Source: Escherichia coli
Lineage (GTDB): Bacteria > Pseudomonadota > Gammaproteobacteria > Enterobacterales > Enterobacteriaceae
Length of the DNA stretch: 64,000 bases
NCBI RefSeq assembly: GCF_022846255.1
Contig: NZ_AP025682.1
Direction: 5' to 3' (one strand)
This document shows positions 1 through 64,000 of this stretch, one piece after another; positions within the stretch are counted from its first letter, which is position 1, and each line of letters starts with the position of its first letter. The position numbers were made by a program, and so were the translations under genes. The notes beneath the pieces are model-generated. The model was not told the origin of the DNA and searched no databases. It was given only the letters and a program-made list of their open reading frames with translations.

Positions 1-52
1 AACAACAACGGGCGTGTTATACGCCCGTTATAATATTTAACACATGTGGTAA

Positions 53-1303
53 TTACATATTTTTGATGATCGCGTCACCAAACTCTGAACATTTCAGCAG
101 TTTAGCGCCTTCCATCAGACGTTCGAAGTCATAGGTTACGGTCTTGGCATTGATCGCGCCTTCCATACCTTTAACAATCAGGTCTGCGGCTTCAGTCCAG
201 CCCATATGGCGCAGCATCATCTCAGCGGAGAGAATAATAGAGCCTGGGTTTACTTTGTCCTGTCCGGCATATTTCGGCGCAGTACCGTGGGTGGCTTCAA
301 ACAGGGCGCATTCGTCACCGATGTTTGCGCCAGGGGCGATACCGATACCACCAACCTGCGCTGCCAGGGCGTCAGAAATGTAGTCACCGTTCAGGTTCAT
401 ACAGGCGATAACATCATATTCAGCCGGACGCAGCAGGATCTGTTGCAGGAATGCATCAGCAATCACGTCTTTAATGACGATCTCTTTGCCGGTATTCGGG
501 TTTTTAACTTTCAGCCACGGGCCGCCGTCGATCAGTTCACCGCCAAATTCTTCACGCGCCAGCTGGTAGCCCCAGTCTTTAAACGCGCCTTCGGTGAACT
601 TCATGATGTTGCCTTTGTGCACCAGGGTCACAGAGTCACGATCGTTAGCAATTGCGTATTCGATCGCTGCACGAACCAGACGTTTGGTGCCTTCTTCCGA
701 ACACGGCTTAATACCGATACCGCAATGTTCCGGGAAGCGAATTTTCTTCACGCCCATCTCTTCACGCAGGAATTTAATCACTTTCTCAGCGTCGGCAGAG
801 TCTGCTTTCCATTCGATACCCGCATAAATGTCTTCCGAGTTTTCACGGAAGATAACCATATCGGTCAGTTCAGGGTGTTTAACCGGGCTTGGAGTGCCCT
901 GATAGTAACGTACCGGACGCAGGCAGATGTAGAGATCCAGTTCCTGGCGCAGGGCAACGTTCAGAGAGCGAATACCGCCACCAACCGGAGTGGTCAGCGG
1001 GCCTTTAATGGCAACGCGATATTCACGAATCAGATCAAGGGTTTCAGCAGGCAACCAGACGTCCTGACCATAAACCTGTGTGGATTTTTCACCGGTGTAA
1101 ATTTCCATCCAGGAGATTTTACGCTCGCCTTTATAGGCTTTCTCAACTGCAGCGTCGACCACTTTCAGCATGGCTGGGGTTACATCTACACCGATTCCAT
1201 CACCTTCAATGTAAGGGATAATCGGATTTTCAGGAACGTTGAGTTTGCCGTTTTGCAGGGTGATCTTCTTGCCTTGTGCCGGAACAACTACTTTACTTTC
1301 CAT
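53..1303 (-). CDS. icd: isocitrate dehydrogenase (NADP)
   Basis: 416 aa ORF, full-length match to E. coli Icd as I recall it; stop TAA at 53-55. Confidence 0.95.
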
Positions 1304-1474
1304 TCACCTCTCCTTCGAGCGCTACTGGTTTGCTCGTCTGCCACCACGTTGCATATGCGTTTGCGTCCTGCGATACGGATGCTTTAGAGCAATTTTTTGT
1401 TAATGATTTGTAATTGGCTTGTCAATACTACCCTATTGTTTGCCGTCATGAAAGATGCGCGTTATTAGGCTATA

Positions 1475-2128
1475 ATGCGGCAATTCATAATCTCTGAAAA
1501 TACCATGCAAAAAACTTCTTTTAGAAATCACCAGGTTAAGCGATTCAGCTCGCAACGTTCTACCAGGCGTAAACCTGAAAACCAGCCCACGCGTGTGATC
1601 CTGTTCAATAAACCCTACGATGTTCTTCCGCAGTTCACCGATGAAGCCGGACGCAAAACATTAAAAGAATTCATCCCGGTTCAAGGCGTTTATGCAGCAG
1701 GTCGCCTTGACCGCGATAGCGAAGGGTTACTGGTGCTGACCAATAACGGCGCGTTGCAGGCGCGTTTAACCCAGCCGGGTAAACGTACCGGGAAAATCTA
1801 TTATGTACAGGTAGAAGGTATTCCCACGGAAGACGCCCTTGAAGCGTTGCGCAATGGCGTAACCTTAAATGATGGCCCTACCCTGCCCGCAGGTGCAGAG
1901 ATGGTTGAGGAGCCGGAATGGTTATGGCCCCGTAATCCGCCAATTCGTGAACGCAAAAGTATTCCCACCAGCTGGCTGAAGATCACCTTATATGAAGGAC
2001 GTAATCGCCAGGTGCGCCGCATGACCGCCCATGTTGGTTTCCCCACGCTGCGACTGATTCGCTATGCGATGGGTGATTACTCTTTGGATAATCTTGCCAA
2101 TGGCGAATGGCGAGAAGTGACAGATTAA
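1475..2128 (+). CDS. rluE: 23S rRNA pseudouridine synthase E
   Basis: 217 aa ORF, RluE-like sequence, position next to icd. Confidence 0.9.
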
Positions 2129-2137
2129 GGATGCAAA

Positions 2138-3759
<1,622 letters not shown>

Positions 3760-3794
3760 TTATTTTCTTTACTTAAAACAAGGAAGCAGTGAAC

Positions 3795-4436
3795 GTGGCA
3801 AAGAATTACTATGACATCACCCTCGCTCTGGCCGGTATTTGTCAGTCGGCACGCCTGGTGCAACAACTCGCTCACCAGGGGCATTGTGATGCCGATGCGC
3901 TACACGTCTCACTCAACAGTATTATTGATATGAACCCCAGCTCGACGCTGGCGGTTTTTGGCGGTAGCGAAGCCAACCTGCGCGTCGGGCTGGAAACCTT
4001 GCTCGGCGTGCTCAATGCCAGCAGTCGCCAGGGCTTAAACGCCGAATTAACCCGCTACACACTCAGTCTGATGGTGCTTGAGCGCAAACTCTCCTCAGCG
4101 AAAGGTGCGCTCGACACTCTGGGCAACAGGATCAACGGCCTGCAACGCCAGCTCGAACACTTCGATTTACAGTCCGAAACGCTGATGAGCGCGATGGCTG
4201 CCATCTATGTTGATGTTATCAGCCCGCTTGGCCCGCGCATTCAGGTCACTGGTTCCCCTGCTGTACTGCAAAGCCCACAGGTGCAGGCGAAAGTTCGCGC
4301 AACCCTGCTGGCAGGCATTCGCGCCGCCGTGCTCTGGCACCAGGTCGGCGGCGGTCGTCTGCAACTGATGTTTTCTCGTAATCGCCTGACCACTCAGGCA
4401 AAACAAATTCTTGCTCATTTAACCCCGGAGTTGTGA
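3795..4436 (+). CDS. hflD: high-frequency-lysogenization protein HflD
   Basis: ORF 3789-4436; probable GTG start at 3795 giving [14 protein letters not shown]... Confidence 0.88.
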
Positions 4437-5810
<1,374 letters not shown>

Positions 5811-5901
5811 GCCTCAAATCAGTGCCGGATGGCGATGCTGTCCGGCCTGCTTATTAAGATTATCCACTTTTTGTTTTTTCACTTTACCTCCCCTTCCCGC
5901 T

Positions 5902-5918
5902 GGTTTATTTAATGTTTA
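5902..5918 (+). promoter_or_regulatory. PhoP box direct repeat (GGTTTA-N5-TGTTTA) upstream of phoP
   Basis: Sequence ggtttatttaatgttta about 60 bp upstream of the phoP ATG; matches the (T/G)GTTTA-N5-(T/G)GTTTA PhoP-box consensus. Confidence 0.7.
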
Positions 5919-5978
5919 CCCCCATAACCACATAATCGCGTTACACTATTTTAATAATTAAGACAGGGAGAAATAAAA

Positions 5979-6650
5979 ATGCGCGTACTGGTTGTTGAAG
6001 ACAATGCGTTGTTACGTCACCATCTTAAAGTTCAGATTCAGGATGCTGGTCATCAGGTCGATGACGCAGAAGATGCCAAAGAAGCCGATTATTATCTCAA
6101 TGAACATTTACCGGATATTGCGATTGTCGATCTCGGTTTGCCTGACGAGGACGGTCTGTCACTGATTCGCCGCTGGCGTAGCAATGATGTTTCACTGCCG
6201 ATTCTGGTATTAACCGCCCGTGAAAGCTGGCAGGACAAAGTCGAAGTATTAAGTGCTGGCGCTGATGATTACGTGACTAAACCGTTTCATATTGAAGAGG
6301 TGATGGCGCGAATGCAGGCATTAATGCGGCGTAATAGCGGTCTGGCTTCACAGGTCATTTCGCTACCACCGTTTCAGGTTGATCTCTCCCGCCGTGAATT
6401 ATCTATTAATGACGAAGTGATTAAACTGACCGCGTTCGAATACACCATTATGGAAACGTTGATACGCAATAATGGCAAAGTGGTCAGCAAAGATTCGTTA
6501 ATGCTACAACTCTATCCGGATGCGGAGCTGCGGGAAAGCCATACCATTGATGTACTGATGGGACGTCTGCGCAAAAAAATTCAGGCACAATATCCGCAAG
6601 AAGTGATTACCACCGTTCGCGGCCAGGGCTATCTGTTCGAATTGCGCTGA
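5979..6650 (+). CDS. phoP: Mg2+-responsive response regulator PhoP
   Basis: 223 aa OmpR-family response regulator, PhoP-like. Confidence 0.95.
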
Positions 6651-8110
6651 TGAAAAAATTACTGCGTCTTTTTTTCCCGCTCTCGCTGCGGGTACGTTTT
6701 CTATTGGCAACGGCAGCGGTTGTACTGGTGCTTTCGCTTGCCTACGGAATGGTCGCGCTGATCGGTTATAGCGTCAGTTTCGATAAAACTACGTTTCGGC
6801 TGTTACGTGGCGAGAGCAATCTGTTCTATACCCTTGCGAAGTGGGAAAACAACAAGTTGCATGTCGAGTTACCCGAAAATATCGACAAGCAAAGCCCCAC
6901 AATGACGCTAATTTATGATGAGAACGGGCAGCTTTTATGGGCGCAACGTGACGTGCCCTGGCTGATGAAGATGATCCAGCCTGACTGGCTGAAATCGAAT
7001 GGTTTTCATGAAATTGAAGCGGATGTTAACGATACCAGCCTCTTGCTGAGTGGAGATCATTCGATACAGCAACAGTTGCAGGAAGTGCGGGAAGATGATG
7101 ACGACGCAGAGATGACCCACTCGGTGGCGGTAAACGTCTATCCGGCAACATCGCGGATGCCAAAGTTAACCATTGTGGTGGTGGATACCATTCCGGTGGA
7201 GCTAAAAAGTTCCTATATGGTCTGGAGCTGGTTTATCTATGTGCTCTCAGCCAATCTGCTGTTAGTGATCCCGCTGCTGTGGGTCGCCGCCTGGTGGAGT
7301 TTACGCCCCATCGAAGCCCTGGCAAAAGAAGTCCGCGAACTGGAAGAACATAACCGCGAATTGCTCAATCCAGCCACAACGCGAGAACTGACCAGTCTGG
7401 TACGAAACCTGAACCGACTGTTAAAAAGTGAACGCGAACGTTACGACAAATATCGTACGACGCTCACCGACCTGACCCATAGTCTGAAAACGCCACTGGC
7501 GGTGCTGCAAAGTACGCTGCGTTCTCTGCGTAGTGAGAAGATGAGCGTCAGTGATGCTGAGCCGGTAATGCTGGAGCAAATCAGCCGCATTTCACAGCAA
7601 ATTGGCTACTACCTGCATCGTGCCAGTATGCGCGGCGGGACATTGCTTAGCCGCGAGCTGCATCCGGTCGCCCCACTGTTGGACAATCTCACCTCGGCGC
7701 TGAACAAAGTGTATCAACGCAAAGGGGTCAATATCTCTCTCGATATTTCGCCAGAGATCAGCTTTGTTGGTGAGCAGAACGATTTTGTCGAGGTGATGGG
7801 TAATGTGCTGGATAATGCCTGTAAATATTGCCTCGAATTTGTCGAAATTTCTGCAAGGCAAACCGACGAGCATCTCTATATTGTGGTCGAGGATGATGGC
7901 CCCGGTATTCCATTAAGCAAGCGAGAGGTCATTTTCGACCGTGGTCAACGGGTTGATACTTTACGCCCTGGGCAAGGTGTGGGGCTGGCGGTAGCCCGCG
8001 AAATCACCGAGCAATATGAGGGTAAAATCGTCGCCGGAGAGAGCATGCTGGGCGGTGCGCGGATGGAAGTGATTTTTGGTCGCCAGCATTCTGCACCGAA
8101 AGATGAATAA
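6650..8110 (+). CDS. phoQ: sensor histidine kinase PhoQ
   Basis: 486 aa ORF; start overlaps the phoP stop (TGATG) by 1 nt. Confidence 0.95.
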
Positions 8111-8185
8111 ATATGTCCATACTTCACGCATTACGTTAAGCATCCGTTATAATCGGTTGCAGATACCAGCCTGTGGATGCTTAAC

Positions 8186-9307
8186 ATGGAATACCAACTC
8201 ACTCTTAACTGGCCCGATTTTCTTGAACGTCACTGGCAGAAACGCCCGGTGGTGTTAAAACGCGGCTTTAATAATTTTATTGACCCGATCTCTCCAGACG
8301 AGTTGGCGGGTCTGGCGATGGAAAGCGAAGTCGACAGTCGACTGGTCAGTCATCAGGATGGCAAATGGCAGGTCAGCCACGGTCCATTCGAAAGCTACGA
8401 TCATCTCGGTGAAACTAACTGGTCATTGTTAGTGCAAGCAGTGAACCACTGGCATGAGCCGACCGCCGCGCTAATGCGACCGTTCCGTGAACTACCGGAC
8501 TGGCGTATTGATGATCTGATGATCTCTTTTTCTGTACCGGGCGGCGGCGTCGGCCCGCATCTCGATCAGTACGACGTGTTTATCATTCAGGGTACCGGTC
8601 GTCGTCGCTGGCGAGTGGGCGAAAAGCTGCAAATGAAACAGCACTGCCCGCACCCGGACCTGTTACAGGTCGATCCGTTCGAAGCCATCATCGATGAAGA
8701 GCTGGAGCCTGGCGATATTCTTTATATTCCGCCAGGATTCCCGCATGAAGGCTACGCGCTGGAAAATGCGATGAACTATTCCGTGGGTTTTCGCGCGCCA
8801 AATACGCGGGAACTGATTAGCGGATTTGCCGATTATGTGCTGCAACGTGAACTGGGCGGCAACTACTACAGCGATCCTGATGTTCCACCTCGCGCTCATC
8901 CTGCGGACGTTCTGCCGCAAGAAATGGATAAACTGCGTGAGATGATGCTCGAATTGATCAACCAGCCGGAACACTTTAAACAATGGTTTGGCGAGTTTAT
9001 ATCCCAGTCACGTCATGAACTGGATATCGCGCCGCCAGAGCCGCCTTATCAGCCGGATGAAATCTACGATGCGCTGAAACAAGGTGATGTGCTGGTGCGC
9101 CTGGGGGGTCTGCGCGTATTGCGCATTGGCGACGACGTGTATGCCAATGGTGAGAAGATCGATTCCCCGCACCGTCCGGCACTGGATGCGCTCGCCAGCA
9201 ACATTGCGCTGACCGCGGAGAATTTTGGCGATGCGCTGGAAGATCCGTCATTCCTCGCGATGCTCGCGGCGCTGGTCAATAGCGGATACTGGTTCTTCGA
9301 AGGGTAA
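8186..9307 (+). CDS. roxA: ribosomal protein uL16 arginine hydroxylase (JmjC/cupin)
   Basis: ORF 8177-9307; ATG at 8186 gives MEYQLTLNWPDF..., 373 aa. Confidence 0.88.
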   Translation: MEYQLTLNWPDFLERHWQKRPVVLKRGFNNFIDPISPDELAGLAMESEVDSRLVSHQDGKWQVSHGPFESYDHLGETNWSLLVQAVNHWHEPTAALMRPFRELPDWRIDDLMISFSVPGGGVGPHLDQYDVFIIQGTGRRRWRVGEKLQMKQHCPHPDLLQVDPFEAIIDEELEPGDILYIPPGFPHEGYALENAMNYSVGFRAPNTRELISGFADYVLQRELGGNYYSDPDVPPRAHPADVLPQEMDKLREMMLELINQPEHFKQWFGEFISQSRHELDIAPPEPPYQPDEIYDALKQGDVLVRLGGLRVLRIGDDVYANGEKIDSPHRPALDALASNIALTAENFGDALEDPSFLAMLAALVNSGYWFFEG

Positions 9308-9322
9308 GTTTGGATTTAAGCC

Positions 9323-9355
9323 GGATGCGGCATCACATGCCGCATCCCTTTTCGC
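9323..9355 (+). terminator. rho-independent terminator after roxA
   Basis: 11-bp perfect stem GGATGCGGCAT-cac-ATGCCGCATCC followed by cttttcgc. Confidence 0.65.
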
Positions 9356-10582
9356 TTACTTCCGTTGCGCCGTCAACTCGGCAATACGGACGATCACCTG
9401 CACCGCTTTTTCCATACCTTCCAGAGTCACAAACTCATGCTTACCATGATAGTTGTAACCGCCAGTGAACAGGTTCGGGCACGGTAATCCCATAAACGAC
9501 AACTGCGCGCCGTCGGTACCGCCGCGGATCGGTTTCAGTTCCGGTTCAATATCGCAGTCACGCATCGCCTGCTGGGCGATATCGAGAATATGCGGATGCT
9601 CAACCACTTTCTCGCGCATATTGTAGTAACTGTCTTCAATCACCAGTTCAATGTAGCAATCAGGATGTAACCCTTTGCCCACTTTTTTGGCGATCTCCAT
9701 CATTTTACGTTTACGCGCTTCAAACTGTTTACGGTCGAAATCACGGATGATGTAGTGCATATCGGCCCGTTCAACGGTGCCTTTCATGCTCGCCAGGTGA
9801 TAGAAACCTTCATAGCCTTCTGTCATTTCCGGGCTTTCATCCGCCGGAACTTCCGCATGAATACGTGCCGCCAGCGACAGCGCATTTACCATCACTCCTT
9901 TCGCCGTGCCCGGGTGAACATTGTTACCGACAATTTTGATATTGACCGACGCGGCGTTGAAGTTTTCAAACTCCAGTTCGCCGACGCCACCACCATCAAC
10001 GGTGTATGCCCAGCGGGCATCGAAGGCGTCAACATCAAAATGCTTCGCCCCTTTGCCCACTTCTTCATCCGGGGTAAAGGCGACGCGAATATCACCATGC
10101 GGAATGTTTTTTTGTTGCAATACCGCCAGCGCGGTCATGATTTCTGCAATACCTGCTTTGTCATCGGCACCTAACAAGGTTTTACCATCGGTGGTAATCA
10201 GCGTCTGACCCAGTAGCTGATGCAGCACCGGGAACATAACCGGTGATAAAACTTCATCGCCGATACCCAGCGCAATATCGCCACCGCGATAGTTTTCAAC
10301 AATTTGCGGATTCACATTTTTGCCGCTGCAATCCGGTGAGGTATCCACATGAGAAATAAAGCCAATCGCCGGGATATCGCCAGGGACGTTAGCCGGTAAC
10401 GTCGCCATCAAAGTGCCCTTCTCACTTAAGGTCACATTGATAAGCCCCATCTCTTCGAGCTGCTCTTTCAGCAGATGCAATAACTTCCATTGGCCTTCCG
10501 TGCTGGGAACCTGTCTCACCCCTGCCTTTGATTGGGTATCCAGAGACACGTAGTTCAAAAATCGCTCAAGTAGTTTATCCAT
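9356..10582 (-). CDS. pepT: peptidase T (tripeptide aminopeptidase)
   Basis: ORF 9356-10624; start set at the Met giving [17 protein letters not shown]..., 408 aa. Confidence 0.92.
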
Positions 10583-10831
10583 GTAGTCACCCTCACTTTT
10601 TGTGACAACATTATTAAGAAGCAAGAAAAGACAAATATTGCGTCAGGTCACTTTTACCCCTGCAAGCGGGAATATTTATCAGCATTACCTTAATGAATAT
10701 AAAGCTAAGCCAGTAATTCACAACAAAGATTGGCGATTCAAGCGGTTTGCCGTAGAATTACCGCCCTCATTAAGAGTCACCAAGGTGGTTAACCACAAAC
10801 CCCGCATCGGTAAGCCATCCGTTGCGTTTAC

Positions 10832-11968
10832 ATGGGACAGAGTAAAAAATTGAATAAACAACCGAGTTCGCTTTCACCGCTGGTGCAATTGGCGGGAATT
10901 CGCAAATGCTTTGATGGTAAAGAGGTCATTCCCCAGCTGGATCTGACTATCAACAATGGCGAGTTCCTCACGCTGCTTGGCCCTTCTGGCTGCGGTAAAA
11001 CAACCGTTCTTCGCCTGATTGCAGGTCTGGAAACTGTTGATTCCGGACGCATCATGCTGGATAACGAGGACATCACCCACGTTCCGGCGGAAAACCGCTA
11101 TGTGAACACTGTTTTCCAAAGCTACGCACTTTTCCCCCACATGACCGTGTTCGAAAATGTGGCCTTTGGGTTGCGCATGCAAAAAACCCCCGCTGCTGAA
11201 ATTACGCCCCGCGTGATGGAAGCCCTGCGGATGGTGCAGCTGGAAACCTTCGCTCAACGCAAACCGCATCAGCTCTCTGGTGGTCAACAGCAACGCGTCG
11301 CCATTGCTCGCGCGGTGGTTAACAAGCCTCGTCTGTTGTTGCTGGATGAGTCGCTCTCAGCGCTGGATTACAAACTGCGCAAGCAAATGCAGAACGAGCT
11401 GAAAGCATTACAGCGTAAGCTTGGCATTACATTCGTGTTCGTAACTCACGACCAGGAAGAAGCACTCACCATGTCGGACAGGATTGTGGTGATGCGCGAT
11501 GGTCGCATTGAGCAAGACGGCACGCCGCGTGAAATCTACGAAGAGCCGAAAAACCTGTTTGTTGCCGGGTTTATTGGCGAGATCAATATGTTTAACGCCA
11601 CTGTCATCGAACGTCTCGACGAGCAGCGCGTACGCGCCAACGTTGAAGGCCGCGAATGTAATATCTACGTTAACTTCGCCGTTGAACCGGGGCAAAAACT
11701 GCATGTTCTGCTGCGCCCGGAAGACTTACGTGTTGAAGAGATTAACGACGACAACCACGCCGAAGGGCTGATTGGTTACGTTCGCGAGCGTAACTACAAA
11801 GGCATGACGCTGGAGTCGGTTGTTGAGCTGGAAAATGGCAAGATGGTGATGGTCAGCGAATTCTTCAATGAAGACGATCCTGACTTTGACCACTCTCTCG
11901 ACCAAAAAATGGCCATTAATTGGGTAGAAAGCTGGGAGGTCGTACTGGCTGATGAAGAACACAAGTAA
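10832..11968 (+). CDS. potA: spermidine/putrescine ABC transporter ATPase
   Basis: 378 aa, Walker [13 protein letters not shown] signature LSGGQQQR. Confidence 0.95.
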
Positions 11969-12809
11969 GTTCCAGAATGTAGTGATTGTCACTATTGTCG
12001 GTTGGCTTGTGTTGTTTGTCTTTCTGCCCAACCTGATGATCATTGGCACCAGCTTTTTGACCCGCGACGACGCCAGTTTCGTCAAAATGGTCTTTACGCT
12101 GGATAACTACACGCGTCTGCTCGATCCGCTCTATTTTGAAGTGCTATTGCACTCGCTGAATATGGCGCTGATCGCCACCCTCGCCTGCCTGGTGCTGGGC
12201 TATCCTTTTGCCTGGTTTCTGGCGAAGCTGCCACACAAGGTGCGTCCGCTGCTGCTGTTTCTGCTGATTGTTCCGTTCTGGACCAACTCATTGATTCGTA
12301 TTTACGGGCTGAAAATTTTCCTCAGCACCAAAGGCTATCTCAACGAGTTTTTGCTCTGGCTGGGCGTTATCGATACACCAATTCGCATCATGTTCACGCC
12401 TAGTGCGGTGATTATCGGTCTGGTTTACATTCTGCTGCCGTTTATGGTGATGCCGCTGTACTCCAGTATCGAAAAACTGGATAAGCCGTTGCTTGAGGCG
12501 GCGCGCGATCTCGGTGCCAGCAAGTTGCAGACCTTTATCCGCATCATTATCCCACTAACGATGCCGGGAATTATTGCCGGATGTCTGCTGGTGATGCTGC
12601 CAGCGATGGGCCTGTTCTATGTGTCCGACCTGATGGGCGGTGCGAAAAACCTGCTGATCGGTAACGTCATCAAGGTACAGTTCCTCAATATTCGTGACTG
12701 GCCGTTTGGTGCAGCCACCAGCATTACGCTGACTATCGTAATGGGCCTGATGTTGCTGGTTTACTGGCGCGCTTCTCGTCTGCTGAATAAGAAGGTGGAA
12801 CTCGAATGA
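11952..12809 (+). CDS. potB: spermidine/putrescine ABC transporter permease
   Basis: 285 aa membrane ORF overlapping the potA end by 17 nt; the true start may be a downstream Met. Confidence 0.9.
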
Positions 12810-13600
12810 TCGGTCGACTGCTTCGCGGCGGTTTTATGACCGCTATCTACGCGTACCTGTATATCCCAATCATTATTTTGATTGTGAACTCCTTTAACAG
12901 CTCGCGCTTTGGCATCAACTGGCAGGGTTTTACCACCAAATGGTATAGCCTGCTGATGAACAACGACAGCCTGTTACAGGCAGCGCAGCATTCACTAACA
13001 ATGGCGGTGTTTTCGGCGACGTTTGCTACGCTTATCGGTTCACTGACGGCAGTTGCGCTGTACCGTTATCGCTTTCGTGGTAAGCCGTTCGTTAGCGGAA
13101 TGCTGTTTGTGGTGATGATGTCACCAGATATCGTGATGGCGATTTCGCTGCTGGTGCTGTTTATGCTGCTGGGTATTCAGCTTGGCTTCTGGTCGCTGCT
13201 GTTCTCGCATATCACCTTCTGCCTGCCATTTGTGGTGGTGACAGTGTATTCGCGCCTGAAAGGTTTTGACGTGCGAATGCTGGAAGCGGCGAAAGATCTC
13301 GGTGCCAGCGAATTTACCATTCTGCGAAAAATCATTCTGCCTCTGGCAATGCCAGCGGTAGCGGCGGGCTGGGTGTTAAGCTTTACCCTGTCGATGGACG
13401 ACGTGGTGGTTTCTTCGTTTGTCACCGGGCCGAGTTATGAAATTCTGCCGTTAAAAATTTATTCGATGGTCAAAGTCGGCGTATCGCCGGAAGTTAACGC
13501 GCTGGCAACCATATTACTGGTGCTGTCGCTGGTGATGGTAATTGCCAGCCAGCTTATTGCTCGTGATAAAACGAAAGGTAACACAGGGGACGTTAAATGA
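12806..13600 (+). CDS. potC: spermidine/putrescine ABC transporter permease
   Basis: 264 aa, 4-nt overlap with potB. Confidence 0.93.
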   Translation: MIGRLLRGGFMTAIYAYLYIPIIILIVNSFNSSRFGINWQGFTTKWYSLLMNNDSLLQAAQHSLTMAVFSATFATLIGSLTAVALYRYRFRGKPFVSGMLFVVMMSPDIVMAISLLVLFMLLGIQLGFWSLLFSHITFCLPFVVVTVYSRLKGFDVRMLEAAKDLGASEFTILRKIILPLAMPAVAAGWVLSFTLSMDDVVVSSFVTGPSYEILPLKIYSMVKVGVSPEVNALATILLVLSLVMVIASQLIARDKTKGNTGDVK

Positions 13601-14643
13601 AAAAATGGTCACGCCACCTGCTCGCGGCGGGTGCTCTGGCACTGGGCATGAGCGCCGCTCACGCCGATGACAACAACACGCTGTATTTCTACAACTGGAC
13701 CGAGTACGTGCCGCCAGGACTGCTTGAACAGTTCACCAAAGAAACCGGTATTAAGGTTATCTATTCGACTTACGAGTCGAACGAAACCATGTACGCGAAG
13801 CTGAAAACGTACAAAGACGGTGCCTATGACCTGGTGGTTCCTTCAACCTATTACGTCGATAAAATGCGTAAAGAAGGGATGATCCAGAAGATCGACAAGT
13901 CGAAGTTAAGCAATTTCAGCAACCTCGATCCAGACATGCTCAACAAGCCGTTTGACCCGAATAACGACTATTCCATTCCGTATATCTGGGGTGCAACGGC
14001 GATTGGCGTTAACGGTGATGCGGTGGATCCGAAATCTGTCACCAGCTGGGCCGATCTGTGGAAGCCTGAGTACAAAGGCAGCCTGCTGCTGACCGACGAT
14101 GCCCGTGAAGTGTTCCAGATGGCGCTGCGTAAGCTGGGCTACTCCGGTAACACCACCGATCCGAAAGAGATTGAAGCTGCATACAACGAGCTGAAAAAGC
14201 TGATGCCAAACGTCGCGGCGTTTAACTCCGATAACCCGGCGAACCCGTATATGGAAGGCGAAGTTAACCTCGGCATGATCTGGAACGGTTCTGCTTTCGT
14301 TGCACGCCAGGCGGGTACGCCAATTGATGTGGTGTGGCCGAAAGAAGGCGGCATTTTCTGGATGGACAGCCTGGCGATCCCGGCAAATGCCAAAAACAAA
14401 GAAGGCGCGCTGAAATTGATCAACTTCCTGCTGCGCCCGGATGTGGCAAAACAGGTTGCTGAAACTATCGGTTATCCAACGCCAAACCTTGCGGCGCGTA
14501 AGCTGTTAAGTCCGGAAGTGGCGAACGATAAAACGCTCTACCCGGATGCTGAAACCATTAAAAATGGTGAATGGCAGAATGACGTTGGCGCAGCCAGCAG
14601 CATTTATGAAGAGTATTATCAGAAGCTGAAAGCAGGACGTTAA
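13597..14643 (+). CDS. potD: spermidine/putrescine periplasmic binding protein
   Basis: 348 aa with signal peptide, 4-nt overlap with potC. Confidence 0.95.
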   Translation: MKKWSRHLLAAGALALGMSAAHADDNNTLYFYNWTEYVPPGLLEQFTKETGIKVIYSTYESNETMYAKLKTYKDGAYDLVVPSTYYVDKMRKEGMIQKIDKSKLSNFSNLDPDMLNKPFDPNNDYSIPYIWGATAIGVNGDAVDPKSVTSWADLWKPEYKGSLLLTDDAREVFQMALRKLGYSGNTTDPKEIEAAYNELKKLMPNVAAFNSDNPANPYMEGEVNLGMIWNGSAFVARQAGTPIDVVWPKEGGIFWMDSLAIPANAKNKEGALKLINFLLRPDVAKQVAETIGYPTPNLAARKLLSPEVANDKTLYPDAETIKNGEWQNDVGAASSIYEEYYQKLKAGR

Positions 14644-14651
14644 TTCAGCAA

Positions 14652-14682
14652 GCGGGCGGTGGTATTACCGCCCGTTTTTTAT
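14652..14682 (+). terminator. rho-independent terminator of potABCD
   Basis: gcgggcggtggtattaccgcccg hairpin followed by ttttttatt. Confidence 0.8.
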
Positions 14683-14700
14683 TTAGCAAGGATGTGGCTA

Positions 14701-15162
14701 ATGAGCCAGGACAGTAGAGTTTTCTTTCGTATATTCTTCGGTATCGGTCTGGTACTGATCCTCATTTCTGTTGTTATCTTTTATAACCAGTTCACCTATA
14801 GCAAAGACGCGATTCATACTGAAGGCGTCATTGTTGATACCGTCTGGCACTCCAGTCATTCTCATCGCACGGGTAAAAATGGTTCGTGGTATCCCGTCGT
14901 TGCCTTTCGTCCGACGCCAGATTACACGCTAATTTTCAATTCAAGTATTGGCAGCGATTTTTATGAAGACAGTGAAGGCGATAAAGTTAATGTTTATTAT
15001 TCTCCAGGACATCCTGAAAAGGCTGAGATAAATAACCCGTGGGTTAATTTTTTTAAATGGGGGTTTATCGGCATTATGGGCGTTATTTTTATCTCCGTCG
15101 GTTTATTAATCAGTATGCCCTACTCTAAAAAGACACGCAGGAAACGGAAGTCCCGCCCATGA
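14701..15162 (+). CDS. ymfA: inner membrane protein YmfA (DUF3592)
   Basis: ORF 14659-15162; start set after the potD terminator at MSQDSRVFF..., 153 aa. Confidence 0.8.
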
Positions 15163-15944
15163 AAAAAATCATAATATTGCTCAGTTTACTGATACTCCTG
15201 CCTCTGACGGTAACCAGTAATCCATTGATTCCAATAATGAAGACTCTTTTTACGGATGTTACCGGTACTGTACCGGATGCCGAAGAGATCGCGCGTAAAG
15301 CCGAACTTTTTCGTCAACAAACCGGGATTGCGCCGTTTATCGTGGTTGTACCTGGCGTTAATGAAGCAAGCTTCAGGCAAAATGGCAAAGCGATGCTGGC
15401 GCATGCGGCATCTTCAATGAGTAATGTAAAAGGAAGTGTTCTGTTACTTTTTACTACCCGCGAGCCACGGTTAATTATGATAACCAACGGCCAGGTTGAA
15501 AGCAGCATGGACGATAAACATCTCGGCCTTCTGGTAGAAAATCACACTCTGGCTTATTTACATGCAGATCTCTGGTATCAGGGAATCAATAATGCATTGG
15601 CTGTTTTACAAGCACAGATATTAAAACAACCGACGCCGCCACTGACATATTATCCGCATCCCGGACAACAGCAGGAGAATGATCTTCCCGGCAGTACCAC
15701 GACATTAGGCCTTTTTGCCTGGGCAGTTGCATTCATCGTCTTTGCTGCATTTTTTAACTACACAACGCGCCTTTATTATGCGTTAAAATTTGCAGTGGCT
15801 ATGGCTGTTGCCAATATGGGCTATCAGGCTTTATGTTTGTATATCGATAACAGCTTTGCGATTACCAGAATATCGCCGCTCTGGGCAGGGCTGATTGGTG
15901 TCTGTACGTTTATTGCCGCGTTACTATGGACGAGTAAACGGTAA
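15159..15944 (+). CDS. ycfZ: inner membrane protein YcfZ (TPM-domain)
   Basis: 261 aa, signal peptide plus C-terminal membrane segments; 4-nt overlap with ymfA. Confidence 0.85.
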
Positions 15945-15972
15945 AAGAGGCAGTAAAGTTCGCATGTATTAT

Positions 15973-16068
15973 GCCGGATGCGGCGCGAACGCCTTATCCG
16001 GCCCACAAAACCCGCAAATTCAATTAATTGCGCCCCTTCACAGGCCTGACAAGCGTAGCGCATCAGGC
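15973..16068. repeat. REP/BIME palindromic units
   Basis: gccggatgcggcgcgaacgccttatccggcc and gcctgacaagcgtagcgcatcaggc, the typical enterobacterial REP form. Confidence 0.8.
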
Positions 16069-16081
16069 AATTTTTCCCGCT

Positions 16082-16903
16082 TTATAATCCCTTCAGCAAC
16101 TTTTCAACAAACTCTGGCACCACCTGGCTTGCCGGACCGTAATATTTCTCGGCAAATTCATTACCAACCTGACTCGGTTCAAGATTCAGTTCCACGGTGT
16201 GCGCGCCATGCAGTTTCGCTTCGTGAACAAACCCAGCCGCCGGATAAACATGCCCCGAAGTACCAATGGCAATGAAAATATCGGCCATCGACAACGCCAT
16301 ATAAATTTCATCCATGCCGAGTGGCATTTCGCCAAACCACACTACGTGCGGGCGCAAGGGTGCCGGGAACTGGCAACAATGGCATTTATCTTCTGGCGTA
16401 ACGTCTCCGGTCCAGTCGAGGACCTGGCCACTTTGCGAACAACGTACTTTCAGCAGTTCCCCATGCATATGAATGACATTGGTATTACCTGCGCGTTCAT
16501 GCAGATTGTCGATATTCTGCGTCACCAGCAAAAATCGATCGCCGAGGGCGTCTTGCAGTTTAGCCAGCGCAAGATGCGCGGCGTTAGGCTGAATTTCTGG
16601 CTGCTGCAGCTGTCGGCGACGGGCGTTATAAAACGCTTGCACCAGTTCAGGATCGCGATCAAAACCTTCCGGCGTTGCCACATCTTCAACCCGATGTTCT
16701 TCCCACAGGCCATCTGCGGCGCGAAAGGTACGAATACCTGATTCCGCAGAAATCCCTGCCCCTGTCAGTACGAGTACTCTTGGTTTTTCCATTGCTTCCG
16801 GCACCACTTTATCTCTGAAAAAAATACGCTGACGCAAACGCTCGCGCAGGCGGCGTTTATTTTTACGAAAACGACTTAACCGATGACCCCGACGCGACAG
16901 CAT
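16082..16903 (-). CDS. cobB: NAD-dependent protein deacylase (sirtuin)
   Basis: 273 aa ORF with Arg-rich N-terminal extension, CobB-like. Confidence 0.92.
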
Positions 16904-16918
16904 AGCAACCTCTGTTGA

Positions 16919-17830
16919 TTAATCGGTTAGATGTAGGAAGGCCGCACCACGCATTCCCCCCGCATCACCGTGGCGCGCGCGTTCAATGCGCGGAACACGA
17001 GCTACAGGTAAGAGATGACGAGGCAGCCTGTCCGCCAGTTGCGTTGTGATTGCCGGGAAATTCGATAAGCCTCCACCAATGACGACCAGGTCAGGGTCAA
17101 CAATGGTCAGGATATTTCCCAGACAAACCGCTAATAAATCCAGATAACGCTCAACGTGCGCCCTTGCCTGCTCATCGCCTTGATCATAAAGCGCAATGAT
17201 CTCAGGAGCCTGCAACGGTTGATGATAATAGTGTTGATACAGCCACGCAAAACCGCGACCAGACAGATAATTTTCAATGCAGCCATGCTGACCACAGCCG
17301 CAGCGGCGTAACGGGAAATCCAGCCCCATCATGGTTAACGCATCAACCGGCAGACGCATATGGCCAAACTCGCCGGTAATATAGCTTTTACCGGTAATTG
17401 GTTTACCGTTGAAAATCAGCCCGCCGCCAACGCCGGTGCCGAGAATCAACCCCATCACCAGTGGATATTGAGTAAATTCATCATCCCATGCTTCAGAAAG
17501 GGCAAAGCAGTTGGCATCGTTATCAAGGCGGACATCGCGATCAAGACGTGCGCTCAGGTCGGCACGCAGCGGTTTACCGCTGGCAGCAGGGACATTGGCG
17601 GCATACAGCGTACCATCTTCTGTTTCCGGCATTCCCGGAATACCGATGCCGACAGAACCTTTACAGCCAAAACGCCGGTCAGCTTCGGCTACCAGCTCGC
17701 ACACTGCATCTAAAAATGCGTCATAGCTGTCACGCGGTGTCGGCACCCGCTTTTCCCACTGCAACTGCCGACCGCTATCAAACACGCCTAGCGCAATTTT
17801 TGTTCCACCAATATCAAACCCGTAATACAT
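16919..17830 (-). CDS. nagK: N-acetyl-D-glucosamine kinase
   Basis: 303 aa ROK-family kinase, [11 protein letters not shown] start. Confidence 0.93.
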
Positions 17831-17858
17831 TGCCGCTCCTTGTTTTAATGTACTGCCT

Positions 17859-21116
<3,258 letters not shown>

Positions 21117-21257
21117 CTAAAGGGCCTCATTTTCTCATCGGCCTTGTAGCCTGATCTTTATCTGAAAAATAACCAAATACAGACAGATACGCATTACACC
21201 ACGCGACTGGCCCCTCAGGATCAACAGCATGTTAAATAAAAAGAGCGTGTTGTCCTG

Positions 21258-22331
21258 ATGAAACAAAAAGAGCTATGGATTAACCAGATCAAAGGGTTAT
21301 GTATTTGTCTGGTAGTGATTTATCACTCGGTCATTACCTTTTATCCGCATCTGACCACTTTTCAGCATCCGTTATCGGAAGTCCTGAGCAAATGCTGGAT
21401 CTATTTCAATCTTTACCTTGCACCCTTTCGTATGCCGGTTTTTTTCTTTATCTCTGGCTATTTGATTCGCCGCTATATCGACAGCGTACCGTGGGGAAAT
21501 TGTCTCGATAAACGCATCTGGAACATCTTCTGGGTGCTGGCGCTTTGGGGCGTGGTGCAGTGGCTGGCGCTAAGTGCACTAAATCAGTGGCTGGCACCTG
21601 AGCGCAATTTAAGCAATGCCTCCAATGCCGCTTATGCCGATTCCACCGGTGAGTTCCTGCACGGGATGATCACCGCCAGCACCAGCTTGTGGTATCTGTA
21701 TGCGTTAATTGTCTATTTCGTGATATGTAAAATTTTTAACCGCCTGGCCCTGCCGTTATTTGTTCTGTTTGTACTGATGAGTGTGGCTGTTAATTTCGTA
21801 CCCACACCGTGGTGGGGAATGAACAGTGTGATCCGCAATTTGCCTTATTACAGCCTTGGCGCATGGTTTGGCGCAACATTAATGACCTGTGTTAAAGCGG
21901 TACCGTTGCGCCGCCATCTGCTGATGGCTTCTTTGCTGGCTGTTCTGGCGGTCGGTGCCTGGTTGTTTACTATCTCGCTGCTGTTGTCGCTGGTATCGAT
22001 TGTGGTGATCATGAAGCTGTTTTATCATTACGAGCAACGTTTCGGCATGCGCTCCACCAGCCTGCTGAATGTGATTGGCTCCAACACCATTGCTATCTAC
22101 ACCACCCATCGCATTCTGGTAGAAATATTCAGCTTAAGCCTGATTCCGCAAATGAACGCGGTACGCTGGTCGCCGCAAGTCGAACTGACGCTCCTGCTGA
22201 TTTACCCCTTTGTCAGTTTGTTGATTTGTACTGTTGCGGGCTTGCTGGTAAGAAAACTTTCACAGCGCGCATTCAGCGATCTGTTGTTCTCCCCGCCTTC
22301 TCTGCCCGCTACCGTCAGTTACTCCCGCTAA
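21258..22331 (+). CDS. ycfT: inner membrane acyltransferase-family protein YcfT
   Basis: 357 aa polytopic membrane ORF. Confidence 0.88.
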   Translation: MKQKELWINQIKGLCICLVVIYHSVITFYPHLTTFQHPLSEVLSKCWIYFNLYLAPFRMPVFFFISGYLIRRYIDSVPWGNCLDKRIWNIFWVLALWGVVQWLALSALNQWLAPERNLSNASNAAYADSTGEFLHGMITASTSLWYLYALIVYFVICKIFNRLALPLFVLFVLMSVAVNFVPTPWWGMNSVIRNLPYYSLGAWFGATLMTCVKAVPLRRHLLMASLLAVLAVGAWLFTISLLLSLVSIVVIMKLFYHYEQRFGMRSTSLLNVIGSNTIAIYTTHRILVEIFSLSLIPQMNAVRWSPQVELTLLLIYPFVSLLICTVAGLLVRKLSQRAFSDLLFSPPSLPATVSYSR

Positions 22332-22458
22332 GCCATCACCCCAGCCGGGGCGATTCAATTTGCTAAACCATGCCGATTACGGATAATGAACAGCATTGCT
22401 TATCAGAGATATGCCCTCATATGTTGAGGCATATCCTAACGAGAATCTGACAACCGTT

Positions 22459-25400
22459 ATGCCTGAACAATATCGTTATACGCTGCCCGTCAAAGCGGGT
22501 GAGCAGCGTCTGCTGGGCGAGTTAACCGGCGCTGCCTGCGCGACGCTGGTAGCGGAAATTGCCGAACGTCACGCCGGTCCGGTGGTACTCATTGCACCAG
22601 ATATGCAAAATGCTCTGCGTTTGCATGATGAAATCAGCCAGTTCACCGATCAGATGGTGATGAATCTGGCGGACTGGGAAACCCTCCCTTACGACAGTTT
22701 TTCGCCTCATCAGGACATTATCTCCTCGCGTCTTTCCACCCTTTACCAGCTACCGACCATGCAGCGTGGCGTACTGATTGTTCCGGTGAATACGCTTATG
22801 CAGCGCGTTTGCCCGCACAGCTTTCTCCACGGTCATGCGCTGGTGATGAAAAAAGGTCAGCGCCTGTCACGAGATGCATTACGAACCCAACTGGACAGCG
22901 CCGGTTATCGCCATGTTGACCAGGTGATGGAGCACGGCGAATACGCCACGCGCGGCGCGTTGCTGGATCTCTTCCCGATGGGCAGTGAGCTGCCTTATCG
23001 TCTTGATTTCTTTGATGATGAAATCGACAGCCTGCGGGTGTTTGACGTCGATAGCCAGCGCACGCTGGAGGAAGTAGATGCGATCAATCTGCTTCCCGCG
23101 CACGAATTTCCTACCGATAAAGCGGCAATTGAACTGTTCCGCAGCCAGTGGCGTGATACCTTCGAAGTGAAGCGCGACCCGGAACATATTTATCAGCAAG
23201 TGAGTAAAGGCACATTACCTGCCGGGATCGAGTACTGGCAGCCGCTATTCTTCAGCGAACCGCTGCCGCCACTGTTCAGTTATTTCCCTGCCAATACGCT
23301 GTTGGTGAATACTGGCGATCTGGAAAACAGTGCCGAACGTTTCCAGGCTGACACGCTGGCGCGTTTTGAGAATCGCGGCGTCGACCCAATGCGCCCACTG
23401 TTGCCACCACAATCGCTCTGGCTGCGGGTGGATGAGCTCTTCTCAGAGCTGAAAAACTGGCCCCGTGTGCAGCTAAAAACTGAACATTTACCGACAAAAG
23501 CAGCGAATGCCAATTTAGGTTTCCAGAAACTGCCAGACCTGGCCATTCAGGCACAACAAAAAGCGCCGCTGGATGCGCTGCGTAAGTTCCTCGAGTCTTT
23601 CGACGGTCCGGTGGTGTTCTCGGTAGAAAGTGAAGGCCGCCGTGAAGCGTTGGGTGAACTGCTCGCGCGAATTAAAATTGCTCCGCAACGCATTATGCGT
23701 CTTGATGAAGCCAGCGACCGTGGGCGTTATCTGATGATTGGCGCTGCAGAGCATGGTTTTGTCGATACGGTACGTAATCTGGCGCTGATTTGCGAAAGCG
23801 ATCTGCTCGGTGAACGCGTTGCCCGTCGTCGTCAGGATTCTCGCCGCGCCATCAACCCCGATACACTGATCCGTAACCTTGCGGAGCTGCATATTGGTCA
23901 GCCGGTGGTCCATCTGGAGCACGGCGTCGGTCGTTATGCCGGAATGACCACGCTCGAAGCTGGAGGCATTACTGGCGAGTATTTGATGCTCACCTATGCC
24001 AACGACGCCAAACTGTATGTTCCGGTGTCGTCACTGCATCTGATTAGCCGTTACGCGGGTGGCGCAGAAGAAAACGCACCACTGCATAAACTTGGTGGCG
24101 ATGCCTGGTCACGCGCACGGCAGAAAGCGGCGGAAAAAGTGCGTGATGTGGCGGCGGAATTGCTGGATATCTACGCGCAACGCGCCGCCAAAGAGGGCTT
24201 CGCGTTTAAACACGATCGTGAGCAGTATCAGTTATTCTGCGACAGCTTCCCGTTTGAAACCACGCCGGATCAGGCTCAAGCCATTAATGCGGTGCTTAGC
24301 GACATGTGTCAGCCGCTGGCAATGGATCGTCTGGTGTGCGGCGATGTTGGCTTTGGTAAAACAGAAGTGGCGATGCGCGCCGCTTTCCTGGCGGTAGATA
24401 ACCACAAACAGGTGGCGGTGCTGGTGCCTACCACCCTTCTCGCGCAGCAGCATTACGACAACTTCCGCGACCGTTTCGCCAACTGGCCGGTACGTATCGA
24501 AATGATCTCCCGTTTCCGCAGCGCCAAAGAGCAGACGCAAATCCTTGCGGAAGTGGCGGAAGGGAAAATTGATATTCTGATCGGTACGCACAAACTGCTG
24601 CAAAGTGACGTCAAGTTTAAAGATTTAGGCCTGCTGATTGTCGATGAAGAACACCGCTTCGGGGTGCGTCATAAAGAGCGCATTAAAGCGATGCGCGCGA
24701 ACGTGGATATTCTGACGCTTACCGCAACGCCGATCCCACGTACGCTGAATATGGCAATGAGCGGAATGCGCGATCTGTCGATTATCGCCACGCCGCCCGC
24801 CCGTCGTCTGGCAGTTAAAACCTTTGTCCGTGAGTATGACAGCCTGGTGGTCCGGGAGGCGATCCTGCGTGAAATTTTGCGCGGAGGACAGGTTTATTAT
24901 CTCTACAATGATGTGGAAAACATCCAGAAAGCCGCCGAACGGCTGGCAGAACTGGTACCTGAAGCGCGGATTGCCATCGGTCACGGGCAAATGCGTGAGC
25001 GCGAACTGGAACGGGTGATGAATGATTTCCATCATCAACGTTTCAACGTGCTGGTTTGTACCACCATTATCGAAACCGGGATCGACATTCCTACCGCCAA
25101 CACCATTATCATTGAACGCGCGGATCACTTCGGTCTGGCACAGTTGCACCAGTTGCGCGGTCGCGTCGGGCGTTCTCACCACCAGGCATATGCATGGCTA
25201 CTGACGCCGCATCCAAAAGCGATGACTACCGATGCGCAAAAACGTCTTGAAGCGATTGCCTCGCTGGAAGATCTCGGTGCAGGTTTTGCGCTGGCAACGC
25301 ACGATCTGGAGATCCGCGGCGCAGGTGAACTACTTGGCGAAGAACAAAGCGGCTCAATGGAAACCATCGGTTTCTCGCTGTATATGGAGTTGCTGGAAAA

Positions 25401-25905
25401 CGCCGTCGATGCTCTGAAAGCCGGACGCGAGCCGTCGCTGGAAGATCTCACCAGCCAGCAAACAGAAGTCGAGCTGCGGATGCCGTCGCTATTGCCAGAT
25501 GATTTCATCCCTGACGTGAACACGCGTCTGTCGTTCTACAAACGTATTGCCAGCGCCAAAACGGAAAACGAACTGGAAGAGATCAAAGTCGAGCTTATCG
25601 ATCGCTTCGGCCTGCTGCCGGATCCGGCGCGTACCCTGCTGGATATTGCCCGTCTGCGCCAGCAAGCGCAGAAACTGGGGATCAGGAAGCTGGAAGGTAA
25701 TGAGAAAGGCGGCGTGATCGAATTTGCCGAGAAGAATCACGTTAATCCAGCCTGGTTGATTGGTTTGCTGCAAAAACAGCCGCAGCATTACCGCCTTGAT
25801 GGTCCGACGCGTCTGAAGTTTATTCAGGATTTGAGCGAGCGGAAAACGCGTATCGAATGGGTACGCCAGTTTATGCGTGAACTGGAAGAGAACGCGATCG
25901 CTTGA
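22459..25905 (+). CDS. mfd: transcription-repair coupling factor Mfd
   Basis: ORF 22396-25905; start set at MPEQYRYTLPVKAG..., 1148 aa; helicase motifs GDVGFGKTEVA, DEEHRFG. Confidence 0.95.
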   Translation: MPEQYRYTLPVKAGEQRLLGELTGAACATLVAEIAERHAGPVVLIAPDMQNALRLHDEISQFTDQMVMNLADWETLPYDSFSPHQDIISSRLSTLYQLPTMQRGVLIVPVNTLMQRVCPHSFLHGHALVMKKGQRLSRDALRTQLDSAGYRHVDQVMEHGEYATRGALLDLFPMGSELPYRLDFFDDEIDSLRVFDVDSQRTLEEVDAINLLPAHEFPTDKAAIELFRSQWRDTFEVKRDPEHIYQQVSKGTLPAGIEYWQPLFFSEPLPPLFSYFPANTLLVNTGDLENSAERFQADTLARFENRGVDPMRPLLPPQSLWLRVDELFSELKNWPRVQLKTEHLPTKAANANLGFQKLPDLAIQAQQKAPLDALRKFLESFDGPVVFSVESEGRREALGELLARIKIAPQRIMRLDEASDRGRYLMIGAAEHGFVDTVRNLALICESDLLGERVARRRQDSRRAINPDTLIRNLAELHIGQPVVHLEHGVGRYAGMTTLEAGGITGEYLMLTYANDAKLYVPVSSLHLISRYAGGAEENAPLHKLGGDAWSRARQKAAEKVRDVAAELLDIYAQRAAKEGFAFKHDREQYQLFCDSFPFETTPDQAQAINAVLSDMCQPLAMDRLVCGDVGFGKTEVAMRAAFLAVDNHKQVAVLVPTTLLAQQHYDNFRDRFANWPVRIEMISRFRSAKEQTQILAEVAEGKIDILIGTHKLLQSDVKFKDLGLLIVDEEHRFGVRHKERIKAMRANVDILTLTATPIPRTLNMAMSGMRDLSIIATPPARRLAVKTFVREYDSLVVREAILREILRGGQVYYLYNDVENIQKAAERLAELVPEARIAIGHGQMRERELERVMNDFHHQRFNVLVCTTIIETGIDIPTANTIIIERADHFGLAQLHQLRGRVGRSHHQAYAWLLTPHPKAMTTDAQKRLEAIASLEDLGAGFALATHDLEIRGAGELLGEEQSGSMETIGFSLYMELLENAVDALKAGREPSLEDLTSQQTEVELRMPSLLPDDFIPDVNTRLSFYKRIASAKTENELEEIKVELIDRFGLLPDPARTLLDIARLRQQAQKLGIRKLEGNEKGGVIEFAEKNHVNPAWLIGLLQKQPQHYRLDGPTRLKFIQDLSERKTRIEWVRQFMRELEENAIA

Positions 25906-26050
25906 TGGTAAATCGGGGGCGTCTCTGCGCCCCCATCTGCAATATTTACAAATTCTTTGCACTTCCCTGCATTATCCGACACTGTCACCCTCCATAATTC
26001 AGACTTACTTTTTTATTACAATAACCTTATATTTATTATGGACTTTGGTG

Positions 26051-27010
26051 ATGATCAAAACGCGTTTTTCTCGCTGGCTAACGTTTTTTACGTTCGCCGC
26101 TGCCGTGGCGCTGGCGCTACCGGCAAAAGCCAACACCTGGCCGCTGCCGTCAGCGGACAGTCGTCTGGTTGGTGAAAACAAATTTCATGTGGTGGAAAAT
26201 GACGGTGGTTCTCTGGAAGCGATCGCCAAAAAATATAACGTCGGCTTTCTCGCTCTGTTACAGGCTAACCCCGGCGTTGATCCTTACGTACCGCGCGCGG
26301 GTAGCGTGTTAACGATCCCGTTGCAAACCCTACTTCCAGACGCGCCGCGCGAAGGCATTGTGATCAACATTGCGGAGCTGCGTCTCTATTATTATCCGCC
26401 GGGAAAAAATTCGGTAACCGTATATCCCATCGGCATTGGTCAGTTAGGTGGTGACACGCTGACACCGACAATGGTGACCACCGTTTCTGACAAGCGTGCA
26501 AACCCAACCTGGACGCCAACGGCAAACATTCGCGCGCGGTATAAGGCACAGGGAATTGAGTTGCCTGCGGTAGTTCCGGCTGGACCGGATAACCCAATGG
26601 GCCATCATGCGATTCGTCTGGCGGCCTATGGCGGCGTTTATTTGCTTCACGGTACGAACGCTGATTTCGGCATTGGCATGCGGGTAAGTTCTGGCTGTAT
26701 TCGTCTGCGGGATGACGATATCAAAACACTCTTTAGCCAGGTCACCCCAGGCACCAAAGTGAATATCATCAACACCCCGATTAAAGTCTCTGCCGAACCA
26801 AACGGTGCGCGTCTGGTTGAAGTACATCAGCCGCTGTCAGAGAAGATTGATGACGATCCGCAGCTGCTGCCAATTACGCTGAATAGCGCAATGCAATCAT
26901 TTAAAGATGCAGCACAAACTGACGCTGAAGTGATGCAACATGTGATGGATGTCCGTTCCGGGATGCCGGTGGATGTCCGCCGTCATCAAGTGAGCCCACA
27001 AACTCTGTAA
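26051..27010 (+). CDS. ldtC: L,D-transpeptidase (LysM + YkuD domains)
   Basis: ORF 25877-27010; ATG at 26051 gives MIKTRFSRWLTFF..., 320 aa. Confidence 0.9.
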   Translation: MIKTRFSRWLTFFTFAAAVALALPAKANTWPLPSADSRLVGENKFHVVENDGGSLEAIAKKYNVGFLALLQANPGVDPYVPRAGSVLTIPLQTLLPDAPREGIVINIAELRLYYYPPGKNSVTVYPIGIGQLGGDTLTPTMVTTVSDKRANPTWTPTANIRARYKAQGIELPAVVPAGPDNPMGHHAIRLAAYGGVYLLHGTNADFGIGMRVSSGCIRLRDDDIKTLFSQVTPGTKVNIINTPIKVSAEPNGARLVEVHQPLSEKIDDDPQLLPITLNSAMQSFKDAAQTDAEVMQHVMDVRSGMPVDVRRHQVSPQTL

Positions 27011-27027
27011 AGCTCGGATAAAAAAAT

Positions 27028-27059
27028 CCCCGCGACACGGCATGTCGCGGGGAAAAAAA
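27028..27059 (-). terminator. rho-independent terminator of bhsA
   Basis: ccccgcgacacggcatgtcgcgggg hairpin; on the minus strand it is followed by a T-tract. Confidence 0.75.
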
Positions 27060-27092
27060 CAAGCAGTAGCAGGCATTAATGAGGGTTAATGC

Positions 27093-27350
27093 TTATTTAT
27101 AAATTACTGCTGTTCCATGGAGGGTATTCGGACCGGTTACAGAAGTAATACGGAAAGATTTTGCGCCCATCTCATCCGCTTTTTGCGCCAGCTGCTCTTC
27201 CAGCGATCCCAGATTTGTCCCCGCGTTAGCACTGATAGTACCGACTTTTTGTTGGCCTTCTGGCGTTGACTGAACTTCGACAGCCGCAAAGCTGGCAAAT
27301 GACATGGAGCTTAAAATCGCCGCAGCGATGAGGGTTTTTACGTTTTTCAT
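27093..27350 (-). CDS. bhsA: multiple stress resistance protein BhsA (DUF1471/YhcN family)
   Basis: 85 aa secreted small protein, MKNVKTLIAAAILSSMSFASFA signal peptide. Confidence 0.9.
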   Translation of the reverse strand: MKNVKTLIAAAILSSMSFASFAAVEVQSTPEGQQKVGTISANAGTNLGSLEEQLAQKADEMGAKSFRITSVTGPNTLHGTAVIYK

Positions 27351-27590
27351 AATAGTGGCCTTATGCAGATGAATGACGTCGCAAGCAATTACTTAACGAT
27401 CGATAACTAAATGATAGATGTGATCTGGATCACATACAAGATATTTTTTATAACAATCATTAATTAATTTAAAAACCTTTAAATTTCAGTTAAATAGAAA
27501 GCGATTATTTTTATGATTTCTGGACTGGTGAACGGAGGTGATTATTTTTATAATAACCTTTCATTCACAGTCACCAGGTACAACGGCATC

Positions 27591-28223
27591 ATGGCAACTG
27601 ACTCAACACAATGTGTAAAAAAAAGCCGTGGCCGCCCAAAAGTGTTCGACAGGGATGCCGCGCTTGATAAGGCCATGAAATTGTTCTGGCAGCACGGTTA
27701 TGAAGCGACTTCTCTTGCGGACCTCGTTGAAGCGACCGGAGCTAAAGCGCCCACGCTATACGCGGAATTTACCAACAAAGAGGGGTTATTTCGCGCCGTA
27801 CTCGACCGTTATATCGATCGCTTTGCCGCTAAGCATGAAGCACAGCTGTTTTGTGAAGAGAAAAGCGTGGAGTCTGCGCTGGCTGACTATTTTGCTGCCA
27901 TCGCCAACTGCTTTACCAGCAAAGACACCCCGGCGGGCTGCTTCATGATCAACAACTGCACCACCCTCTCCCCGGATTCAGGAGATATCGCCAATACGCT
28001 GAAATCACGCCATGCGATGCAAGAGCGCACTTTGCAGCAGTTTTTATGTCAACGACAAGCGCGCGGGGAAATCCCGACCCACTGTGACGTGACGCATCTG
28101 GCAGAATTCCTTAATTGTATTATTCAGGGGATGTCGATCAGCGCACGCGAAGGTGCATCGCTGGAAAAACTGATGCAAATTGCCCGAACGACTTTGCGTT
28201 TATGGCCGGAACTGCTGAAATAA
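27591..28223 (+). CDS. comR: TetR-family repressor ComR
   Basis: ORF 27513-28223; start set at MATDSTQCVKKSRGRPK..., 210 aa; divergent from bhsA. Confidence 0.88.
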   Translation: MATDSTQCVKKSRGRPKVFDRDAALDKAMKLFWQHGYEATSLADLVEATGAKAPTLYAEFTNKEGLFRAVLDRYIDRFAAKHEAQLFCEEKSVESALADYFAAIANCFTSKDTPAGCFMINNCTTLSPDSGDIANTLKSRHAMQERTLQQFLCQRQARGEIPTHCDVTHLAEFLNCIIQGMSISAREGASLEKLMQIARTTLRLWPELLK

Positions 28224-28227
28224 GTCG

Positions 28228-28262
28228 CAAAAAAAGCCCCTCAGCCTGAGCGAATGAGGGGC
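28228..28262 (-). terminator. rho-independent terminator of ycfJ
   Basis: gcccctca...tgaggggc hairpin; on the minus strand it is followed by tttttt. Confidence 0.7.
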
Positions 28263-28284
28263 CAAATTGCAGAGTACAGCCTTG

Positions 28285-28824
28285 TTATACTTTGTTATTC
28301 AAAATCAGTTGCCCGTTGCTATCTAGCGGGATCTGCGTACCCGGATCGCGTTCCATGCGGATTTTGCCCTGCTGATCGCCAATCTTATAGGTCACATCAT
28401 AACCGAGCATTTTTTCTGACTTGTCATACACCGTTTTACAACGCTGTTGCGTAGTCGTGTAAGTATCGCTTTCCTGGAGAGAGCCCTGGATCTGGTTACC
28501 GGCATATCCACCACCCAGCGCCCCCACAACAGTAGCGACATCTTTACCGCGACCACCACCAAACTGATGCCCTATCACGCCACCAGCAACAGCGCCGAGC
28601 ACCGACCCGGTAATGCGATTTTCATCCTGCACCGGTCGACGATGGTTCACTGTGACGTTGCGACACTCCTGACGCGGTGTTTTAACCGTTTCCTTGATTG
28701 GGGTTGCAGAAACAACCTGAGCGTATTGCGGGCCACGTTCAAACACGTTCAGACTGGCCACTGCCGCTACGCCCAACGCAGCTGCGACACCAATCCCGAT
28801 ACCCGCCAACATTGATTTATTCAC
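28285..28824 (-). CDS. ycfJ: glycine-zipper membrane protein YcfJ
   Basis: ORF 28285-28863; probable GTG start at 28824 (MNKSMLAGIGIG...) with AGGAGGT RBS just upstream, 179 aa. Confidence 0.85.
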   Translation of the reverse strand: MNKSMLAGIGIGVAAALGVAAVASLNVFERGPQYAQVVSATPIKETVKTPRQECRNVTVNHRRPVQDENRITGSVLGAVAGGVIGHQFGGGRGKDVATVVGALGGGYAGNQIQGSLQESDTYTTTQQRCKTVYDKSEKMLGYDVTYKIGDQQGKIRMERDPGTQIPLDSNGQLILNNKV

Positions 28825-28951
28825 GGGAATACCTCCTTCTTTGCAGTTATGCCAATCATGCAAGCGAAGGAGAAAAGCAGCTATCAGACAGAAGATGAAA
28901 AGCGCGGGAATGGCTGGAAATACTTAGGGATTCGGAGGAGTCTGAAGGAAT

Positions 28952-29038
28952 GCCTGATGCGACACTTAACGCGTCTTATCAGGCCTACCGCTCGTACCAT
29001 TTGTCCAGGGCGGATAAGGCGTTTATGCCCCATCCGCC
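28952..29038. repeat. REP/BIME palindromic units
   Basis: gcctgatgcgacacttaacgcgtcttatcaggcctac and ggcggataaggcgtttatgccccatccgcc. Confidence 0.8.
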
Positions 29039-29050
29039 AGTACAAGCCGA

Positions 29051-30355
29051 TTAATGCAACTTCAAACGTGGACGGATAACGCGGTTAATACTCCCCACCA
29101 GCATCATTAATCCGGTTTTAAAGTAACCATGCAGCGCAATCTGGTGCATTCGGTACAGCGAGATGTATACAAAGCGCGCAATTCGTCCTTCAATCATCAT
29201 TGAGCCGCGTGTCAGGTTACCCATCAGGCTACCGACGGTGGAAAAGTTCGACAGCGATACCAGCGAACCGTGATCTTTATACTGATAATTTTTCAGCGGC
29301 TTACCGTTCATCTGCGCCAGAATGTTGTTCATTGCGCAGGTTGCCATCTGATGTGCGGCCTGAGCGCGCGGCGGAACAAAGCCCCCTTCCGGACGCGGGC
29401 ATGACGCGCAGTCGCCAATAGCGTATATGTCTGGATCGCGAGTGGTTTGCAGCGTCGGTTCCACCACCAGCTGGTTGATACGGTTGGTTTCAAGACCACC
29501 GATATCTTTCAGGAAGTCTGGCGCTTTGATCCCGGCTGCCCACACCATCAGATCAGCCTCAATATATTCGCCATCTTTAGTGTGCAGGCCGCCTTCATCA
29601 GCACTGGTGACCATGGTTTGCGTCAGCACGCGAACGCCAAGTTTCGTTAACTCACTATGGGCCGCAGCAGAGATACGTGGCGGCAATGCAGGCAAAATAC
29701 GTTCGCCCGCTTCTACCAGCGTTACGTTCAGGGCTTCGTTGGTCAGACCTTTATAACCGTAACTGTGCAGTTGCTTGACCGCGTTGTGCAATTCAGCGGA
29801 GAGTTCTACACCCGTCGCGCCGCCGCCGACAATCGCAATGTTTACTTTGCCATTCGCGCCCAGGTTGGCGGAGTATTTCAGGAACAGATTCAGCATCTCC
29901 TGGTGGAAGCGACGCGCCTGGTGCGGGTTATCGAGGAAAATGCAGTTCTCTTTGACACCTGGCGTATTGAAATCGTTGGAGGTGCTACCCAGCGCCATTA
30001 CCAGGGTGTCATAGGCGATTTTACGTTCCGGAACCAGCAATTCACCTTTTTCGTCGCGCAGTTCTGCAATAGTGATTGTTTTCGCTTCACGATCAATATC
30101 AATTACGGAACCCAGCTGGAACTGGAAACCATGATTGCGCGCATGGGCCAGATAGCTCAACGCATCGACGCCTTCATCAAGCGAGCCAGTCGCCACTTCG
30201 TGCAGCAGCGGTTTCCACAGGTGGCTGTGGTTACGATCGACCAGCGTAATTTTGGCTTTTTTCTTGCGTCCCAGCTTATGCCCCAGCTGTGTTGCCATTT
30301 CCAGCCCACCAGCACCGCCGCCGACAATCACAATTTTTTTCAATGGCGTAGTCAA
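29051..30355 (-). CDS. ndh: NADH:quinone oxidoreductase II (NDH-2)
   Basis: ORF 29051-30382; probable TTG start at 30355 ([17 protein letters not shown]...), 434 aa. Confidence 0.93.
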
Positions 30356-30491
30356 CGTGACCCCCTTAAATTTATTAACCAATTGTTAATTAATGGTTAT
30401 TAACATAGCTCTTAATTAACAACAGGTTACAGCAATGAAAATGTTCTTCGCTATTGAGAATAACATGAACGGTGCATTGGTCATACCAAAA

Positions 30492-30505
30492 TTGATGTTA
30501 ATCAA
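30492..30505. promoter_or_regulatory. FNR-type site TTGAT-N4-ATCAA in the ndh upstream region
   Basis: Perfect ttgatgttaatcaa palindrome about 140 bp upstream of the ndh start; ndh is a known FNR-repressed gene. Confidence 0.55.
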
Positions 30506-30627
30506 GTTTTGTTGCTGAAAAGATAGGCGACTTTACCGGGTGAGATCAAAAAACAGAGTTTATTGTTTATTATTTGAGCGAATTTGTGAGAGTGATATAG
30601 AGTGAGGGGTGTATGGAGTGCGTTCGG

Positions 30628-30747
30628 TAGGCCTGATAAGAGGCGCATCAGGCATTGATGCTCGACTGTCGGATGCGGCGTGGACGCCTTATCCGACTTA
30701 CAGAATTCGGAGCGCATCAGGTACCGGCAAGGTTACCTGATGCGACG
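30628..30747. repeat. REP/BIME cluster (three palindromic units)
   Basis: gtaggcctgataagaggcgcatcaggc; gtcggatgcggcgtggacgccttatccgac; ggagcgcatcaggtaccggcaaggttacctgatgcgacg. Confidence 0.8.
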
Positions 30748-30754
30748 AGGGCAT

Positions 30755-31297
30755 TTACCCGAGGGTTTTGAACGCCTTAATGCGCTGCAAATGCGGGGAG
30801 ATATTCTTGAATTTGTGCGTCTGCTCTTCGTCCCAGACAATCTCGTAATAATGATGCAGCTCTTCAGATGTCCGCTGGCTGTTAAGCGCTTCATCATTAC
30901 GCGACAAAATCACCAAACAACGATCGCGATTCTTTTCGCGGAAGTTGGTCACACACTTAGTGGCAATATCGGCATACTCTTCCGGGCGATCAATCTTGCC
31001 TTCCATGTTCTCATAAGGGAACAAATTAGGGTTGAAGATCACCTGGCGGATATCGCAAAGAAAACCAATCCGTTCCGCCCAGTATCCGCCCAGACCAACG
31101 CCGCAAATCAGCGGACGCTCGTCGACGTTCAGTTGCAACATTTTGTCCACTTCTTTGAGCAGATGCTGCATATCATGTTTCGGATGCCGCGTACTGTAGC
31201 TTATCAAGCGTACATCCGGGTCAATAAACTGCAATTGTAAGACTTTCTCGTGGTTACCCGGACTGTTAGAGTCAAAACCGTGTAAATAGATAATCAT
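30755..31297 (-). CDS. ycfP: UPF0227 alpha/beta-hydrolase-fold protein YcfP
   Basis: ORF 30755-31354; start set at [18 protein letters not shown]..., 180 aa. Confidence 0.88.
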
Positions 31298-31319
31298 CGC
31301 TTCCTCACATAAGCCAGGG

Positions 31320-33160
<1,841 letters not shown>

Positions 33161-33180
<20 letters not shown>

Positions 33181-33802
33181 CTTTACCTGACCAGATAATT
33201 TCGCCCGTCTGCACCAGCATCAGCTGCATTTGTAGGGTCGGAGCGTTAACGTTGCCAGAGGCGCTGGAGTACAGCACGTAATGAGCGCCGACATTGCGGG
33301 CAATGCCTATGGCTTTACTACGGGTACCTAAACTGTCCTGCGGCGACAAACCTAACTGTTGCTTTGCCATCGACAGCTGCTGGGCGGAAACCAGGGTAAA
33401 TTTACCGTTATTAGCCAGCGCATTTCGCAGCGTTTCGGTCGCTTCTGCGGCATTCAGCGAACCGTTAGTACGGTTGTTAACGCTATCAACCAGCAGGACG
33501 CTACCCGCAGTCACGCCGTCAGCCCCAAGCATCTTACTGACCATCGGCTGCATTGCGCCATTCCAGTCATAATGGCGAATATGCGGCGCAGGCGGTGCAG
33601 TTTGATCTTCGTGCTCAATTGGGCCTGGCTGCTGCGGGATTGTCGGCACCGATGGCACTGTGGGGACAGGCTGTTGCGGCTCGGCTGGTTGTTCCGGCGC
33701 TGGTTTCACTTCTTCTACCGGCGCAGGTTCACGTTGCCCCACACACCCGGCGAGAAACATCGCCAGCGCGGTAATCAAGGCGTAGCGACTCATTTTTGTC
33801 AT
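33161..33802 (-). CDS. lpoB: outer-membrane lipoprotein activator of PBP1B
   Basis: 213 aa, lipobox LAGC, Pro/Gln-rich linker; overlaps the thiK start by 20 nt. Confidence 0.92.
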
Positions 33803-33815
33803 CAAGATTCACCCC

Positions 33816-34193
33816 TTACAAATATAGATAAAGTCTGACTTTGTGCGCCCCCAGAAAATTGGCGCTGCCGTACAGCGTTACCGCCGAATGTGCGGGAAGG
33901 GTAACGCTGCGTGGCCTTTCCAGAGGATGCATCTCCAGCCCTCTGGCGTCATACCAGTAAAAACGATAATGAACGGTAACGGGTTCTTGCCTTTCGTTAT
34001 AAAGCGTTGAGGATGCTGAAGGTTGAATATCAGACGTCGAAAGGACGGGCTTTTCTGCACTGATGCCCGCAGCCAATAAAGATGACTCCATCACCAGCGA
34101 TTGCTCATCATTCACCGGAATTTCCGGATGTGAACGACAGCCCACCAGCACTAACAACGCCAGAGACACCAGCCCAAAGCATCCTTTTCTCAT
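33816..34193 (-). CDS. ycfL: lipoprotein YcfL (DUF1425)
   Basis: 125 aa, lipobox LVGC. Confidence 0.88.
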   Translation of the reverse strand: MRKGCFGLVSLALLVLVGCRSHPEIPVNDEQSLVMESSLLAAGISAEKPVLSTSDIQPSASSTLYNERQEPVTVHYRFYWYDARGLEMHPLERPRSVTLPAHSAVTLYGSANFLGAHKVRLYLYL

Positions 34194-34195
34194 CG

Positions 34196-34555
34196 TTACA
34201 GACCTTTATGCGCCAGCATTGGTCCCAGCGGACGGCCACCCAACAAGTGCATATGGATGTGGTAAACCTCTTGTCCGCCATGGCGGTTGGTGTTCATGAT
34301 CAGACGATAGCCATCTTCGGCAATACCTTCTTGCTCAGCAATTTTTGCCGCTACGGTGATCATGCGTCCCAGCGCCTGCTCATGCTCAGCTGACACGTCG
34401 TTCACAGTCGGAATGAGGATATTCGGAATGATCAGAATATGCGTTGGCGCTTGCGGCGAAATATCGCGAAACGCCGTTACCAGATCATCCTGGTAGACGA
34501 TATCGGAGGGGATCTCACGACGAATAATTTTGCTGAATATAGTTTCTTCTGCCAC
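34196..34555 (-). CDS. hinT: purine nucleoside phosphoramidase (HIT family)
   Basis: ORF 34196-34573; probable GTG start at 34555 ([16 protein letters not shown]...), HIT motif HIHMHLL, 119 aa. Confidence 0.9.
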
Positions 34556-34888
34556 GACATTTTCCTTTTTCAAATAGCCATGCGTTGCGCCATGCTACGC
34601 CGCGCCACACTGCGAGTATAGAGTATGGTCGAGTTAAACCTGCTCTTTCAACCTTAACTCACGATTTCTTAAGCAAAAAATCGTTTTGCTGCCGTATATA
34701 TCGCCATTATTCCCATTTCTGCCTGCGAATGCGCTGAAAAGACATTCTCTGTTTGGTTTACACGTCAAATATGAATGCGTATATTTCTCATTTGCATTTA
34801 CATGCAAAATTATTCGCACACTAAATATAACCGCTCATCACCCTCCTCCGGCATGAGCCTGACGACAACATAAACCAAGAGATTTCAG

Positions 34889-37078
34889 ATGCTTTCAACA
34901 CAATTTAACAGGGATAATCAATATCAAACCACCTCCAAACCGTCACTGCTTGCCGCCTGCATAGCACTGGCACTCTTACCTTCCGCCGCTTTTGCTGCAC
35001 CAGCCACTGAAGAAACGGTGATTGTTGAGGGTTCAGCCACTACTCCAGTTGATGACGAAAATGATTACAGCGTAACGTCTACGTCTGCGGGTACCAAAAT
35101 GCAGATGACTCAACGTGATATTCCTCAGTCGGTCACTATTGTTAGTCAGCAGCGGATGGAAGATCAGCAGTTACAAACGCTGGGCGAAGTGATGGAAAAC
35201 ACGCTGGGGATCAGCAAAAGCCAGGCGGATTCCGATCGTGCTCTTTATTATTCCCGCGGATTCCAGATCGATAACTATATGGTTGATGGTATCCCCACCT
35301 ATTTTGAATCGCGCTGGAATCTGGGCGACGCACTTTCTGATATGGCACTGTTTGAACGCGTAGAAGTAGTGCGTGGCGCGACAGGACTCATGACCGGGAC
35401 GGGTAATCCATCTGCGGCAATTAATATGGTTCGAAAACACGCGACCAGTCGTGAATTTAAAGGCGATGTCTCGGCGGAATACGGTAGCTGGAACAAAGAA
35501 CGGTATGTGGCGGATTTACAAAGCCCACTCACCGAAGATGGTACAATCCGCGCACGAATTGTCGGCGGCTACCAGAATAACGACTCATGGCTGGACCGCT
35601 ACAACAGTGAAAAGACCTTCTTCTCCGGCATTGTCGATGCTGATTTAGGCGATCTTACGATGCTTTCAGCCGGTTACGAATATCAGCGTATTGATGTTAA
35701 TAGCCCAACCTGGGGCGGTTTACCGCGCTGGAATACTGATGGCAGCAGCAACAGTTACGATCGCGCACGCAGTACCGCACCTGACTGGGCGTACAACGAT
35801 AAAGAGATCAACAAGGTCTTTATGACCCTGAAGCAGCGGTTTGCTGATACCTGGCAAGCGACGCTGAATGCCACCCACTCTGAAGTCGAATTTGACAGCA
35901 AAATGATGTATGTCGATGCCTATGTAAACAAAGCGGATGGTATGCTGGTTGGGCCATACAGTAATTATGGCCCTGGTTTTGATTATGTCGGAGGCACCGG
36001 TTGGAACAGCGGCAAACGTAAAGTTGATGCGCTGGATCTGTTCGCTGACGGTAGTTATGAATTGTTTGGTCGTCAGCACAATTTAATGTTTGGTGGCAGT
36101 TACAGCAAACAAAACAATCGTTACTTCAGTTCATGGGCCAACATTTTCCCGGATGAAATTGGCAGTTTCTACAACTTTAATGGCAATTTCCCACAAACCG
36201 ACTGGTCACCACAGAGCCTGGCGCAGGACGATACCACACATATGAAATCGTTATATGCTGCCACTCGTGTCACCCTTGCCGATCCGCTGCATCTGATCCT
36301 CGGCGCACGTTATACCAACTGGCGAGTTGATACGCTGACTTACAGCATGGAGAAAAACCACACCACGCCTTATGCTGGACTGGTGTTTGACATCAATGAT
36401 AACTGGTCGACCTACGCCAGCTATACCTCTATTTTCCAGCCGCAAAATGATCGTGACAGTTCAGGCAAATATCTGGCTCCAATCACCGGTAACAACTACG
36501 AGCTGGGTCTGAAATCGGACTGGATGAATAGCCGTCTGACCACCACGTTAGCCATCTTCCGTATTGAGCAGGATAATGTCGCTCAGTCCACCGGTACACC
36601 TATCCCCGGCAGCAACGGCGAAACCGCCTATAAAGCGGTGGATGGGACAGTCAGTAAAGGTGTGGAATTTGAACTCAACGGCGCAATTACCGACAACTGG
36701 CAGCTGACGTTTGGCGCAACGCGCTATATTGCAGAAGATAACGAAGGAAACGCCGTTAATCCTAATCTGCCACGCACCACGGTTAAAATGTTCACCAGCT
36801 ACCGGTTGCCTGTCATGCCAGAGTTGACGGTCGGCGGTGGTGTTAACTGGCAAAATCGCGTGTATACCGACACCGTGACACCGTATGGCACCTTCCGCGC
36901 CGAGCAAGGTAGCTACGCGCTGGTGGATCTCTTCACCCGCTACCAGGTGACGAAAAACTTCTCGTTACAGGGGAACGTCAATAACCTGTTCGACAAAACC
37001 TACGATACCAACGTGGAAGGTTCTATCGTCTACGGCGCACCGCGTAATTTCAGCATTACCGGCACGTATCAATTCTGA
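34889..37078 (+). CDS. fhuE: TonB-dependent ferric coprogen/rhodotorulic acid receptor
   Basis: 729 aa, signal peptide, TonB-dependent receptor, terminal aromatic residue. Confidence 0.93.
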   Translation: MLSTQFNRDNQYQTTSKPSLLAACIALALLPSAAFAAPATEETVIVEGSATTPVDDENDYSVTSTSAGTKMQMTQRDIPQSVTIVSQQRMEDQQLQTLGEVMENTLGISKSQADSDRALYYSRGFQIDNYMVDGIPTYFESRWNLGDALSDMALFERVEVVRGATGLMTGTGNPSAAINMVRKHATSREFKGDVSAEYGSWNKERYVADLQSPLTEDGTIRARIVGGYQNNDSWLDRYNSEKTFFSGIVDADLGDLTMLSAGYEYQRIDVNSPTWGGLPRWNTDGSSNSYDRARSTAPDWAYNDKEINKVFMTLKQRFADTWQATLNATHSEVEFDSKMMYVDAYVNKADGMLVGPYSNYGPGFDYVGGTGWNSGKRKVDALDLFADGSYELFGRQHNLMFGGSYSKQNNRYFSSWANIFPDEIGSFYNFNGNFPQTDWSPQSLAQDDTTHMKSLYAATRVTLADPLHLILGARYTNWRVDTLTYSMEKNHTTPYAGLVFDINDNWSTYASYTSIFQPQNDRDSSGKYLAPITGNNYELGLKSDWMNSRLTTTLAIFRIEQDNVAQSTGTPIPGSNGETAYKAVDGTVSKGVEFELNGAITDNWQLTFGATRYIAEDNEGNAVNPNLPRTTVKMFTSYRLPVMPELTVGGGVNWQNRVYTDTVTPYGTFRAEQGSYALVDLFTRYQVTKNFSLQGNVNNLFDKTYDTNVEGSIVYGAPRNFSITGTYQF

Positions 37079-37087
37079 ATAACACCT

Positions 37088-37113
37088 GTAAAAAAGGCAG
37101 CCATCTGGCTGCC
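37088..37113 (-). terminator. rho-independent terminator of ptsG
   Basis: ggcagccatctggctgcc hairpin; T-tract on the minus strand. Confidence 0.75.
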
Positions 37114-37137
37114 TTAGTCTCCCCAACGTCTTACGGA

Positions 37138-38571
37138 TTAGTGGTTACGGATGTACTCATCCATCTCGGTTTTCAGGTTATCGGATTTAGTACCGAAAAT
37201 CGCCTGAACACCAGAACCAGCAACCACTACGCCCGCTGCGCCCAGTTTCTTCAGGCCAGCCTGATCCACTTTAGACACATCAGCAACGCTGACGCGCAGA
37301 CGGGTAATACATGCGTCGAGGTTAGTAATGTTTTCTTTACCACCAAATGCAGCAACCAGAGCCGGTGCCATTTCGCTGGTACCTGTCGCTTTTGCATCTT
37401 CAGTCGCATCTTCACGACCCGGCGTTTTCAGATCCAGTGCTTTAATCAGCACGCGGAAGATGGTGTAGTAAACAATGGCATAACCGATACCGACGATCGG
37501 GAACAGCCACAGTTTGCTGCTGTTACCAGACAGAACGATGAAGTCGATCAGACCGTGCGAGAACGACGTACCGTCACGCATCCCCAGAAGAATACAGATT
37601 GGGAATGCCAGGCCTGCCAGAATCGCGTGGATGATGTACAGGATCGGCGCAACGAACATGAAGGAGAACTCGATCGGCTCGGTGATACCGGTCAGGAACG
37701 AGGTCAGCGCCGCGGAGATCATAATACCGCCCACTTTCGCGCGGTTTTCTGGTTTAGCAGAGTGCCAGATAGCAATTGCGGCAGCTGGCAGACCGTACAT
37801 TTTGAACAGGAAGCCACCAGACAGTTTACCCGCAGTCGGGTCACCCGCCATATAACGCGGAATGTCGCCGTGGAAAACCTGACCTGCTGCGTTGGTGTAT
37901 TCACCAATCTGCATCTGGAAAGGTACGTTCCAGATGTGGTGCAGACCAAACGGTACCAGGCAACGTTCGATGAAACCGTAAATGCCAAACGCAACTACCG
38001 GGTTCTGGTAAGCAGCCCACTGAGAGAAGGTCTGGATTGCAGAACCAATCGGCGGCCAAATGAAGGACAGCACAACGCCAGTAAAGATAGCAGCCAGGCC
38101 TGAAATGATCGGCACAAAGCGTTTACCGGCAAAGAAGCCAAGATACTCAGGCAGCTTAATACGGTAGAAACGGTTAAACATATACGCTGCAATCGCACCG
38201 GAGATAATCCCTCCGAGTACGCCAGTATCCGCCAGGTGTTTAGAGGCGATTTCTTCAGCAGGTAAATGCAGTACCAGTGGCGCAACCACGGCCATGGTTT
38301 TAACCATGATGCCATAGGCAACAACTGCGGCCAGCGCGGATACGCCATCGTTATTGGTAAAGCCGAGGGCGACACCGATCGCAAAAATCAGTGGCATGTT
38401 TGCAAAGACGGAACCGCCTGCTTCTGCCATAACATGCGATACAACGGCGGGCAGCCAGCTGAAATTCGCGGAACCGACGCCCAGCAGAATACCTGCGATA
38501 GGCAGTACGGATACCGGCAGCATCAGCGATTTACCGACCTTTTGCAGGTTAGCAAATGCATTCTTAAACAT
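37138..38571 (-). CDS. ptsG: PTS glucose-specific EIICB component
   Basis: 477 aa, full-length PtsG-like. Confidence 0.95.
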
Positions 38572-38865
38572 AATTGAGAGTGCTCCTGAGTATGGGTGCT
38601 TTTTTTACGTTCTCACGCGTGGCAAGGGGGGAGTGCCTCGCCGTGTACAGGGCATCTAAGCGCCCTTTATTTATTACACAGAGTAAAATAATTCAGTGCC
38701 GATTTGTTTGACGGCTATCACGTTTCAACTTCAGATCATTGGAGAAGTTGCACATTTTGACAAAACATATGTCACAATATTTCAAACGTGGTTATTCACC
38801 GCCCGATTTTCGGCGGTGAACTTTACTCGTTTTAGCCATTAATTACGAGCTTTAAAAAAACTCAT

Positions 38866-39663
38866 TCAACGGATGGATTGAAGGCGGGAAGCGTCGATGT
38901 GAAACAGACGGGCGAAGTTATCGGTGGTTACCTGCGCCAGTTCTTCAACGGCAACACCTTTCAACACAGCCATGTATTCTGCAACGTCACGAACCATCGC
39001 AGGTTGATTCTCTTTTCCTCGATGCGGTACTGGCGCAAGGTAAGGTGAGTCAGTTTCCACCAGTAACCGATCCAGGGGGACATAACGCGCAGCATCGCGC
39101 AGTTGCTCCGCATTACGGAAGGTCACAATGCCGGAAAAGGAGATGTAAAATCCGAGATCCAGTAATTTGCCCGCCGTTTCTCTGTCCTCTGTAAAACAGT
39201 GTAGTACGCCACCGCAATCCGTCACTTTTTCTTCGCGCAGAATTGCCAGCGTATCGGCGCGGGCGTCACGGGTGTGGACGATAACCGGCTTGTTCAGTTC
39301 ACGACCAATCTGGATATGATGGATGAAGGACTCTTGCTGACGTACTTTAGTTTCCGGCGTGTAATAATAATCCAGCCCGGTTTCACCCAGCGCTACAACG
39401 CCCTCTTCTGCCGCCAGACGACGTAAATCTTCTACATCGTAGGGATCATTCTGGTTGAGTGGATGCACGCCACAAGAAAATACGACGTTGTCGCGTTCGC
39501 CTACCAGATCCCGCATGTGTAAATAACCCGGTAATGTTGTGGCGACTGCCAGACAAAATTTCACATCGCGTGCGGCGGCTTTCGCCAGAACGTCATCCAC
39601 GTCCTTATGCAAAGATTCATAATCCAGACCATCGAGATGGCAGTGTGAGTCGACTAAAAACAT
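38866..39663 (-). CDS. ycfH: TatD-family metal-dependent nuclease YcfH
   Basis: ORF 38866-39723; start set at [11 protein letters not shown]..., 265 aa. Confidence 0.9.
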
Positions 39664-39673
39664 GATGTCTCTC

Positions 39674-40678
39674 TTAAAGATGAGGAACCGGTAGCACAAC
39701 GCCCGGTTGCAGGTAATGCTCAATACGCAGTAAAAGATCGGTGATGAGAAGCTCGCGGTTGATGCCTGTGACAGACATTAACTGTTCACGAATGTGGCAA
39801 ACATCCCCCAGTATAGCCTGCAGGCGCGAGGGAGAAAGATGGTTTGCCAGTTCGACGACCAGGCCCGGCACATCAACATTGGTCACCTGCGCAGCGCCAT
39901 GATGGCGTTTTAGCGCATCCATCAGCAACGTTGCCAGCCAGTGTAAACGTGCCGGAGCTTGTTCATGATTAAGGGCCGCTAGCAGCGAATACCAGTCGCC
40001 CGATTGCACGCTATATGCCAGCGCCTGACACAATGTTTCACGAGCCTGCCAGTTATCTCCCTGAAACAACGCCAGTGCCGCCCCAGGCGAACCGGCGCTT
40101 AAGCGCAATGCGGCAAGTAGTGCAGCCTGTGACATTGTCACTTCGCGTGAAAGCCAGGTCACGGCGTACTGTTCCGGCGGCGGCGCAAGGTAATGTAACC
40201 GACAACGACTACGTAATGTTGCCAGTAAACGTTCTGGCTCGCGGGTAGCAAGGAAAAACCACGTCTCTGCTGGTGGCTCTTCAAGCGTTTTCAGCAATGC
40301 GTTAGCCGCGGCGTCGGTTAGTAAGGCAGCATCGGTTACCCAGACAACTTTCGCACCACCTAAGCGTGCGTGCTCATTCAGCTTTTCGGTGACCTCACGT
40401 ACCGCATCAATGCCCAGCGCATTTTTCCCTTTTTCGGGAGCCAGGGTGTAGTAATCGGGATGTGTGCCAGCCTGCATCAACTGACATCCACGACAGTGAC
40501 CGCAACTTTTGTGGCCCTGCGGTTGTTGGCAGAGTAAATAACGGCTCAGGGCATAGATTAAAGCATCATCGCCCATGCCCGGTAACGCCTGAATGAGTAG
40601 CGCATGGTGACCTCTTCTGGCCTGATAGCTGGCTACCAGTTTTTCGAAATCAGGTCGTAACCATGGATACCATCTCAT
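39674..40678 (-). CDS. holB: DNA polymerase III delta-prime subunit
   Basis: 334 aa, HolB-like. Confidence 0.93.
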
Positions 40679-41316
40679 GCGTCCAACTCCTTCACCCAGT
40701 TGGTCACGGTAGTGCGGATTGCATCCATCACGGCCTCCAGCGGCTGGGTGGCATCAATGGTATGAATGCTTTTATCTTGTGCTGCCAGTTCCAGATAGCG
40801 GGCGCGGGTGCGATTAAAGAAATCGAATGACTCTTGCTCAATACGATCCAGCTCACCACGGGCGCGAGCACGTTTTAAGCCGACCTCTGGGGTGACATCA
40901 AGATAAAGCGTTAAGTCAGGGCGAAAATCCCCGAGAACAGCATCACGCAGTGTTGCCAGCATATGTTGGTCAATACCTCGTCCTCCACCCTGATAGGCTT
41001 GAGTAGAGAGATCGTGGCGATCGCCAATCACCCAGGTGCCGTTAGCCAGCGCAGGTTTGATGACCGTTTCTACCAGTTGAACGCGCGCGGCATAAAACAT
41101 CAGAACTTCGGCTTTATCGGTAATGACTTCATCGCCTACCGATTTGATATCCAGCACCAGGCTTCTTAACTTTTCGGCAAGTTGCGTACCGCCAGGTTCC
41201 CGAGTGAAAACCATGTCGCGGATACCCAGTTGCTCAAGCGTCTCAACCACCACGTTACGCGCGGTAGTTTTGCCTGCGCCTTCCAGCCCCTCAATGACGA
41301 TATACTTACTGCGCAT
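40675..41316 (-). CDS. tmk: thymidylate kinase
   Basis: 213 aa, P-loop GLEGAGKTT; 4-nt overlap with holB. Confidence 0.95.
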
Positions 41317-42328
41317 TTTTTTCCTTAAGCACTTTCAGATAATCCTGCACAGACTTGTTATGACTGGCAAGATTGGTATTAAACGTGTGACCACCTTTAC
41401 CATCGGCCACAAAATAGAGATACGGCGTTTTTGCCGGATGCGCAGCAGCCTTCAGCGAATCCGCCCCCGGCGTAGCTATTGCACCTGGCGGCAAACCGGT
41501 AATGGTATAGGTGTTATACGCTGTCGGCGTTTCCAGGTCTGCACGAGAAAGTTTGCCATTATAACGCTCTCCCATCCCGTAAATCACGGTCGGGTCGGTC
41601 TGCAGGCGCATACCAATGCGTAACCGGTTGATAAATACTGAGGCAACCTGATCGCGTTCACTGGCAACGGCGGTTTCTTTTTCGATAATTGATGCCATCG
41701 TCACCAACTGGTTTTTATCTTTATAAGGCAGACCGTCCGCACGCCCTTCCCAGGCGCTATCGACCGCTTTCACCATTTTCTTGTGCGCTCGCTTGAGTAA
41801 CGCGACATCGGTGGTATTGGCGGTATACATCCAGGTGTCTGGCCAGAACCAACCTTCAATCCACTCCGGGTTTTCCAGTTCAAGTGCCTGCGCTACGGTG
41901 GCGTACTTATCGTCGCTCAGCGTGTGCTTGATATACGGAGCCTCACGCAATTGCTTGAGGTAGTCGCTCAGACGCATCCCTTCTACCAGTCGCAGCGGGA
42001 ACTGTGCTTCTTTACCGCTTTCCAACAATTTCAGCATCTCGCGCACGGTCATCTGCGGTGTAAAGCGGTAAGTCCCGGCTTTAAAGTGAGAAAGATCCGG
42101 TTCGATACGCAGCAACCATTGAAAAACCCGTGGGCGATTGATGATCTTATCGGCATAAAGCTGTTCACCTAGCGCCAGACGTCCGGTCCCTGGCTTAAGG
42201 GTAAATATCGTCTCTTCTTTGATAAGCAATTTGCTGTCGGCAAGATGGCGAACCTTCCAGACGCCCACACCAGCGGCGATACACAGTACCACCAGCAATA
42301 ACAAGATTATCAATAACACTTTTTTCAT
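41306..42328 (-). CDS. mltG: endolytic murein transglycosylase (YceG family)
   Basis: 340 aa, N-terminal membrane anchor; 11-nt overlap with tmk. Confidence 0.92.
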
Positions 42329-42330
42329 GA

Positions 42331-43140
42331 CTAATTCGGGCGCTCACAAAGTGGGGCTAAATATTCATATAACGTTGCTGACGAAAAGGAGACATCGCCA
42401 CAGGCACGTACGGGCATCACTGGCATTAACGCATTACAAATAACCATCTCATCTGCCTGCAACGCCTCTTCCAGAGAGGCTTGCACTTCGACAAGCTGAT
42501 AAGAGGATTGTGCCAGCAAACGGATACAGAATTGTCGCATAATGCCGTTAACACCTGCCTGATCCAGTCGCGGCGTATAAACTACGTTGCCCTTCCGCCA
42601 GAACAAATTAGCCGCACAGCATTCCGTAACCCACCCTTCGCTGTCAAGGACCAGCGCCTCATCAGCGTTTGTCTGCTCAAGATGAGAGCGGATCAATACT
42701 TGCTCAAGCCGATTAAGATGTTTAATACCTGCAAGATGAGGATTGCGCCCCAGCCGCACCGGGCTTAGCGCCAACGTCATCCCTTCGTTACGCAAACGGT
42801 CGTAATGTGCAGGATAAGCCGTAACGGAGAGAATCCGCGTTGCCGGTCCACTGTTCAATGTGCTGTACCCTCGCCCGCCACTACCGCGACTGATCACCAC
42901 TTTCAGCACACCATTTTGCTGTTCTGCTGCCAGCGTTTTCATCTCTAGTTCAAGCTGAGGCCAGAAGTCACAGGAAATCATCAACCGCTGACAAGCATCC
43001 TGTAGTCGCTGGATATGCGCCGATAACAAACTGACTTTACCGTCGATAACTCTGGCGGTGGTAAAACAACCATCACCAAACTGCGTTGCCCGATCGCTTA
43101 CTGCCAGCGATTCCTGCTTATGACCGTTAATTAAGAACAT
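42331..43140 (-). CDS. pabC: aminodeoxychorismate lyase
   Basis: 269 aa class IV aminotransferase fold. Confidence 0.92.
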
Positions 43141-43212
43141 ACCGGCTCCTTATCAGAGAATTGTTAGTGTGGCAGCATGTTCACTACGGAACAAGTCGGA
43201 ATAAAAGCTAAG

Positions 43213-43240
43213 AAAAAAGGCCCGCAAGCGGACCTTTTAT
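43213..43240 (-). terminator. rho-independent terminator of fabF
   Basis: aaaaaaggcccgcaagcggaccttttat; hairpin plus T-tract on the minus strand. Confidence 0.65.
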
Positions 43241-56889: not shown

Positions 56890-58314
56890 TAATGCCAGTC
56901 AGTTAAGCAACTGACTGGCTCTTTTTCGGGGCTGTGGGGTATTTCCAGGGCCTCTCCTTTACCACTCTCGGGAAGGCCCTTTCCCTTCTTGTCGGTAATT
57001 TCACAAGTTGTCCCATACTTGCAAGATCGCGCATCAGCTCCGGTATACGTCCCGGTGAAGCGCCCTGCAATGTCATCAGCATTCTCATCACCATTCCACA
57101 TGATTCTGAGAAACTCAGTTGATTCGGCCAGTAACCTTTCAGATGTTCCGCCATTTTAATCATCTGATATCTCACCAGATTATAAGCCAGTAAGACACCC
57201 CACAGCTCTTGCTCCACAAGCTCCGGTTTTTTACTTCTCAGCGTCAGCCTGCTCAGTTGCATCGTCTGTTTTATCTCCCTGTATCCCAGTTCGATTTCCC
57301 AGCGATGACTGTACAGATCCGCCATTTCTCCTCCGGGGAAGCGCATGGCGTCCGTCATCGACGTCAGCAGATGGCAGACTTTTCCTTTGCGCGTCACGGT
57401 CAGCAGGCGGGCTGTCACTTCATTTCCCAGTCCCGGCCACTTTTTTCGTGCCTGCGGGCTGGTTTTCAGCTTCACCAGATGATCGCCTTTACCCAGTTTT
57501 CTGATCTCTTCATATTGCGCTCCCTTTCTGAGAGGTATCATCCAGTGGCGGTGTTCTCCCGCCAGGCTCCAGGCATTTAACAGTCCCAGTGAGTAATAAC
57601 CTTTATCCATTAACGTCAGAGTGTTATCGCCGGTTTGTTCTATAAGTTGCTCAGCAAGCTCATTTTCGCTGTTCTTCATCGTGCCGAAGGCTGCAGCCGT
57701 CAGCAGATGGCTGGTCAGTTCCATCTGGCAGACCATTTTGACCTGCGGGTAGAGCGCCGGGTTCCCGGCATGTGTCTGGCGGGGGAAGGCTGCATCGTTC
57801 TCTGGTGTATCCGGTGTGCGCCAGAACACACCATCGATGGCCAGCAGGGTCAGGCCGCACCAGTGCGGATGCGGCGTGGCGTTATGCCAGAGCTGCGCTG
57901 TTTTCGTGAACACGCGGCGGACAGCCTCACTTCCCAGGCGCTGGCGGGCCTGAATAACGGCACTGGGGGCAACGAAGGGGCGATTGCCCGGCAGCATGAT
58001 GTCCAGGCGATTCACAATCTGGTGAAGAGGTTCTTTACGCTCAAGCGCCATGCCAACAATACACCAGACCATCATTTCGAGGGGAAGACGGCGCTTGCGT
58101 AGCGTTACAGTACCTGATTCGGCAAGGCAACGAGAGATGAGTTCGGGGTCGAGGTAATCCCCCAGAGAAGTCAGTGGGTTACGCAGAGAATCGTAACGGG
58201 ATACCAGATCAAGAGCCTGTCCAATGTGCATAAAAAAATCCGGAAACAAGTGAGCGTTTCCGGATTCTTACACAGCCACTGGATCGGTCAACTGATCCTT
58301 AACTGATCGGCATT
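56890..58314 (-). mobile_element. IS4 insertion sequence (complete)
   Basis: 1425 bp; 18-bp imperfect terminal inverted repeats TAATGCCAGTCAGTTAAG / TAATGCCGATCAGTTAAG (16/18); full transposase ORF; flanked by an 11-bp direct repeat. Confidence 0.9.
56903..58231 (-). CDS. insG: IS4 transposase (DDE)
   Basis: ORF 56903-58249; start set at [16 protein letters not shown]..., 442 aa, matching the IS4 InsG sequence as I recall it. Confidence 0.92.
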
Positions 58315-58325
58315 ACAGCCTAGCT
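58315..58325. repeat. IS4 target-site duplication, right copy (CAGCCTAGCTG)
   Basis: Identical to 56879-56889. Confidence 0.8.
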
Positions 58326-58341
58326 GGGGGTTTTCTGTGCA

Positions 58342-58373
58342 CAAAAATGCCCGCCCCGGCGATCCCGGAGCGG
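58342..58373 (-). terminator. rho-independent terminator of flgL
   Basis: gcccgctccgggatcgccggggcgggc hairpin followed by attttt on the minus strand, 45 bp past the flgL stop. Confidence 0.7.
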
Positions 58374-58417
58374 GCAGACAAAACATACCCAGTTTCATGA
58401 TATGTTTTAAAGCGAGC

Positions 58418-59371
58418 TTATTTGTTGAGCTGGAAGAGCGACAATCCCTGCATATCGGTAAATGCTTTATACGATGCCTGCAATGCCGTTTGCTGCATGA
58501 TGTAAGATGAAATAGTTGCATTCCAGTCCACATCAACCAGATCGCTCATCTGCTGCGTTTGCCCTAAAGCGCGATCGCTACCTAATGAATCAAGCGACTC
58601 CAGTTCGTTCAGCTGCGTGCCTAATTCCGCGCGAACAGTCAGCACATTGTTCAGCGAGTTTTTCAGTCCGCGGTTGGTTTTATCCAGTGCCGCAGCGGCG
58701 GTTTCTTTATCCGCTTCGCTATCCGCGACCGGCGTTTTCAGGGCTGCGATGGCGCTATCCAGCATGGCAAAAAGATTGGTTTCAGAAGCGCTACCGTCTG
58801 GTTCCGCTACCGCGTTGCTGGTAATACTGTCGAAAATTTTGTCGCCCGTATGTCCTATCACCATCGAACGCGAAGCATCGACCTGTTGTTTAATACTTTC
58901 TGTTCCGCCGACATAATCACCGTCAGCCTCACTAAACGGCGCAGTCTCTGTTTTATAACCGGCAAAAATGTAGCGCCCGTTACCGTCAGTGGTGTTCGCC
59001 AGATTCAGTAACTGATCACGAAGCCCCTGAATATCCGTAGCCAGTGAGGCCCGGTCATCGTCACTCAAGGTGCCATTGCTGGCGTAGACAATTTTTTCCT
59101 GAGCATTCTGGATAGCAGTGGTGACCTGGCTAAGCACACTCTCTTCCAGTGACACTTTTTGAGTGGCGAAAGTACGCGCCAGCGTGTACTGGCTGTTTTG
59201 CGCCTGTGCCTGGGAGAGAACAACAGCTTGTGATGCAGCAATGGGATCGTCTGAAGGGTTAACGACTCGCTTACCCGTCGACATCTGTTCGCCGTACTTC
59301 ATCCATTCTGCCTGAGAATTGGTGATGCCGCGCATGTTTTGCTGGTACATCATCTGGGTACTGAAACGCAT
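58418..59371 (-). CDS. flgL: flagellar hook-associated protein 3 (hook-filament junction)
   Basis: 317 aa, FlgL-like. Confidence 0.94.
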   Translation of the reverse strand: MRFSTQMMYQQNMRGITNSQAEWMKYGEQMSTGKRVVNPSDDPIAASQAVVLSQAQAQNSQYTLARTFATQKVSLEESVLSQVTTAIQNAQEKIVYASNGTLSDDDRASLATDIQGLRDQLLNLANTTDGNGRYIFAGYKTETAPFSEADGDYVGGTESIKQQVDASRSMVIGHTGDKIFDSITSNAVAEPDGSASETNLFAMLDSAIAALKTPVADSEADKETAAAALDKTNRGLKNSLNNVLTVRAELGTQLNELESLDSLGSDRALGQTQQMSDLVDVDWNATISSYIMQQTALQASYKAFTDMQGLSLFQLNK

Positions 59372-59382
59372 TTTATCTCCCC

Positions 59383-61026
59383 TTAGCGAATGTTAATCAG
59401 CGCATCAAAAATCGCGTTTGCCGTCTGCAGAACCTGCGCATTCGCAAGGTAATACTGCTGAAAACGTTGCAGATTTCCATACTCCTCATCGAGATTGACA
59501 CCGGAAATCGACTGCTGCTGATTGGAAAGCTGCGTCACCACATTCCCTTGCGTGGTGCTACTGGTTTTCAACGTCGCGGTTTTATTACCGATATCACTCA
59601 CTAACGAGGCATAAGCGTCGTTAAAGGATTTCGCTCCGCCCACCGTTTTACTGTTGCTTTGCAGATCGAGCAGGGCCTGACCGTTGCGGTTGTCGCTATC
59701 ACCCGCATCTTCTGCGCTCGCCATGGCGATTTTCGCTTCGTCGGTGATTAATACATCCATGTTGACGATGGCGTCACTTACCGGTTTCAGTGTGAAGCTG
59801 TCGTTAACGGCAGGCGTTCCTGTAAACGTCAACTCCAGACCATCAAATGCCACTTTACCGTTGGCATCCGGCGTCACCGTAAAAGTGGTATTACTGGCAA
59901 GGCGGGTGACCTGCCACTGATTATTATCGAACGAGATTTTGTAATCTGTCGCCAGTACCGCGGAGGCATCAGTTACCGTTGCACCGATCGCAACGTCACC
60001 TTTGTTTTTCGTGTTTTGCAGAACCGTGGGCTTACCGATAGCAAAGAAATCTTCACCGGCAACGCCGTTAGCATCAAATCCGGCTTTGTGTTGGGTGTTG
60101 AAAGCTTCGGCAAATGCCAGCGCCAGTTGTCCAAGCGTATTACGCGTCTGGTCAAGATCCTGAGAACGGAATGTCAGAATGCCGCCCAGCGACCCGGTAT
60201 TCAGTAATTTTTCAGGGATCTCAATATTGCCTGCCGTCCCATCAACATAAGCGACAGTCGTACGAGAAGGGTCGGCGCTGGAAGGAACTGCCGCCAGCTG
60301 CCGCGCCGTACTTCCCTGAACCAGTGAGTAGCCATTGGCCATCGTGATGTTATAAGTGCCACCATCCTGAACGCTGACTTCTACGCCAACAATCTGGTTT
60401 AATTCGCTCACCAGTTGATCGCGTTGATCCAGCAGATTGTTAGGTGACGCCCCTGCCCCCACGCCTGTCAGGCGGGAGATCTGATCGTTCAGGCTGGCGA
60501 TTTGTTTAGCGTAATTGTTGATCTGATCAACGCTGGCACCTATCGCGATATTGACCTGTTTGTCCTGGTCGCGCAGATATTGATCGGTGGTTTTAAACTG
60601 ATTCACCAATCCTTCTGATTTCCCAATCAGCGCCTGGCGCGCTGCCGGATCTTCCGCGTTACTCACCAGCGTTTGCAGGCTGGTGAAGAAATCCTGCATC
60701 TGTGTTGCCAGCGAAGAGGTACTGGTGGAGAGCATATTGTCGATTTTCGACATCTGCTCATAGCGGGCGGTCAGGCCGCTACTTTGCGTCTGCGCAGCAC
60801 GTAACTGGTTGGTAATAAACGCATCATACTCACGCTGCACACCAGAAACGTAGACGCCATTGCCAACCCAGCCGCCAGCGCCCAACGTGCTATTGGCCTG
60901 CGCCATAATAGTGGTTTGGCGGGTATATCCGGCAACGTTATAGCTGGAGATATTATTACTTGCCGTATTTAACGCCGCCTGGGCCGCGTTCAGTCCGCTC
61001 ATGGCGTTATTGATCAAGCTGGACAT
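59383..61026 (-). CDS. flgK: flagellar hook-associated protein 1
   Basis: 547 aa, FlgK-like. Confidence 0.94.
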   Translation of the reverse strand: MSSLINNAMSGLNAAQAALNTASNNISSYNVAGYTRQTTIMAQANSTLGAGGWVGNGVYVSGVQREYDAFITNQLRAAQTQSSGLTARYEQMSKIDNMLSTSTSSLATQMQDFFTSLQTLVSNAEDPAARQALIGKSEGLVNQFKTTDQYLRDQDKQVNIAIGASVDQINNYAKQIASLNDQISRLTGVGAGASPNNLLDQRDQLVSELNQIVGVEVSVQDGGTYNITMANGYSLVQGSTARQLAAVPSSADPSRTTVAYVDGTAGNIEIPEKLLNTGSLGGILTFRSQDLDQTRNTLGQLALAFAEAFNTQHKAGFDANGVAGEDFFAIGKPTVLQNTKNKGDVAIGATVTDASAVLATDYKISFDNNQWQVTRLASNTTFTVTPDANGKVAFDGLELTFTGTPAVNDSFTLKPVSDAIVNMDVLITDEAKIAMASAEDAGDSDNRNGQALLDLQSNSKTVGGAKSFNDAYASLVSDIGNKTATLKTSSTTQGNVVTQLSNQQQSISGVNLDEEYGNLQRFQQYYLANAQVLQTANAIFDALINIR

Positions 61027-61059
61027 GGAGGTTCCTTATAAGCCTTCAATTACAGAGTA

Positions 61060-61086
61060 TTATCGGCAGCGACCCGCCGGACTTGA
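61060..61086 (-). promoter_or_regulatory. candidate sigma28 (FliA) class-3 promoter for flgKL
   Basis: Minus strand reads TCAAGTCC-N11-GCCGATAA; the -10 matches the sigma28 consensus GCCGATAA exactly; it lies in the 3' end of flgJ, about 35 bp upstream of the flgK ATG. Confidence 0.6.
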
Positions 61087-61091
61087 GTTAT

Positions 61092-62033
61092 TCAGAACAG
61101 ATTATCAATGTTCATACTGTAGGTTTTGCTCACTTTGTCGCTTATCGATTTCATCTGCTGAATCATGTTGGTGAGTTTGCGGGCATAGTGAGGATCGGTG
61201 GCATAGCCCGCGTCCTGTAGGGCCTGTGCCCCCTGCTCCGCACTCACGGCGGTCGTCACGGCAGCGTAGCGCGGATTACGTGTTAACAGCCCAACGTAAT
61301 CCGACAATGCTTCCAGATACGAGCTGTAGACCCGAAATTTCGCTTTTACTTTCTTCGCTTCGCCGTTTTCATATTCAGTCGTGGTGATTTCAGTGACTGG
61401 CCCTTTCCAGTTGCCAGAGGCTTTGACGCCAAACAGGTTGTAACTCGGCTCGCCGTTTTCGCGGCGGATTTGCCGTTGTCCCCAGCCAGATTCCAGCGCC
61501 GCCTGAGCGAGGATCAAATGATGTGGCACACCGCTTTGCTGGCTTGCCAGTTGGGCGGGCAGTGAGAGTTGCGCGAGGAATGCTTTACTGTTACCCGGCA
61601 ACGAATCATCGTAGTTACGTGGTACGGCCTTTTGCACCAGCTGAGAAAGCGCCTGATTTTGATAACGCACCACAGTTTCGAGCGGGAATTTCATCGGTGC
61701 TGCTGGCGTGGGCTCCTCTGGCAATGGTTGTTCTGGCGTCATCTGTTTAACCATCATCTCTGCAAGCCCCAGACCTTTGCCCGCCGTCATCTGTTGGGCA
61801 ATCTGCTGGTCATACATACTGGTATACAGGCGAGTGTGCTCGCTGCTGAACAGGCCATCTTTTGGTAAAGCGTCGCGCATGCTTTTCAACATCATCTGCA
61901 CGAACATCCCTTCCACCTGGCGGGCCACCGGACGGATATTTGCCGCTGGATCTTCGCCAGCTTTCGCCTTTAGTTCGTTGAGTGATTGCGCATCCCAGGC
62001 CGCACTTGCCAGTAGTTTGCTGTCGCTGATCAT
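61092..62033 (-). CDS. flgJ: flagellar rod-assembly protein / peptidoglycan hydrolase FlgJ
   Basis: ORF 61092-62063; start set at [16 protein letters not shown]..., 313 aa. Confidence 0.92.
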   Translation of the reverse strand: MISDSKLLASAAWDAQSLNELKAKAGEDPAANIRPVARQVEGMFVQMMLKSMRDALPKDGLFSSEHTRLYTSMYDQQIAQQMTAGKGLGLAEMMVKQMTPEQPLPEEPTPAAPMKFPLETVVRYQNQALSQLVQKAVPRNYDDSLPGNSKAFLAQLSLPAQLASQQSGVPHHLILAQAALESGWGQRQIRRENGEPSYNLFGVKASGNWKGPVTEITTTEYENGEAKKVKAKFRVYSSYLEALSDYVGLLTRNPRYAAVTTAVSAEQGAQALQDAGYATDPHYARKLTNMIQQMKSISDKVSKTYSMNIDNLF

Positions 62034-63130
62034 CAGATGATTTCCAGTTTTGCCCGCAGACATCCCGCACTTTGCATTGATTGCAAAATAGACATCAGAT
62101 CCATCGGCGTAGCGCCCAGCGCATTGAGCGCGCGCACCACGTTATTGAGGCTGGCGCTGGAACGTACGCTTTGCAGCGAACCGCCGCTCTGGCGTAAATC
62201 GATCTGCGTTTGTGGAGTAACCACAGTCTGTCCACCACCAAACGGTGTATCTGGCTGGCTGACATTGGCCTGACGATTGACCGTAACCGAGAGATTCCCC
62301 TGCGCTACTGCGCAGCTGTCGAGGGTCACTTCGCGATTCATCACCACCGAGCCAGTGCGCGAGTTAATCACTACTTTAGCGTCCTGCGGGGTGACATTAA
62401 CCTGCATATTCTGAATATCGGCAAGGAAACGGACCTGGGAACTGTTGCCACTTGGTACGCGCACCTGAATAGTCCGCGCATCTAACGCGGTGGCGCTGCC
62501 ATATCCACGCACGCGGTTGATGGTGTCAGCGATTTGCTGCGCCATGCTGAAATCTTCGTCGTTAAGTTGCAAATTAAGGGTATTCCCGACGCCAAACTGG
62601 CTGGGCAATTCACGTTCAATAACCGCACCATTGGTGATCCGTCCACCGTTCAGTTGGTTCACCTGAACACTGCTACCGCCAGCAGAGGCTCCTGCGCCGC
62701 CAACCAGAATATTGCCCTGCGCCAGAGCATACACCTGACTGTCAACGCCCTTAAGCGGTGTCATCAACAACGTACCGCCACGCAAGCTTTTGGCATTACC
62801 CATGGAAGAAACCACCACATCGATGGTTTGCCCCTGGCGTCCAAACGGCGGAAGTGACGCCGTCACCATTACCGCAGCGACGTTTTTTAGCTGCATATTG
62901 GTGCCCGTCGGAACGGTAATTCCCAGCTGTGAGAGCATGTTATTAAGCGTTTGTGTGGTAAACGGCGTCTGGGTTGTCTGGTCACCGGTTCCATCCAGCC
63001 CCACCACCAGGCCATAGCCAATCAGTGAGTTTTGCCTTACCCCCTGAACACTGGTGAGATCGCGAATACGCTCAGCCTGAGCCGCCGTGATAACCAGTAG
63101 AAGAATTAATGCAGAGAGAAATTTAATCAC
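62033..63130 (-). CDS. flgI: flagellar P-ring protein
   Basis: 365 aa from a probable GTG at 63130 ([12 protein letters not shown]...); signal peptide. Confidence 0.93.
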
Positions 63131-63141
63131 CACAGTCTCAC

Positions 63142-63840
63142 TTACATTGGCGACAGGTTAAGGAAGAAACGCTGCAACCAGCCCATATTTTGCGCTTCGT
63201 TAATGTAGCCATTGCCTACGTATTCAATGCGCGCATCCGCCACCTGAGTAGATGGTACGGTATTGCTGCCGCTGATAGTGCGTGGATTAACCACGCCAGA
63301 GAAGCGAATAAATTCGGTACCCTGATTAATGGCGATCTGTTTTTCACCCACCACATGCAGGTTGCCGTTGACCAGTACCTGGTCAACCGTCACCGTCAAC
63401 GTACCGCTAAAGGTATTGCTGGCATTGGCCCCGCCTTTTCCGTTGAACGTGTTACCACCGGAGGCTTCGACATCGGCACGAGCGTTACCAAACAACCCCT
63501 GCAAATAGCGCGGCACAGTATCAAAGCCAAAATTAGTTTTACCGTCACGGCTGGCATTCGCAGAGGAGCTTTTGCTGGCGCTGACGTTCTCCTGCAACAC
63601 GATAGTCAGCGTATCGCCAATATTGCGTGGTCGACGATCTTCAAACAGCGGTTGATAGCCATAGTTAATCGGCTGAGCAGACTGGAAAATAGACCCGTTG
63701 GCGACGGGCGTCGGACCGGGAACCGGTTGTGCACTGGTCGCCCCTTGTACCAGCGGCGTGGAGGGTATCCAGGCGCAGCCGGTTAGTGAAAGCACCAACA
63801 AGCTGGAAATGGCATAAGTATGCGCAGCGTTTTTTTGCAT
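63142..63840 (-). CDS. flgH: flagellar L-ring lipoprotein
   Basis: ORF 63142-63855; ATG at 63840 gives [22 protein letters not shown] (lipobox), 232 aa. Confidence 0.93.
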
Positions 63841-63892
63841 GGCTATCATCTTCAAAAATCAGTAAACCGGTGAACCTGCCACCGGTTAAGCC

Positions 63893-64000
<108 letters not shown>

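Follow-up and report, generated by a model that had tools for sequence, protein, structure and literature searches.

The direct repeat GGTTTA-TTTAA-TGTTTA at positions 5902-5918 of the window (the whole 64,000-nt stretch of Escherichia coli DNA that was analysed) is, with high probability, the PhoP box of P1, the PhoP-activated promoter of the phoPQ operon. A sequence-only reading had placed the repeat at these positions, about 60 bp from the phoP ATG. Both statements were correct: the sequence is present letter for letter on the plus strand, and 60 nt separate the end of the box from the ATG (5979-5981). The P1 PhoP box is already known and is textbook biology, and the element described here is the same as that of E. 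coli K-12. It is the switch by which a major two-component system of envelope stress and virulence regulates itself, and its value here lies in correct annotation. This analysis established the sequence of the box, its uniqueness in statistical terms, its placement with respect to the -10 and the ATG, and the pattern of its conservation; the P1 start site, PhoP-P binding and the dependence on Mg2+ and PhoP are taken from the literature. With box, 12-nt linker, -10 and leader all as in K-12, the strain keeps the canonical phoPQ circuit.

The phoPQ locus and the PhoP box

The gene order hflD-purB-phoP-phoQ was recovered with all four genes on the plus strand and a full-length NCBIfam equivalog match for each. 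The features of the locus are given below; positions relative to P1 follow from the published 36-nt leader (see the next section).

3789-4436, plus strand: hflD (NCBIfam equivalog)
4440-5810, plus strand: purB (NCBIfam equivalog)
5824-5846, plus strand: predicted terminator-like, GC-rich hairpin with a 10-pair stem (7 G-C), bounding the phoPQ regulatory region on its upstream side
5902-5907, plus strand: PhoP box half-site 1, GGTTTA (-41 to -36 relative to P1)
5908-5912, plus strand: 5-nt spacer TTTAA joining the half-sites, read from the sequence
5913-5918, plus strand: PhoP box half-site 2, TGTTTA (-30 to -25 relative to P1)
5919-5930, plus strand: 12-nt linker CCCCCATAACCA from box to -10, read from the sequence
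5931-5936, plus strand: -10 hexamer CATAAT of P1 (-12 to -7, from the 36-nt leader)
5943, plus strand: P1 transcription start, an A, placed from the published 36-nt leader
5943-5978, plus strand: phoP 5' leader, 36 nt (sequence and literature)
5965-5970, plus strand: Shine-Dalgarno sequence AGGGAG inside the phoP leader (sequence)
5979-6650, plus strand: phoP, the response regulator that binds the box, 223 aa (NCBIfam NF008078, 480 bits)
6650-8110, plus strand: phoQ, the sensor kinase, co-transcribed with phoP, 486 aa (NCBIfam NF008077, 957 bits)

The cognate PhoP and PhoQ are both intact and full-length. PhoP equals its K-12 counterpart at 222 of 223 residues (99%), the sole change being the conservative substitution I44L. 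Downstream of phoQ comes roxA, as annotated in a syntenic E. coli genome. The hairpin at 5824-5846 begins 14 nt past the purB stop (5810) and is followed by a weak T-tract; judged from its sequence, it is probably the purB terminator. Enterobacter and Citrobacter relatives have a comparable hairpin ahead of the box.

Both hexamers of the box match the PhoP consensus with 0 mismatches and form a direct repeat 5 nt apart. The box lies on the phoP strand, with its hexamers directed at the -10 and at phoP. An exact match to (T/G)GTTTA-N5-(T/G)GTTTA occurs once on both strands of the 64-kb window, and this single match is the 5902-5918 box; 0.02 matches were expected from 100 dinucleotide-preserving shuffles of the window, two of which gave a match. 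When up to two mismatches were allowed, the window held 22 PhoP-box-like sites compared with 12.1 expected, and the only perfect one was again that at 5902-5918.

The count of 22 relaxed sites (two mismatches allowed) was attained in just 1 of the 100 shuffles. One such site, TGTTTATTCAATTTTTT (two mismatches), lies at 10844-10860 on the minus strand, approximately 220 nt upstream of a minus-strand ORF (9356-10624).

Geometry of the P1 promoter

P1 is the proximal phoPQ promoter, and in PMC3536696, citing Kato 1999, it is described as PhoP-activated with a 36-nt leader. Applied to the window sequence, this published length places the +1 of P1 at A5943 (5979 - 36), which is 7 nt past CATAAT and is compatible with a PhoP-dependent start. 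The box then spans -41 to -25 and covers the -35 position of P1, as the sequence-only reading had proposed on general knowledge of this promoter. That reading had also named a mapped start inconsistent with the site as the observation that would speak against it; the published leader length gives A5943, with which the box position agrees.

The distance from the box to the -10 is exactly 12 nt, within the 11-13 nt range of the promoter class known as architecture I. At the -35 position, TTTAAT (the spacer plus T5913) matches TTGACA at 3 of 6 bases, which makes it a weak -35. In a scan for consensus sigma70 promoters P1 went uncalled, with no -35/-10 pair found there, and the sole call was a weak candidate inside purB. 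Both the missed P1 and the 3/6 match at -35 are what one would predict for a promoter at which an activator takes over from the -35 contact. PMC3750022 describes P2 of E. coli phoPQ as constitutive and P1 as PhoP-P-responsive, and adds that P1 alone stays responsive to PhoP-P. The leader region of phoP is also a published target of the small RNAs MicA and GcvB.

From these elements, positive autoregulation would proceed as follows. Low Mg2+ and similar signals would lead PhoQ to phosphorylate PhoP, and two PhoP-P DNA-binding domains would then bind the two hexamers head-to-tail, the hexamer starts being 11 bp apart, or one helical turn. Lying at -41 to -25, the box would stand in for the poor -35, such that PhoP-P recruits sigma70 RNA polymerase to CATAAT (class II activation). 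Transcription from A5943 would yield more PhoP and PhoQ, while the constitutive upstream P2 would provide the basal phoPQ level. The tandem-dimer geometry and the polymerase contacts of PhoP at the box are inferred by analogy with related systems. The autoregulation of phoPQ through the box that had been claimed is supported by the geometry, by conservation among orthologues and by the published data on P1.

Comparison with known PhoP-regulated promoters

The closest counterpart is the P1 PhoP box of E. coli K-12 (Kato, Tanabe and Utsumi 1999, as cited in PMC3536696 and PMC5775216), which is the same element: box, -10, leader and ATG are identical, and the flanking purB, phoP and phoQ are the same. 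Six substitutions upstream of the box and the PhoP I44L change are the only differences noted. Architecture I has been defined as a single direct box 12 nt from the -10 and over the -35, for which class II activation is predicted (PMC3335776). Its members include phoP, mgtA, slyB, yrbL and pmrD, and moving or inverting the phoP box led to loss of activity (PMC3335776). The Salmonella enterica phoP promoter likewise has one direct box over the -35, 12 nt before CATAAT (PMC3335776); in S. enterica arizonae the order is GGTTTAttaacTGTTTA, then 12 nt, then CATAAT. However, the spacer and linker sequences of Salmonella differ from those of the window, and its leader is 2 nt longer (62 vs. 60 nt from box to ATG). 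The Salmonella box is required for growth in low Mg2+.

In Shigella flexneri, a host of another lineage in the E. coli/Shigella group, the 19-mer tGGTTTAtttaaTGTTTAc that holds the phoP box is identical to the window, with no difference at the sequence level, and the identical 17-mer is given as the phoP site (PMC5775216). The S. flexneri phoPQ promoter fragment is shifted by phospho-PhoP, a result for the whole fragment rather than a footprint of the box, and a reporter was induced by low Mg2+ (PMC5775216). Yersinia pestis phoP is also positively autoregulated through a PhoP box, but there the box lies upstream of an intervening gene, in the y1795 promoter, whereas that of the window lies directly upstream of phoP (PMC2650801).

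At the level of structure, the PDB search found only the receiver domain of PhoP solved (2pkx, 2pl1) and no full-length PhoP-DNA structure. The closest solved full-length relatives are PmrA/BasR bound to DNA (4s04, 4s05), BasR (8jo2) and KdpE (4kfc, 4kny), with E values of about 1e-37. Several of the PmrA/BasR and KdpE entries are presumably DNA-bound tandem dimers on direct repeats and would serve to model PhoP on its hexamers. PmrA/BasR and KdpE are nevertheless different regulators, with recognition sequences that differ from that of PhoP.

Conservation across Enterobacterales

Species-representative genomes were scanned with a pattern that lies within the coding sequence of phoP, which leaves the upstream DNA unselected. 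The scan returned 120 loci, almost all of them phoP orthologues; in 104, the upstream DNA extended for 200 nt or more. A box with up to two mismatches was found 40-70 nt before the ATG in 60 of these 104 loci (32 perfect), compared with 1.0 in shuffles. By contrast, each of four other distance bins held a box in at most 15 loci, and the reverse orientation was seen in 3. Anchoring on a conserved leader motif, and thus independently of the box, gave a similar picture, as 37 of 49 loci carried the box in a fixed frame.

When 58 distinct orthologous promoters were aligned on the box, half-site 1 held 1.42 bits per column and half-site 2 held 1.73, values that are inflated because the set was picked by its match to the box. 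In the same alignment the spacer held 0.29 bits, the linker 0.36 and the 25 nt upstream of the box 0.19; the half-sites are thus conserved and the spacer is variable among orthologous promoters. At its constant distance of 12 nt from the box, the -10 hexamer, which played no part in the selection, reached 1.23 bits. A -10-like hexamer stands at exactly this distance in nearly all box-bearing orthologues, such that the length of the linker is kept but its sequence is not. As a by-product, these data amount to a phylogenetic footprint of the phoP promoter, in quantitative form, for about 100 species of Enterobacterales.

The genera that bear the box are Escherichia, Salmonella, Citrobacter, Enterobacter, Kluyvera, Kosakonia and Phytobacter, together with Atlantibacter, Buttiauxella, Cedecea, Siccibacter, Yokenella and Shimwellia. 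A variant, CGTTAA-N5-TGTTTA, is present in Pantoea, Tatumella, Erwinia and Mixta.

Other positions of the best box were also observed in several Yersiniaceae and Morganellaceae. In Rahnella (L018, L006, L056, L098, L105), Chimaeribacter (L064) and Providencia (L090 and others) it lies approximately 90-150 nt upstream of phoP. The Yersinia loci have no good box near phoP, and none at 40-70 nt, which fits the published relocation to the y1795 promoter.

The antisense RNA AsphoP

The K-12 annotation includes an antisense RNA, AsphoP (b4843), which maps to the minus strand of the window from 6261 down to 5918, with its annotated 3' end abutting the box. Northern bands of about 300-320 nt have been reported for this RNA vs. 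the 344 nt annotated. Its promoter falls at about 6262-6300, and the -10 there reads CGTAAT in the window, not CATAAT, an A-to-G change at -11. The variant base is 6272, where the plus strand has a T-to-C change that is synonymous in phoP. Judging from this substitution and from what is known of sigma70 -10 elements, AsphoP is probably weak or absent in the window strain. The authors who described AsphoP regard its promoter as specific to K-12, in agreement with the variant -10 seen here.

The box region was also considered as an intrinsic terminator for AsphoP and was rejected, as the antisense strand is no more stable there than shuffled sequences (z = +0.73). An Rfam search of positions 5500-6700, with E values up to 1, returned no match.

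Alternative readings of the repeat

Chance is the simplest alternative, in which the repeat would be a feature of AT-rich intergenic DNA with no regulatory role. The region is indeed AT-rich and relaxed matches are common, with 22 sites in the window; however, an exact match is expected just 0.02 times per window, many genera keep the distance and orientation of the box while the adjoining bases vary, and both PhoP binding and regulation have been published. We regard chance as so improbable that it scarcely needs to be entertained. It is also extremely unlikely that the box is chiefly the target of another OmpR/PhoB-family regulator that reads direct repeats spaced by 11 bp. PmrA/BasR and KdpE do have the same fold and bind direct repeats, but both hexamers are perfect matches to the PhoP consensus, in Shigella the site is catalogued as a PhoP target and the promoter fragment that carries it is shifted by PhoP-P, and the box stands upstream of phoP itself in an architecture that is experimentally PhoP-dependent. 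A reading in which the conserved bases are core sigma70 elements rather than a PhoP site (the -35 or UP element of P1, or the -10 of P2) draws on TTTAAT at 5908-5913, which lies in the box and resembles a -10 at 5 of 6 bases; some overlap of the box with P2 is possible. Yet two hexamers 11 bp apart are conserved and not one, and TTTAAT falls in the spacer, the part with the least conservation (0.29 bits). The motif is moreover the PhoP consensus and not TTGACA, and P1 alone is PhoP-P responsive, which leaves this reading very unlikely.

A further proposal concerns an extra role rather than an alternative to the PhoP box of P1, namely that PhoP-P bound there blocks transcription crossing the box, either read-through from P2/P3 or AsphoP. 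The K-12 annotation ends AsphoP at the equivalent of 5918, the last base of the box, where the antisense strand has no intrinsic terminator structure. However, the 3' end of AsphoP comes from read coverage and its coincidence with the box may be imprecise, AsphoP is probably not made here given the A-to-G change at -11, and occlusion of P2 is unsupported. Such a role therefore seems unlikely. It would in any case leave intact the assignment of the repeat as the PhoP box of P1.

Variation within E. coli

Of 5,426 complete E. coli genomes, 5,424 contain the purB-phoP intergenic segment, together with the adjoining ends of the two genes, without interruption. Among 5,427 E. coli records, 4,047 match the window over the 83 nt that begin shortly ahead of the box and run to the ATG (1,380 differ), whereas the 85 nt upstream of this segment are identical in just 93 of 5,427. 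Relative to K-12 MG1655, the sequence from box to ATG is the same base for base, and the 168-nt intergenic region has six substitutions, all of them upstream of the box and purB-proximal.

Three variants of the linker were seen among individual strains. E. coli MB165 (L123), a sampled one-mismatch variant, has a C-to-A change at window position 5928, which converts CATAACCA to CATAAACA with the box unchanged. E. coli SCPM-O-B-8794 (L023, a species representative) lacks one C of the linker, which is 11 nt long there, and its box is again unchanged. E. coli P276M (L122, NZ_CP044293.1) carries a 9-bp deletion, CCCCATAAC, equivalent to 5920-5928, which brings the box to within 3 nt of CATAAT. If it is not an assembly error, this deletion should abolish the activation of P1.

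Putative prophage integration at the P1 core in sister genera

Outside the window, the comparison of orthologous loci brought to light a putative prophage integration at the phoP promoter core, which is more interesting than the box itself. The box is absent in 12 of the leader-anchored loci. Nine of them align with box-bearing relatives only from CATAAT onward and have an ORF other than purB upstream. These nine (L100, L083, L104, L002, L041, L048, L051, L077 and L034) are C. werkmanii, C. braakii, C. youngae ATCC 29220 and two Citrobacter sp., together with Enterobacter mori, E. genomosp. O, E. cloacae DSM 26481 and Lelliottia nimipressuralis; in E. cloacae, homology resumes at CTGTAAT instead of CATAAT. 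The upstream ORF in three of the nine loci is a complete tyrosine integrase of 429 aa (Pfam Arm-DNA-bind_2 and Phage_integrase), approximately 50% identical to Rac-type IntR; 74 nt separate the end of this ORF from the phoP ATG. A further four loci have truncated copies or remnants of an integrase, and the remaining two have too little upstream DNA. The same integrase-side (attR) junction was found in 38 IMG/VR proviruses (L124-L161).

The opposite (attL) junction was present in seven IMG/VR contigs (L162-L168), where the purB stop is followed by a perfect PhoP box, a 12-nt linker and CATAATCAGCGTTA, the -10 in this core reading CATAAC in one of the seven. Past the core these contigs continue into divergent phage DNA with TGCCCCCAA-type repeats, which are also found beside int. 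Because both junction types meet there, the recombination core appears to be CATAATCAGCGTTA, the equivalent of the P1 -10 through +1; the attL and attR junctions are each known from separate contigs. As the junctions are built, the purB side keeps box, linker, -10 and +1, a complete P1 that faces the prophage, and the phoPQ side keeps just the -10 and +1 behind phage DNA that lacks the box and matches a -35 at 3-4 of 6 positions. The first same-strand ORF is a SRAP peptidase in three of the five attL contigs examined, lying approximately 320 nt downstream in two of them and approximately 1.6 kb in the third. A predicted hybrid attP (P arm, core, P' arm) was sought in viral contigs and gave no match. 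The E. coli core, as read in the window, is set apart by a 1-nt deletion (CATAATC-GCGTTA); of 5,426 E. coli genomes, 5,424 have an empty site.

We tentatively suggest that prophages with a Rac-type integrase may use CATAATCAGCGTTA, the P1 core, as their attachment site, leaving phoPQ uncoupled and their cargo PhoP-driven; on the junction sequences we consider this possible, although somewhat doubtful. If functional, such lysogeny would remove phoPQ autoregulation and place prophage cargo under PhoP control. The lysogens would then be natural strains in which the positive feedback of phoPQ is physically uncoupled, and with which the purpose of that feedback could be tested. No paper linking prophage, phoP, purB and integration site was found in the accessible literature, which is weak evidence of novelty. 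The box arrangement is in any event not indispensable everywhere, as indicated by the 9-bp deletion of E. coli P276M and by the phoPQ operons of prophage-bearing relatives, which are without a box.

The other three box-less loci have different insertions, among them an ORF between purB and phoP in Pluralibacter. In Pluralibacter L115 this ORF is of approximately 310 aa and resembles a lipid A acyltransferase, and Pseudocitrobacter L019 has a 510-aa, EAL-domain-like ORF in the same interval. In Kluyvera genomosp. 3 (L067), an autotransporter-like ORF lies upstream of phoP on the opposite strand; all three assignments were made by reading the sequences. The canonical box is absent or degenerate in L115 and L017 (Pluralibacter), L019 and L030 (Pseudocitrobacter) and L067 (Kluyvera).

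What the first reader, a model, noticed from the sequence alone, without database searches (positions are those of the whole stretch)
15973..16068. REP/BIME palindromic units at several intergenic sites
Seen in sequence: canonical REP-type palindromes (GCCGGATGCGGCG...CGCCTTATCCGGCC form) at 15973-16068, 28952-29038, 30628-30747 and 50436-50509, and a REP-like hairpin after purB (5822-5850). These are ordinary for E. coli but are potential IS200/IS605-family and RAYT targets.
Basis: partly seen in the sequence, partly recalled or inferred. Interest (0 to 1): 0.12.

Follow-up and report, generated by a model that had tools for sequence, protein, structure and literature searches.

The report
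Ordinary E. coli REP/BIME repeats
The flagged sequences are the well-known short hairpin repeats (REP/BIME elements) found between E. coli genes; they are ordinary, though other strains show two known mobile elements, IS1397 and IS621, inserted into two of these same sites.

Summary

- **15972-16069:** a full BIME-1 (Y REP, conserved L linker, inverted Z1 REP). An independent profile matches it at E=5e-24, and it sits at the same position in E. albertii.
- **28951-29039:** a Z2/Y pair.
- **30627-30701:** a Z1/Y pair.
- **50478-50512:** a single REP.

Each is single-copy per genome and only looks REP-like. The purB hairpin fits a terminator pattern.

True REPs hit at least 40 places per genome. 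Their stems show compensatory changes, with 97% of cells paired.

Across 5,426 genomes these loci do vary, and they are insertion targets, but for IS1397 (IS3 family, in the Z2 REP loop) and IS621 (IS110 family, at ATCAGGCCTAC). IS200/IS605 elements were not seen there, and the window's own IS200C copy is not in a REP. Only two of the seven REPs keep the GTAG motif that the RAYT enzyme needs.

This is already known biology and of low interest.

The parts
15972..16006 (+). Y-type REP, left half of a BIME-1 between ycfZ and cobB. The foot tetranucleotide is CCAC instead of CTAC.
   Evidence: (94% to the Y consensus, E=4e-9).
16007..16041 (.). L linker of the BIME-1, with the conserved core GCAAATTCAATTAATTGC. 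The IHF-like 13-mer ATTCAATTAATTG lies at 16018-16030.
   Evidence: the linker is conserved in at least 29 paralogues. PMC3333891 states that the L linker frequently carries an IHF site. The IHF consensus match alone is not significant.
16042..16069 (-). Z1-type REP, right half of the BIME-1. It starts 12-13 nt after the cobB stop codon. Its foot reads CACAG where the E. albertii orthologue has GTAG.
   Evidence: (96%, E=4e-7).
28951..28988 (+). Z2-type REP between ycfJ and ndh with a canonical CTAC foot. It contains the exact IS621 target ATCAGGCCTAC (28978-28988). Its loop TTAA (28966-28969) is where IS1397 sits in strain 135.
29007..29039 (-). Y-type REP, tail to tail with the Z2 REP across a linker of about 16-18 nt (BIME-2-like composition). 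It starts 11-12 nt after the ndh stop codon.
   Evidence: E=1e-5; z=-5.96.
30627..30654 (-). Short Z1-like REP between ndh and ycfP with a canonical CTAC foot. It contains the exact IS621 target (30627-30637), and IS621 sits here in strain RMDEC465.
30667..30701 (+). Y-type REP with a compensated foot (GTCGGA/TCCGAC) and tail TTAC.
   Evidence: (E=2e-7).
30710..30747 (.). Single-copy perfect hairpin whose arms copy the Z-REP head (CGCATCAGGTA / TACCTGATGCG), about 9 nt after the ycfP stop codon. It is not a dispersed REP.
   Evidence: median 1 place per genome. One arm takes part in a 59-nt deletion in strain JNEC-KY177.
50436..50466 (.). Single-copy perfect hairpin whose arms copy the Y-REP head (GCCGGATGCG / CGCATCCGGC), 8 nt after the yceF stop codon. 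It is not a dispersed REP.
   Evidence: median 1 place per genome.
50478..50512 (+). REP with a Y-type core and a Z-type foot (GCCTGAT...ATCAGGC). The tail is CAAC.
   Evidence: E=1.4e-6; at least 40 places per genome.
5823..5848 (+). Hairpin 13 nt after the purB stop codon. It is single-copy and terminator-like, not a REP.
   Evidence: (no profile match).
9320..9347 (.). Hairpin between roxA and pepT that begins with a 12-nt REP-head match and is followed by CTTTTCGCTT.

Best explanation
The four intergenic sites hold seven members of the enterobacterial REP family, arranged as BIMEs.
- **Site 1 (15972-16069):** a complete BIME-1, also known as a RIP/RIB element. It consists of a Y REP, the conserved L linker and an inverted Z1 REP.
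- **Site 2 (28951-29039):** a Z2/Y tail-to-tail pair, which is the BIME-2 composition.
- **Site 3 (30627-30701):** an atypical Z1/Y head-to-head pair, with a REP-derived fragment hairpin beside it.
- **Site 4 (50478-50512):** a lone hybrid REP next to a unique hairpin.

**How they most likely work.** These roles are inferred from what is published on the family and were not measured here.
1. *In RNA.* When transcribed at the 3' ends of the neighbouring genes, the imperfect hairpins act as 3' stem-loops that slow exonucleases or attenuate read-through. Where the hairpin starts within 15 nt of a stop codon (cobB, ndh, ycfP, yceF), it may stall the terminating ribosome and lower expression of that gene.
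2. *In DNA.* The BIME-1 L linker is the usual IHF-binding site of this class, and Y REPs of BIME-2-type pairs are preferred gyrase sites.
3. *As landing pads.* The hairpin loop is used by IS1397. The tail ATCAGGCCTAC is the sequence read by the IS621 bridge RNA. REPs with GTAG and the stem bulge are the substrate of the RAYT enzyme TnpA_REP.

**Shown here:** family membership, dispersal, pairing with compensatory changes, conservation at the same position in another species, and IS insertions and deletions at these loci in other strains.
For: **Membership.**
- Consensus matches with E from 4e-9 to 2e-5.
- An independent BIME-1 profile matches site 1 over its full length at E=4.9e-24, matches the other REPs at 2.7e-7 to 5.5e-4, and matches nothing else in the window.

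**Dispersal.**
- The 98-nt BIME-1 and the 43-nt site-4 REP each hit at least 40 places per genome.
- A paralogous BIME-1 lies between pfkA and sbp.
- The linker pattern clusters in Escherichia and Pseudocitrobacter genomes.

**Structure.**
- 97.4% of cells are paired, 3 pairs have changes on both sides, and slid controls pair at 29-44%.
- Fold z-scores are -4.9 to -6.2 at sites 2-4 and -3.0/-1.6 at site 1.

**Age.** Orthologues of site 1 exist in E. albertii (L029) and in another Escherichia species representative (L115).

**Variation.**
- At site 2, a long and a 17-bp-shorter allele are found in about 3,827 and 1,597 genomes.
- A 59-nt deletion between repeated GCGCATCAGG removes the Y REP at site 3.
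- A ymfA-ycfZ deletion of about 1.3 kb ends inside the L linker in about 600 genomes.

**IS targeting.**
- IS1397 sits in the Z2 loop with TTAA on both sides.
- IS621 sits at GGT-AG^AG-GCCTGAT, which places the CT core inside ATCAGGCCTAC (PMC11208160).

**Function.** Literature only: PMC3333891, PMC6379681, PMC12306157, PMC1525189.
Against: - No expression, IHF, gyrase or RNA 3'-end data were available, so every functional role is inferred from the family.
- Five of the seven REPs lack the canonical GTAG/CTAC. The window's BIME-1 has lost it on both arms, so RAYT recognition may be poor.
- The IHF consensus match in the linker has one mismatch. Such matches are common in the window (67 observed against 52 expected).
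- I did not compare the site-2 linker with the published S motif, and site 2 is a single copy rather than a tandem array, so the BIME-2 label rests on REP composition only.
- The allele counts are read from identity bands and coverage counts together with a few inspected genomes. I did not inspect every genome.
Confidence: 0.93

Rival explanations
1. The hairpins are ordinary gene-specific intrinsic terminators that resemble REPs only by chance.
For: - The purB (5824-5846) and roxA (9323-9347) hairpins pass the terminator-like scan.
- The purB hairpin is single-copy per genome. The two other look-alike hairpins tested, at 30710-47 and 50436-66, are single-copy too.
- All of them lie just after stop codons.
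Against: - The seven REPs are dispersed, with at least 40 places per genome.
- They match an independent family profile.
- They lack a T-run after the stem.

This explanation therefore holds only for the look-alike hairpins, not for the four REP loci.
Confidence: 0.05
2. The REP pairs are currently mobile non-autonomous elements (REPIN-like doublets) that a RAYT copies around the genome. These copies would then be recent arrivals.
For: - The pairs are inverted REP doublets of the kind RAYTs bind and cleave in vitro (PMC3333891).
- Alleles differ between strains at sites 1-3.
Against: - Each locus is occupied in essentially all of 5,425 genomes.
- Site 1 is orthologous in E. albertii, so these copies are old and fixed.
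- Most have lost the GTAG needed for RAYT binding.
- The differences I saw between strains are deletions, point changes and IS insertions, not gains of REPs.
- No RAYT gene lies in the window.
Confidence: 0.04
3. They are remnants or target sites of IS200/IS605-family elements.
For: [quoted passage not shown]
- An intact IS200C copy is present in the same window.
Against: - That IS200C lies between rne and flgL, at a site that holds no REP in strain AR_0017.
- No IS200/IS605 insertion was seen in the low-coverage genomes I inspected at these loci. The insertions found were IS1397, IS621 and an IS3-family element.
- The survey in PMC1525189 found 1 of 25 IS200 copies near a REP.
Confidence: 0.02

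Closest known systems
BIME-1 (RIP/RIB element): Y REP, L linker, Z1 REP
   Same: Site 1 has the same three parts in the same tail-to-tail order. It aligns over its full length with 29 paralogues (E=4.9e-24), carries the conserved linker core GCAAATTCAATnnATTGC, occurs as a single unit, and lies between convergent genes.
   Different: Both foot tetranucleotides are mutated (CCAC on Y; CACAG where the E. albertii orthologue has GTAG on Z1), and the Z1 stem has an A-to-G change. IHF binding was not tested.
BIME-2 (Y and Z2 REPs with a short linker, gyrase-binding)
   Same: Site 2 pairs a Z2 REP with an inverted Y REP, tail to tail, across a short linker of about 16-18 nt.
   Different: It is a single pair rather than a tandem array. 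I did not compare the linker with the published S motif. In about 30% of genomes, K-12 included, the Z2 half is largely gone.
IS621 target site (bridge-RNA-guided IS110-family recombinase)
   Same: The natural target ATCAGGCCTAC with its CT core (PMC11208160) occurs exactly at 28978-28988 and 30627-30637. A natural IS621 insertion sits at the second site in strain RMDEC465, with the core on both junctions.
   Different: The other five REPs differ from the 11-mer: GTCAGGCCTGT, ATCCGGCCCAC, ATCAGGCCAAC and so on. They are therefore expected to be poor targets. The window itself carries no IS621.
IS1397 target (loop of REPs in BIMEs)
   Same: In strain 135, IS1397 sits in the centre of the Z2 REP loop at site 2, flanked by TTAA. 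This matches the behaviour described for the element (cited in PMC3333891 and PMC1525189).
   Different: The window itself carries no IS1397.
RAYT / TnpA_REP substrates (REPtron system)
   Same: All seven REPs keep the stem mismatch the enzyme requires. The pairs have the REP plus inverted-REP layout that is cleaved in vitro.
   Different: Only two of the seven keep the required GTAG. No tnpA_REP gene is in the window. The two perfect hairpins lack the mismatch, so by the published rules they should not be bound.

Membership tests
REP (enterobacterial repetitive extragenic palindrome) | Imperfect palindrome of 30-40 nt (28-38 nt here) able to form a stem-loop. | tested here: met
   97.4% of cells are paired across the seven REPs, against 29-44% in slid controls.
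REP (enterobacterial repetitive extragenic palindrome) | Sequence match to the Y, Z1 or Z2 consensus. | tested here: met
   E from 4e-9 to 2e-5 against the consensus sequences. An independent profile gives E from 4.9e-24 to 5.5e-4.
REP (enterobacterial repetitive extragenic palindrome) | High copy number, dispersed around the genome. | tested here: met
   At least 40 places per genome, with the cap reached in more than 5,390 records. The look-alike hairpins give a median of 1.
REP (enterobacterial repetitive extragenic palindrome) | Conserved GTAG/CTAC tetranucleotide at the foot. | tested here: inconclusive
   Canonical in 2 of 7 (28985-28988 and 30627-30630). The other five have 1-2 substitutions: CCAC, CTGT, CTGG, TTAC, CAAC.
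REP (enterobacterial repetitive extragenic palindrome) | Extragenic position, usually just 3' of a gene. | tested here: met
   All four loci lie between annotated genes and 3' of at least one of them.
BIME-1 / RIP / RIB | Y and Z1 REPs tail to tail around the conserved long L linker, as a single unit. | tested here: met
   Full-length alignment to 29 paralogues and to the paralogue between pfkA and sbp.
BIME-1 / RIP / RIB | IHF binds the L linker. | not testable with these tools
   There is only a one-mismatch match to WATCAANNNNTTR at 16018-16030, which is not significant by itself. The literature says the L linker frequently carries an IHF site (PMC3333891).
BIME-2 | Y and Z2 REPs separated by the short S linker. 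| tested here: inconclusive
   Site 2 has Z2 and Y tail to tail across about 16-18 nt. I did not compare the linker with the S motif.
BIME-2 | Occurs as tandem multiple copies. | tested here: not met
   There is one pair only at site 2.
IS621 natural target | The 11-mer ATCAGGCCTAC (or ATCGGGCCTAC) with a CT core. | tested here: met
   Exact matches at 28978-28988 (+) and 30627-30637 (-). A natural insertion sits at the second site in another strain.
RAYT (TnpA_REP) substrate | A GTAG 5' of the foot together with a mismatch in the stem. | tested here: inconclusive
   The mismatch is present in all seven, and GTAG in two. The rule comes from PMC3333891. Binding itself cannot be tested here.
IS200/IS605 target or remnant | IS200/IS605 copies found inserted in or beside these REPs. 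| tested here: not met
   The window's IS200C is at a non-REP site. The insertions I found at these loci belong to the IS3 and IS110 families.

The most novel reading that the evidence does not exclude
Four hairpins are single-copy and perfectly paired, yet their arms resemble the REP head: 50436-66, 30710-47, 9320-47 and, less clearly, 5823-48. They could be collapsed BIMEs, in which the two outer heads of an inverted REP pair were joined by deletion of everything between them. Such derivatives would have lost the bulge, the GTAG and the IS621 target. They would then escape RAYT and IS attack while keeping a hairpin close to the stop codon (8-15 nt after yceF, ycfP, roxA/pepT and purB) that terminates transcription or stalls the ribosome. 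Their presence in essentially all 5,425 genomes would then reflect selection for that role.
Probability: 0.15. Interest if true: 0.3.

Novelty: already known. Interest (0 to 1): 0.08.

Why it matters
It matters little as a discovery. REPs and BIMEs have been catalogued in E. coli for about 40 years, and this window carries the expected number of them.

The practical value is in annotation. The analysis separates seven true REPs from four look-alike hairpins and identifies one locus as a BIME-1 likely to bind IHF. It marks two exact natural targets of the IS621 bridge recombinase, which is relevant to off-target maps when that system is used in E. coli. It also documents that these loci are real hot spots of insertion and deletion across 5,426 genomes.

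Tried and rejected
- **Fuzzy-regex scan:** it timed out, so I replaced it with blastn-short and nhmmer.
- **K-12 RefSeq annotation:** it lists no REP features for this region, so it could not serve as a reference.
- **Rfam:** it gave only rne5, SraB and STnc490, with no match at any of the REP sites.
- **IHF consensus scan:** it is non-specific (67 matches against 52 expected), so I do not count it as evidence.
- **Genome-contig scan for the L-linker core:** It still supplied enough paralogues to build the profile.
- **Papers not held:** Liang et al. 2015 and 2016, Choi et al. 2003 and Clement et al. 1999. Their claims are cited through papers that are held.
- **Searches that found nothing:** no paper links ycfZ and IHF, and the IS621 paper's supplements do not mention these loci.
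- **Rejected readings:** chance resemblance, recent REPIN mobility, and IS200/IS605 remnants. The reasons are given under the rival explanations.

Full report
**Context.** The window is an E. coli chromosome segment running icd, purB, phoPQ, potABCD, ymfA, ycfZ, cobB, lolCDE, mfd, ndh, fhuE, ptsG, the fab cluster, rne and the flg genes. This is the K-12 region from about 1.196 Mb down to 1.13 Mb, in reverse orientation. All sites in the finding are intergenic and lie 3' of at least one gene.

- Searching with the published Y, Z1 and Z2 REP consensus sequences gave seven significant matches:
  - 15972-16006 (+), Y
  - 16042-16069 (-), Z1
  - 28951-28988 (+), Z2
  - 29007-29039 (-), Y
  - 30627-30654 (-), short Z1
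  - 30667-30701 (+), Y
  - 50479-50512 (+), Y core with a Z-type foot
- The REP head pattern occurs 28 times against 8.5 expected from shuffles.
- As an independent test I scanned public genomes for the BIME-1 linker core. I extracted 29 paralogous elements from E. albertii, another Escherichia species representative and a Pseudocitrobacter genome, leaving out the orthologues of site 1. I then built a profile and searched the window.
  - The profile matches site 1 over its full length (E=4.9e-24).
  - It matches the REPs at the other three sites (E from 2.7e-7 to 5.5e-4).
  - It matches nothing else in 64 kb.

**What is not a REP.** I ran four searches with matching settings (43-54 nt queries, sensitive mode, E up to 1).
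- The true REP at 50474-50516 hits at least 40 places per genome, with the cap reached in 5,423 records.
- The hairpin beside it (50430-50472) has a median of one place per genome.
- So does the third hairpin of site 3 (30703-30756).
- So does the purB hairpin (5814-5856).

These three are perfect or near-perfect palindromes whose arms copy only the REP head, so they are look-alikes. The profile does not match either of them.

**Anatomy.**
- *Site 1* is a complete BIME-1: Y REP, linker ...ACAAAACCCGCAAATTCAATTAATTGCG..., inverted Z1 REP. It aligns column for column with the paralogue between pfkA and sbp and with the family consensus.
- *Site 2* is a Z2 REP and an inverted Y REP, tail to tail.
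- *Site 3* is an inverted short Z1 REP and a Y REP, head to head, followed by the fragment hairpin.
- *Site 4* is the unique hairpin, a 12-nt spacer and one REP.
- *Pairing.* Across the seven REPs, 97.4% of cells in the proposed stem are paired. Three positions show changes on both sides: GCCGGA/TCCGGC, GTCGGA/TCCGAC, GGCGGA/TCCGCC and GCCTGA/TCAGGC. Slid controls pair at 29-44%.
- *Folding.* Three of the four loci fold far better than shuffles (z -4.9 to -6.2). Site 1 is weaker (z -3.0 and -1.6).
- *Conserved motifs.* All seven keep the internal GC-versus-TT mismatch. Only two keep the canonical CTAC/GTAG foot (the Z2 at site 2 and the Z1 at site 3).

**Age and variation.**
- Site 1 has an orthologue with the same flanks and the same linker variant in E. 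albertii (L029) and in another Escherichia representative (L115). The element therefore predates the species.
- The E. albertii copy still has GTAG on Z1, K-12 has GCAG and this window has CACAG. This copy is decaying.
- Each locus is present in about 5,425 of 5,426 complete E. coli genomes.
- The variants I found:
  - *Site 2:* a long allele like this window (identity 95% or more, about 3,827 genomes) and a K-12-like allele 17 bp shorter, in which the Z2 REP is half gone (about 1,597 genomes).
  - *Site 3:* length variants, plus a 59-nt deletion between two GCGCATCAGG repeats that removes the Y REP in strain JNEC-KY177.
  - *Site 1:* in about 600 genomes a deletion of about 1.3 kb runs from the start of ymfA into the L linker. 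It leaves potD followed by a lone Z1 REP and cobB. I inspected two such genomes by sequence; the count comes from coverage figures.

- *IS1397 (IS3 family)* is inserted exactly in the loop of the site-2 Z2 REP in strain 135: GCGACGCTTAA | IS | TTAACGCGTC.
- *IS621 (IS110 family, the bridge-RNA recombinase)* is inserted in the tail of the site-3 Z REP in strain RMDEC465: GGT-AG | IS | AG-GCCTGAT. On the other strand this is ATCAGGC-CT | IS | CT-ACC.
  - The published natural target of IS621 is ATCAGGCCTAC with a CT core, and 144 of 173 experimental insertions fell in REPs (PMC11208160).
  - That 11-mer occurs exactly twice in the window, at 28978-28988 and 30627-30637.
- *An IS3-family element* with ends TGAACCGCCCCGGG sits in the site-4 spacer in strain Z142-1, with a GGC duplication.
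- *IS200/IS605.* I saw no such insertion at these loci.
  - The window's own intact IS200C (Y1_Tnp, E=1.7e-37) lies in an island between rne and flgL.
  - In strain AR_0017 that spacer holds no REP.
  - A published survey lists the IS3, IS110, IS4, IS256 and IS5 families as REP-targeting, and found 1 of 25 IS200 copies near a REP in Salmonella LT2 (PMC1525189).

**RAYT.** The E. coli enzyme TnpA_REP binds single-stranded REPs. It requires both the GTAG and the stem mismatch, and it cleaves the inverted partner (PMC3333891). By that rule two of the seven REPs here are good substrates and the perfect look-alike hairpins are not. No RAYT gene is in the window.

**How they most likely work (inferred from the family).**
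- *In transcripts*, the hairpins sit at the 3' ends of ycfZ/cobB, ndh, ycfP and yceF/rluC. They probably stabilise or attenuate those transcripts.
- *Distance to the stop codon.* A hairpin begins within 15 nt of the stop codon of cobB (12-13 nt), ndh (11-12), ycfP (about 9) and yceF (8). Within that distance REPs have been reported to lower translation of the upstream gene (Liang et al. 2015, as cited in PMC12306157).
- *In DNA*, the BIME-1 linker is the usual IHF site of this class (PMC3333891), and Y REPs of BIME-2 elements are preferred gyrase cleavage sites (PMC6379681).
- None of these roles was measured here.

**Verdict.** This is ordinary, already-known biology. The finding is a correct but slightly over-inclusive annotation, and its interpretation names the wrong IS family.

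Noticed in passing
window 55259-58347: An island of about 3 kb lies between the rne stop codon (55258) and flgL. It is absent from AR_0017 and K-12. It holds a TacA-like antitoxin (55391-55684), a GNAT toxin-like gene (55681-56175) and an IS200C copy. None of the 5,426 complete genomes holds 80% or more of this stretch in one place.
   Followed up: partly
window 56873-58332: IS4 is inserted into the palindromic left-end hairpin of the IS200C copy (AACCCCCAGCCTAGCTG | IS4 | CAGCCTAGCTGGGGGTT), with an apparent 11-bp duplication CAGCCTAGCTG. The same IS200C-IS4 unit occurs at 99.4-99.8% identity in other strains. Rfam STnc490 matches 56772-56895.
   Followed up: partly
window 14735-16028: About 600 of 5,426 genomes lack ymfA-ycfZ. 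The deletion runs from near the start of ymfA into the BIME-1 L linker, apparently at an ATT microhomology. E. albertii has the full arrangement, so the deletion is the derived state.
   Followed up: partly
window 15500-16500: The ycfZ allele in this window is rare. Only 11 genomes match the 1-kb ycfZ-cobB stretch at 99% or more, and most, K-12 included, are at 90-95%. This suggests divergent ycfZ alleles or recombination.
   Followed up: no
window 9320-9347: A hairpin between the convergent genes roxA and pepT starts with a 12-nt exact match to the Y-REP head and is followed by CTTTTCGCTT. It is identical in K-12 and AR_0017. It looks like a terminator, possibly derived from a REP.
   Followed up: partly
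L121 3326-3510 and L130 12045-12145 (Pseudocitrobacter MAG): There are tandem arrays at 82-bp spacing of a Y REP plus the left half of the L linker, without the Z1 REP. This is an amplified BIME-1 variant, unlike the single-unit form seen in Escherichia.
   Followed up: no
L080 (contig binned as a Bacteroides sp. MAG): The contig carries a canonical enterobacterial BIME-1. This points to a mis-binned enterobacterial contig.
   Followed up: no
window 49683-49851 and 51712-52048: Rfam finds the SraB sRNA (minus strand) and the RNase E 5' UTR element, as expected for this region.
   Followed up: no

Follow-up and report, generated by a model that had tools for sequence, protein, structure and literature searches.

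Is the palindrome that lies upstream of ndh in this stretch of Escherichia coli chromosomal DNA a genuine binding site for FNR, and if it is, does FNR act from this site alone or from a pair of sites? The ndh product is the non-proton-pumping NADH dehydrogenase of aerobic respiration. An earlier note on the 64-kb stretch analyzed here (the window) had pointed to a perfect FNR-consensus palindrome at positions 30492-30505, citing as established knowledge that ndh is repressed anaerobically by FNR through tandem sites. With a probability of roughly 0.93, we identify this palindrome as FNR site I of E. coli ndh: the promoter-proximal operator, of consensus strength, centered at -50.5 relative to the transcription start.

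In the RefSeq annotation, the ndh coding sequence (NADH:quinone oxidoreductase II) occupies positions 29051-30355 on the minus strand, with a TTG start codon at 30355. The Ndh protein is 100% identical in E. coli E69. Since a comparison of Ndh with NCBIfam returned no model above its cut-off, the identity of ndh rests on the RefSeq annotation and on the 100% protein identity. According to RefSeq, thiK, nagZ, ycfP, ndh, and ycfJ stand in the same order in the best match and in K-12 MG1655, and from the ycfP stop codon to ndh the window and K-12 differ by a handful of bases. Of 5,426 complete E. coli genomes, 5,425 match the 461 bases around site I, each time in the ycfP-ndh intergenic region; in the E. 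coli genome collection, 5 of the 5,441 ycfP-ndh intergenic matches came from records typed as plasmids. The promoter differs from that of K-12 MG1655 by a single base at 30470 (-22), which is G in the window and A in K-12; it falls outside all sites, in the spacer between the -35 and -10 elements, and both site I and the candidate upstream FNR site described below are identical to their K-12 counterparts. Nearly all E. coli genomes carry A at -22, while other genera mostly have G, and a match of at least 99% to the 91-bp promoter block of the window was present in 1 of 5,424 genomes. Between ycfP and the ndh promoter, positions 30621-30754 hold GC-rich palindromic units of the REP/BIME type, and the only Rfam match there, to naRNA4, covers REP elements at 30630-30698 and stays below the gathering cut-off of 59.5 on both strands, with 54.3 and 50.6 bits.

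At 30492-30505, the window reads TTGATGTTAATCAA, exactly the string reported earlier; on the minus strand, which is the ndh sense strand, this is TTGATTAACATCAA, and all 10 of the 10 FNR consensus positions (TTGAT-N4-ATCAA) are matched. The near edge of the palindrome is 137 bp and its center 143.5 bp upstream of the ndh start codon, in keeping with the earlier estimate of about 140 bp. The surroundings are AT-rich, as had also been remarked, with a GC content of 0.34 in 30356-30620 versus 0.515 in the whole window.

Whether a palindrome at this distance could regulate ndh depends on where transcription begins, and the earlier note had allowed for a mapped start that would place it at an incompatible position. 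In vitro transcription coupled with sequencing assigned the Pndh start to 1,165,992, described as the "known position," with more than 200 read starts (PMC10301672). This coordinate in U00096.3 corresponds to position 30448 of the window, on the minus strand; because it lies 93 nt before the TTG codon, coordinate conversion puts the center of site I at exactly -50.5, which is compatible with regulation. The same start is implied by the -50.5 given by Myers et al. (PMC3688515). Upstream of the start is an extended -10 element, TGnTATTCT, at 30457-30465 on the minus strand (-17 to -9), in which TG and TATTCT are invariant and n is variable across 81 sequences; the published ndh -10 is likewise TATTCT, with a -35-like TTGGTA and a 21-bp spacer (PMC10301672). 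A consensus promoter scan of 30300-30800 found no promoter, an outcome that is uninformative because the ndh promoter is non-canonical, having an extended -10 and a 21-bp spacer.

Direct evidence for FNR at ndh comes from K-12. By ChIP-seq, Myers et al. (2013; PMC3688515) placed ndh among the directly FNR-repressed operons, with a peak at 1,165,151 and a single predicted site, at -50.5; both ndh expression and sigma70 occupancy fell anaerobically in an FNR-dependent manner. In the supplement to that study, the bound site is given as TTGATTAACATCAA, with its start at 1165158 (U00096.2) and a position weight matrix score of 15.88. Via the K-12 alignment, the 14-mer of the window converts to 1165158-1165171 in U00096.2; the alignment to mapped sites that had been proposed as a check on the palindrome consequently yields the same 14-mer at the same genome position. 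FNR was also detected at ndh by ChIP-chip (Grainger et al. 2007). The anaerobic repression stated in the earlier note is supported. Conserved Fnr and ArcA sites have in addition been predicted at ndh in other gamma-proteobacteria (Ravcheev et al. 2007), the Fnr predictions extending to Yersinia, Serratia, Pasteurellaceae, and Vibrionaceae, and Freddolino's group described the ndh promoter as a set of overlapping sites for six transcription factors. Activating class II FNR sites (-41.5; narG, dmsA) share the TTGAT-N4-ATCAA sequence and the same protein, whereas the ndh site, centered at -50.5, lies 9 bp farther upstream and serves repression rather than activation (PMC3688515).

Compared with the K-12 ndh FNR site I, the palindrome has the same 14-mer at the same distances to the transcription start and to the start codon, and the flanking promoter is the same except for G rather than A at -22; it is the same element in another strain. 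For the present strain, FNR occupancy and repression are extrapolated from K-12 on the strength of the identical sequence. Positions 30492-30505 are the known ndh FNR site I, with nothing new in the site itself: the site, its binding protein, and its effect were already in the literature of 1989-1997, with genome-wide reconfirmation in 2007 and 2013. As a discovery the site is of little importance, being correct but ordinary; it serves as a positive control, in that a reading of the letters by themselves picked out a real, experimentally mapped operator. The primary footprinting of site I of K-12 ndh was reportedly the work of Green and Guest in 1994, and that of the ndh FNR sites is said to have come from Meng, Green, and Guest in 1997.

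The dataset of Myers et al. contains a second FNR ChIP-seq peak in this region, labeled ycfP, at 1164183 (U00096.2) with a weak matrix score (PMC3688515). It corresponds to approximately position 31480 of the window, at the 3' end of nagZ and upstream of ycfP; the closest FNR-like sequences in that vicinity, such as TTGATCGGTGACAG at 31459, depart from the consensus at 3 positions.

Conservation of site I was assessed in the best 80 ndh loci from species-level Enterobacteriaceae genomes, with Ndh identities of 92-100%. A perfect TTGAT-N4-ATCAA is present in 78 of the 80 species, its first base 148-152 bp ahead of the start codon. Each of the ten half-site columns is conserved in 79-81 of 81 sequences, in contrast with the spacer, where three of the four columns vary (G43/A19/T18/C1, C61/T15/A5, and C41/T40). 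The dyad survives in both exceptions: TTGAC-N4-GTCAA, a symmetric change in the two halves, in a Pluralibacter genome, and TTGAT-N4-GTCAA in isolate RIT691. Mean conservation is 1.00 at the half-sites versus 0.57 over -170 to -102. As judged from this alignment, strong purifying selection on the site I half-sites is shown, and conserved halves around a variable center would be the pattern expected of a dimeric protein that contacts the half-sites only. Because the invariant block continues from site I through the adjacent PdhR box, some of the pressure that preserves the ATCAA half and the bases flanking it could stem from PdhR or polymerase rather than from FNR.

This PdhR box, TTTTGGTATGACCAATG, was missed in the earlier note. 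It lies at 30475-30491 on the minus strand, centered at -35 and thus over the -35 region, and it includes a perfect TTGGT-N3-ACCAA palindrome as well as the GGTnnnACC core within AATTGGTnnnACCAATT. Anzai et al. (2020) list in their Table 1 an ndh PdhR box, ttTTGGTatgACCAATg, at 1165180, together with a gel shift on an ndh probe; after coordinate conversion, the box in the window matches the published one in sequence and position. The box resembles the PdhR operator of pdhR-aceEF-lpd, AATTGGTaagACCAATT, in having the GGTnnnACC core, and it agrees with the consensus at 11 of 14 positions. Across the 81 sequences, it is invariant or nearly so, and in laboratory evolution, selected mutations in the PdhR box raise ndh expression. 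PdhR (Anzai et al. 2020) and ArcA~P are likewise repressors of ndh.

The PdhR box, as the operator of a GntR-family protein, is an element separate from the FNR palindrome that it abuts. The two centers are 15.5 bp apart, and together the elements span 31 bp with no gap. One may ask if they form one invariant 31-bp composite operator throughout the Enterobacteriaceae, to which Escherichia alone has added an upstream FNR site at -94.5; we think this unlikely. If it were true, ndh control would ancestrally have relied on a single FNR dimer that worked alongside PdhR at the -35 region or competed with it, and the textbook mechanism in which two FNR sites are required would be lineage-specific.

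The second FNR site is the part of the tandem-site claim for which the evidence is divided. Candidate FNR site II is a TTGAT half-site, TTGATctcaCCCGG, at 30536-30549 on the minus strand, its center 44 bp upstream of that of site I, i.e., at -94.5. We take the ndh FNR sites of Meng, Green, and Guest from 1997 to be those at -50.5 and -94.5. The title of that paper, which states that ndh repression in E. coli needs two upstream sites that bind FNR, fits a TTGAT half-site at this location; against such a second site, candidate site II has 4 mismatches to the consensus, is confined to Escherichia, and is left out by the matrix of Myers et al. (2013; PMC3688515), which counts one FNR site at ndh. 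The literature searched and the supplements of Myers et al. held no relevant mention of -94.5 in connection with ndh and FNR. In the 80-species set, the half-site occurs in E. coli, E. albertii, and E. whittamii only. At the same 44-bp offset, no comparable FNR-like site was found in the other genera, the 14-mer having 4-10 mismatches in every species. In many genera an ATCAA recurs 17 bp upstream of site I; it was weighed as a possible second half-site and rejected, since it has 3-4 mismatches and would leave only 3 bp between the 14-mers.

We propose that, without oxygen, dimeric [4Fe-4S]-FNR would bind site I and, in Escherichia, probably also the weak half-site 44 bp (about four helical turns) upstream. 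Bound FNR would lower the occupancy of the promoter by sigma70-RNA polymerase and hence ndh transcription. Two FNR dimers placed 44 bp apart on the same helical face may disturb contacts of the polymerase alpha subunit with upstream DNA, as opposed to simply covering the core promoter. Site I is one member of a dense repressor cluster, together with the PdhR box over the -35 region and predicted ArcA sites in the leader.

The alternative to this scheme that deserves most attention is that FNR at -50.5 is ancestral and sufficient, acting mainly with the PdhR box and the ArcA sites of the leader, with the -94.5 site as an accessory of Escherichia and the two-site rule not general. The invariance of site I and the PdhR box in 80 species speaks for such a model, as do the mismatches of the upstream 14-mer everywhere, the restriction of the TTGAT half-site to three Escherichia genomes, the single ndh site given by the matrix of Myers et al. 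(PMC3688515), and the fact that ndh is repressed by PdhR as well as by ArcA~P. The 1997 title, by its wording, nonetheless demands two upstream sites in E. coli; moreover, degenerate half-sites are hard to see by sequence, and some genera do have weak FNR-like matches 45-49 bp upstream of site I. On balance, we regard sufficiency of the single site as possible rather than probable and retain, for Escherichia, the reading in which FNR acts from site I with probable help from the upstream half-site. A site I and a PdhR box frozen over 80 species, beside a second FNR site confined to Escherichia, add comparative detail on how the control of a respiratory gene evolved.

Which protein binds the palindrome can also be questioned, as CRP and FNR sites have a TGA-N6-TCA core in common and are confusable by eye. 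A site for CRP, or for another member of the CRP/FNR family, is nevertheless highly improbable here. The half-site at 30492-30505 is TTGAT, with T rather than the G of the CRP-type TGTGA at its second position, and this T, shared by 81 of 81 sequences, argues for FNR over CRP. The locus was, furthermore, detected by ChIP with FNR itself, in both the ChIP-seq (PMC3688515) and ChIP-chip (Grainger et al. 2007) experiments. We therefore keep the assignment of the palindrome to FNR.

The consensus match itself was set against the background of the window. Site I is the one perfect TTGAT-N4-ATCAA in the 64 kb; the expected number is 0.07, and 7 of 100 dinucleotide-preserving shuffles of the window contained at least one. 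At about 0.07 per 64 kb, a consensus match alone is suggestive and not decisive for an FNR site, and, with 87 in the window, perfect 5-N4-5 inverted repeats are common when their sequence is left free. These figures are what favors the view that the palindrome arose by chance in AT-rich intergenic DNA and has no part in regulation, the least credible of the readings, which is refuted in practice by half-sites that are invariant over 80 species next to a variable spacer and variable upstream DNA, by in vivo occupancy in K-12, and by the fixed spacing to a confirmed start. Weaker matches to TTGAT-N4-ATCAA are more frequent than expected in the window: 49 have at most 2 mismatches versus 32 expected, a count reached by no shuffle, and one-mismatch matches lie at 26045 and 51599. 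This excess may be an effect of codon composition.

The earlier note had also singled out a second near-palindrome, ttaaccaattgttaattaa, close to the ndh start codon. This string is indeed present, at 30375-30393 rather than 30373-30391, and it is self-complementary at only 12 of 19 positions; it covers the 3' arm of a larger AT-rich inverted repeat, TTGTTAATTAA and TTAATTAACAA, which extends over 30376-30429 with arms at 30412-30422 and 30383-30393. The repeat lies in the ndh 5' UTR (30356-30447 on the minus strand, 93 nt when +1 is included), which has a GC content of 0.29 and is nearly invariant across genera from +19 to +93. It carries TGTTAATTAA on both strands, a sequence that we take to be ArcA-box-like. 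ArcA sites have been predicted in the ndh leader at +36, +52, +57, +66, and +68, and ArcA~P represses in vitro; the paper cited for the ndh 5' UTR is that of Rolfe et al.

An RNA hairpin formed by this repeat was considered and dropped, the covariation being unconvincing. RNAalifold returned a long stem in the 5' UTR with 24 predicted pairs, nearly all of them invariant. The sole pair with changes on both sides had 5 compensatory versus 12 broken sequences, and a few others had one-sided changes only; the covariation term was -0.34 kcal/mol and the single-sequence z-score -1.64. Rfam gave no family match at the repeat. Because the stem pairs are invariant and lack covariation, the constraint appears to act on the primary sequence; such a constraint would fit DNA-binding proteins better than RNA structure.

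Translation of ndh begins at a codon other than ATG in almost all of the 80 species. TTG is used in most of them and GTG in Klebsiella, Raoultella, Yokenella, and a few others, with ATG found only in most Kluyvera and one isolate. A small hairpin is predicted in which the GGGGG ribosome-binding site pairs with ndh codons 2-4. The non-ATG starts and this predicted hairpin suggest that ndh translation initiation is deliberately weak.

Follow-up and report, generated by a model that had tools for sequence, protein, structure and literature searches.

A conserved, non-consensus Fur operator at the predicted promoter of fhuE in Escherichia coli

FhuE is a TonB-dependent receptor for coprogen, rhodotorulic acid and ferrioxamine B, and the control of its gene by Fur is textbook knowledge; the question that this locus raises is which bases upstream of fhuE form the operator, and how they lie relative to the promoter. 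We addressed it in a 64-kb stretch of the E. coli chromosome (the whole of the analysed DNA, hereafter the window), which runs antiparallel to K-12 and corresponds to roughly 1,132–1,196 kb of that genome. A preliminary description, written from the sequence alone, had proposed a Fur-regulated promoter at 34740–34830 and had named the downstream gene as fhuE. This identification agrees with the annotation of 5,425 E. coli genomes: a 1-kb segment of the locus matched 5,425 of 5,426 complete genomes, with fhuE and hinT annotated there. The fhuE coding sequence occupies 34889–37078 on the plus strand (an open reading frame of 729 amino acids with its ATG at 34889; K-12 b1102), while hinT, placed by mapping the K-12 annotation onto the window, lies divergently at 34196–34555 on the minus strand and bounds an intergenic region of 333 bp. 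Mapping from K-12 puts ptsG downstream of fhuE.

The interval 34740–34830 (91 bp) has a GC content of 29.7%, compared to 51.5% for the whole window, and no part of the surrounding 1 kb is poorer in GC. The AT-rich 47-mer quoted in the preliminary description was found exactly as given, at 34771–34817 (72–118 bp before the ATG). The GATAAT-like hexamer repeats reported in it did not hold up: with at most one mismatch to GATAAT/ATTATC there were 2 occurrences where composition-matched shuffles gave 2.2 (P=0.63), and with at most two mismatches 12 where they gave 14.2, so that neither threshold indicated enrichment. The 6-bp periodicity visible by eye is that of CATTTG/CATTTA (34789–34800), not of GATAAT.

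We propose, with a probability of about 0.93, that the interval contains a sigma-70 fhuE promoter together with a repressing Fur operator (34768–34800) that lies over the -10 hexamer, and that Fe-Fur occludes the promoter. The initial observation of an iron-responsive promoter region was real and its interpretation correct, though Fur control of the fhuE promoter was already known. Locus, centre and conclusion are all the same as for the published fhuE site (Chen et al. 2007, PMC2189734; peak P31 in PMC10164565), and the score agrees to within 0.2 bits; the additions made here are window coordinates, the overlap with a predicted -10 hexamer and conservation across genera, and nothing else of substance. 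The main finding therefore adds little beyond base-level coordinates of the operator in the window. A warning about method also emerges, in that a Fur operator with experimentally shown occupancy and very high conservation is missed by a scan with the classical register or consensus and is detected only in the 7-1-7 register.

Register dependence of the Fur matrix match

Chen et al. 2007 (PMC2189734) list footprinted regions in their Table 3, and 12 of these have chromosomal coordinates; from the MG1655 sequences of these 12 we built two 19-bp palindromic matrices, one per register. The classical-register matrix has the consensus GATAATGATAATCATTATC (16.6 bits) and the 7-1-7-register matrix the consensus AATGATAATCATTATCATT (18.8 bits). 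With the latter, a core Fur box, AATGCGTATATTTCTCATT, was located at 34774–34792 (12.6 bits, centre 34783), the fifth best 7-1-7 match in the 64 kb. Dinucleotide shuffles of the interval reached 12.6 bits with a probability of 0.028, the value for shuffles of the intergenic region being 0.023, and the whole window contained five matches of at least 12.6 bits compared to 1.1 in shuffles. Footprinted training sites scored 12.5–26.5 bits in this register and 4.7–25.2 bits in leave-one-out scoring, and it is by this latter span that we regard the fhuE site as weak but in range. The preliminary description had been unable to place the Fur box confidently by eye; it can now be assigned a core at 34774–34792 within an occupied region at 34768–34800.

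The core match does not stand alone. Matches in the 7-1-7 register recur in 6-bp phase, with centres at 34777 (1.7 bits), 34783 (12.6 bits) and 34789 (5.1 bits) and a joint span of 34768–34798, and classical-register sub-sites centred at 34780, 34786 and 34792 each have a positive score. Overlapping sub-sites at 3- or 6-bp spacing, the arrangement by which Chen et al. (2007) define a cluster, are thus present at fhuE. The same study predicted a Fur site of 12.4 bits at NC_000913.2 position 1160880 (PMC2189734), which corresponds to window position 34783, so that its centre is identical to that of our own independent 12.6-bit match.

In the classical register, the interval scored no higher than 5.15 bits (at 34771–34789, rank 56 in the window), whereas the weakest training site reached 10.6 bits; with such a score and rank, this register is unusable here. 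The consensus GATAATGATAATCATTATC had no match with up to three mismatches anywhere in the 64-kb window, and the fhuE site is identical to this idealised 19-bp box at about 10 of 19 positions, which leaves it outside the classical definition of a Fur box. A matrix scan was the check named in the preliminary description, which held that the lack of a hit above threshold would refute its claim. The scan succeeded in the 7-1-7 register (12.6 bits) and failed in the classical one (5.15 bits). A rule of this kind depends on the matrix chosen and is unsafe, since the real fhuE operator passes only in the 7-1-7 register and a classical-register matrix would have led to its being wrongly discarded.

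The consensus derived from ChIP-exo data, TGAnAATnATTcTCA, was not discriminating either: with up to three mismatches it gave 26 matches in the window against 16 expected, and 3 of about 18 distinct places lay within 150 bp of the fhuE start. One of the weaker Fur-like sequences near fhuE, at 34802–34820 (GCAAAATTATTCGCA at 34804–34818), scored 4.4 bits with three mismatches to TGAnAATnATTcTCA; this third site is poorly conserved and is probably not functional by itself.

Elsewhere in the window, matches of 10–15 bits each were seen at several genes. Two lie at ndh (30326–30344 and 30434–30452, that is, +12 to +30 in the gene and 79–97 bp before the ATG), one about 90–110 bp upstream of icd (1396–1414), one between fabG and acpP (44954–44972) and one inside ymfA (14983–15001).

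Fur occupancy, derepression and candidate auxiliary sites

Published experiments establish both Fur occupancy and Fur-dependent repression at this sequence, and occupancy at exactly these bases is already contained in published ChIP-exo tables. MG1655 peak P31, called under iron-replete conditions with fhuE as its target, spans 1160863–1160895 on NC_000913.2 (Gao et al. 2023, PMC10164565, supplementary file 3), or 1161640–1161672 on NC_000913.3 after the offset of +777 between versions. Mapped onto the window, it defines a Fur-occupied region at 34768–34800, whose centre is 1 bp from that of the 19-mer and whose extent agrees with that of the three phased matrix matches taken together (34768–34798). 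The K-12 sequence equals that of the window over 34766–34802, with the nearest differences on either side (34765 and 34803) falling just outside the occupied region.

A Fur peak at fhuE was reported in eight E. coli strains (PMC10164565), and we mapped those of six (MG1655, W3110, CFT073, BL21(DE3), ATCC 8739 and Sakai), leaving out W and KO11. The peak centre was 1 bp from the 19-mer centre in MG1655 and BL21(DE3), 4 bp in ATCC 8739, 7 bp in W3110 and 11 bp in CFT073. In these five strains the peak was called under iron-replete conditions only, and in Sakai under both iron conditions (PMC10164565). Deletion of fur raised fhuE transcripts in all eight strains (log2 changes of +5.0, 6.1, 6.1, 3.9, 5.6, 5.3, 8.4 and 3.0; PMC10164565), a derepression of 8- to 330-fold, with hinT and ptsG essentially unchanged or barely moving in the same deletion strains. 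A fhuE promoter-lacZ fusion is likewise repressed by Fur (PMC4676285). Together with the matrix match, these peaks, expression changes and fusion data uphold the proposal of a Fur-regulated fhuE promoter in the interval. An in vitro Fur footprint of the fhuE promoter was not found in the literature searched.

A second MG1655 peak, P32, was reported under both iron conditions and without associated regulation (PMC10164565), and maps to 34465–34498 inside hinT. This region lacks a Fur-like sequence, the nearest matrix match being one of 7.1 bits at 34427–34445.

The highest-scoring Fur-matrix match in the window is not the promoter site but a sequence inside fhuE, AGGGATAATCAATATCAAA at 34910–34928 (codons 8–14, +22 to +40; 14.7 bits), which lies 136 bp from the promoter site and matches TGATAATnATTATCA at 12 of 14 positions. 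Second sites are also found at other fhuE loci: between the operator and +60, sites of at least 12 bits occurred in 12 of 52 loci, with six distinct sequences, compared to 0.42 expected in shuffles, and three coding control zones of equal size each yielded such a site in 0 of 52 loci. Citrobacter, Kluyvera, Leclercia/Lelliottia, Superficieibacter and the strain analysed here each have their own (five lineages besides this strain being counted). These distributions could reflect a composite region in which a conserved primary operator over the -10 hexamer is supplemented by unstable downstream auxiliary Fur sites that tune the shut-off of fhuE, a reading we consider rather unlikely. Candidate auxiliary sites may include the +30 site of this strain and those at -19, -8, -26, +2 and -76 in Citrobacter, Kluyvera, Leclercia/Lelliottia and Superficieibacter.

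It is less likely still that 34910–34928 itself is the working operator, or an equally important second one, at which Fur blocks elongation or cooperates with the promoter site. The score, the spacing and the excess of second sites described above fit such a role, but the site is not conserved even within Escherichia: K-12 has a 10.6-bit version, and four other Escherichia genome representatives have scores of 4.0, 3.9 and -0.1 or no detectable site. Its sequence is also constrained by the codons for R-D-N-Q-Y-Q. Moreover, all mapped ChIP-exo peaks are centred on the promoter site, and none among the six strains is centred on 34910–34928 (+30); the apparent exception in Sakai is an artefact of coordinate version.

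The Sakai fhuE peak, at 1520750–1520762, falls on the internal fhuE site when read on NC_002695.2, and we rejected this placement. On NC_002695.2, the distance between the Sakai peak of PMC10164565 and the Fur box is 149 bp at iha and 131 bp at ECs1374, from which we conclude that the supplement uses another coordinate version. With an offset of 149 bp (calibrated on iha and roughly confirmed by ECs1374) the fhuE peak coincides with the 19-mer at the promoter, its centre falling in the same range of 1–11 bp from the site centre as in the other five strains. The Sakai coordinates of that study are offset by about 130–150 bp from NC_002695.2 near 1.42–1.52 Mb, and owing to this offset peaks labelled as intergenic fall inside iha and fhuE on the current record.

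A further candidate for the composite arrangement is found in O157:H7. The downstream edge of the operator carries a repeat seed, CATTTG CATTTA CAT (34789–34803, plus strand), and copy numbers of CATTTG range from 2 in the window and 2 in K-12 to 4 in Sakai and 9.3 perfect copies in O157:H7 C1-057. A repeat with the unit TGCAAA is the typing marker TR4 in multilocus variable-number tandem-repeat analysis (MLVA) of E. coli O157:H7 (PMC2246123). Its primers map to 34604–34623 and to the K-12/O157 equivalent of 34919–34937, flanking the CATTTG array that begins at 34789; flanking primers, TGCAAA/CATTTG unit and variable copy number all identify the array as TR4, with the difference that the repeat in O157:H7 is expanded and perfect and the window carries its two-copy, imperfect and unexpanded state. 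We take TR4 to be equivalent to the CDC locus O157-25. The array prolongs the operator, with which it is in 6-bp phase, and in the classical register it scores a weakly positive +3.0 bits at each 6-bp step. In O157:H7, the CATTTG repeat could thereby extend the operator, and the strength of repression could vary with copy number; if repression were to change monotonically with the number of CATTTG copies, TR4 would be a functional repeat that tunes expression.

A narrow literature search (fhuE with VNTR) returned no link between TR4 and the fhuE Fur operator, and the literature searched contained no description of the lineage-specific second sites, the in-phase O157:H7 repeat or the hairpin discussed below. 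In a BLAST search with the O157 allele, coverage bands did not separate repeat copy numbers. As a single data point, Sakai has both the largest effect of fur deletion and the sole fhuE peak called under both iron conditions. The RefSeq annotation of O157:H7 C1-057 includes a 70-amino-acid 'hypothetical protein' that spans the fhuE promoter, the Fur operator and the expanded repeat, and this open reading frame is probably an artefact of the in-frame repeat.

Predicted promoter overlap and conservation of the operator

A consensus scan predicted a sigma-70 -35 hexamer, TTTACA, at 34757–34762 and, after a 17-bp spacer, a -10 hexamer, TATATT, at 34780–34785 (both plus strand). The pair matches the consensus at 10 of 12 positions, and the fhuE strand has no other sigma-70-like match, though the scan returned two sites compared to 1.2 in shuffles, so that the match alone is not significant. 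Placing the start 5–9 nt downstream of the -10 hexamer gives a putative transcription start at about 34792 (34790–34794, plus strand) and, from this spacing, we infer a 5'UTR of about 97 nt. The predicted -10 hexamer lies within the Fur box at 34774–34792, and both are conserved. The literature searched gave no mapped start for fhuE, so that the case for an operator overlapping the promoter depends on the predicted elements.

A scan of species-representative genomes with FhuE yielded 54 loci, which range from Escherichia to Pantoea and Rahnella and whose FhuE proteins are as little as 55% identical. The 19-mer or a close variant was present in all 52 sequences analysed (51 loci and the window), 95–166 bp upstream of the ATG. 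The exact sequence AATGCGTATATTTCTCATT occurred in 22 loci, the variant AATGCGTATATTTCGCATT (one change from AATGCGTATATTTCTCATT) in 21 and AATGAGTATATTTCTCATT in four, with other close variants in the remainder. Variants nearer the consensus were found in distant genera, AATGAGTATATTTCTCATT at 16.8 bits being an example. The fhuE operator is a non-consensus yet highly conserved Fur site, consisting of the core AATGCGTATATTTCTCATT and weaker flanking sub-sites in 6-bp phase.

An alignment of 26 fhuE loci (about 16 genera, from Escherichia to Pantoea) showed how narrowly this conservation is confined. Identity to the window base was 97% for the -35 hexamer, 96% on average for the 19-mer (34774–34792) and 83% for 34793–34800, compared to 35–52% for the spacer and flanks and 48% over the initial 45 bases of the fhuE coding sequence. 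Within the -10 hexamer, T34780, A34781 and T34782 were invariant in the 26 sequences, and 34783–34785 were invariant or nearly so. A conserved -35 hexamer followed by a conserved 25-bp stretch (34774–34798) that contains the -10 hexamer is the pattern expected of a promoter with an overlapping operator, and part of the conservation of this stretch could stem from promoter function instead of Fur binding.

The same alignment raises the question of whether the conserved block also serves a second regulator besides Fur, which would explain the near-invariant GCG at 34777–34779 and TTTGCATTT at 34792–34800. Conservation is as high at positions that add nothing, or count negatively, in the Fur matrix as at those of the consensus, and many genera have an inverted repeat, GCAT-N4-ATGC, after the box. 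Parts of the block nevertheless recur in other Fur sites: the fhuE site has the 9-mer AATGCGTAT in common with the footprinted fur operator, and TTTGCATTT in common with the footprinted tonB and fepA-fes operators. As both sequences recur in footprinted operators, the odd positions are compatible with natural Fur sites combined with the constraints of an overlapping promoter, and we regard a second regulator as improbable. We know of no candidate second factor for the fhuE promoter.

That the AT-rich stretch is a promoter only, perhaps with non-specific binding of nucleoid proteins and with iron control exerted indirectly (for example through RyhB or another regulator), is very improbable: the poor match to the classical Fur consensus, the unenriched GATAAT hexamers and the fact that the conserved block is partly the -10 hexamer itself would accord with it, but ChIP-exo peaks are centred on the sequence in 6 of 6 mapped strains (iron-replete only in five, both iron conditions in Sakai), the 25-bp conserved block at 34774–34798 is far longer than a -10 hexamer needs, the 7-1-7 score equals those of the footprinted fur and tonB sites, and the derepression without fur is of a size typical of direct targets.

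A repressing Fur operator over the fhuE promoter, our preferred reading, has close counterparts among characterised sites. Like the footprinted operators of fur, tonB, fepA-fes and iucA (pColV-K30), the fhuE operator is composed of sub-sites in 6-bp phase and, with the promoter as predicted, would overlap the -10 and start region; its score is at the weak end of the footprinted range, comparable to fur and tonB. Unlike these operators, it has a start deduced from the -10 spacing, no in vitro footprint that we could find and 10 of 19 matches to the idealised box. The position, matrix score, phasing and conservation of the site are observations of the present analysis, and it is by analogy with the footprinted iucA, fepA-fes and tonB promoters that we infer the assignments of -35, -10 and start, the number of dimers and the occlusion of the promoter. 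Under iron sufficiency, Fe2+-Fur binds 34768–34800, probably as two or three overlapping dimers, and would keep RNA polymerase off the whole -10 hexamer (34780–34785) and the start region near 34792. When iron is scarce, Fur would depart and fhuE would be transcribed with its putative leader of about 97 nt.

The fhuE leader and nearby inverted repeats

The predicted minimum-energy fold of the 5'UTR contains a hairpin, GCUCAU-N14-AUGAGC, at 34833–34858 (plus strand), about 30–56 nt before the ATG. Of the 51 fhuE loci folded, nearly all are predicted to form a hairpin about as far from the ATG, with stem sequences that differ among them. RNAalifold found no consensus structure in the 5'UTR, which we attribute to the poor MAFFT alignment there, and the comparison was made by per-sequence folding in its place. 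Folding gave a mean z-score of -1.45, with 41% of loci below -1.64, and Rfam had no match in 34500–35100. These predictions suggest that the hairpin may be conserved in structure.

Two inverted repeats were noticed near the predicted promoter. About 25 bp upstream of the -35 hexamer (window 34735–34751), most genera other than Escherichia carry a Fur-like palindrome, TGAAAC-N3-5-ATTTCA, whose score reaches 14.8 bits in one Kluyvera genome. The E. coli version (TGAAAAGACATTCTCTG) is degenerate, its half-sites being one base too far apart, and has no positive score. At the putative 5' end of the mRNA, the window carries the inverted repeat TTGCAT-TTAC-ATGCAA (34792–34807), which is broken in K-12 (ACAAACAA). 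Its inner part, GCAT-N4-ATGC, is absent from Klebsiella and Kluyvera and is retained in Citrobacter, Enterobacter and Leclercia.

Follow-up and report, generated by a model that had tools for sequence, protein, structure and literature searches.

The primary footprinting work on ptsG and the repressor Mlc is reportedly that of Plumbridge (1998 and 2001), Kimata (1998) and El Qaidi (2008). Operators of Mlc and of its paralogue NagC are described as 23-bp quasi-palindromes in which TT/AA at ±5 and ±6 are the sole invariant positions and ±7–11 are A/T-rich, with A/T at ±11 in Mlc sites and C/G at ±11 in high-affinity NagC sites (PMC4288165); the TT-N9-AA operator rule is also given in PMC1874608. 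The Mlc operators of ptsH P0, malT, mlc and manX all conform to this description: each spans 23 bp, is quasi-palindromic, contains TT-N9-AA between A/T-rich arms and has A/T at ±11. At ptsG itself, a ptsG-lacZ fusion is repressed ~10-fold or more by Mlc (PMC4288165), and a gel-shift oligonucleotide called the "Mlc-binding site" of the ptsG operator, used as a negative control for another protein, contains the sequence referred to below as O1 (PMC2936295). Dephosphorylated EIICB-Glc binds Mlc at the membrane during glucose transport, freeing the promoter (PMC3901232), and ptsG promoter activity is reduced in a crp mutant (PMC3105977). Under sugar-phosphate stress, SgrS and Hfq pair with the ptsG mRNA at +82 to +89, block the RBS and trigger RNase E decay (PMC3089445, PMC2760806); the same two papers give footprint and genetic data on the SgrS–ptsG pairing.

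We analyzed the ptsG upstream region within a window of 64,000 nucleotides of E. coli, the whole stretch of DNA studied here. The coding features that bound the region are as follows.

37138..38571, minus strand, ptsG coding sequence, 477 aa, glucose PTS EIICB, from the ORF and the RefSeq annotation of the identical locus
38571, minus strand, ptsG ATG
38868–38866, ycfH stop codon TGA

The 294-bp non-coding gap proposed in an earlier sequence-only reading of this DNA was borne out, with positions 38572–38865 lying between the ptsG ATG and the ycfH stop, and so were its AT-rich blocks, the G+C content being 42% in the 294 bp vs 51% in the window. A 601-bp query over the locus, annotated ycfH and ptsG, is 100% identical in numerous E. 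coli chromosomes, among them Nissle 1917 and ATCC 11775, and is present as a single copy in 5,424 of 5,426 complete E. coli genomes. The ycfH–ptsG intergenic length in K-12 MG1655 is also 294 bp, and over 361 aligned positions K-12 and the window differ by 3 single bases, located in a hairpin loop (38805), in the spacer between the CRP site and O1 (38701) and at +41 of the leader (38634). None of the 3 falls inside any recognized site. In K-12, ptsG P1 has an Mlc operator on the promoter and CRP at -40.5, and the operator, CRP site, SgrS target and Shine-Dalgarno are identical here. For the main glucose transporter gene, these 294 bp are a textbook control region at which three inputs meet: glucose sensing, through sequestration of Mlc by PtsG; catabolite control, through CRP; and sugar-phosphate stress, through SgrS. 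All elements were located to the base in this strain, and all are unchanged from K-12. The result matters only as annotation; the comparative additions are modest and consist of the fixed CRP–operator spacing, the distance of ~168 bp between the operators and a hairpin of conserved structure that lies between them.

An Rfam scan of 38000–39400 at E ≤ 1 returned a single chance snoRNA match, outside the gap, and the gap therefore holds no known structured RNA family. On its far side, ycfH (38866–39723) appears in the mechanical ORF list with a TTG start and 285 aa; the RefSeq protein is shorter, at 265 aa (798 nt), and the listed TTG start is therefore probably an upstream in-frame artefact.

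The most prominent element of the gap is an AT-rich palindrome, which is very probably operator O1 of the ROK-family repressor Mlc, overlapping the core of P1, the main ptsG promoter. As such it is an already known Mlc operator in a conventional, deeply conserved control region. The 25-mer ttatttattacacagagtaaaataa, from which the sequence-only reading had drawn its palindrome, is found once in the window, at 38667–38691, and its terminal hexamers (TTATTT/AAATAA) are exact inverted repeats. While the presence of the palindrome and its inverted ends stood, the label "ptsG strand" did not, the string being the plus-strand reading and its form on the ptsG (minus) strand being TTATTTTACTCTGTGTAATAAATAA; because the 25-mer is nearly symmetric, this error is small. 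The center of symmetry also had to be moved, since the conserved dyad is a 23-mer centered on 38680 and not the 25-mer centered on 38679. The outer two bases of the right arm of the 25-mer, 38668–38667, are variable outside Enterobacteriaceae. A second site of the same type lies near the ycfH end of the gap.

38669..38691, minus strand, very probably Mlc operator O1 of ptsG P1, 23-bp quasi-palindrome TTATTTTACTCTGTGTAATAAAT, center 38680
38838..38860, minus strand, second Mlc-type operator O2, TTTTTTTAAAGCTCGTAATTAAT, center 38849, at -175 from P1

On the ptsG strand, O1 is laid out as TTATTTT-ACTC-T-GTGT-AATAAAT, with the invariant TT at 38686–38685 and AA at 38675–38674 (TT-N9-AA). All 10 arm positions at ±7–11 are A/T in O1, and likewise 10 of 10 in O2. 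Of the 11 symmetric position pairs in O1, only 7 are complementary. The central 9 bp are CTCTGTGT in O1 vs CG-rich in ptsH and mlc, and ptsG differs from the other regulon operators compared in having two Mlc-type sites, ~169 bp apart. A cruciform or hairpin formed by the palindrome itself was rejected, the fold reaching only -1.1 kcal/mol; as the single strand has no meaningful fold, the palindrome is to be read as a protein-binding dyad and not as a hairpin. The exact bases of O1 protected by Mlc are presumed here in line with the gel-shift oligonucleotide introduced above.

A rival to Mlc is its paralogue NagC, the N-acetylglucosamine repressor, and we considered it extremely unlikely that NagC, in place of Mlc, binds the site. 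Repression of ptsG-lacZ is reported to be unaffected by deletion of nagC and abolished by deletion of mlc. The NagC operators of nagE-nagB, glmU, galP and chb have the ROK-family architecture and the TT/AA core in common with the ptsG sites. NagC and Mlc are nearly identical in their HTH motifs, and their operator logos are almost indistinguishable. In the high-affinity NagC operators, however, ±11 is C/G; in both ptsG sites it is A/T, namely T/T in O1 and T/T in O2, which is the Mlc type. The logos share only the TT/AA core, and either protein can repress the other's targets when over-expressed, but at physiological protein levels there is no cross-regulation and wild-type NagC does not repress ptsG (PMC4288165).

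The position of O1 relative to the promoter was derived from the features below.

38674, minus strand, P1 start (+1), giving a 103-nt 5′ UTR, fixed indirectly via the SgrS footprint numbering
38680..38685, minus strand, candidate P1 -10 hexamer TACTCT, -11 to -6, inside O1, assigned from its position relative to +1
38707..38722, minus strand, CRP site cGTGA-TAGCCG-TCAaA (CGTGATAGCCGTCAAA), center -40.5 from P1, class II position
38580..38599, minus strand, SgrS pairing region, +76 to +95
38593–38586, minus strand, SgrS core AUACUCAG
38587–38583, minus strand, AGGAG Shine-Dalgarno

The ptsG P1 leader is taken to be 103 nt long. The SgrS footprint on ptsG mRNA, numbered from P1, covers A82–G89 and, more weakly, G76–A78 (PMC3089445). 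Setting +1 at 38674 puts A82–G89 on AUACUCAG and G76–A78 on GCA, matching that study, with the minor inconsistency that its "C92–C95" is one base off (PMC3089445). O1 then overlaps P1, with its center at -6 from 38674 and a span of ~-17 to +6. The candidate -10 hexamer TACTCT agrees with the consensus at 3 of 6 positions, A2 and T6 among them. A consensus promoter scan did not call P1; a promoter that depends on CRP and lacks a -35 element would be expected to escape it. The sole promoter that the scan did call, TTGTCA-17-AATGAT (38763–38735), was not adopted, the stretch being poorly conserved.

A scan for CRP sites, one of the checks that the sequence-only reading had proposed, gave its best regional match at -40.5 from P1. 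This site agrees with 8 of 10 consensus positions and has the class II form, TGTGA-N6-TCACA-like and near -41.5. A further CRP-like sequence at -72.5, with 3 mismatches and no conservation, was rejected. Together with the SgrS target beside the Shine-Dalgarno, the placement of Mlc and CRP at the promoter and SgrS near the RBS is thus as the sequence-only reading had predicted for all three sites.

To what extent the palindrome could arise by chance was assessed with shuffled sequences. The hexamer symmetry by itself is weak evidence: with hexamer arms and at most one mismatch, there is 1 match in the window vs 0.16 expected, and at least one appears in 15 of 100 window shuffles, while local dinucleotide shuffles of the 294 bp yield perfect 6-bp arms at the same spacing in 7%. 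This lack of significance, and the overlap of the left half of O1 with the presumed -10 element, would suit an account in which the palindrome is a mere AT-rich -10/start region of P1, with accidental symmetry and no dedicated repressor. We nevertheless judged that account very unlikely, because O1 matches the operators of four unrelated promoters, because the motif recurs 169 bp upstream, and because the right half GTAAWAAWT (+1 to ~+6) is conserved in 74 species although, being downstream of the start, it is not expected to hold promoter elements.

The full operator pattern gives a much sharper result in support of an Mlc operator. In the 64 kb, WWWWW-TT-N9-AA-WWWWW, the strict form of the pattern, matches 3 times vs 0.29 expected, and 0 of 100 shuffles reached 3. 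Two of the window's 3 matches, O1 and O2, fall in the 294 bp, where the local shuffle mean is 0.017 and the frequency of at least 2 is 0.002. As a positive control, the same pattern in K-12 finds one site upstream of each of ptsH, manX, malT and mlc. A symmetric matrix was built solely from the ptsH, malT, mlc and manX sites, and ~64,000 window positions were scored (mean -31.6 bits, sd 10.5). O2 scored 20.2 bits (rank 1) and O1 16.5 bits (rank 2), so that the Mlc/NagC matrix scan, another of the proposed checks, placed the two ptsG-region sites first and second in the window.

The third strict-pattern match, AATTATTCGCACACTAAATATAA at 34808–34830, is located in the fhuE–hinT intergenic region, 59–81 nt upstream of the fhuE ATG, and holds matrix rank 7; in a promoter that is AT-rich and under Fur control, a chance match is the probable explanation. 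A match at 26388–26410 lies within ldtC and was regarded as chance.

We then compared the region across species, scanning one genome per species, which gave 80 ptsG loci across Enterobacterales plus one from Aeromonas. O1 was found with 0–7 mismatches, 95–136 nt from the ATG, in nearly all loci, the exceptions being leader insertions. The left half of O1, TTATTTTA, is invariant in 74 of 74 orthologous regions and the following C in 72 of 74, while the right half follows GTAA(T/A)AA(A/T)T. On the left of O1, the six adjoining bases vary freely. Conservation of the left half-site could be due in part to the overlapping -10 element rather than to Mlc contacts. The spacing between the CRP site and O1, 34.5 bp between centers 38714.5 and 38680, is constant in 73 of 74 species.

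A phylogenetic footprint from a 75-sequence alignment delineated conserved blocks at 38860–38838 (O2, 8–9/10), 38727–38704 (CRP, flanks 9/10), 38693–38664 (O1 and transcript start), 38608–38596 (an A-run) and 38593–38569 (SgrS core, Shine-Dalgarno and ATG). The hairpin region downstream of ycfH is moderately conserved, and the stretches 38790–38730 and 38703–38694 are poorly conserved. Within E. coli, the 71-bp core from the CRP site to O1 is present in 5,424 of 5,426 complete genomes, with at most ~1 difference in nearly all of them. The sole common E. coli polymorphism in this core is at 38701, in the non-conserved 10-bp CRP–O1 spacer; it is C here and in 1,452 identical genomes, and ~3,970 others, including K-12, differ once in the core.

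The stretch 38790–38730 is AT-rich and conserved in length though poorly so in sequence. This bears on a broader reading, in which Fis, ArcA-P, SoxS and alternative sigma factors would also use the palindrome and the AT-rich blocks as a shared platform, a reading compatible with an Mlc operator. Published ptsG regulators include cAMP-CAP, ArcA, SoxS, Fis, sigma-32 and sigma-S (PMC3901232). We hold such sharing to be possible, though the less likely case.

The second operator, O2, begins 6 bp past the ycfH stop. Its 23 bp match the reverse complement of the malT operator at 19 positions by our own count, and by its sequence it is of the Mlc type; a function for it at ptsG is something we infer. 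Measured between centers, O1 and O2 are 166–170 bp apart in 65 of 68 species; the commonest distance is 168 bp (~16 helical turns), E. coli has 169, and the sequence between the two is poorly conserved. In Hafnia and Rouxiella, the distance is 175–179 bp.

Between the operators lie two further features.

38795..38820, minus strand, G+C-rich hairpin TTCACCGCC-N8-GGCGGTGAA, folding energy -18.8 kcal/mol
38820..38825, minus strand, candidate P2 -10 hexamer TAAAGT, for which the start would be ~38814, in the 5′ arm of the hairpin

Folding species by species, we found that 60 of 60 distinct Enterobacterales orthologous regions have a stable hairpin in this position, with lineage-specific stems. RNAalifold on the MAFFT columns of 38826–38788 gave no consensus structure, owing to misalignment of the distant lineages. 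A canonical T-run follows the hairpin in Erwinia and Pantoea. The E. coli tail is AAUAACCACGUUUG, with no U-run, and the terminator scan did not call the hairpin. Given the retained placement and the T-run in Erwinia and Pantoea, a ycfH terminator is the simplest reading, and judging from the sequence the E. coli hairpin is probably such a terminator with a decayed U-tract.

A minor promoter P2 is presumed to lie ~140 bp upstream of P1. The heptamer GTAAAGT (38826–38820), which follows O2, is conserved, being GTAATGT in Serratia and Yersinia, and could be either the P2 -10 element or a terminator A-tract. NagC acts at nagE-nagB through two operators and DNA looping (PMC4288165), and the ptsG pair O1–O2 may be likened to that arrangement. 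We would entertain only as a rather doubtful extension a DNA loop, dependent on helical phase, in which O1 and O2 are bridged by oligomers of Mlc, with P2 firing from inside the ycfH terminator hairpin and its transcripts escaping termination. As far as the literature was searched, no demonstration of looping at ptsG was found.

Downstream of the P1 start, the transcript carries a short hairpin near its 5′ end.

38649..38666, minus strand, 5′ stem-loop of the P1 mRNA, +9 to +26, AGGGCG-CUUAGA-UGCCCU, -8.8 kcal/mol

This stem-loop is moderately conserved, and the same hairpin was reported by the scan as terminator-like on the plus strand, where AGGGCATCTAAGCGCCCT is followed by TTATTTATTA. The T-rich part of the palindrome on the plus strand, TTATTTATT, might on this basis be taken for the U-tract of an intrinsic terminator, with its stem at 38649–38666, that stops antisense transcription from ptsG. 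However, the stem has only 5 pairs, the scan gave 2 such sites vs 0.6 ± 0.7 expected, no plus-strand gene or promoter is known upstream for such a terminator, and the hairpin already has an explanation in the stem-loop at the 5′ end of the P1 mRNA. Conservation, moreover, spans the whole 23-mer, beyond the T-run. An antisense terminator at this place is hardly credible, and we retained the Mlc operator as the reading of the palindrome.

Further along the leader, the SgrS pairing region is conserved across Enterobacterales at 9/10. Its core AUACUCAG is the exact complement of nt 174–181 of K-12 SgrS, CUGAGUAU, and overlaps AGGAG by two bases. The assignment is based on this direct complementarity and the published footprint. 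A duplex prediction with RNAduplex, for SgrS nt 151–200 against the leader, gave an unrealistic structure with very large interior loops and was set aside.

The arrangement is consistent with the following regulatory mechanism. O1 would cover the likely -10 element and the transcription start, and from this position we infer both the -10 assignment and the blocking of RNA polymerase by bound Mlc through steric occlusion. From 34.5 bp upstream of O1, at -40.5, cAMP-CRP would activate the same P1 promoter. During glucose transport, dephosphorylated PtsG sequesters Mlc at the membrane, so that O1 is vacated and ptsG induced. O2, at -175, would lie over the upstream minor promoter region, and the 103-nt leader offers the SgrS target beside the Shine-Dalgarno for post-transcriptional shut-off.

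The leader varies in length in some lineages. Citrobacter werkmanii (L003) and C. youngae (L004) have an insertion of ~123 nt in the ptsG 5′ UTR, just upstream of the SgrS site and ~30–150 nt upstream of the ptsG ATG, whose core GTGAATGACAGGAGCTTACTCGAGTAAGTGACTGGAGTGAACGAGC resembles an ERIC (IRU) repeat. In Pseudocitrobacter and two further genera, insertions of ~80 nt occur at this position (also L015, L018, L027 and L045).

Follow-up and report, generated by a model that had tools for sequence, protein, structure and literature searches.

A FliA (sigma-28) site between flgJ and flgK: the K-12 flgKL class 3 promoter in another Escherichia coli strain

We assign the element at positions 61060 to 61086 on the minus strand of the window, i.e., the whole stretch of 64,000 nucleotides analysed here, with near certainty to the class 3 sigma-28 promoter of the E. 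coli flgKL operon. It is identical to the K-12 flgKL class 3 promoter, which recurs here in a second E. coli strain, and orthologous to that of Salmonella; the element is therefore already known. The initial annotation of this DNA had read its function correctly; a real sigma-28 promoter was recognisable from the sequence, and the end of a gene was placed a few bases off. The decisive support for the assignment is the conservation of the element together with published binding data, not the motif match itself.

Boxes, gene boundaries and predicted transcript start

Direct reading of the minus strand from 61086 to 61060 gave TCAAGTCC-N11-GCCGATAA, which reproduced the string, the coordinates and the spacer length of the initial annotation. 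Its match counts of eight and five out of eight for the two boxes were correct as well: the -10 box GCCGATAA is identical to the sigma-28 consensus in all eight positions, including the critical CGA core, and TCAAGTCC matches the -35 consensus TAAAGTTT at positions 1, 3, 4, 5 and 6, departing from it by a C at position 2 and by CC at positions 7-8. The two octamers are separated by 11 nt (61078-61068), and the motif, which shares the strand of flgK, ends 33 nt before the start codon of this gene. The genes on the minus strand follow each other in the order flgH, flgI, flgJ, flgK and flgL, after which rne is encoded on the plus strand. The features around the site are as follows.

61092..62033, minus strand: flgJ coding sequence, last gene of the class 2 flgBCDEFGHIJ unit (ORF list; Pfam Rod-binding and Glucosaminidase; RefSeq annotation of the identical sequence)
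61079..61086, minus strand: -35 element TCAAGTCC of the flgKL sigma-28 promoter (direct reading; inside the 28-mer given as the K-12 flgKL FliA site)
61068..61078, minus strand: 11-nt spacer GGCGGGTCGCT (direct reading)
61060..61067, minus strand: -10 element GCCGATAA (direct reading; includes the core CGA)
61051..61054, minus strand: predicted transcription start region (by analogy with the aer sigma-28 promoter)
61027..61050, minus strand: remainder of the short flgK leader (direct reading)
59383..61026, minus strand: flgK coding sequence for hook-filament junction protein 1, the first gene transcribed from the promoter (ORF list; Pfam FlgK_D1; RefSeq)
58418..59371, minus strand: flgL coding sequence, second gene of the operon (ORF list; RefSeq)
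58341..58418, minus strand: FlgO small RNA, i.e., the flgL 3' UTR and 3' end of the flgKL transcript (K-12 b4826 via gap-free alignment)

The initial annotation had placed the promoter within the 3' end of flgJ, which is wrong by a few bases. From the reading and the ORF list, the TGA stop codon of flgJ occupies 61094-61092 and the ATG of flgK 61026-61024, leaving a spacer of 65 nt between them, and the -35 box starts at 61086, 5 nt past the stop codon. The RefSeq annotation of the identical sequence in strains 536 and K-12 shows the same end of flgJ and start of flgK, 65 nt apart, and a search using the 65-nt spacer returned no annotated feature beneath the motif. Because the stop codon, the RefSeq gene ends and the lack of an annotated feature all agree, the motif is intergenic. 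Membership in the class of intragenic FliA promoters (Fitzgerald 2014/2018) was considered and rejected, as the boxes of that class lie within a coding sequence, whereas here the flgJ stop codon at 61094-61092 precedes the motif, which starts at 61086. In most other species, too, the motif starts 4-11 nt past the upstream stop codon, which makes its location between genes a general feature. The promoter is internal to the long flgB-L transcription unit, yet outside the flgJ coding sequence.

In the aer sigma-28 promoter, the +1 position is the sixth base after the -10 octamer. The same rule points to 61054 in the sequence studied here, and the nearest purines are G 61053 and A 61051. By this analogy, transcription probably initiates at about 61054-61051, corresponding to about 1138350-1138353 of K-12 NC_000913.3, which would leave a leader of about 25-28 nt ahead of the flgK ATG; a Shine-Dalgarno sequence AAGGA is present at 61037-61033, 6 nt ahead of the start codon. 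The accessible supplement text of Kim 2012, Ettwiller 2016 and Yan 2018 contained no single-nucleotide start for flgK, and for this strain we infer the exact start nucleotide as well as the share of flgKL output contributed by the promoter. Neither a sigma-70-like promoter nor an intrinsic terminator was found at the flgJ-flgK junction between 60900 and 61300, which fits read-through from flgJ into flgK combined with a promoter of the sigma-28 type only. A possible small hairpin in the spacer, CGGCGGGTCGCTGCCG, was set aside because the spacer is unconserved across species. No Rfam family was detected at gathering score between 58000 and 61400, FlgO included; evidently, no model for this RNA reaches the threshold here.

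Sequence score and conservation across Enterobacterales

The site was scored with a sigma-28 weight matrix derived from 24 published strong FliA sites, from which the flgK site itself was left out. It reached 16.2 bits and rank 4 in the window, while the best matches in 100 simulated windows of the same composition averaged 14.6 +/- 2.1 bits with a maximum of 20.0, so 16.2 bits falls in the range of the simulated windows and the sequence score alone carries no window-wide significance. Within the 65-nt spacer alone, which precedes a late flagellar gene, and on the appropriate strand, such a score has a probability of about 1e-3. The exact 27-mer is unique in the window, which is weak evidence by itself. 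The octamer GCCGATAA occurs in eight copies in the window compared to 2.0 expected, a number reached in none of 100 dinucleotide-preserving shuffles. Since seven of these eight copies do not coincide with a known FliA promoter, the octamer by itself indicates little.

The best match of the window to the matrix was another sequence, TAAAAATAACGCCCATAATGCCGATAAA at 15064-15091 on the minus strand, which scored 22.1 bits and exceeded all 100 simulated windows. This sequence is located within ymfA (14659-15162, plus strand) in antisense orientation, is present with the same sequence in K-12 and is not contained in the published list of K-12 FliA ChIP-seq sites. Its -35 box is devoid of the G of TAAAG, and a G-to-A change at this position decreased the activity of the aer promoter about 4-fold. 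Because this higher-scoring site is not a reported FliA site, a match to the sigma-28 motif alone is not discriminating.

To assess conservation, one genome per species was scanned with a degenerate pattern for the N-terminal FlgK sequence AMSGLxAAQ, which yielded 120 loci, almost all of them from Enterobacterales; the 150 nt upstream of flgK were readable in 111 of these. A site resembling TCAAGTyy-N11-GCCGATAA was present within these 150 nt in 109 of the 111 species, and the exceptions without a recognisable site upstream of flgK were Yersinia aldovae and a metagenome-assembled genome of Enterobacterales (L072). The 109 sites had a median score of 18.9 bits, compared to a 95th percentile of 7.8 bits for the controls, for which random segments of 150 nt were drawn from the same loci and the top score of each was taken. 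After anchoring the sequences on the motif, the information per column amounted to 1.58 bits in the -35 box, 0.15 bits in the spacer, 1.85 bits in the -10 box and 0.2-0.4 bits in the flanks. The spacer was 11 nt long in all 109 orthologous sites, with an unconserved sequence, while CCGAT was invariant (109/109) and the positions of TCAAGT were each retained in 103 to 109 of the 109 species. Two conserved boxes held at a fixed spacing, with a randomised spacer between them, form the kind of footprint that recognition by a sigma factor should leave. The distance from the motif to the flgK ATG varied from 29 to 102 nt across species.

The Salmonella flgK class 3 promoter is found at the orthologous position directly behind flgJ, with about 31 nt left to the flgK ATG, and the S. 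enterica subspecies arizonae and diarizonae carry the same TCAAGTCC, the same 11-nt spacing and the same GCCGATAA as E. coli, whereas the spacer sequence differs (ACGTCGTAGCT in Salmonella, GGCGGGTCGCT in E. coli). These orthologous sites with identical boxes link the E. coli element to a promoter studied experimentally in Salmonella, for which PMC4183435 cites Kutsukake & Ide 1995 and Wozniak 2010 as well as primer-extension work. The logic of dual class 2 and class 3 expression of flgKL is common to Salmonella and E. coli. Likewise, the promoters of tar (TAAAGTTT-N11-GCCGATAA), fliC and motA share the two-box layout, the 11-nt spacing, the sigma factor and the FlgM checkpoint with that of flgK. 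However, these three genes lose nearly all expression in a fliA deletion, whereas flgK is only partly fliA-dependent because it is also read through from the class 2 promoter.

The -35 boxes of the flgK promoters showed a pattern of their own. The non-consensus C instead of A at position 2 occurred in 103 of the 109 promoters, despite the complete randomisation of the spacer next to the box, and TT at positions 7-8 is replaced by CC or CT in Escherichia, Salmonella, Citrobacter and Enterobacter, which weakens the 3' half of their box further. In these four genera the variants TCAAGTCC and TCAAGTCT accompany leaders of 31-42 nt, and TCAAGTTT is mostly associated with leaders of about 80 nt (Serratia, Yersinia, Pantoea, Rahnella and Proteus). 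A TCAA(G/C) variant of the -35 box has also been reported at the ChIP-validated FliA sites of modA and fliL (PMC4183435). We tentatively consider, as a rather speculative option, that the sub-consensus -35 box may be under selection, either tuning class 3 expression against class 2 read-through or accommodating an overlapping signal at the flgJ stop codon. If so, the departures from the consensus would reflect more than a simple tolerance of sigma-28 for those bases.

Published data for the identical sequence and the weight of the promoter

The 65-nt flgJ-flgK spacer is base-for-base identical to that of K-12 MG1655, and over 131 nt around the motif the two strains differ by a single silent change inside flgK. 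Several E. coli genomes, among them that of strain 536, match the sequence with 100% identity over 401 nt around the site. The region was found in 5,425 of 5,426 complete E. coli genomes, and the identical spacer in 4,931 of 5,424. Because of this identity with K-12 and most other genomes, published K-12 data are directly applicable to the strain studied here. The K-12 flgKL class 3 promoter described in PMC4183435 has the same 28-mer TCAAGTCCGGCGGGTCGCTGCCGATAAT, the same 65-nt spacer and the same flanking genes, and the promoter itself shows no difference.

Occupancy by FliA-RNA polymerase is supported by two published data sets on the identical K-12 sequence. The 28-mer is the K-12 FliA ChIP-seq site assigned to flgKL, and its FAT (fold-above-threshold) score of 47 is among the strong peaks of the table (Fitzgerald 2014, Table 2, PMC4183435); genomic SELEX with the sigma-28 holoenzyme yielded a peak of 27.2 between flgJ and flgK, which is among the higher peaks (Shimada 2017, PMC5493296). 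RT-PCR across the flgJ-flgK junction demonstrated that flgKL is also present on the FlhDC-dependent transcript of the flgB operon by read-through, and overexpression of fliA restored flgK expression in an flhD deletion (both Fitzgerald 2014, PMC4183435). The ChIP-seq site and the RT-PCR result bear out the proposal of the initial annotation that a FliA-dependent class 3 promoter of flgKL exists beside class 2 read-through from flgB. In another study, deletion of fliA decreased flgK 5.5-fold and flgL 4.9-fold, and its overexpression increased flgK 2.2-fold and raised flgL as well (Zhao 2007, PMC1935009). The flgKL promoter has also been counted among eight well-characterised sigma-28 promoters, with no clear binding of CRP (Hollands 2009, PMC2859248), and FlgO is sigma-28-dependent, being processed from its parental mRNA and originating from the flgL 3' UTR (Melamed 2023, PMC10578931).

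In the proposed mechanism, FliA (sigma-28) RNA polymerase would recognise TCAAGTCC as the -35 and GCCGATAA as the -10 element, with 11 bp between the two. As long as the hook-basal body is unfinished, the anti-sigma factor FlgM stays in the cell and blocks FliA; the export of FlgM then releases the sigma factor (as summarised in PMC4183435). Because of this hold, the promoter would deliver FlgK and FlgL, the hook-filament junction proteins, together with FlgO at a late stage and independently of FlhDC. This output would come on top of class 2 read-through from flgB, which continues into flgK since the junction with flgJ lacks a terminator. The junction proteins would then be made early by class 2 read-through and late by FliA after FlgM export. 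The flgKL promoter is a textbook part of the enterobacterial flagellar hierarchy, and nothing new about flagellar regulation follows from its presence in this strain.

How much the promoter contributes is less firmly set, and we give a limited but appreciable chance to the reading that FliA-RNA polymerase binds a functionally minor site: nearly all flgKL mRNA would then come from class 2 read-through from flgB, and the sigma-28 site would matter only in filament repair, swarming or similar situations, or hardly at all. RNA-seq values for flgK fell from 318 to 138 in a fliA deletion, a change that was not flagged as significant; the deletion had little or no effect on the dual-regulated genes, while deletion of flhDC decreased them more than 100-fold, and the authors concluded that FliA adds little to dual-regulated transcripts under their conditions (Fitzgerald 2014, PMC4183435). 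It would also agree with a minor role that E. coli has the weaker TCAAGTCC form of the -35 box, as opposed to TCAAGTTT in many other genera. However, both boxes are under purifying selection in 109 of 111 species while the spacer beside them is fully randomised, which speaks for a function of some importance, and the levels of FlgO are sigma-28-dependent (PMC10578931). In addition, Salmonella reportedly needs its class 3 flgKL promoter to swarm and to repair flagella after shearing (Wozniak 2010, cited in PMC4183435), although these are data on Salmonella, not on E. coli.

Two further explanations dispense with a sigma-28 promoter altogether, and both appear far less probable. The conserved blocks might serve RNA processing, translational coupling or the binding of a regulator in the read-through transcript, with a coincidental likeness to sigma-28 boxes, as might be suspected from their position only 4-11 nt past the upstream stop codon in most species and from the conservation of the C at -35 position 2 despite its departure from the consensus. 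This is very improbable: the conserved bases are exactly those of the two sigma-28 boxes, whose distance of 11 nt is constant although the sequence between them varies, a signature of DNA recognition by a sigma factor rather than of RNA structure, the variation of the distance to the ATG between 29 and 102 nt argues against a signal at the RNA level, and there is no match to an Rfam family. The other explanation, a chance sigma-28-like match without promoter activity, has so little probability left that we regard it as effectively refuted by the ChIP-seq and SELEX binding published for the identical sequence and by the two-block conservation over more than 100 species, even though the matrix score is not significant window-wide, GCCGATAA occurs eight times in the window and the antisense site in ymfA scores higher (22.1 bits) without being a reported FliA site.

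An insertion downstream of flgL and FlgO

Outside the promoter, an insertion of about 3 kb close behind flgL and FlgO sets the strain apart from K-12. Compared to both K-12 and strain 536, the additional DNA occupies 55311-58338, between the 3' end of FlgO/flgL and rne, and contains the following features.

56873-56907 and 58298-58332: inverted repeats of an IS4 element, whose transposase is encoded at 56906-58249 on the minus strand
56307-56813, minus strand: IS200-like Y1 transposase
55666-56172, plus strand: ORF for a GNAT acetyltransferase

The whole arrangement of IS4, IS200-like and GNAT genes in one place was present in no complete E. coli genome of the collection. FlgO (58341-58418) is intact, and the insertion begins about 2 nt beyond its annotated end.
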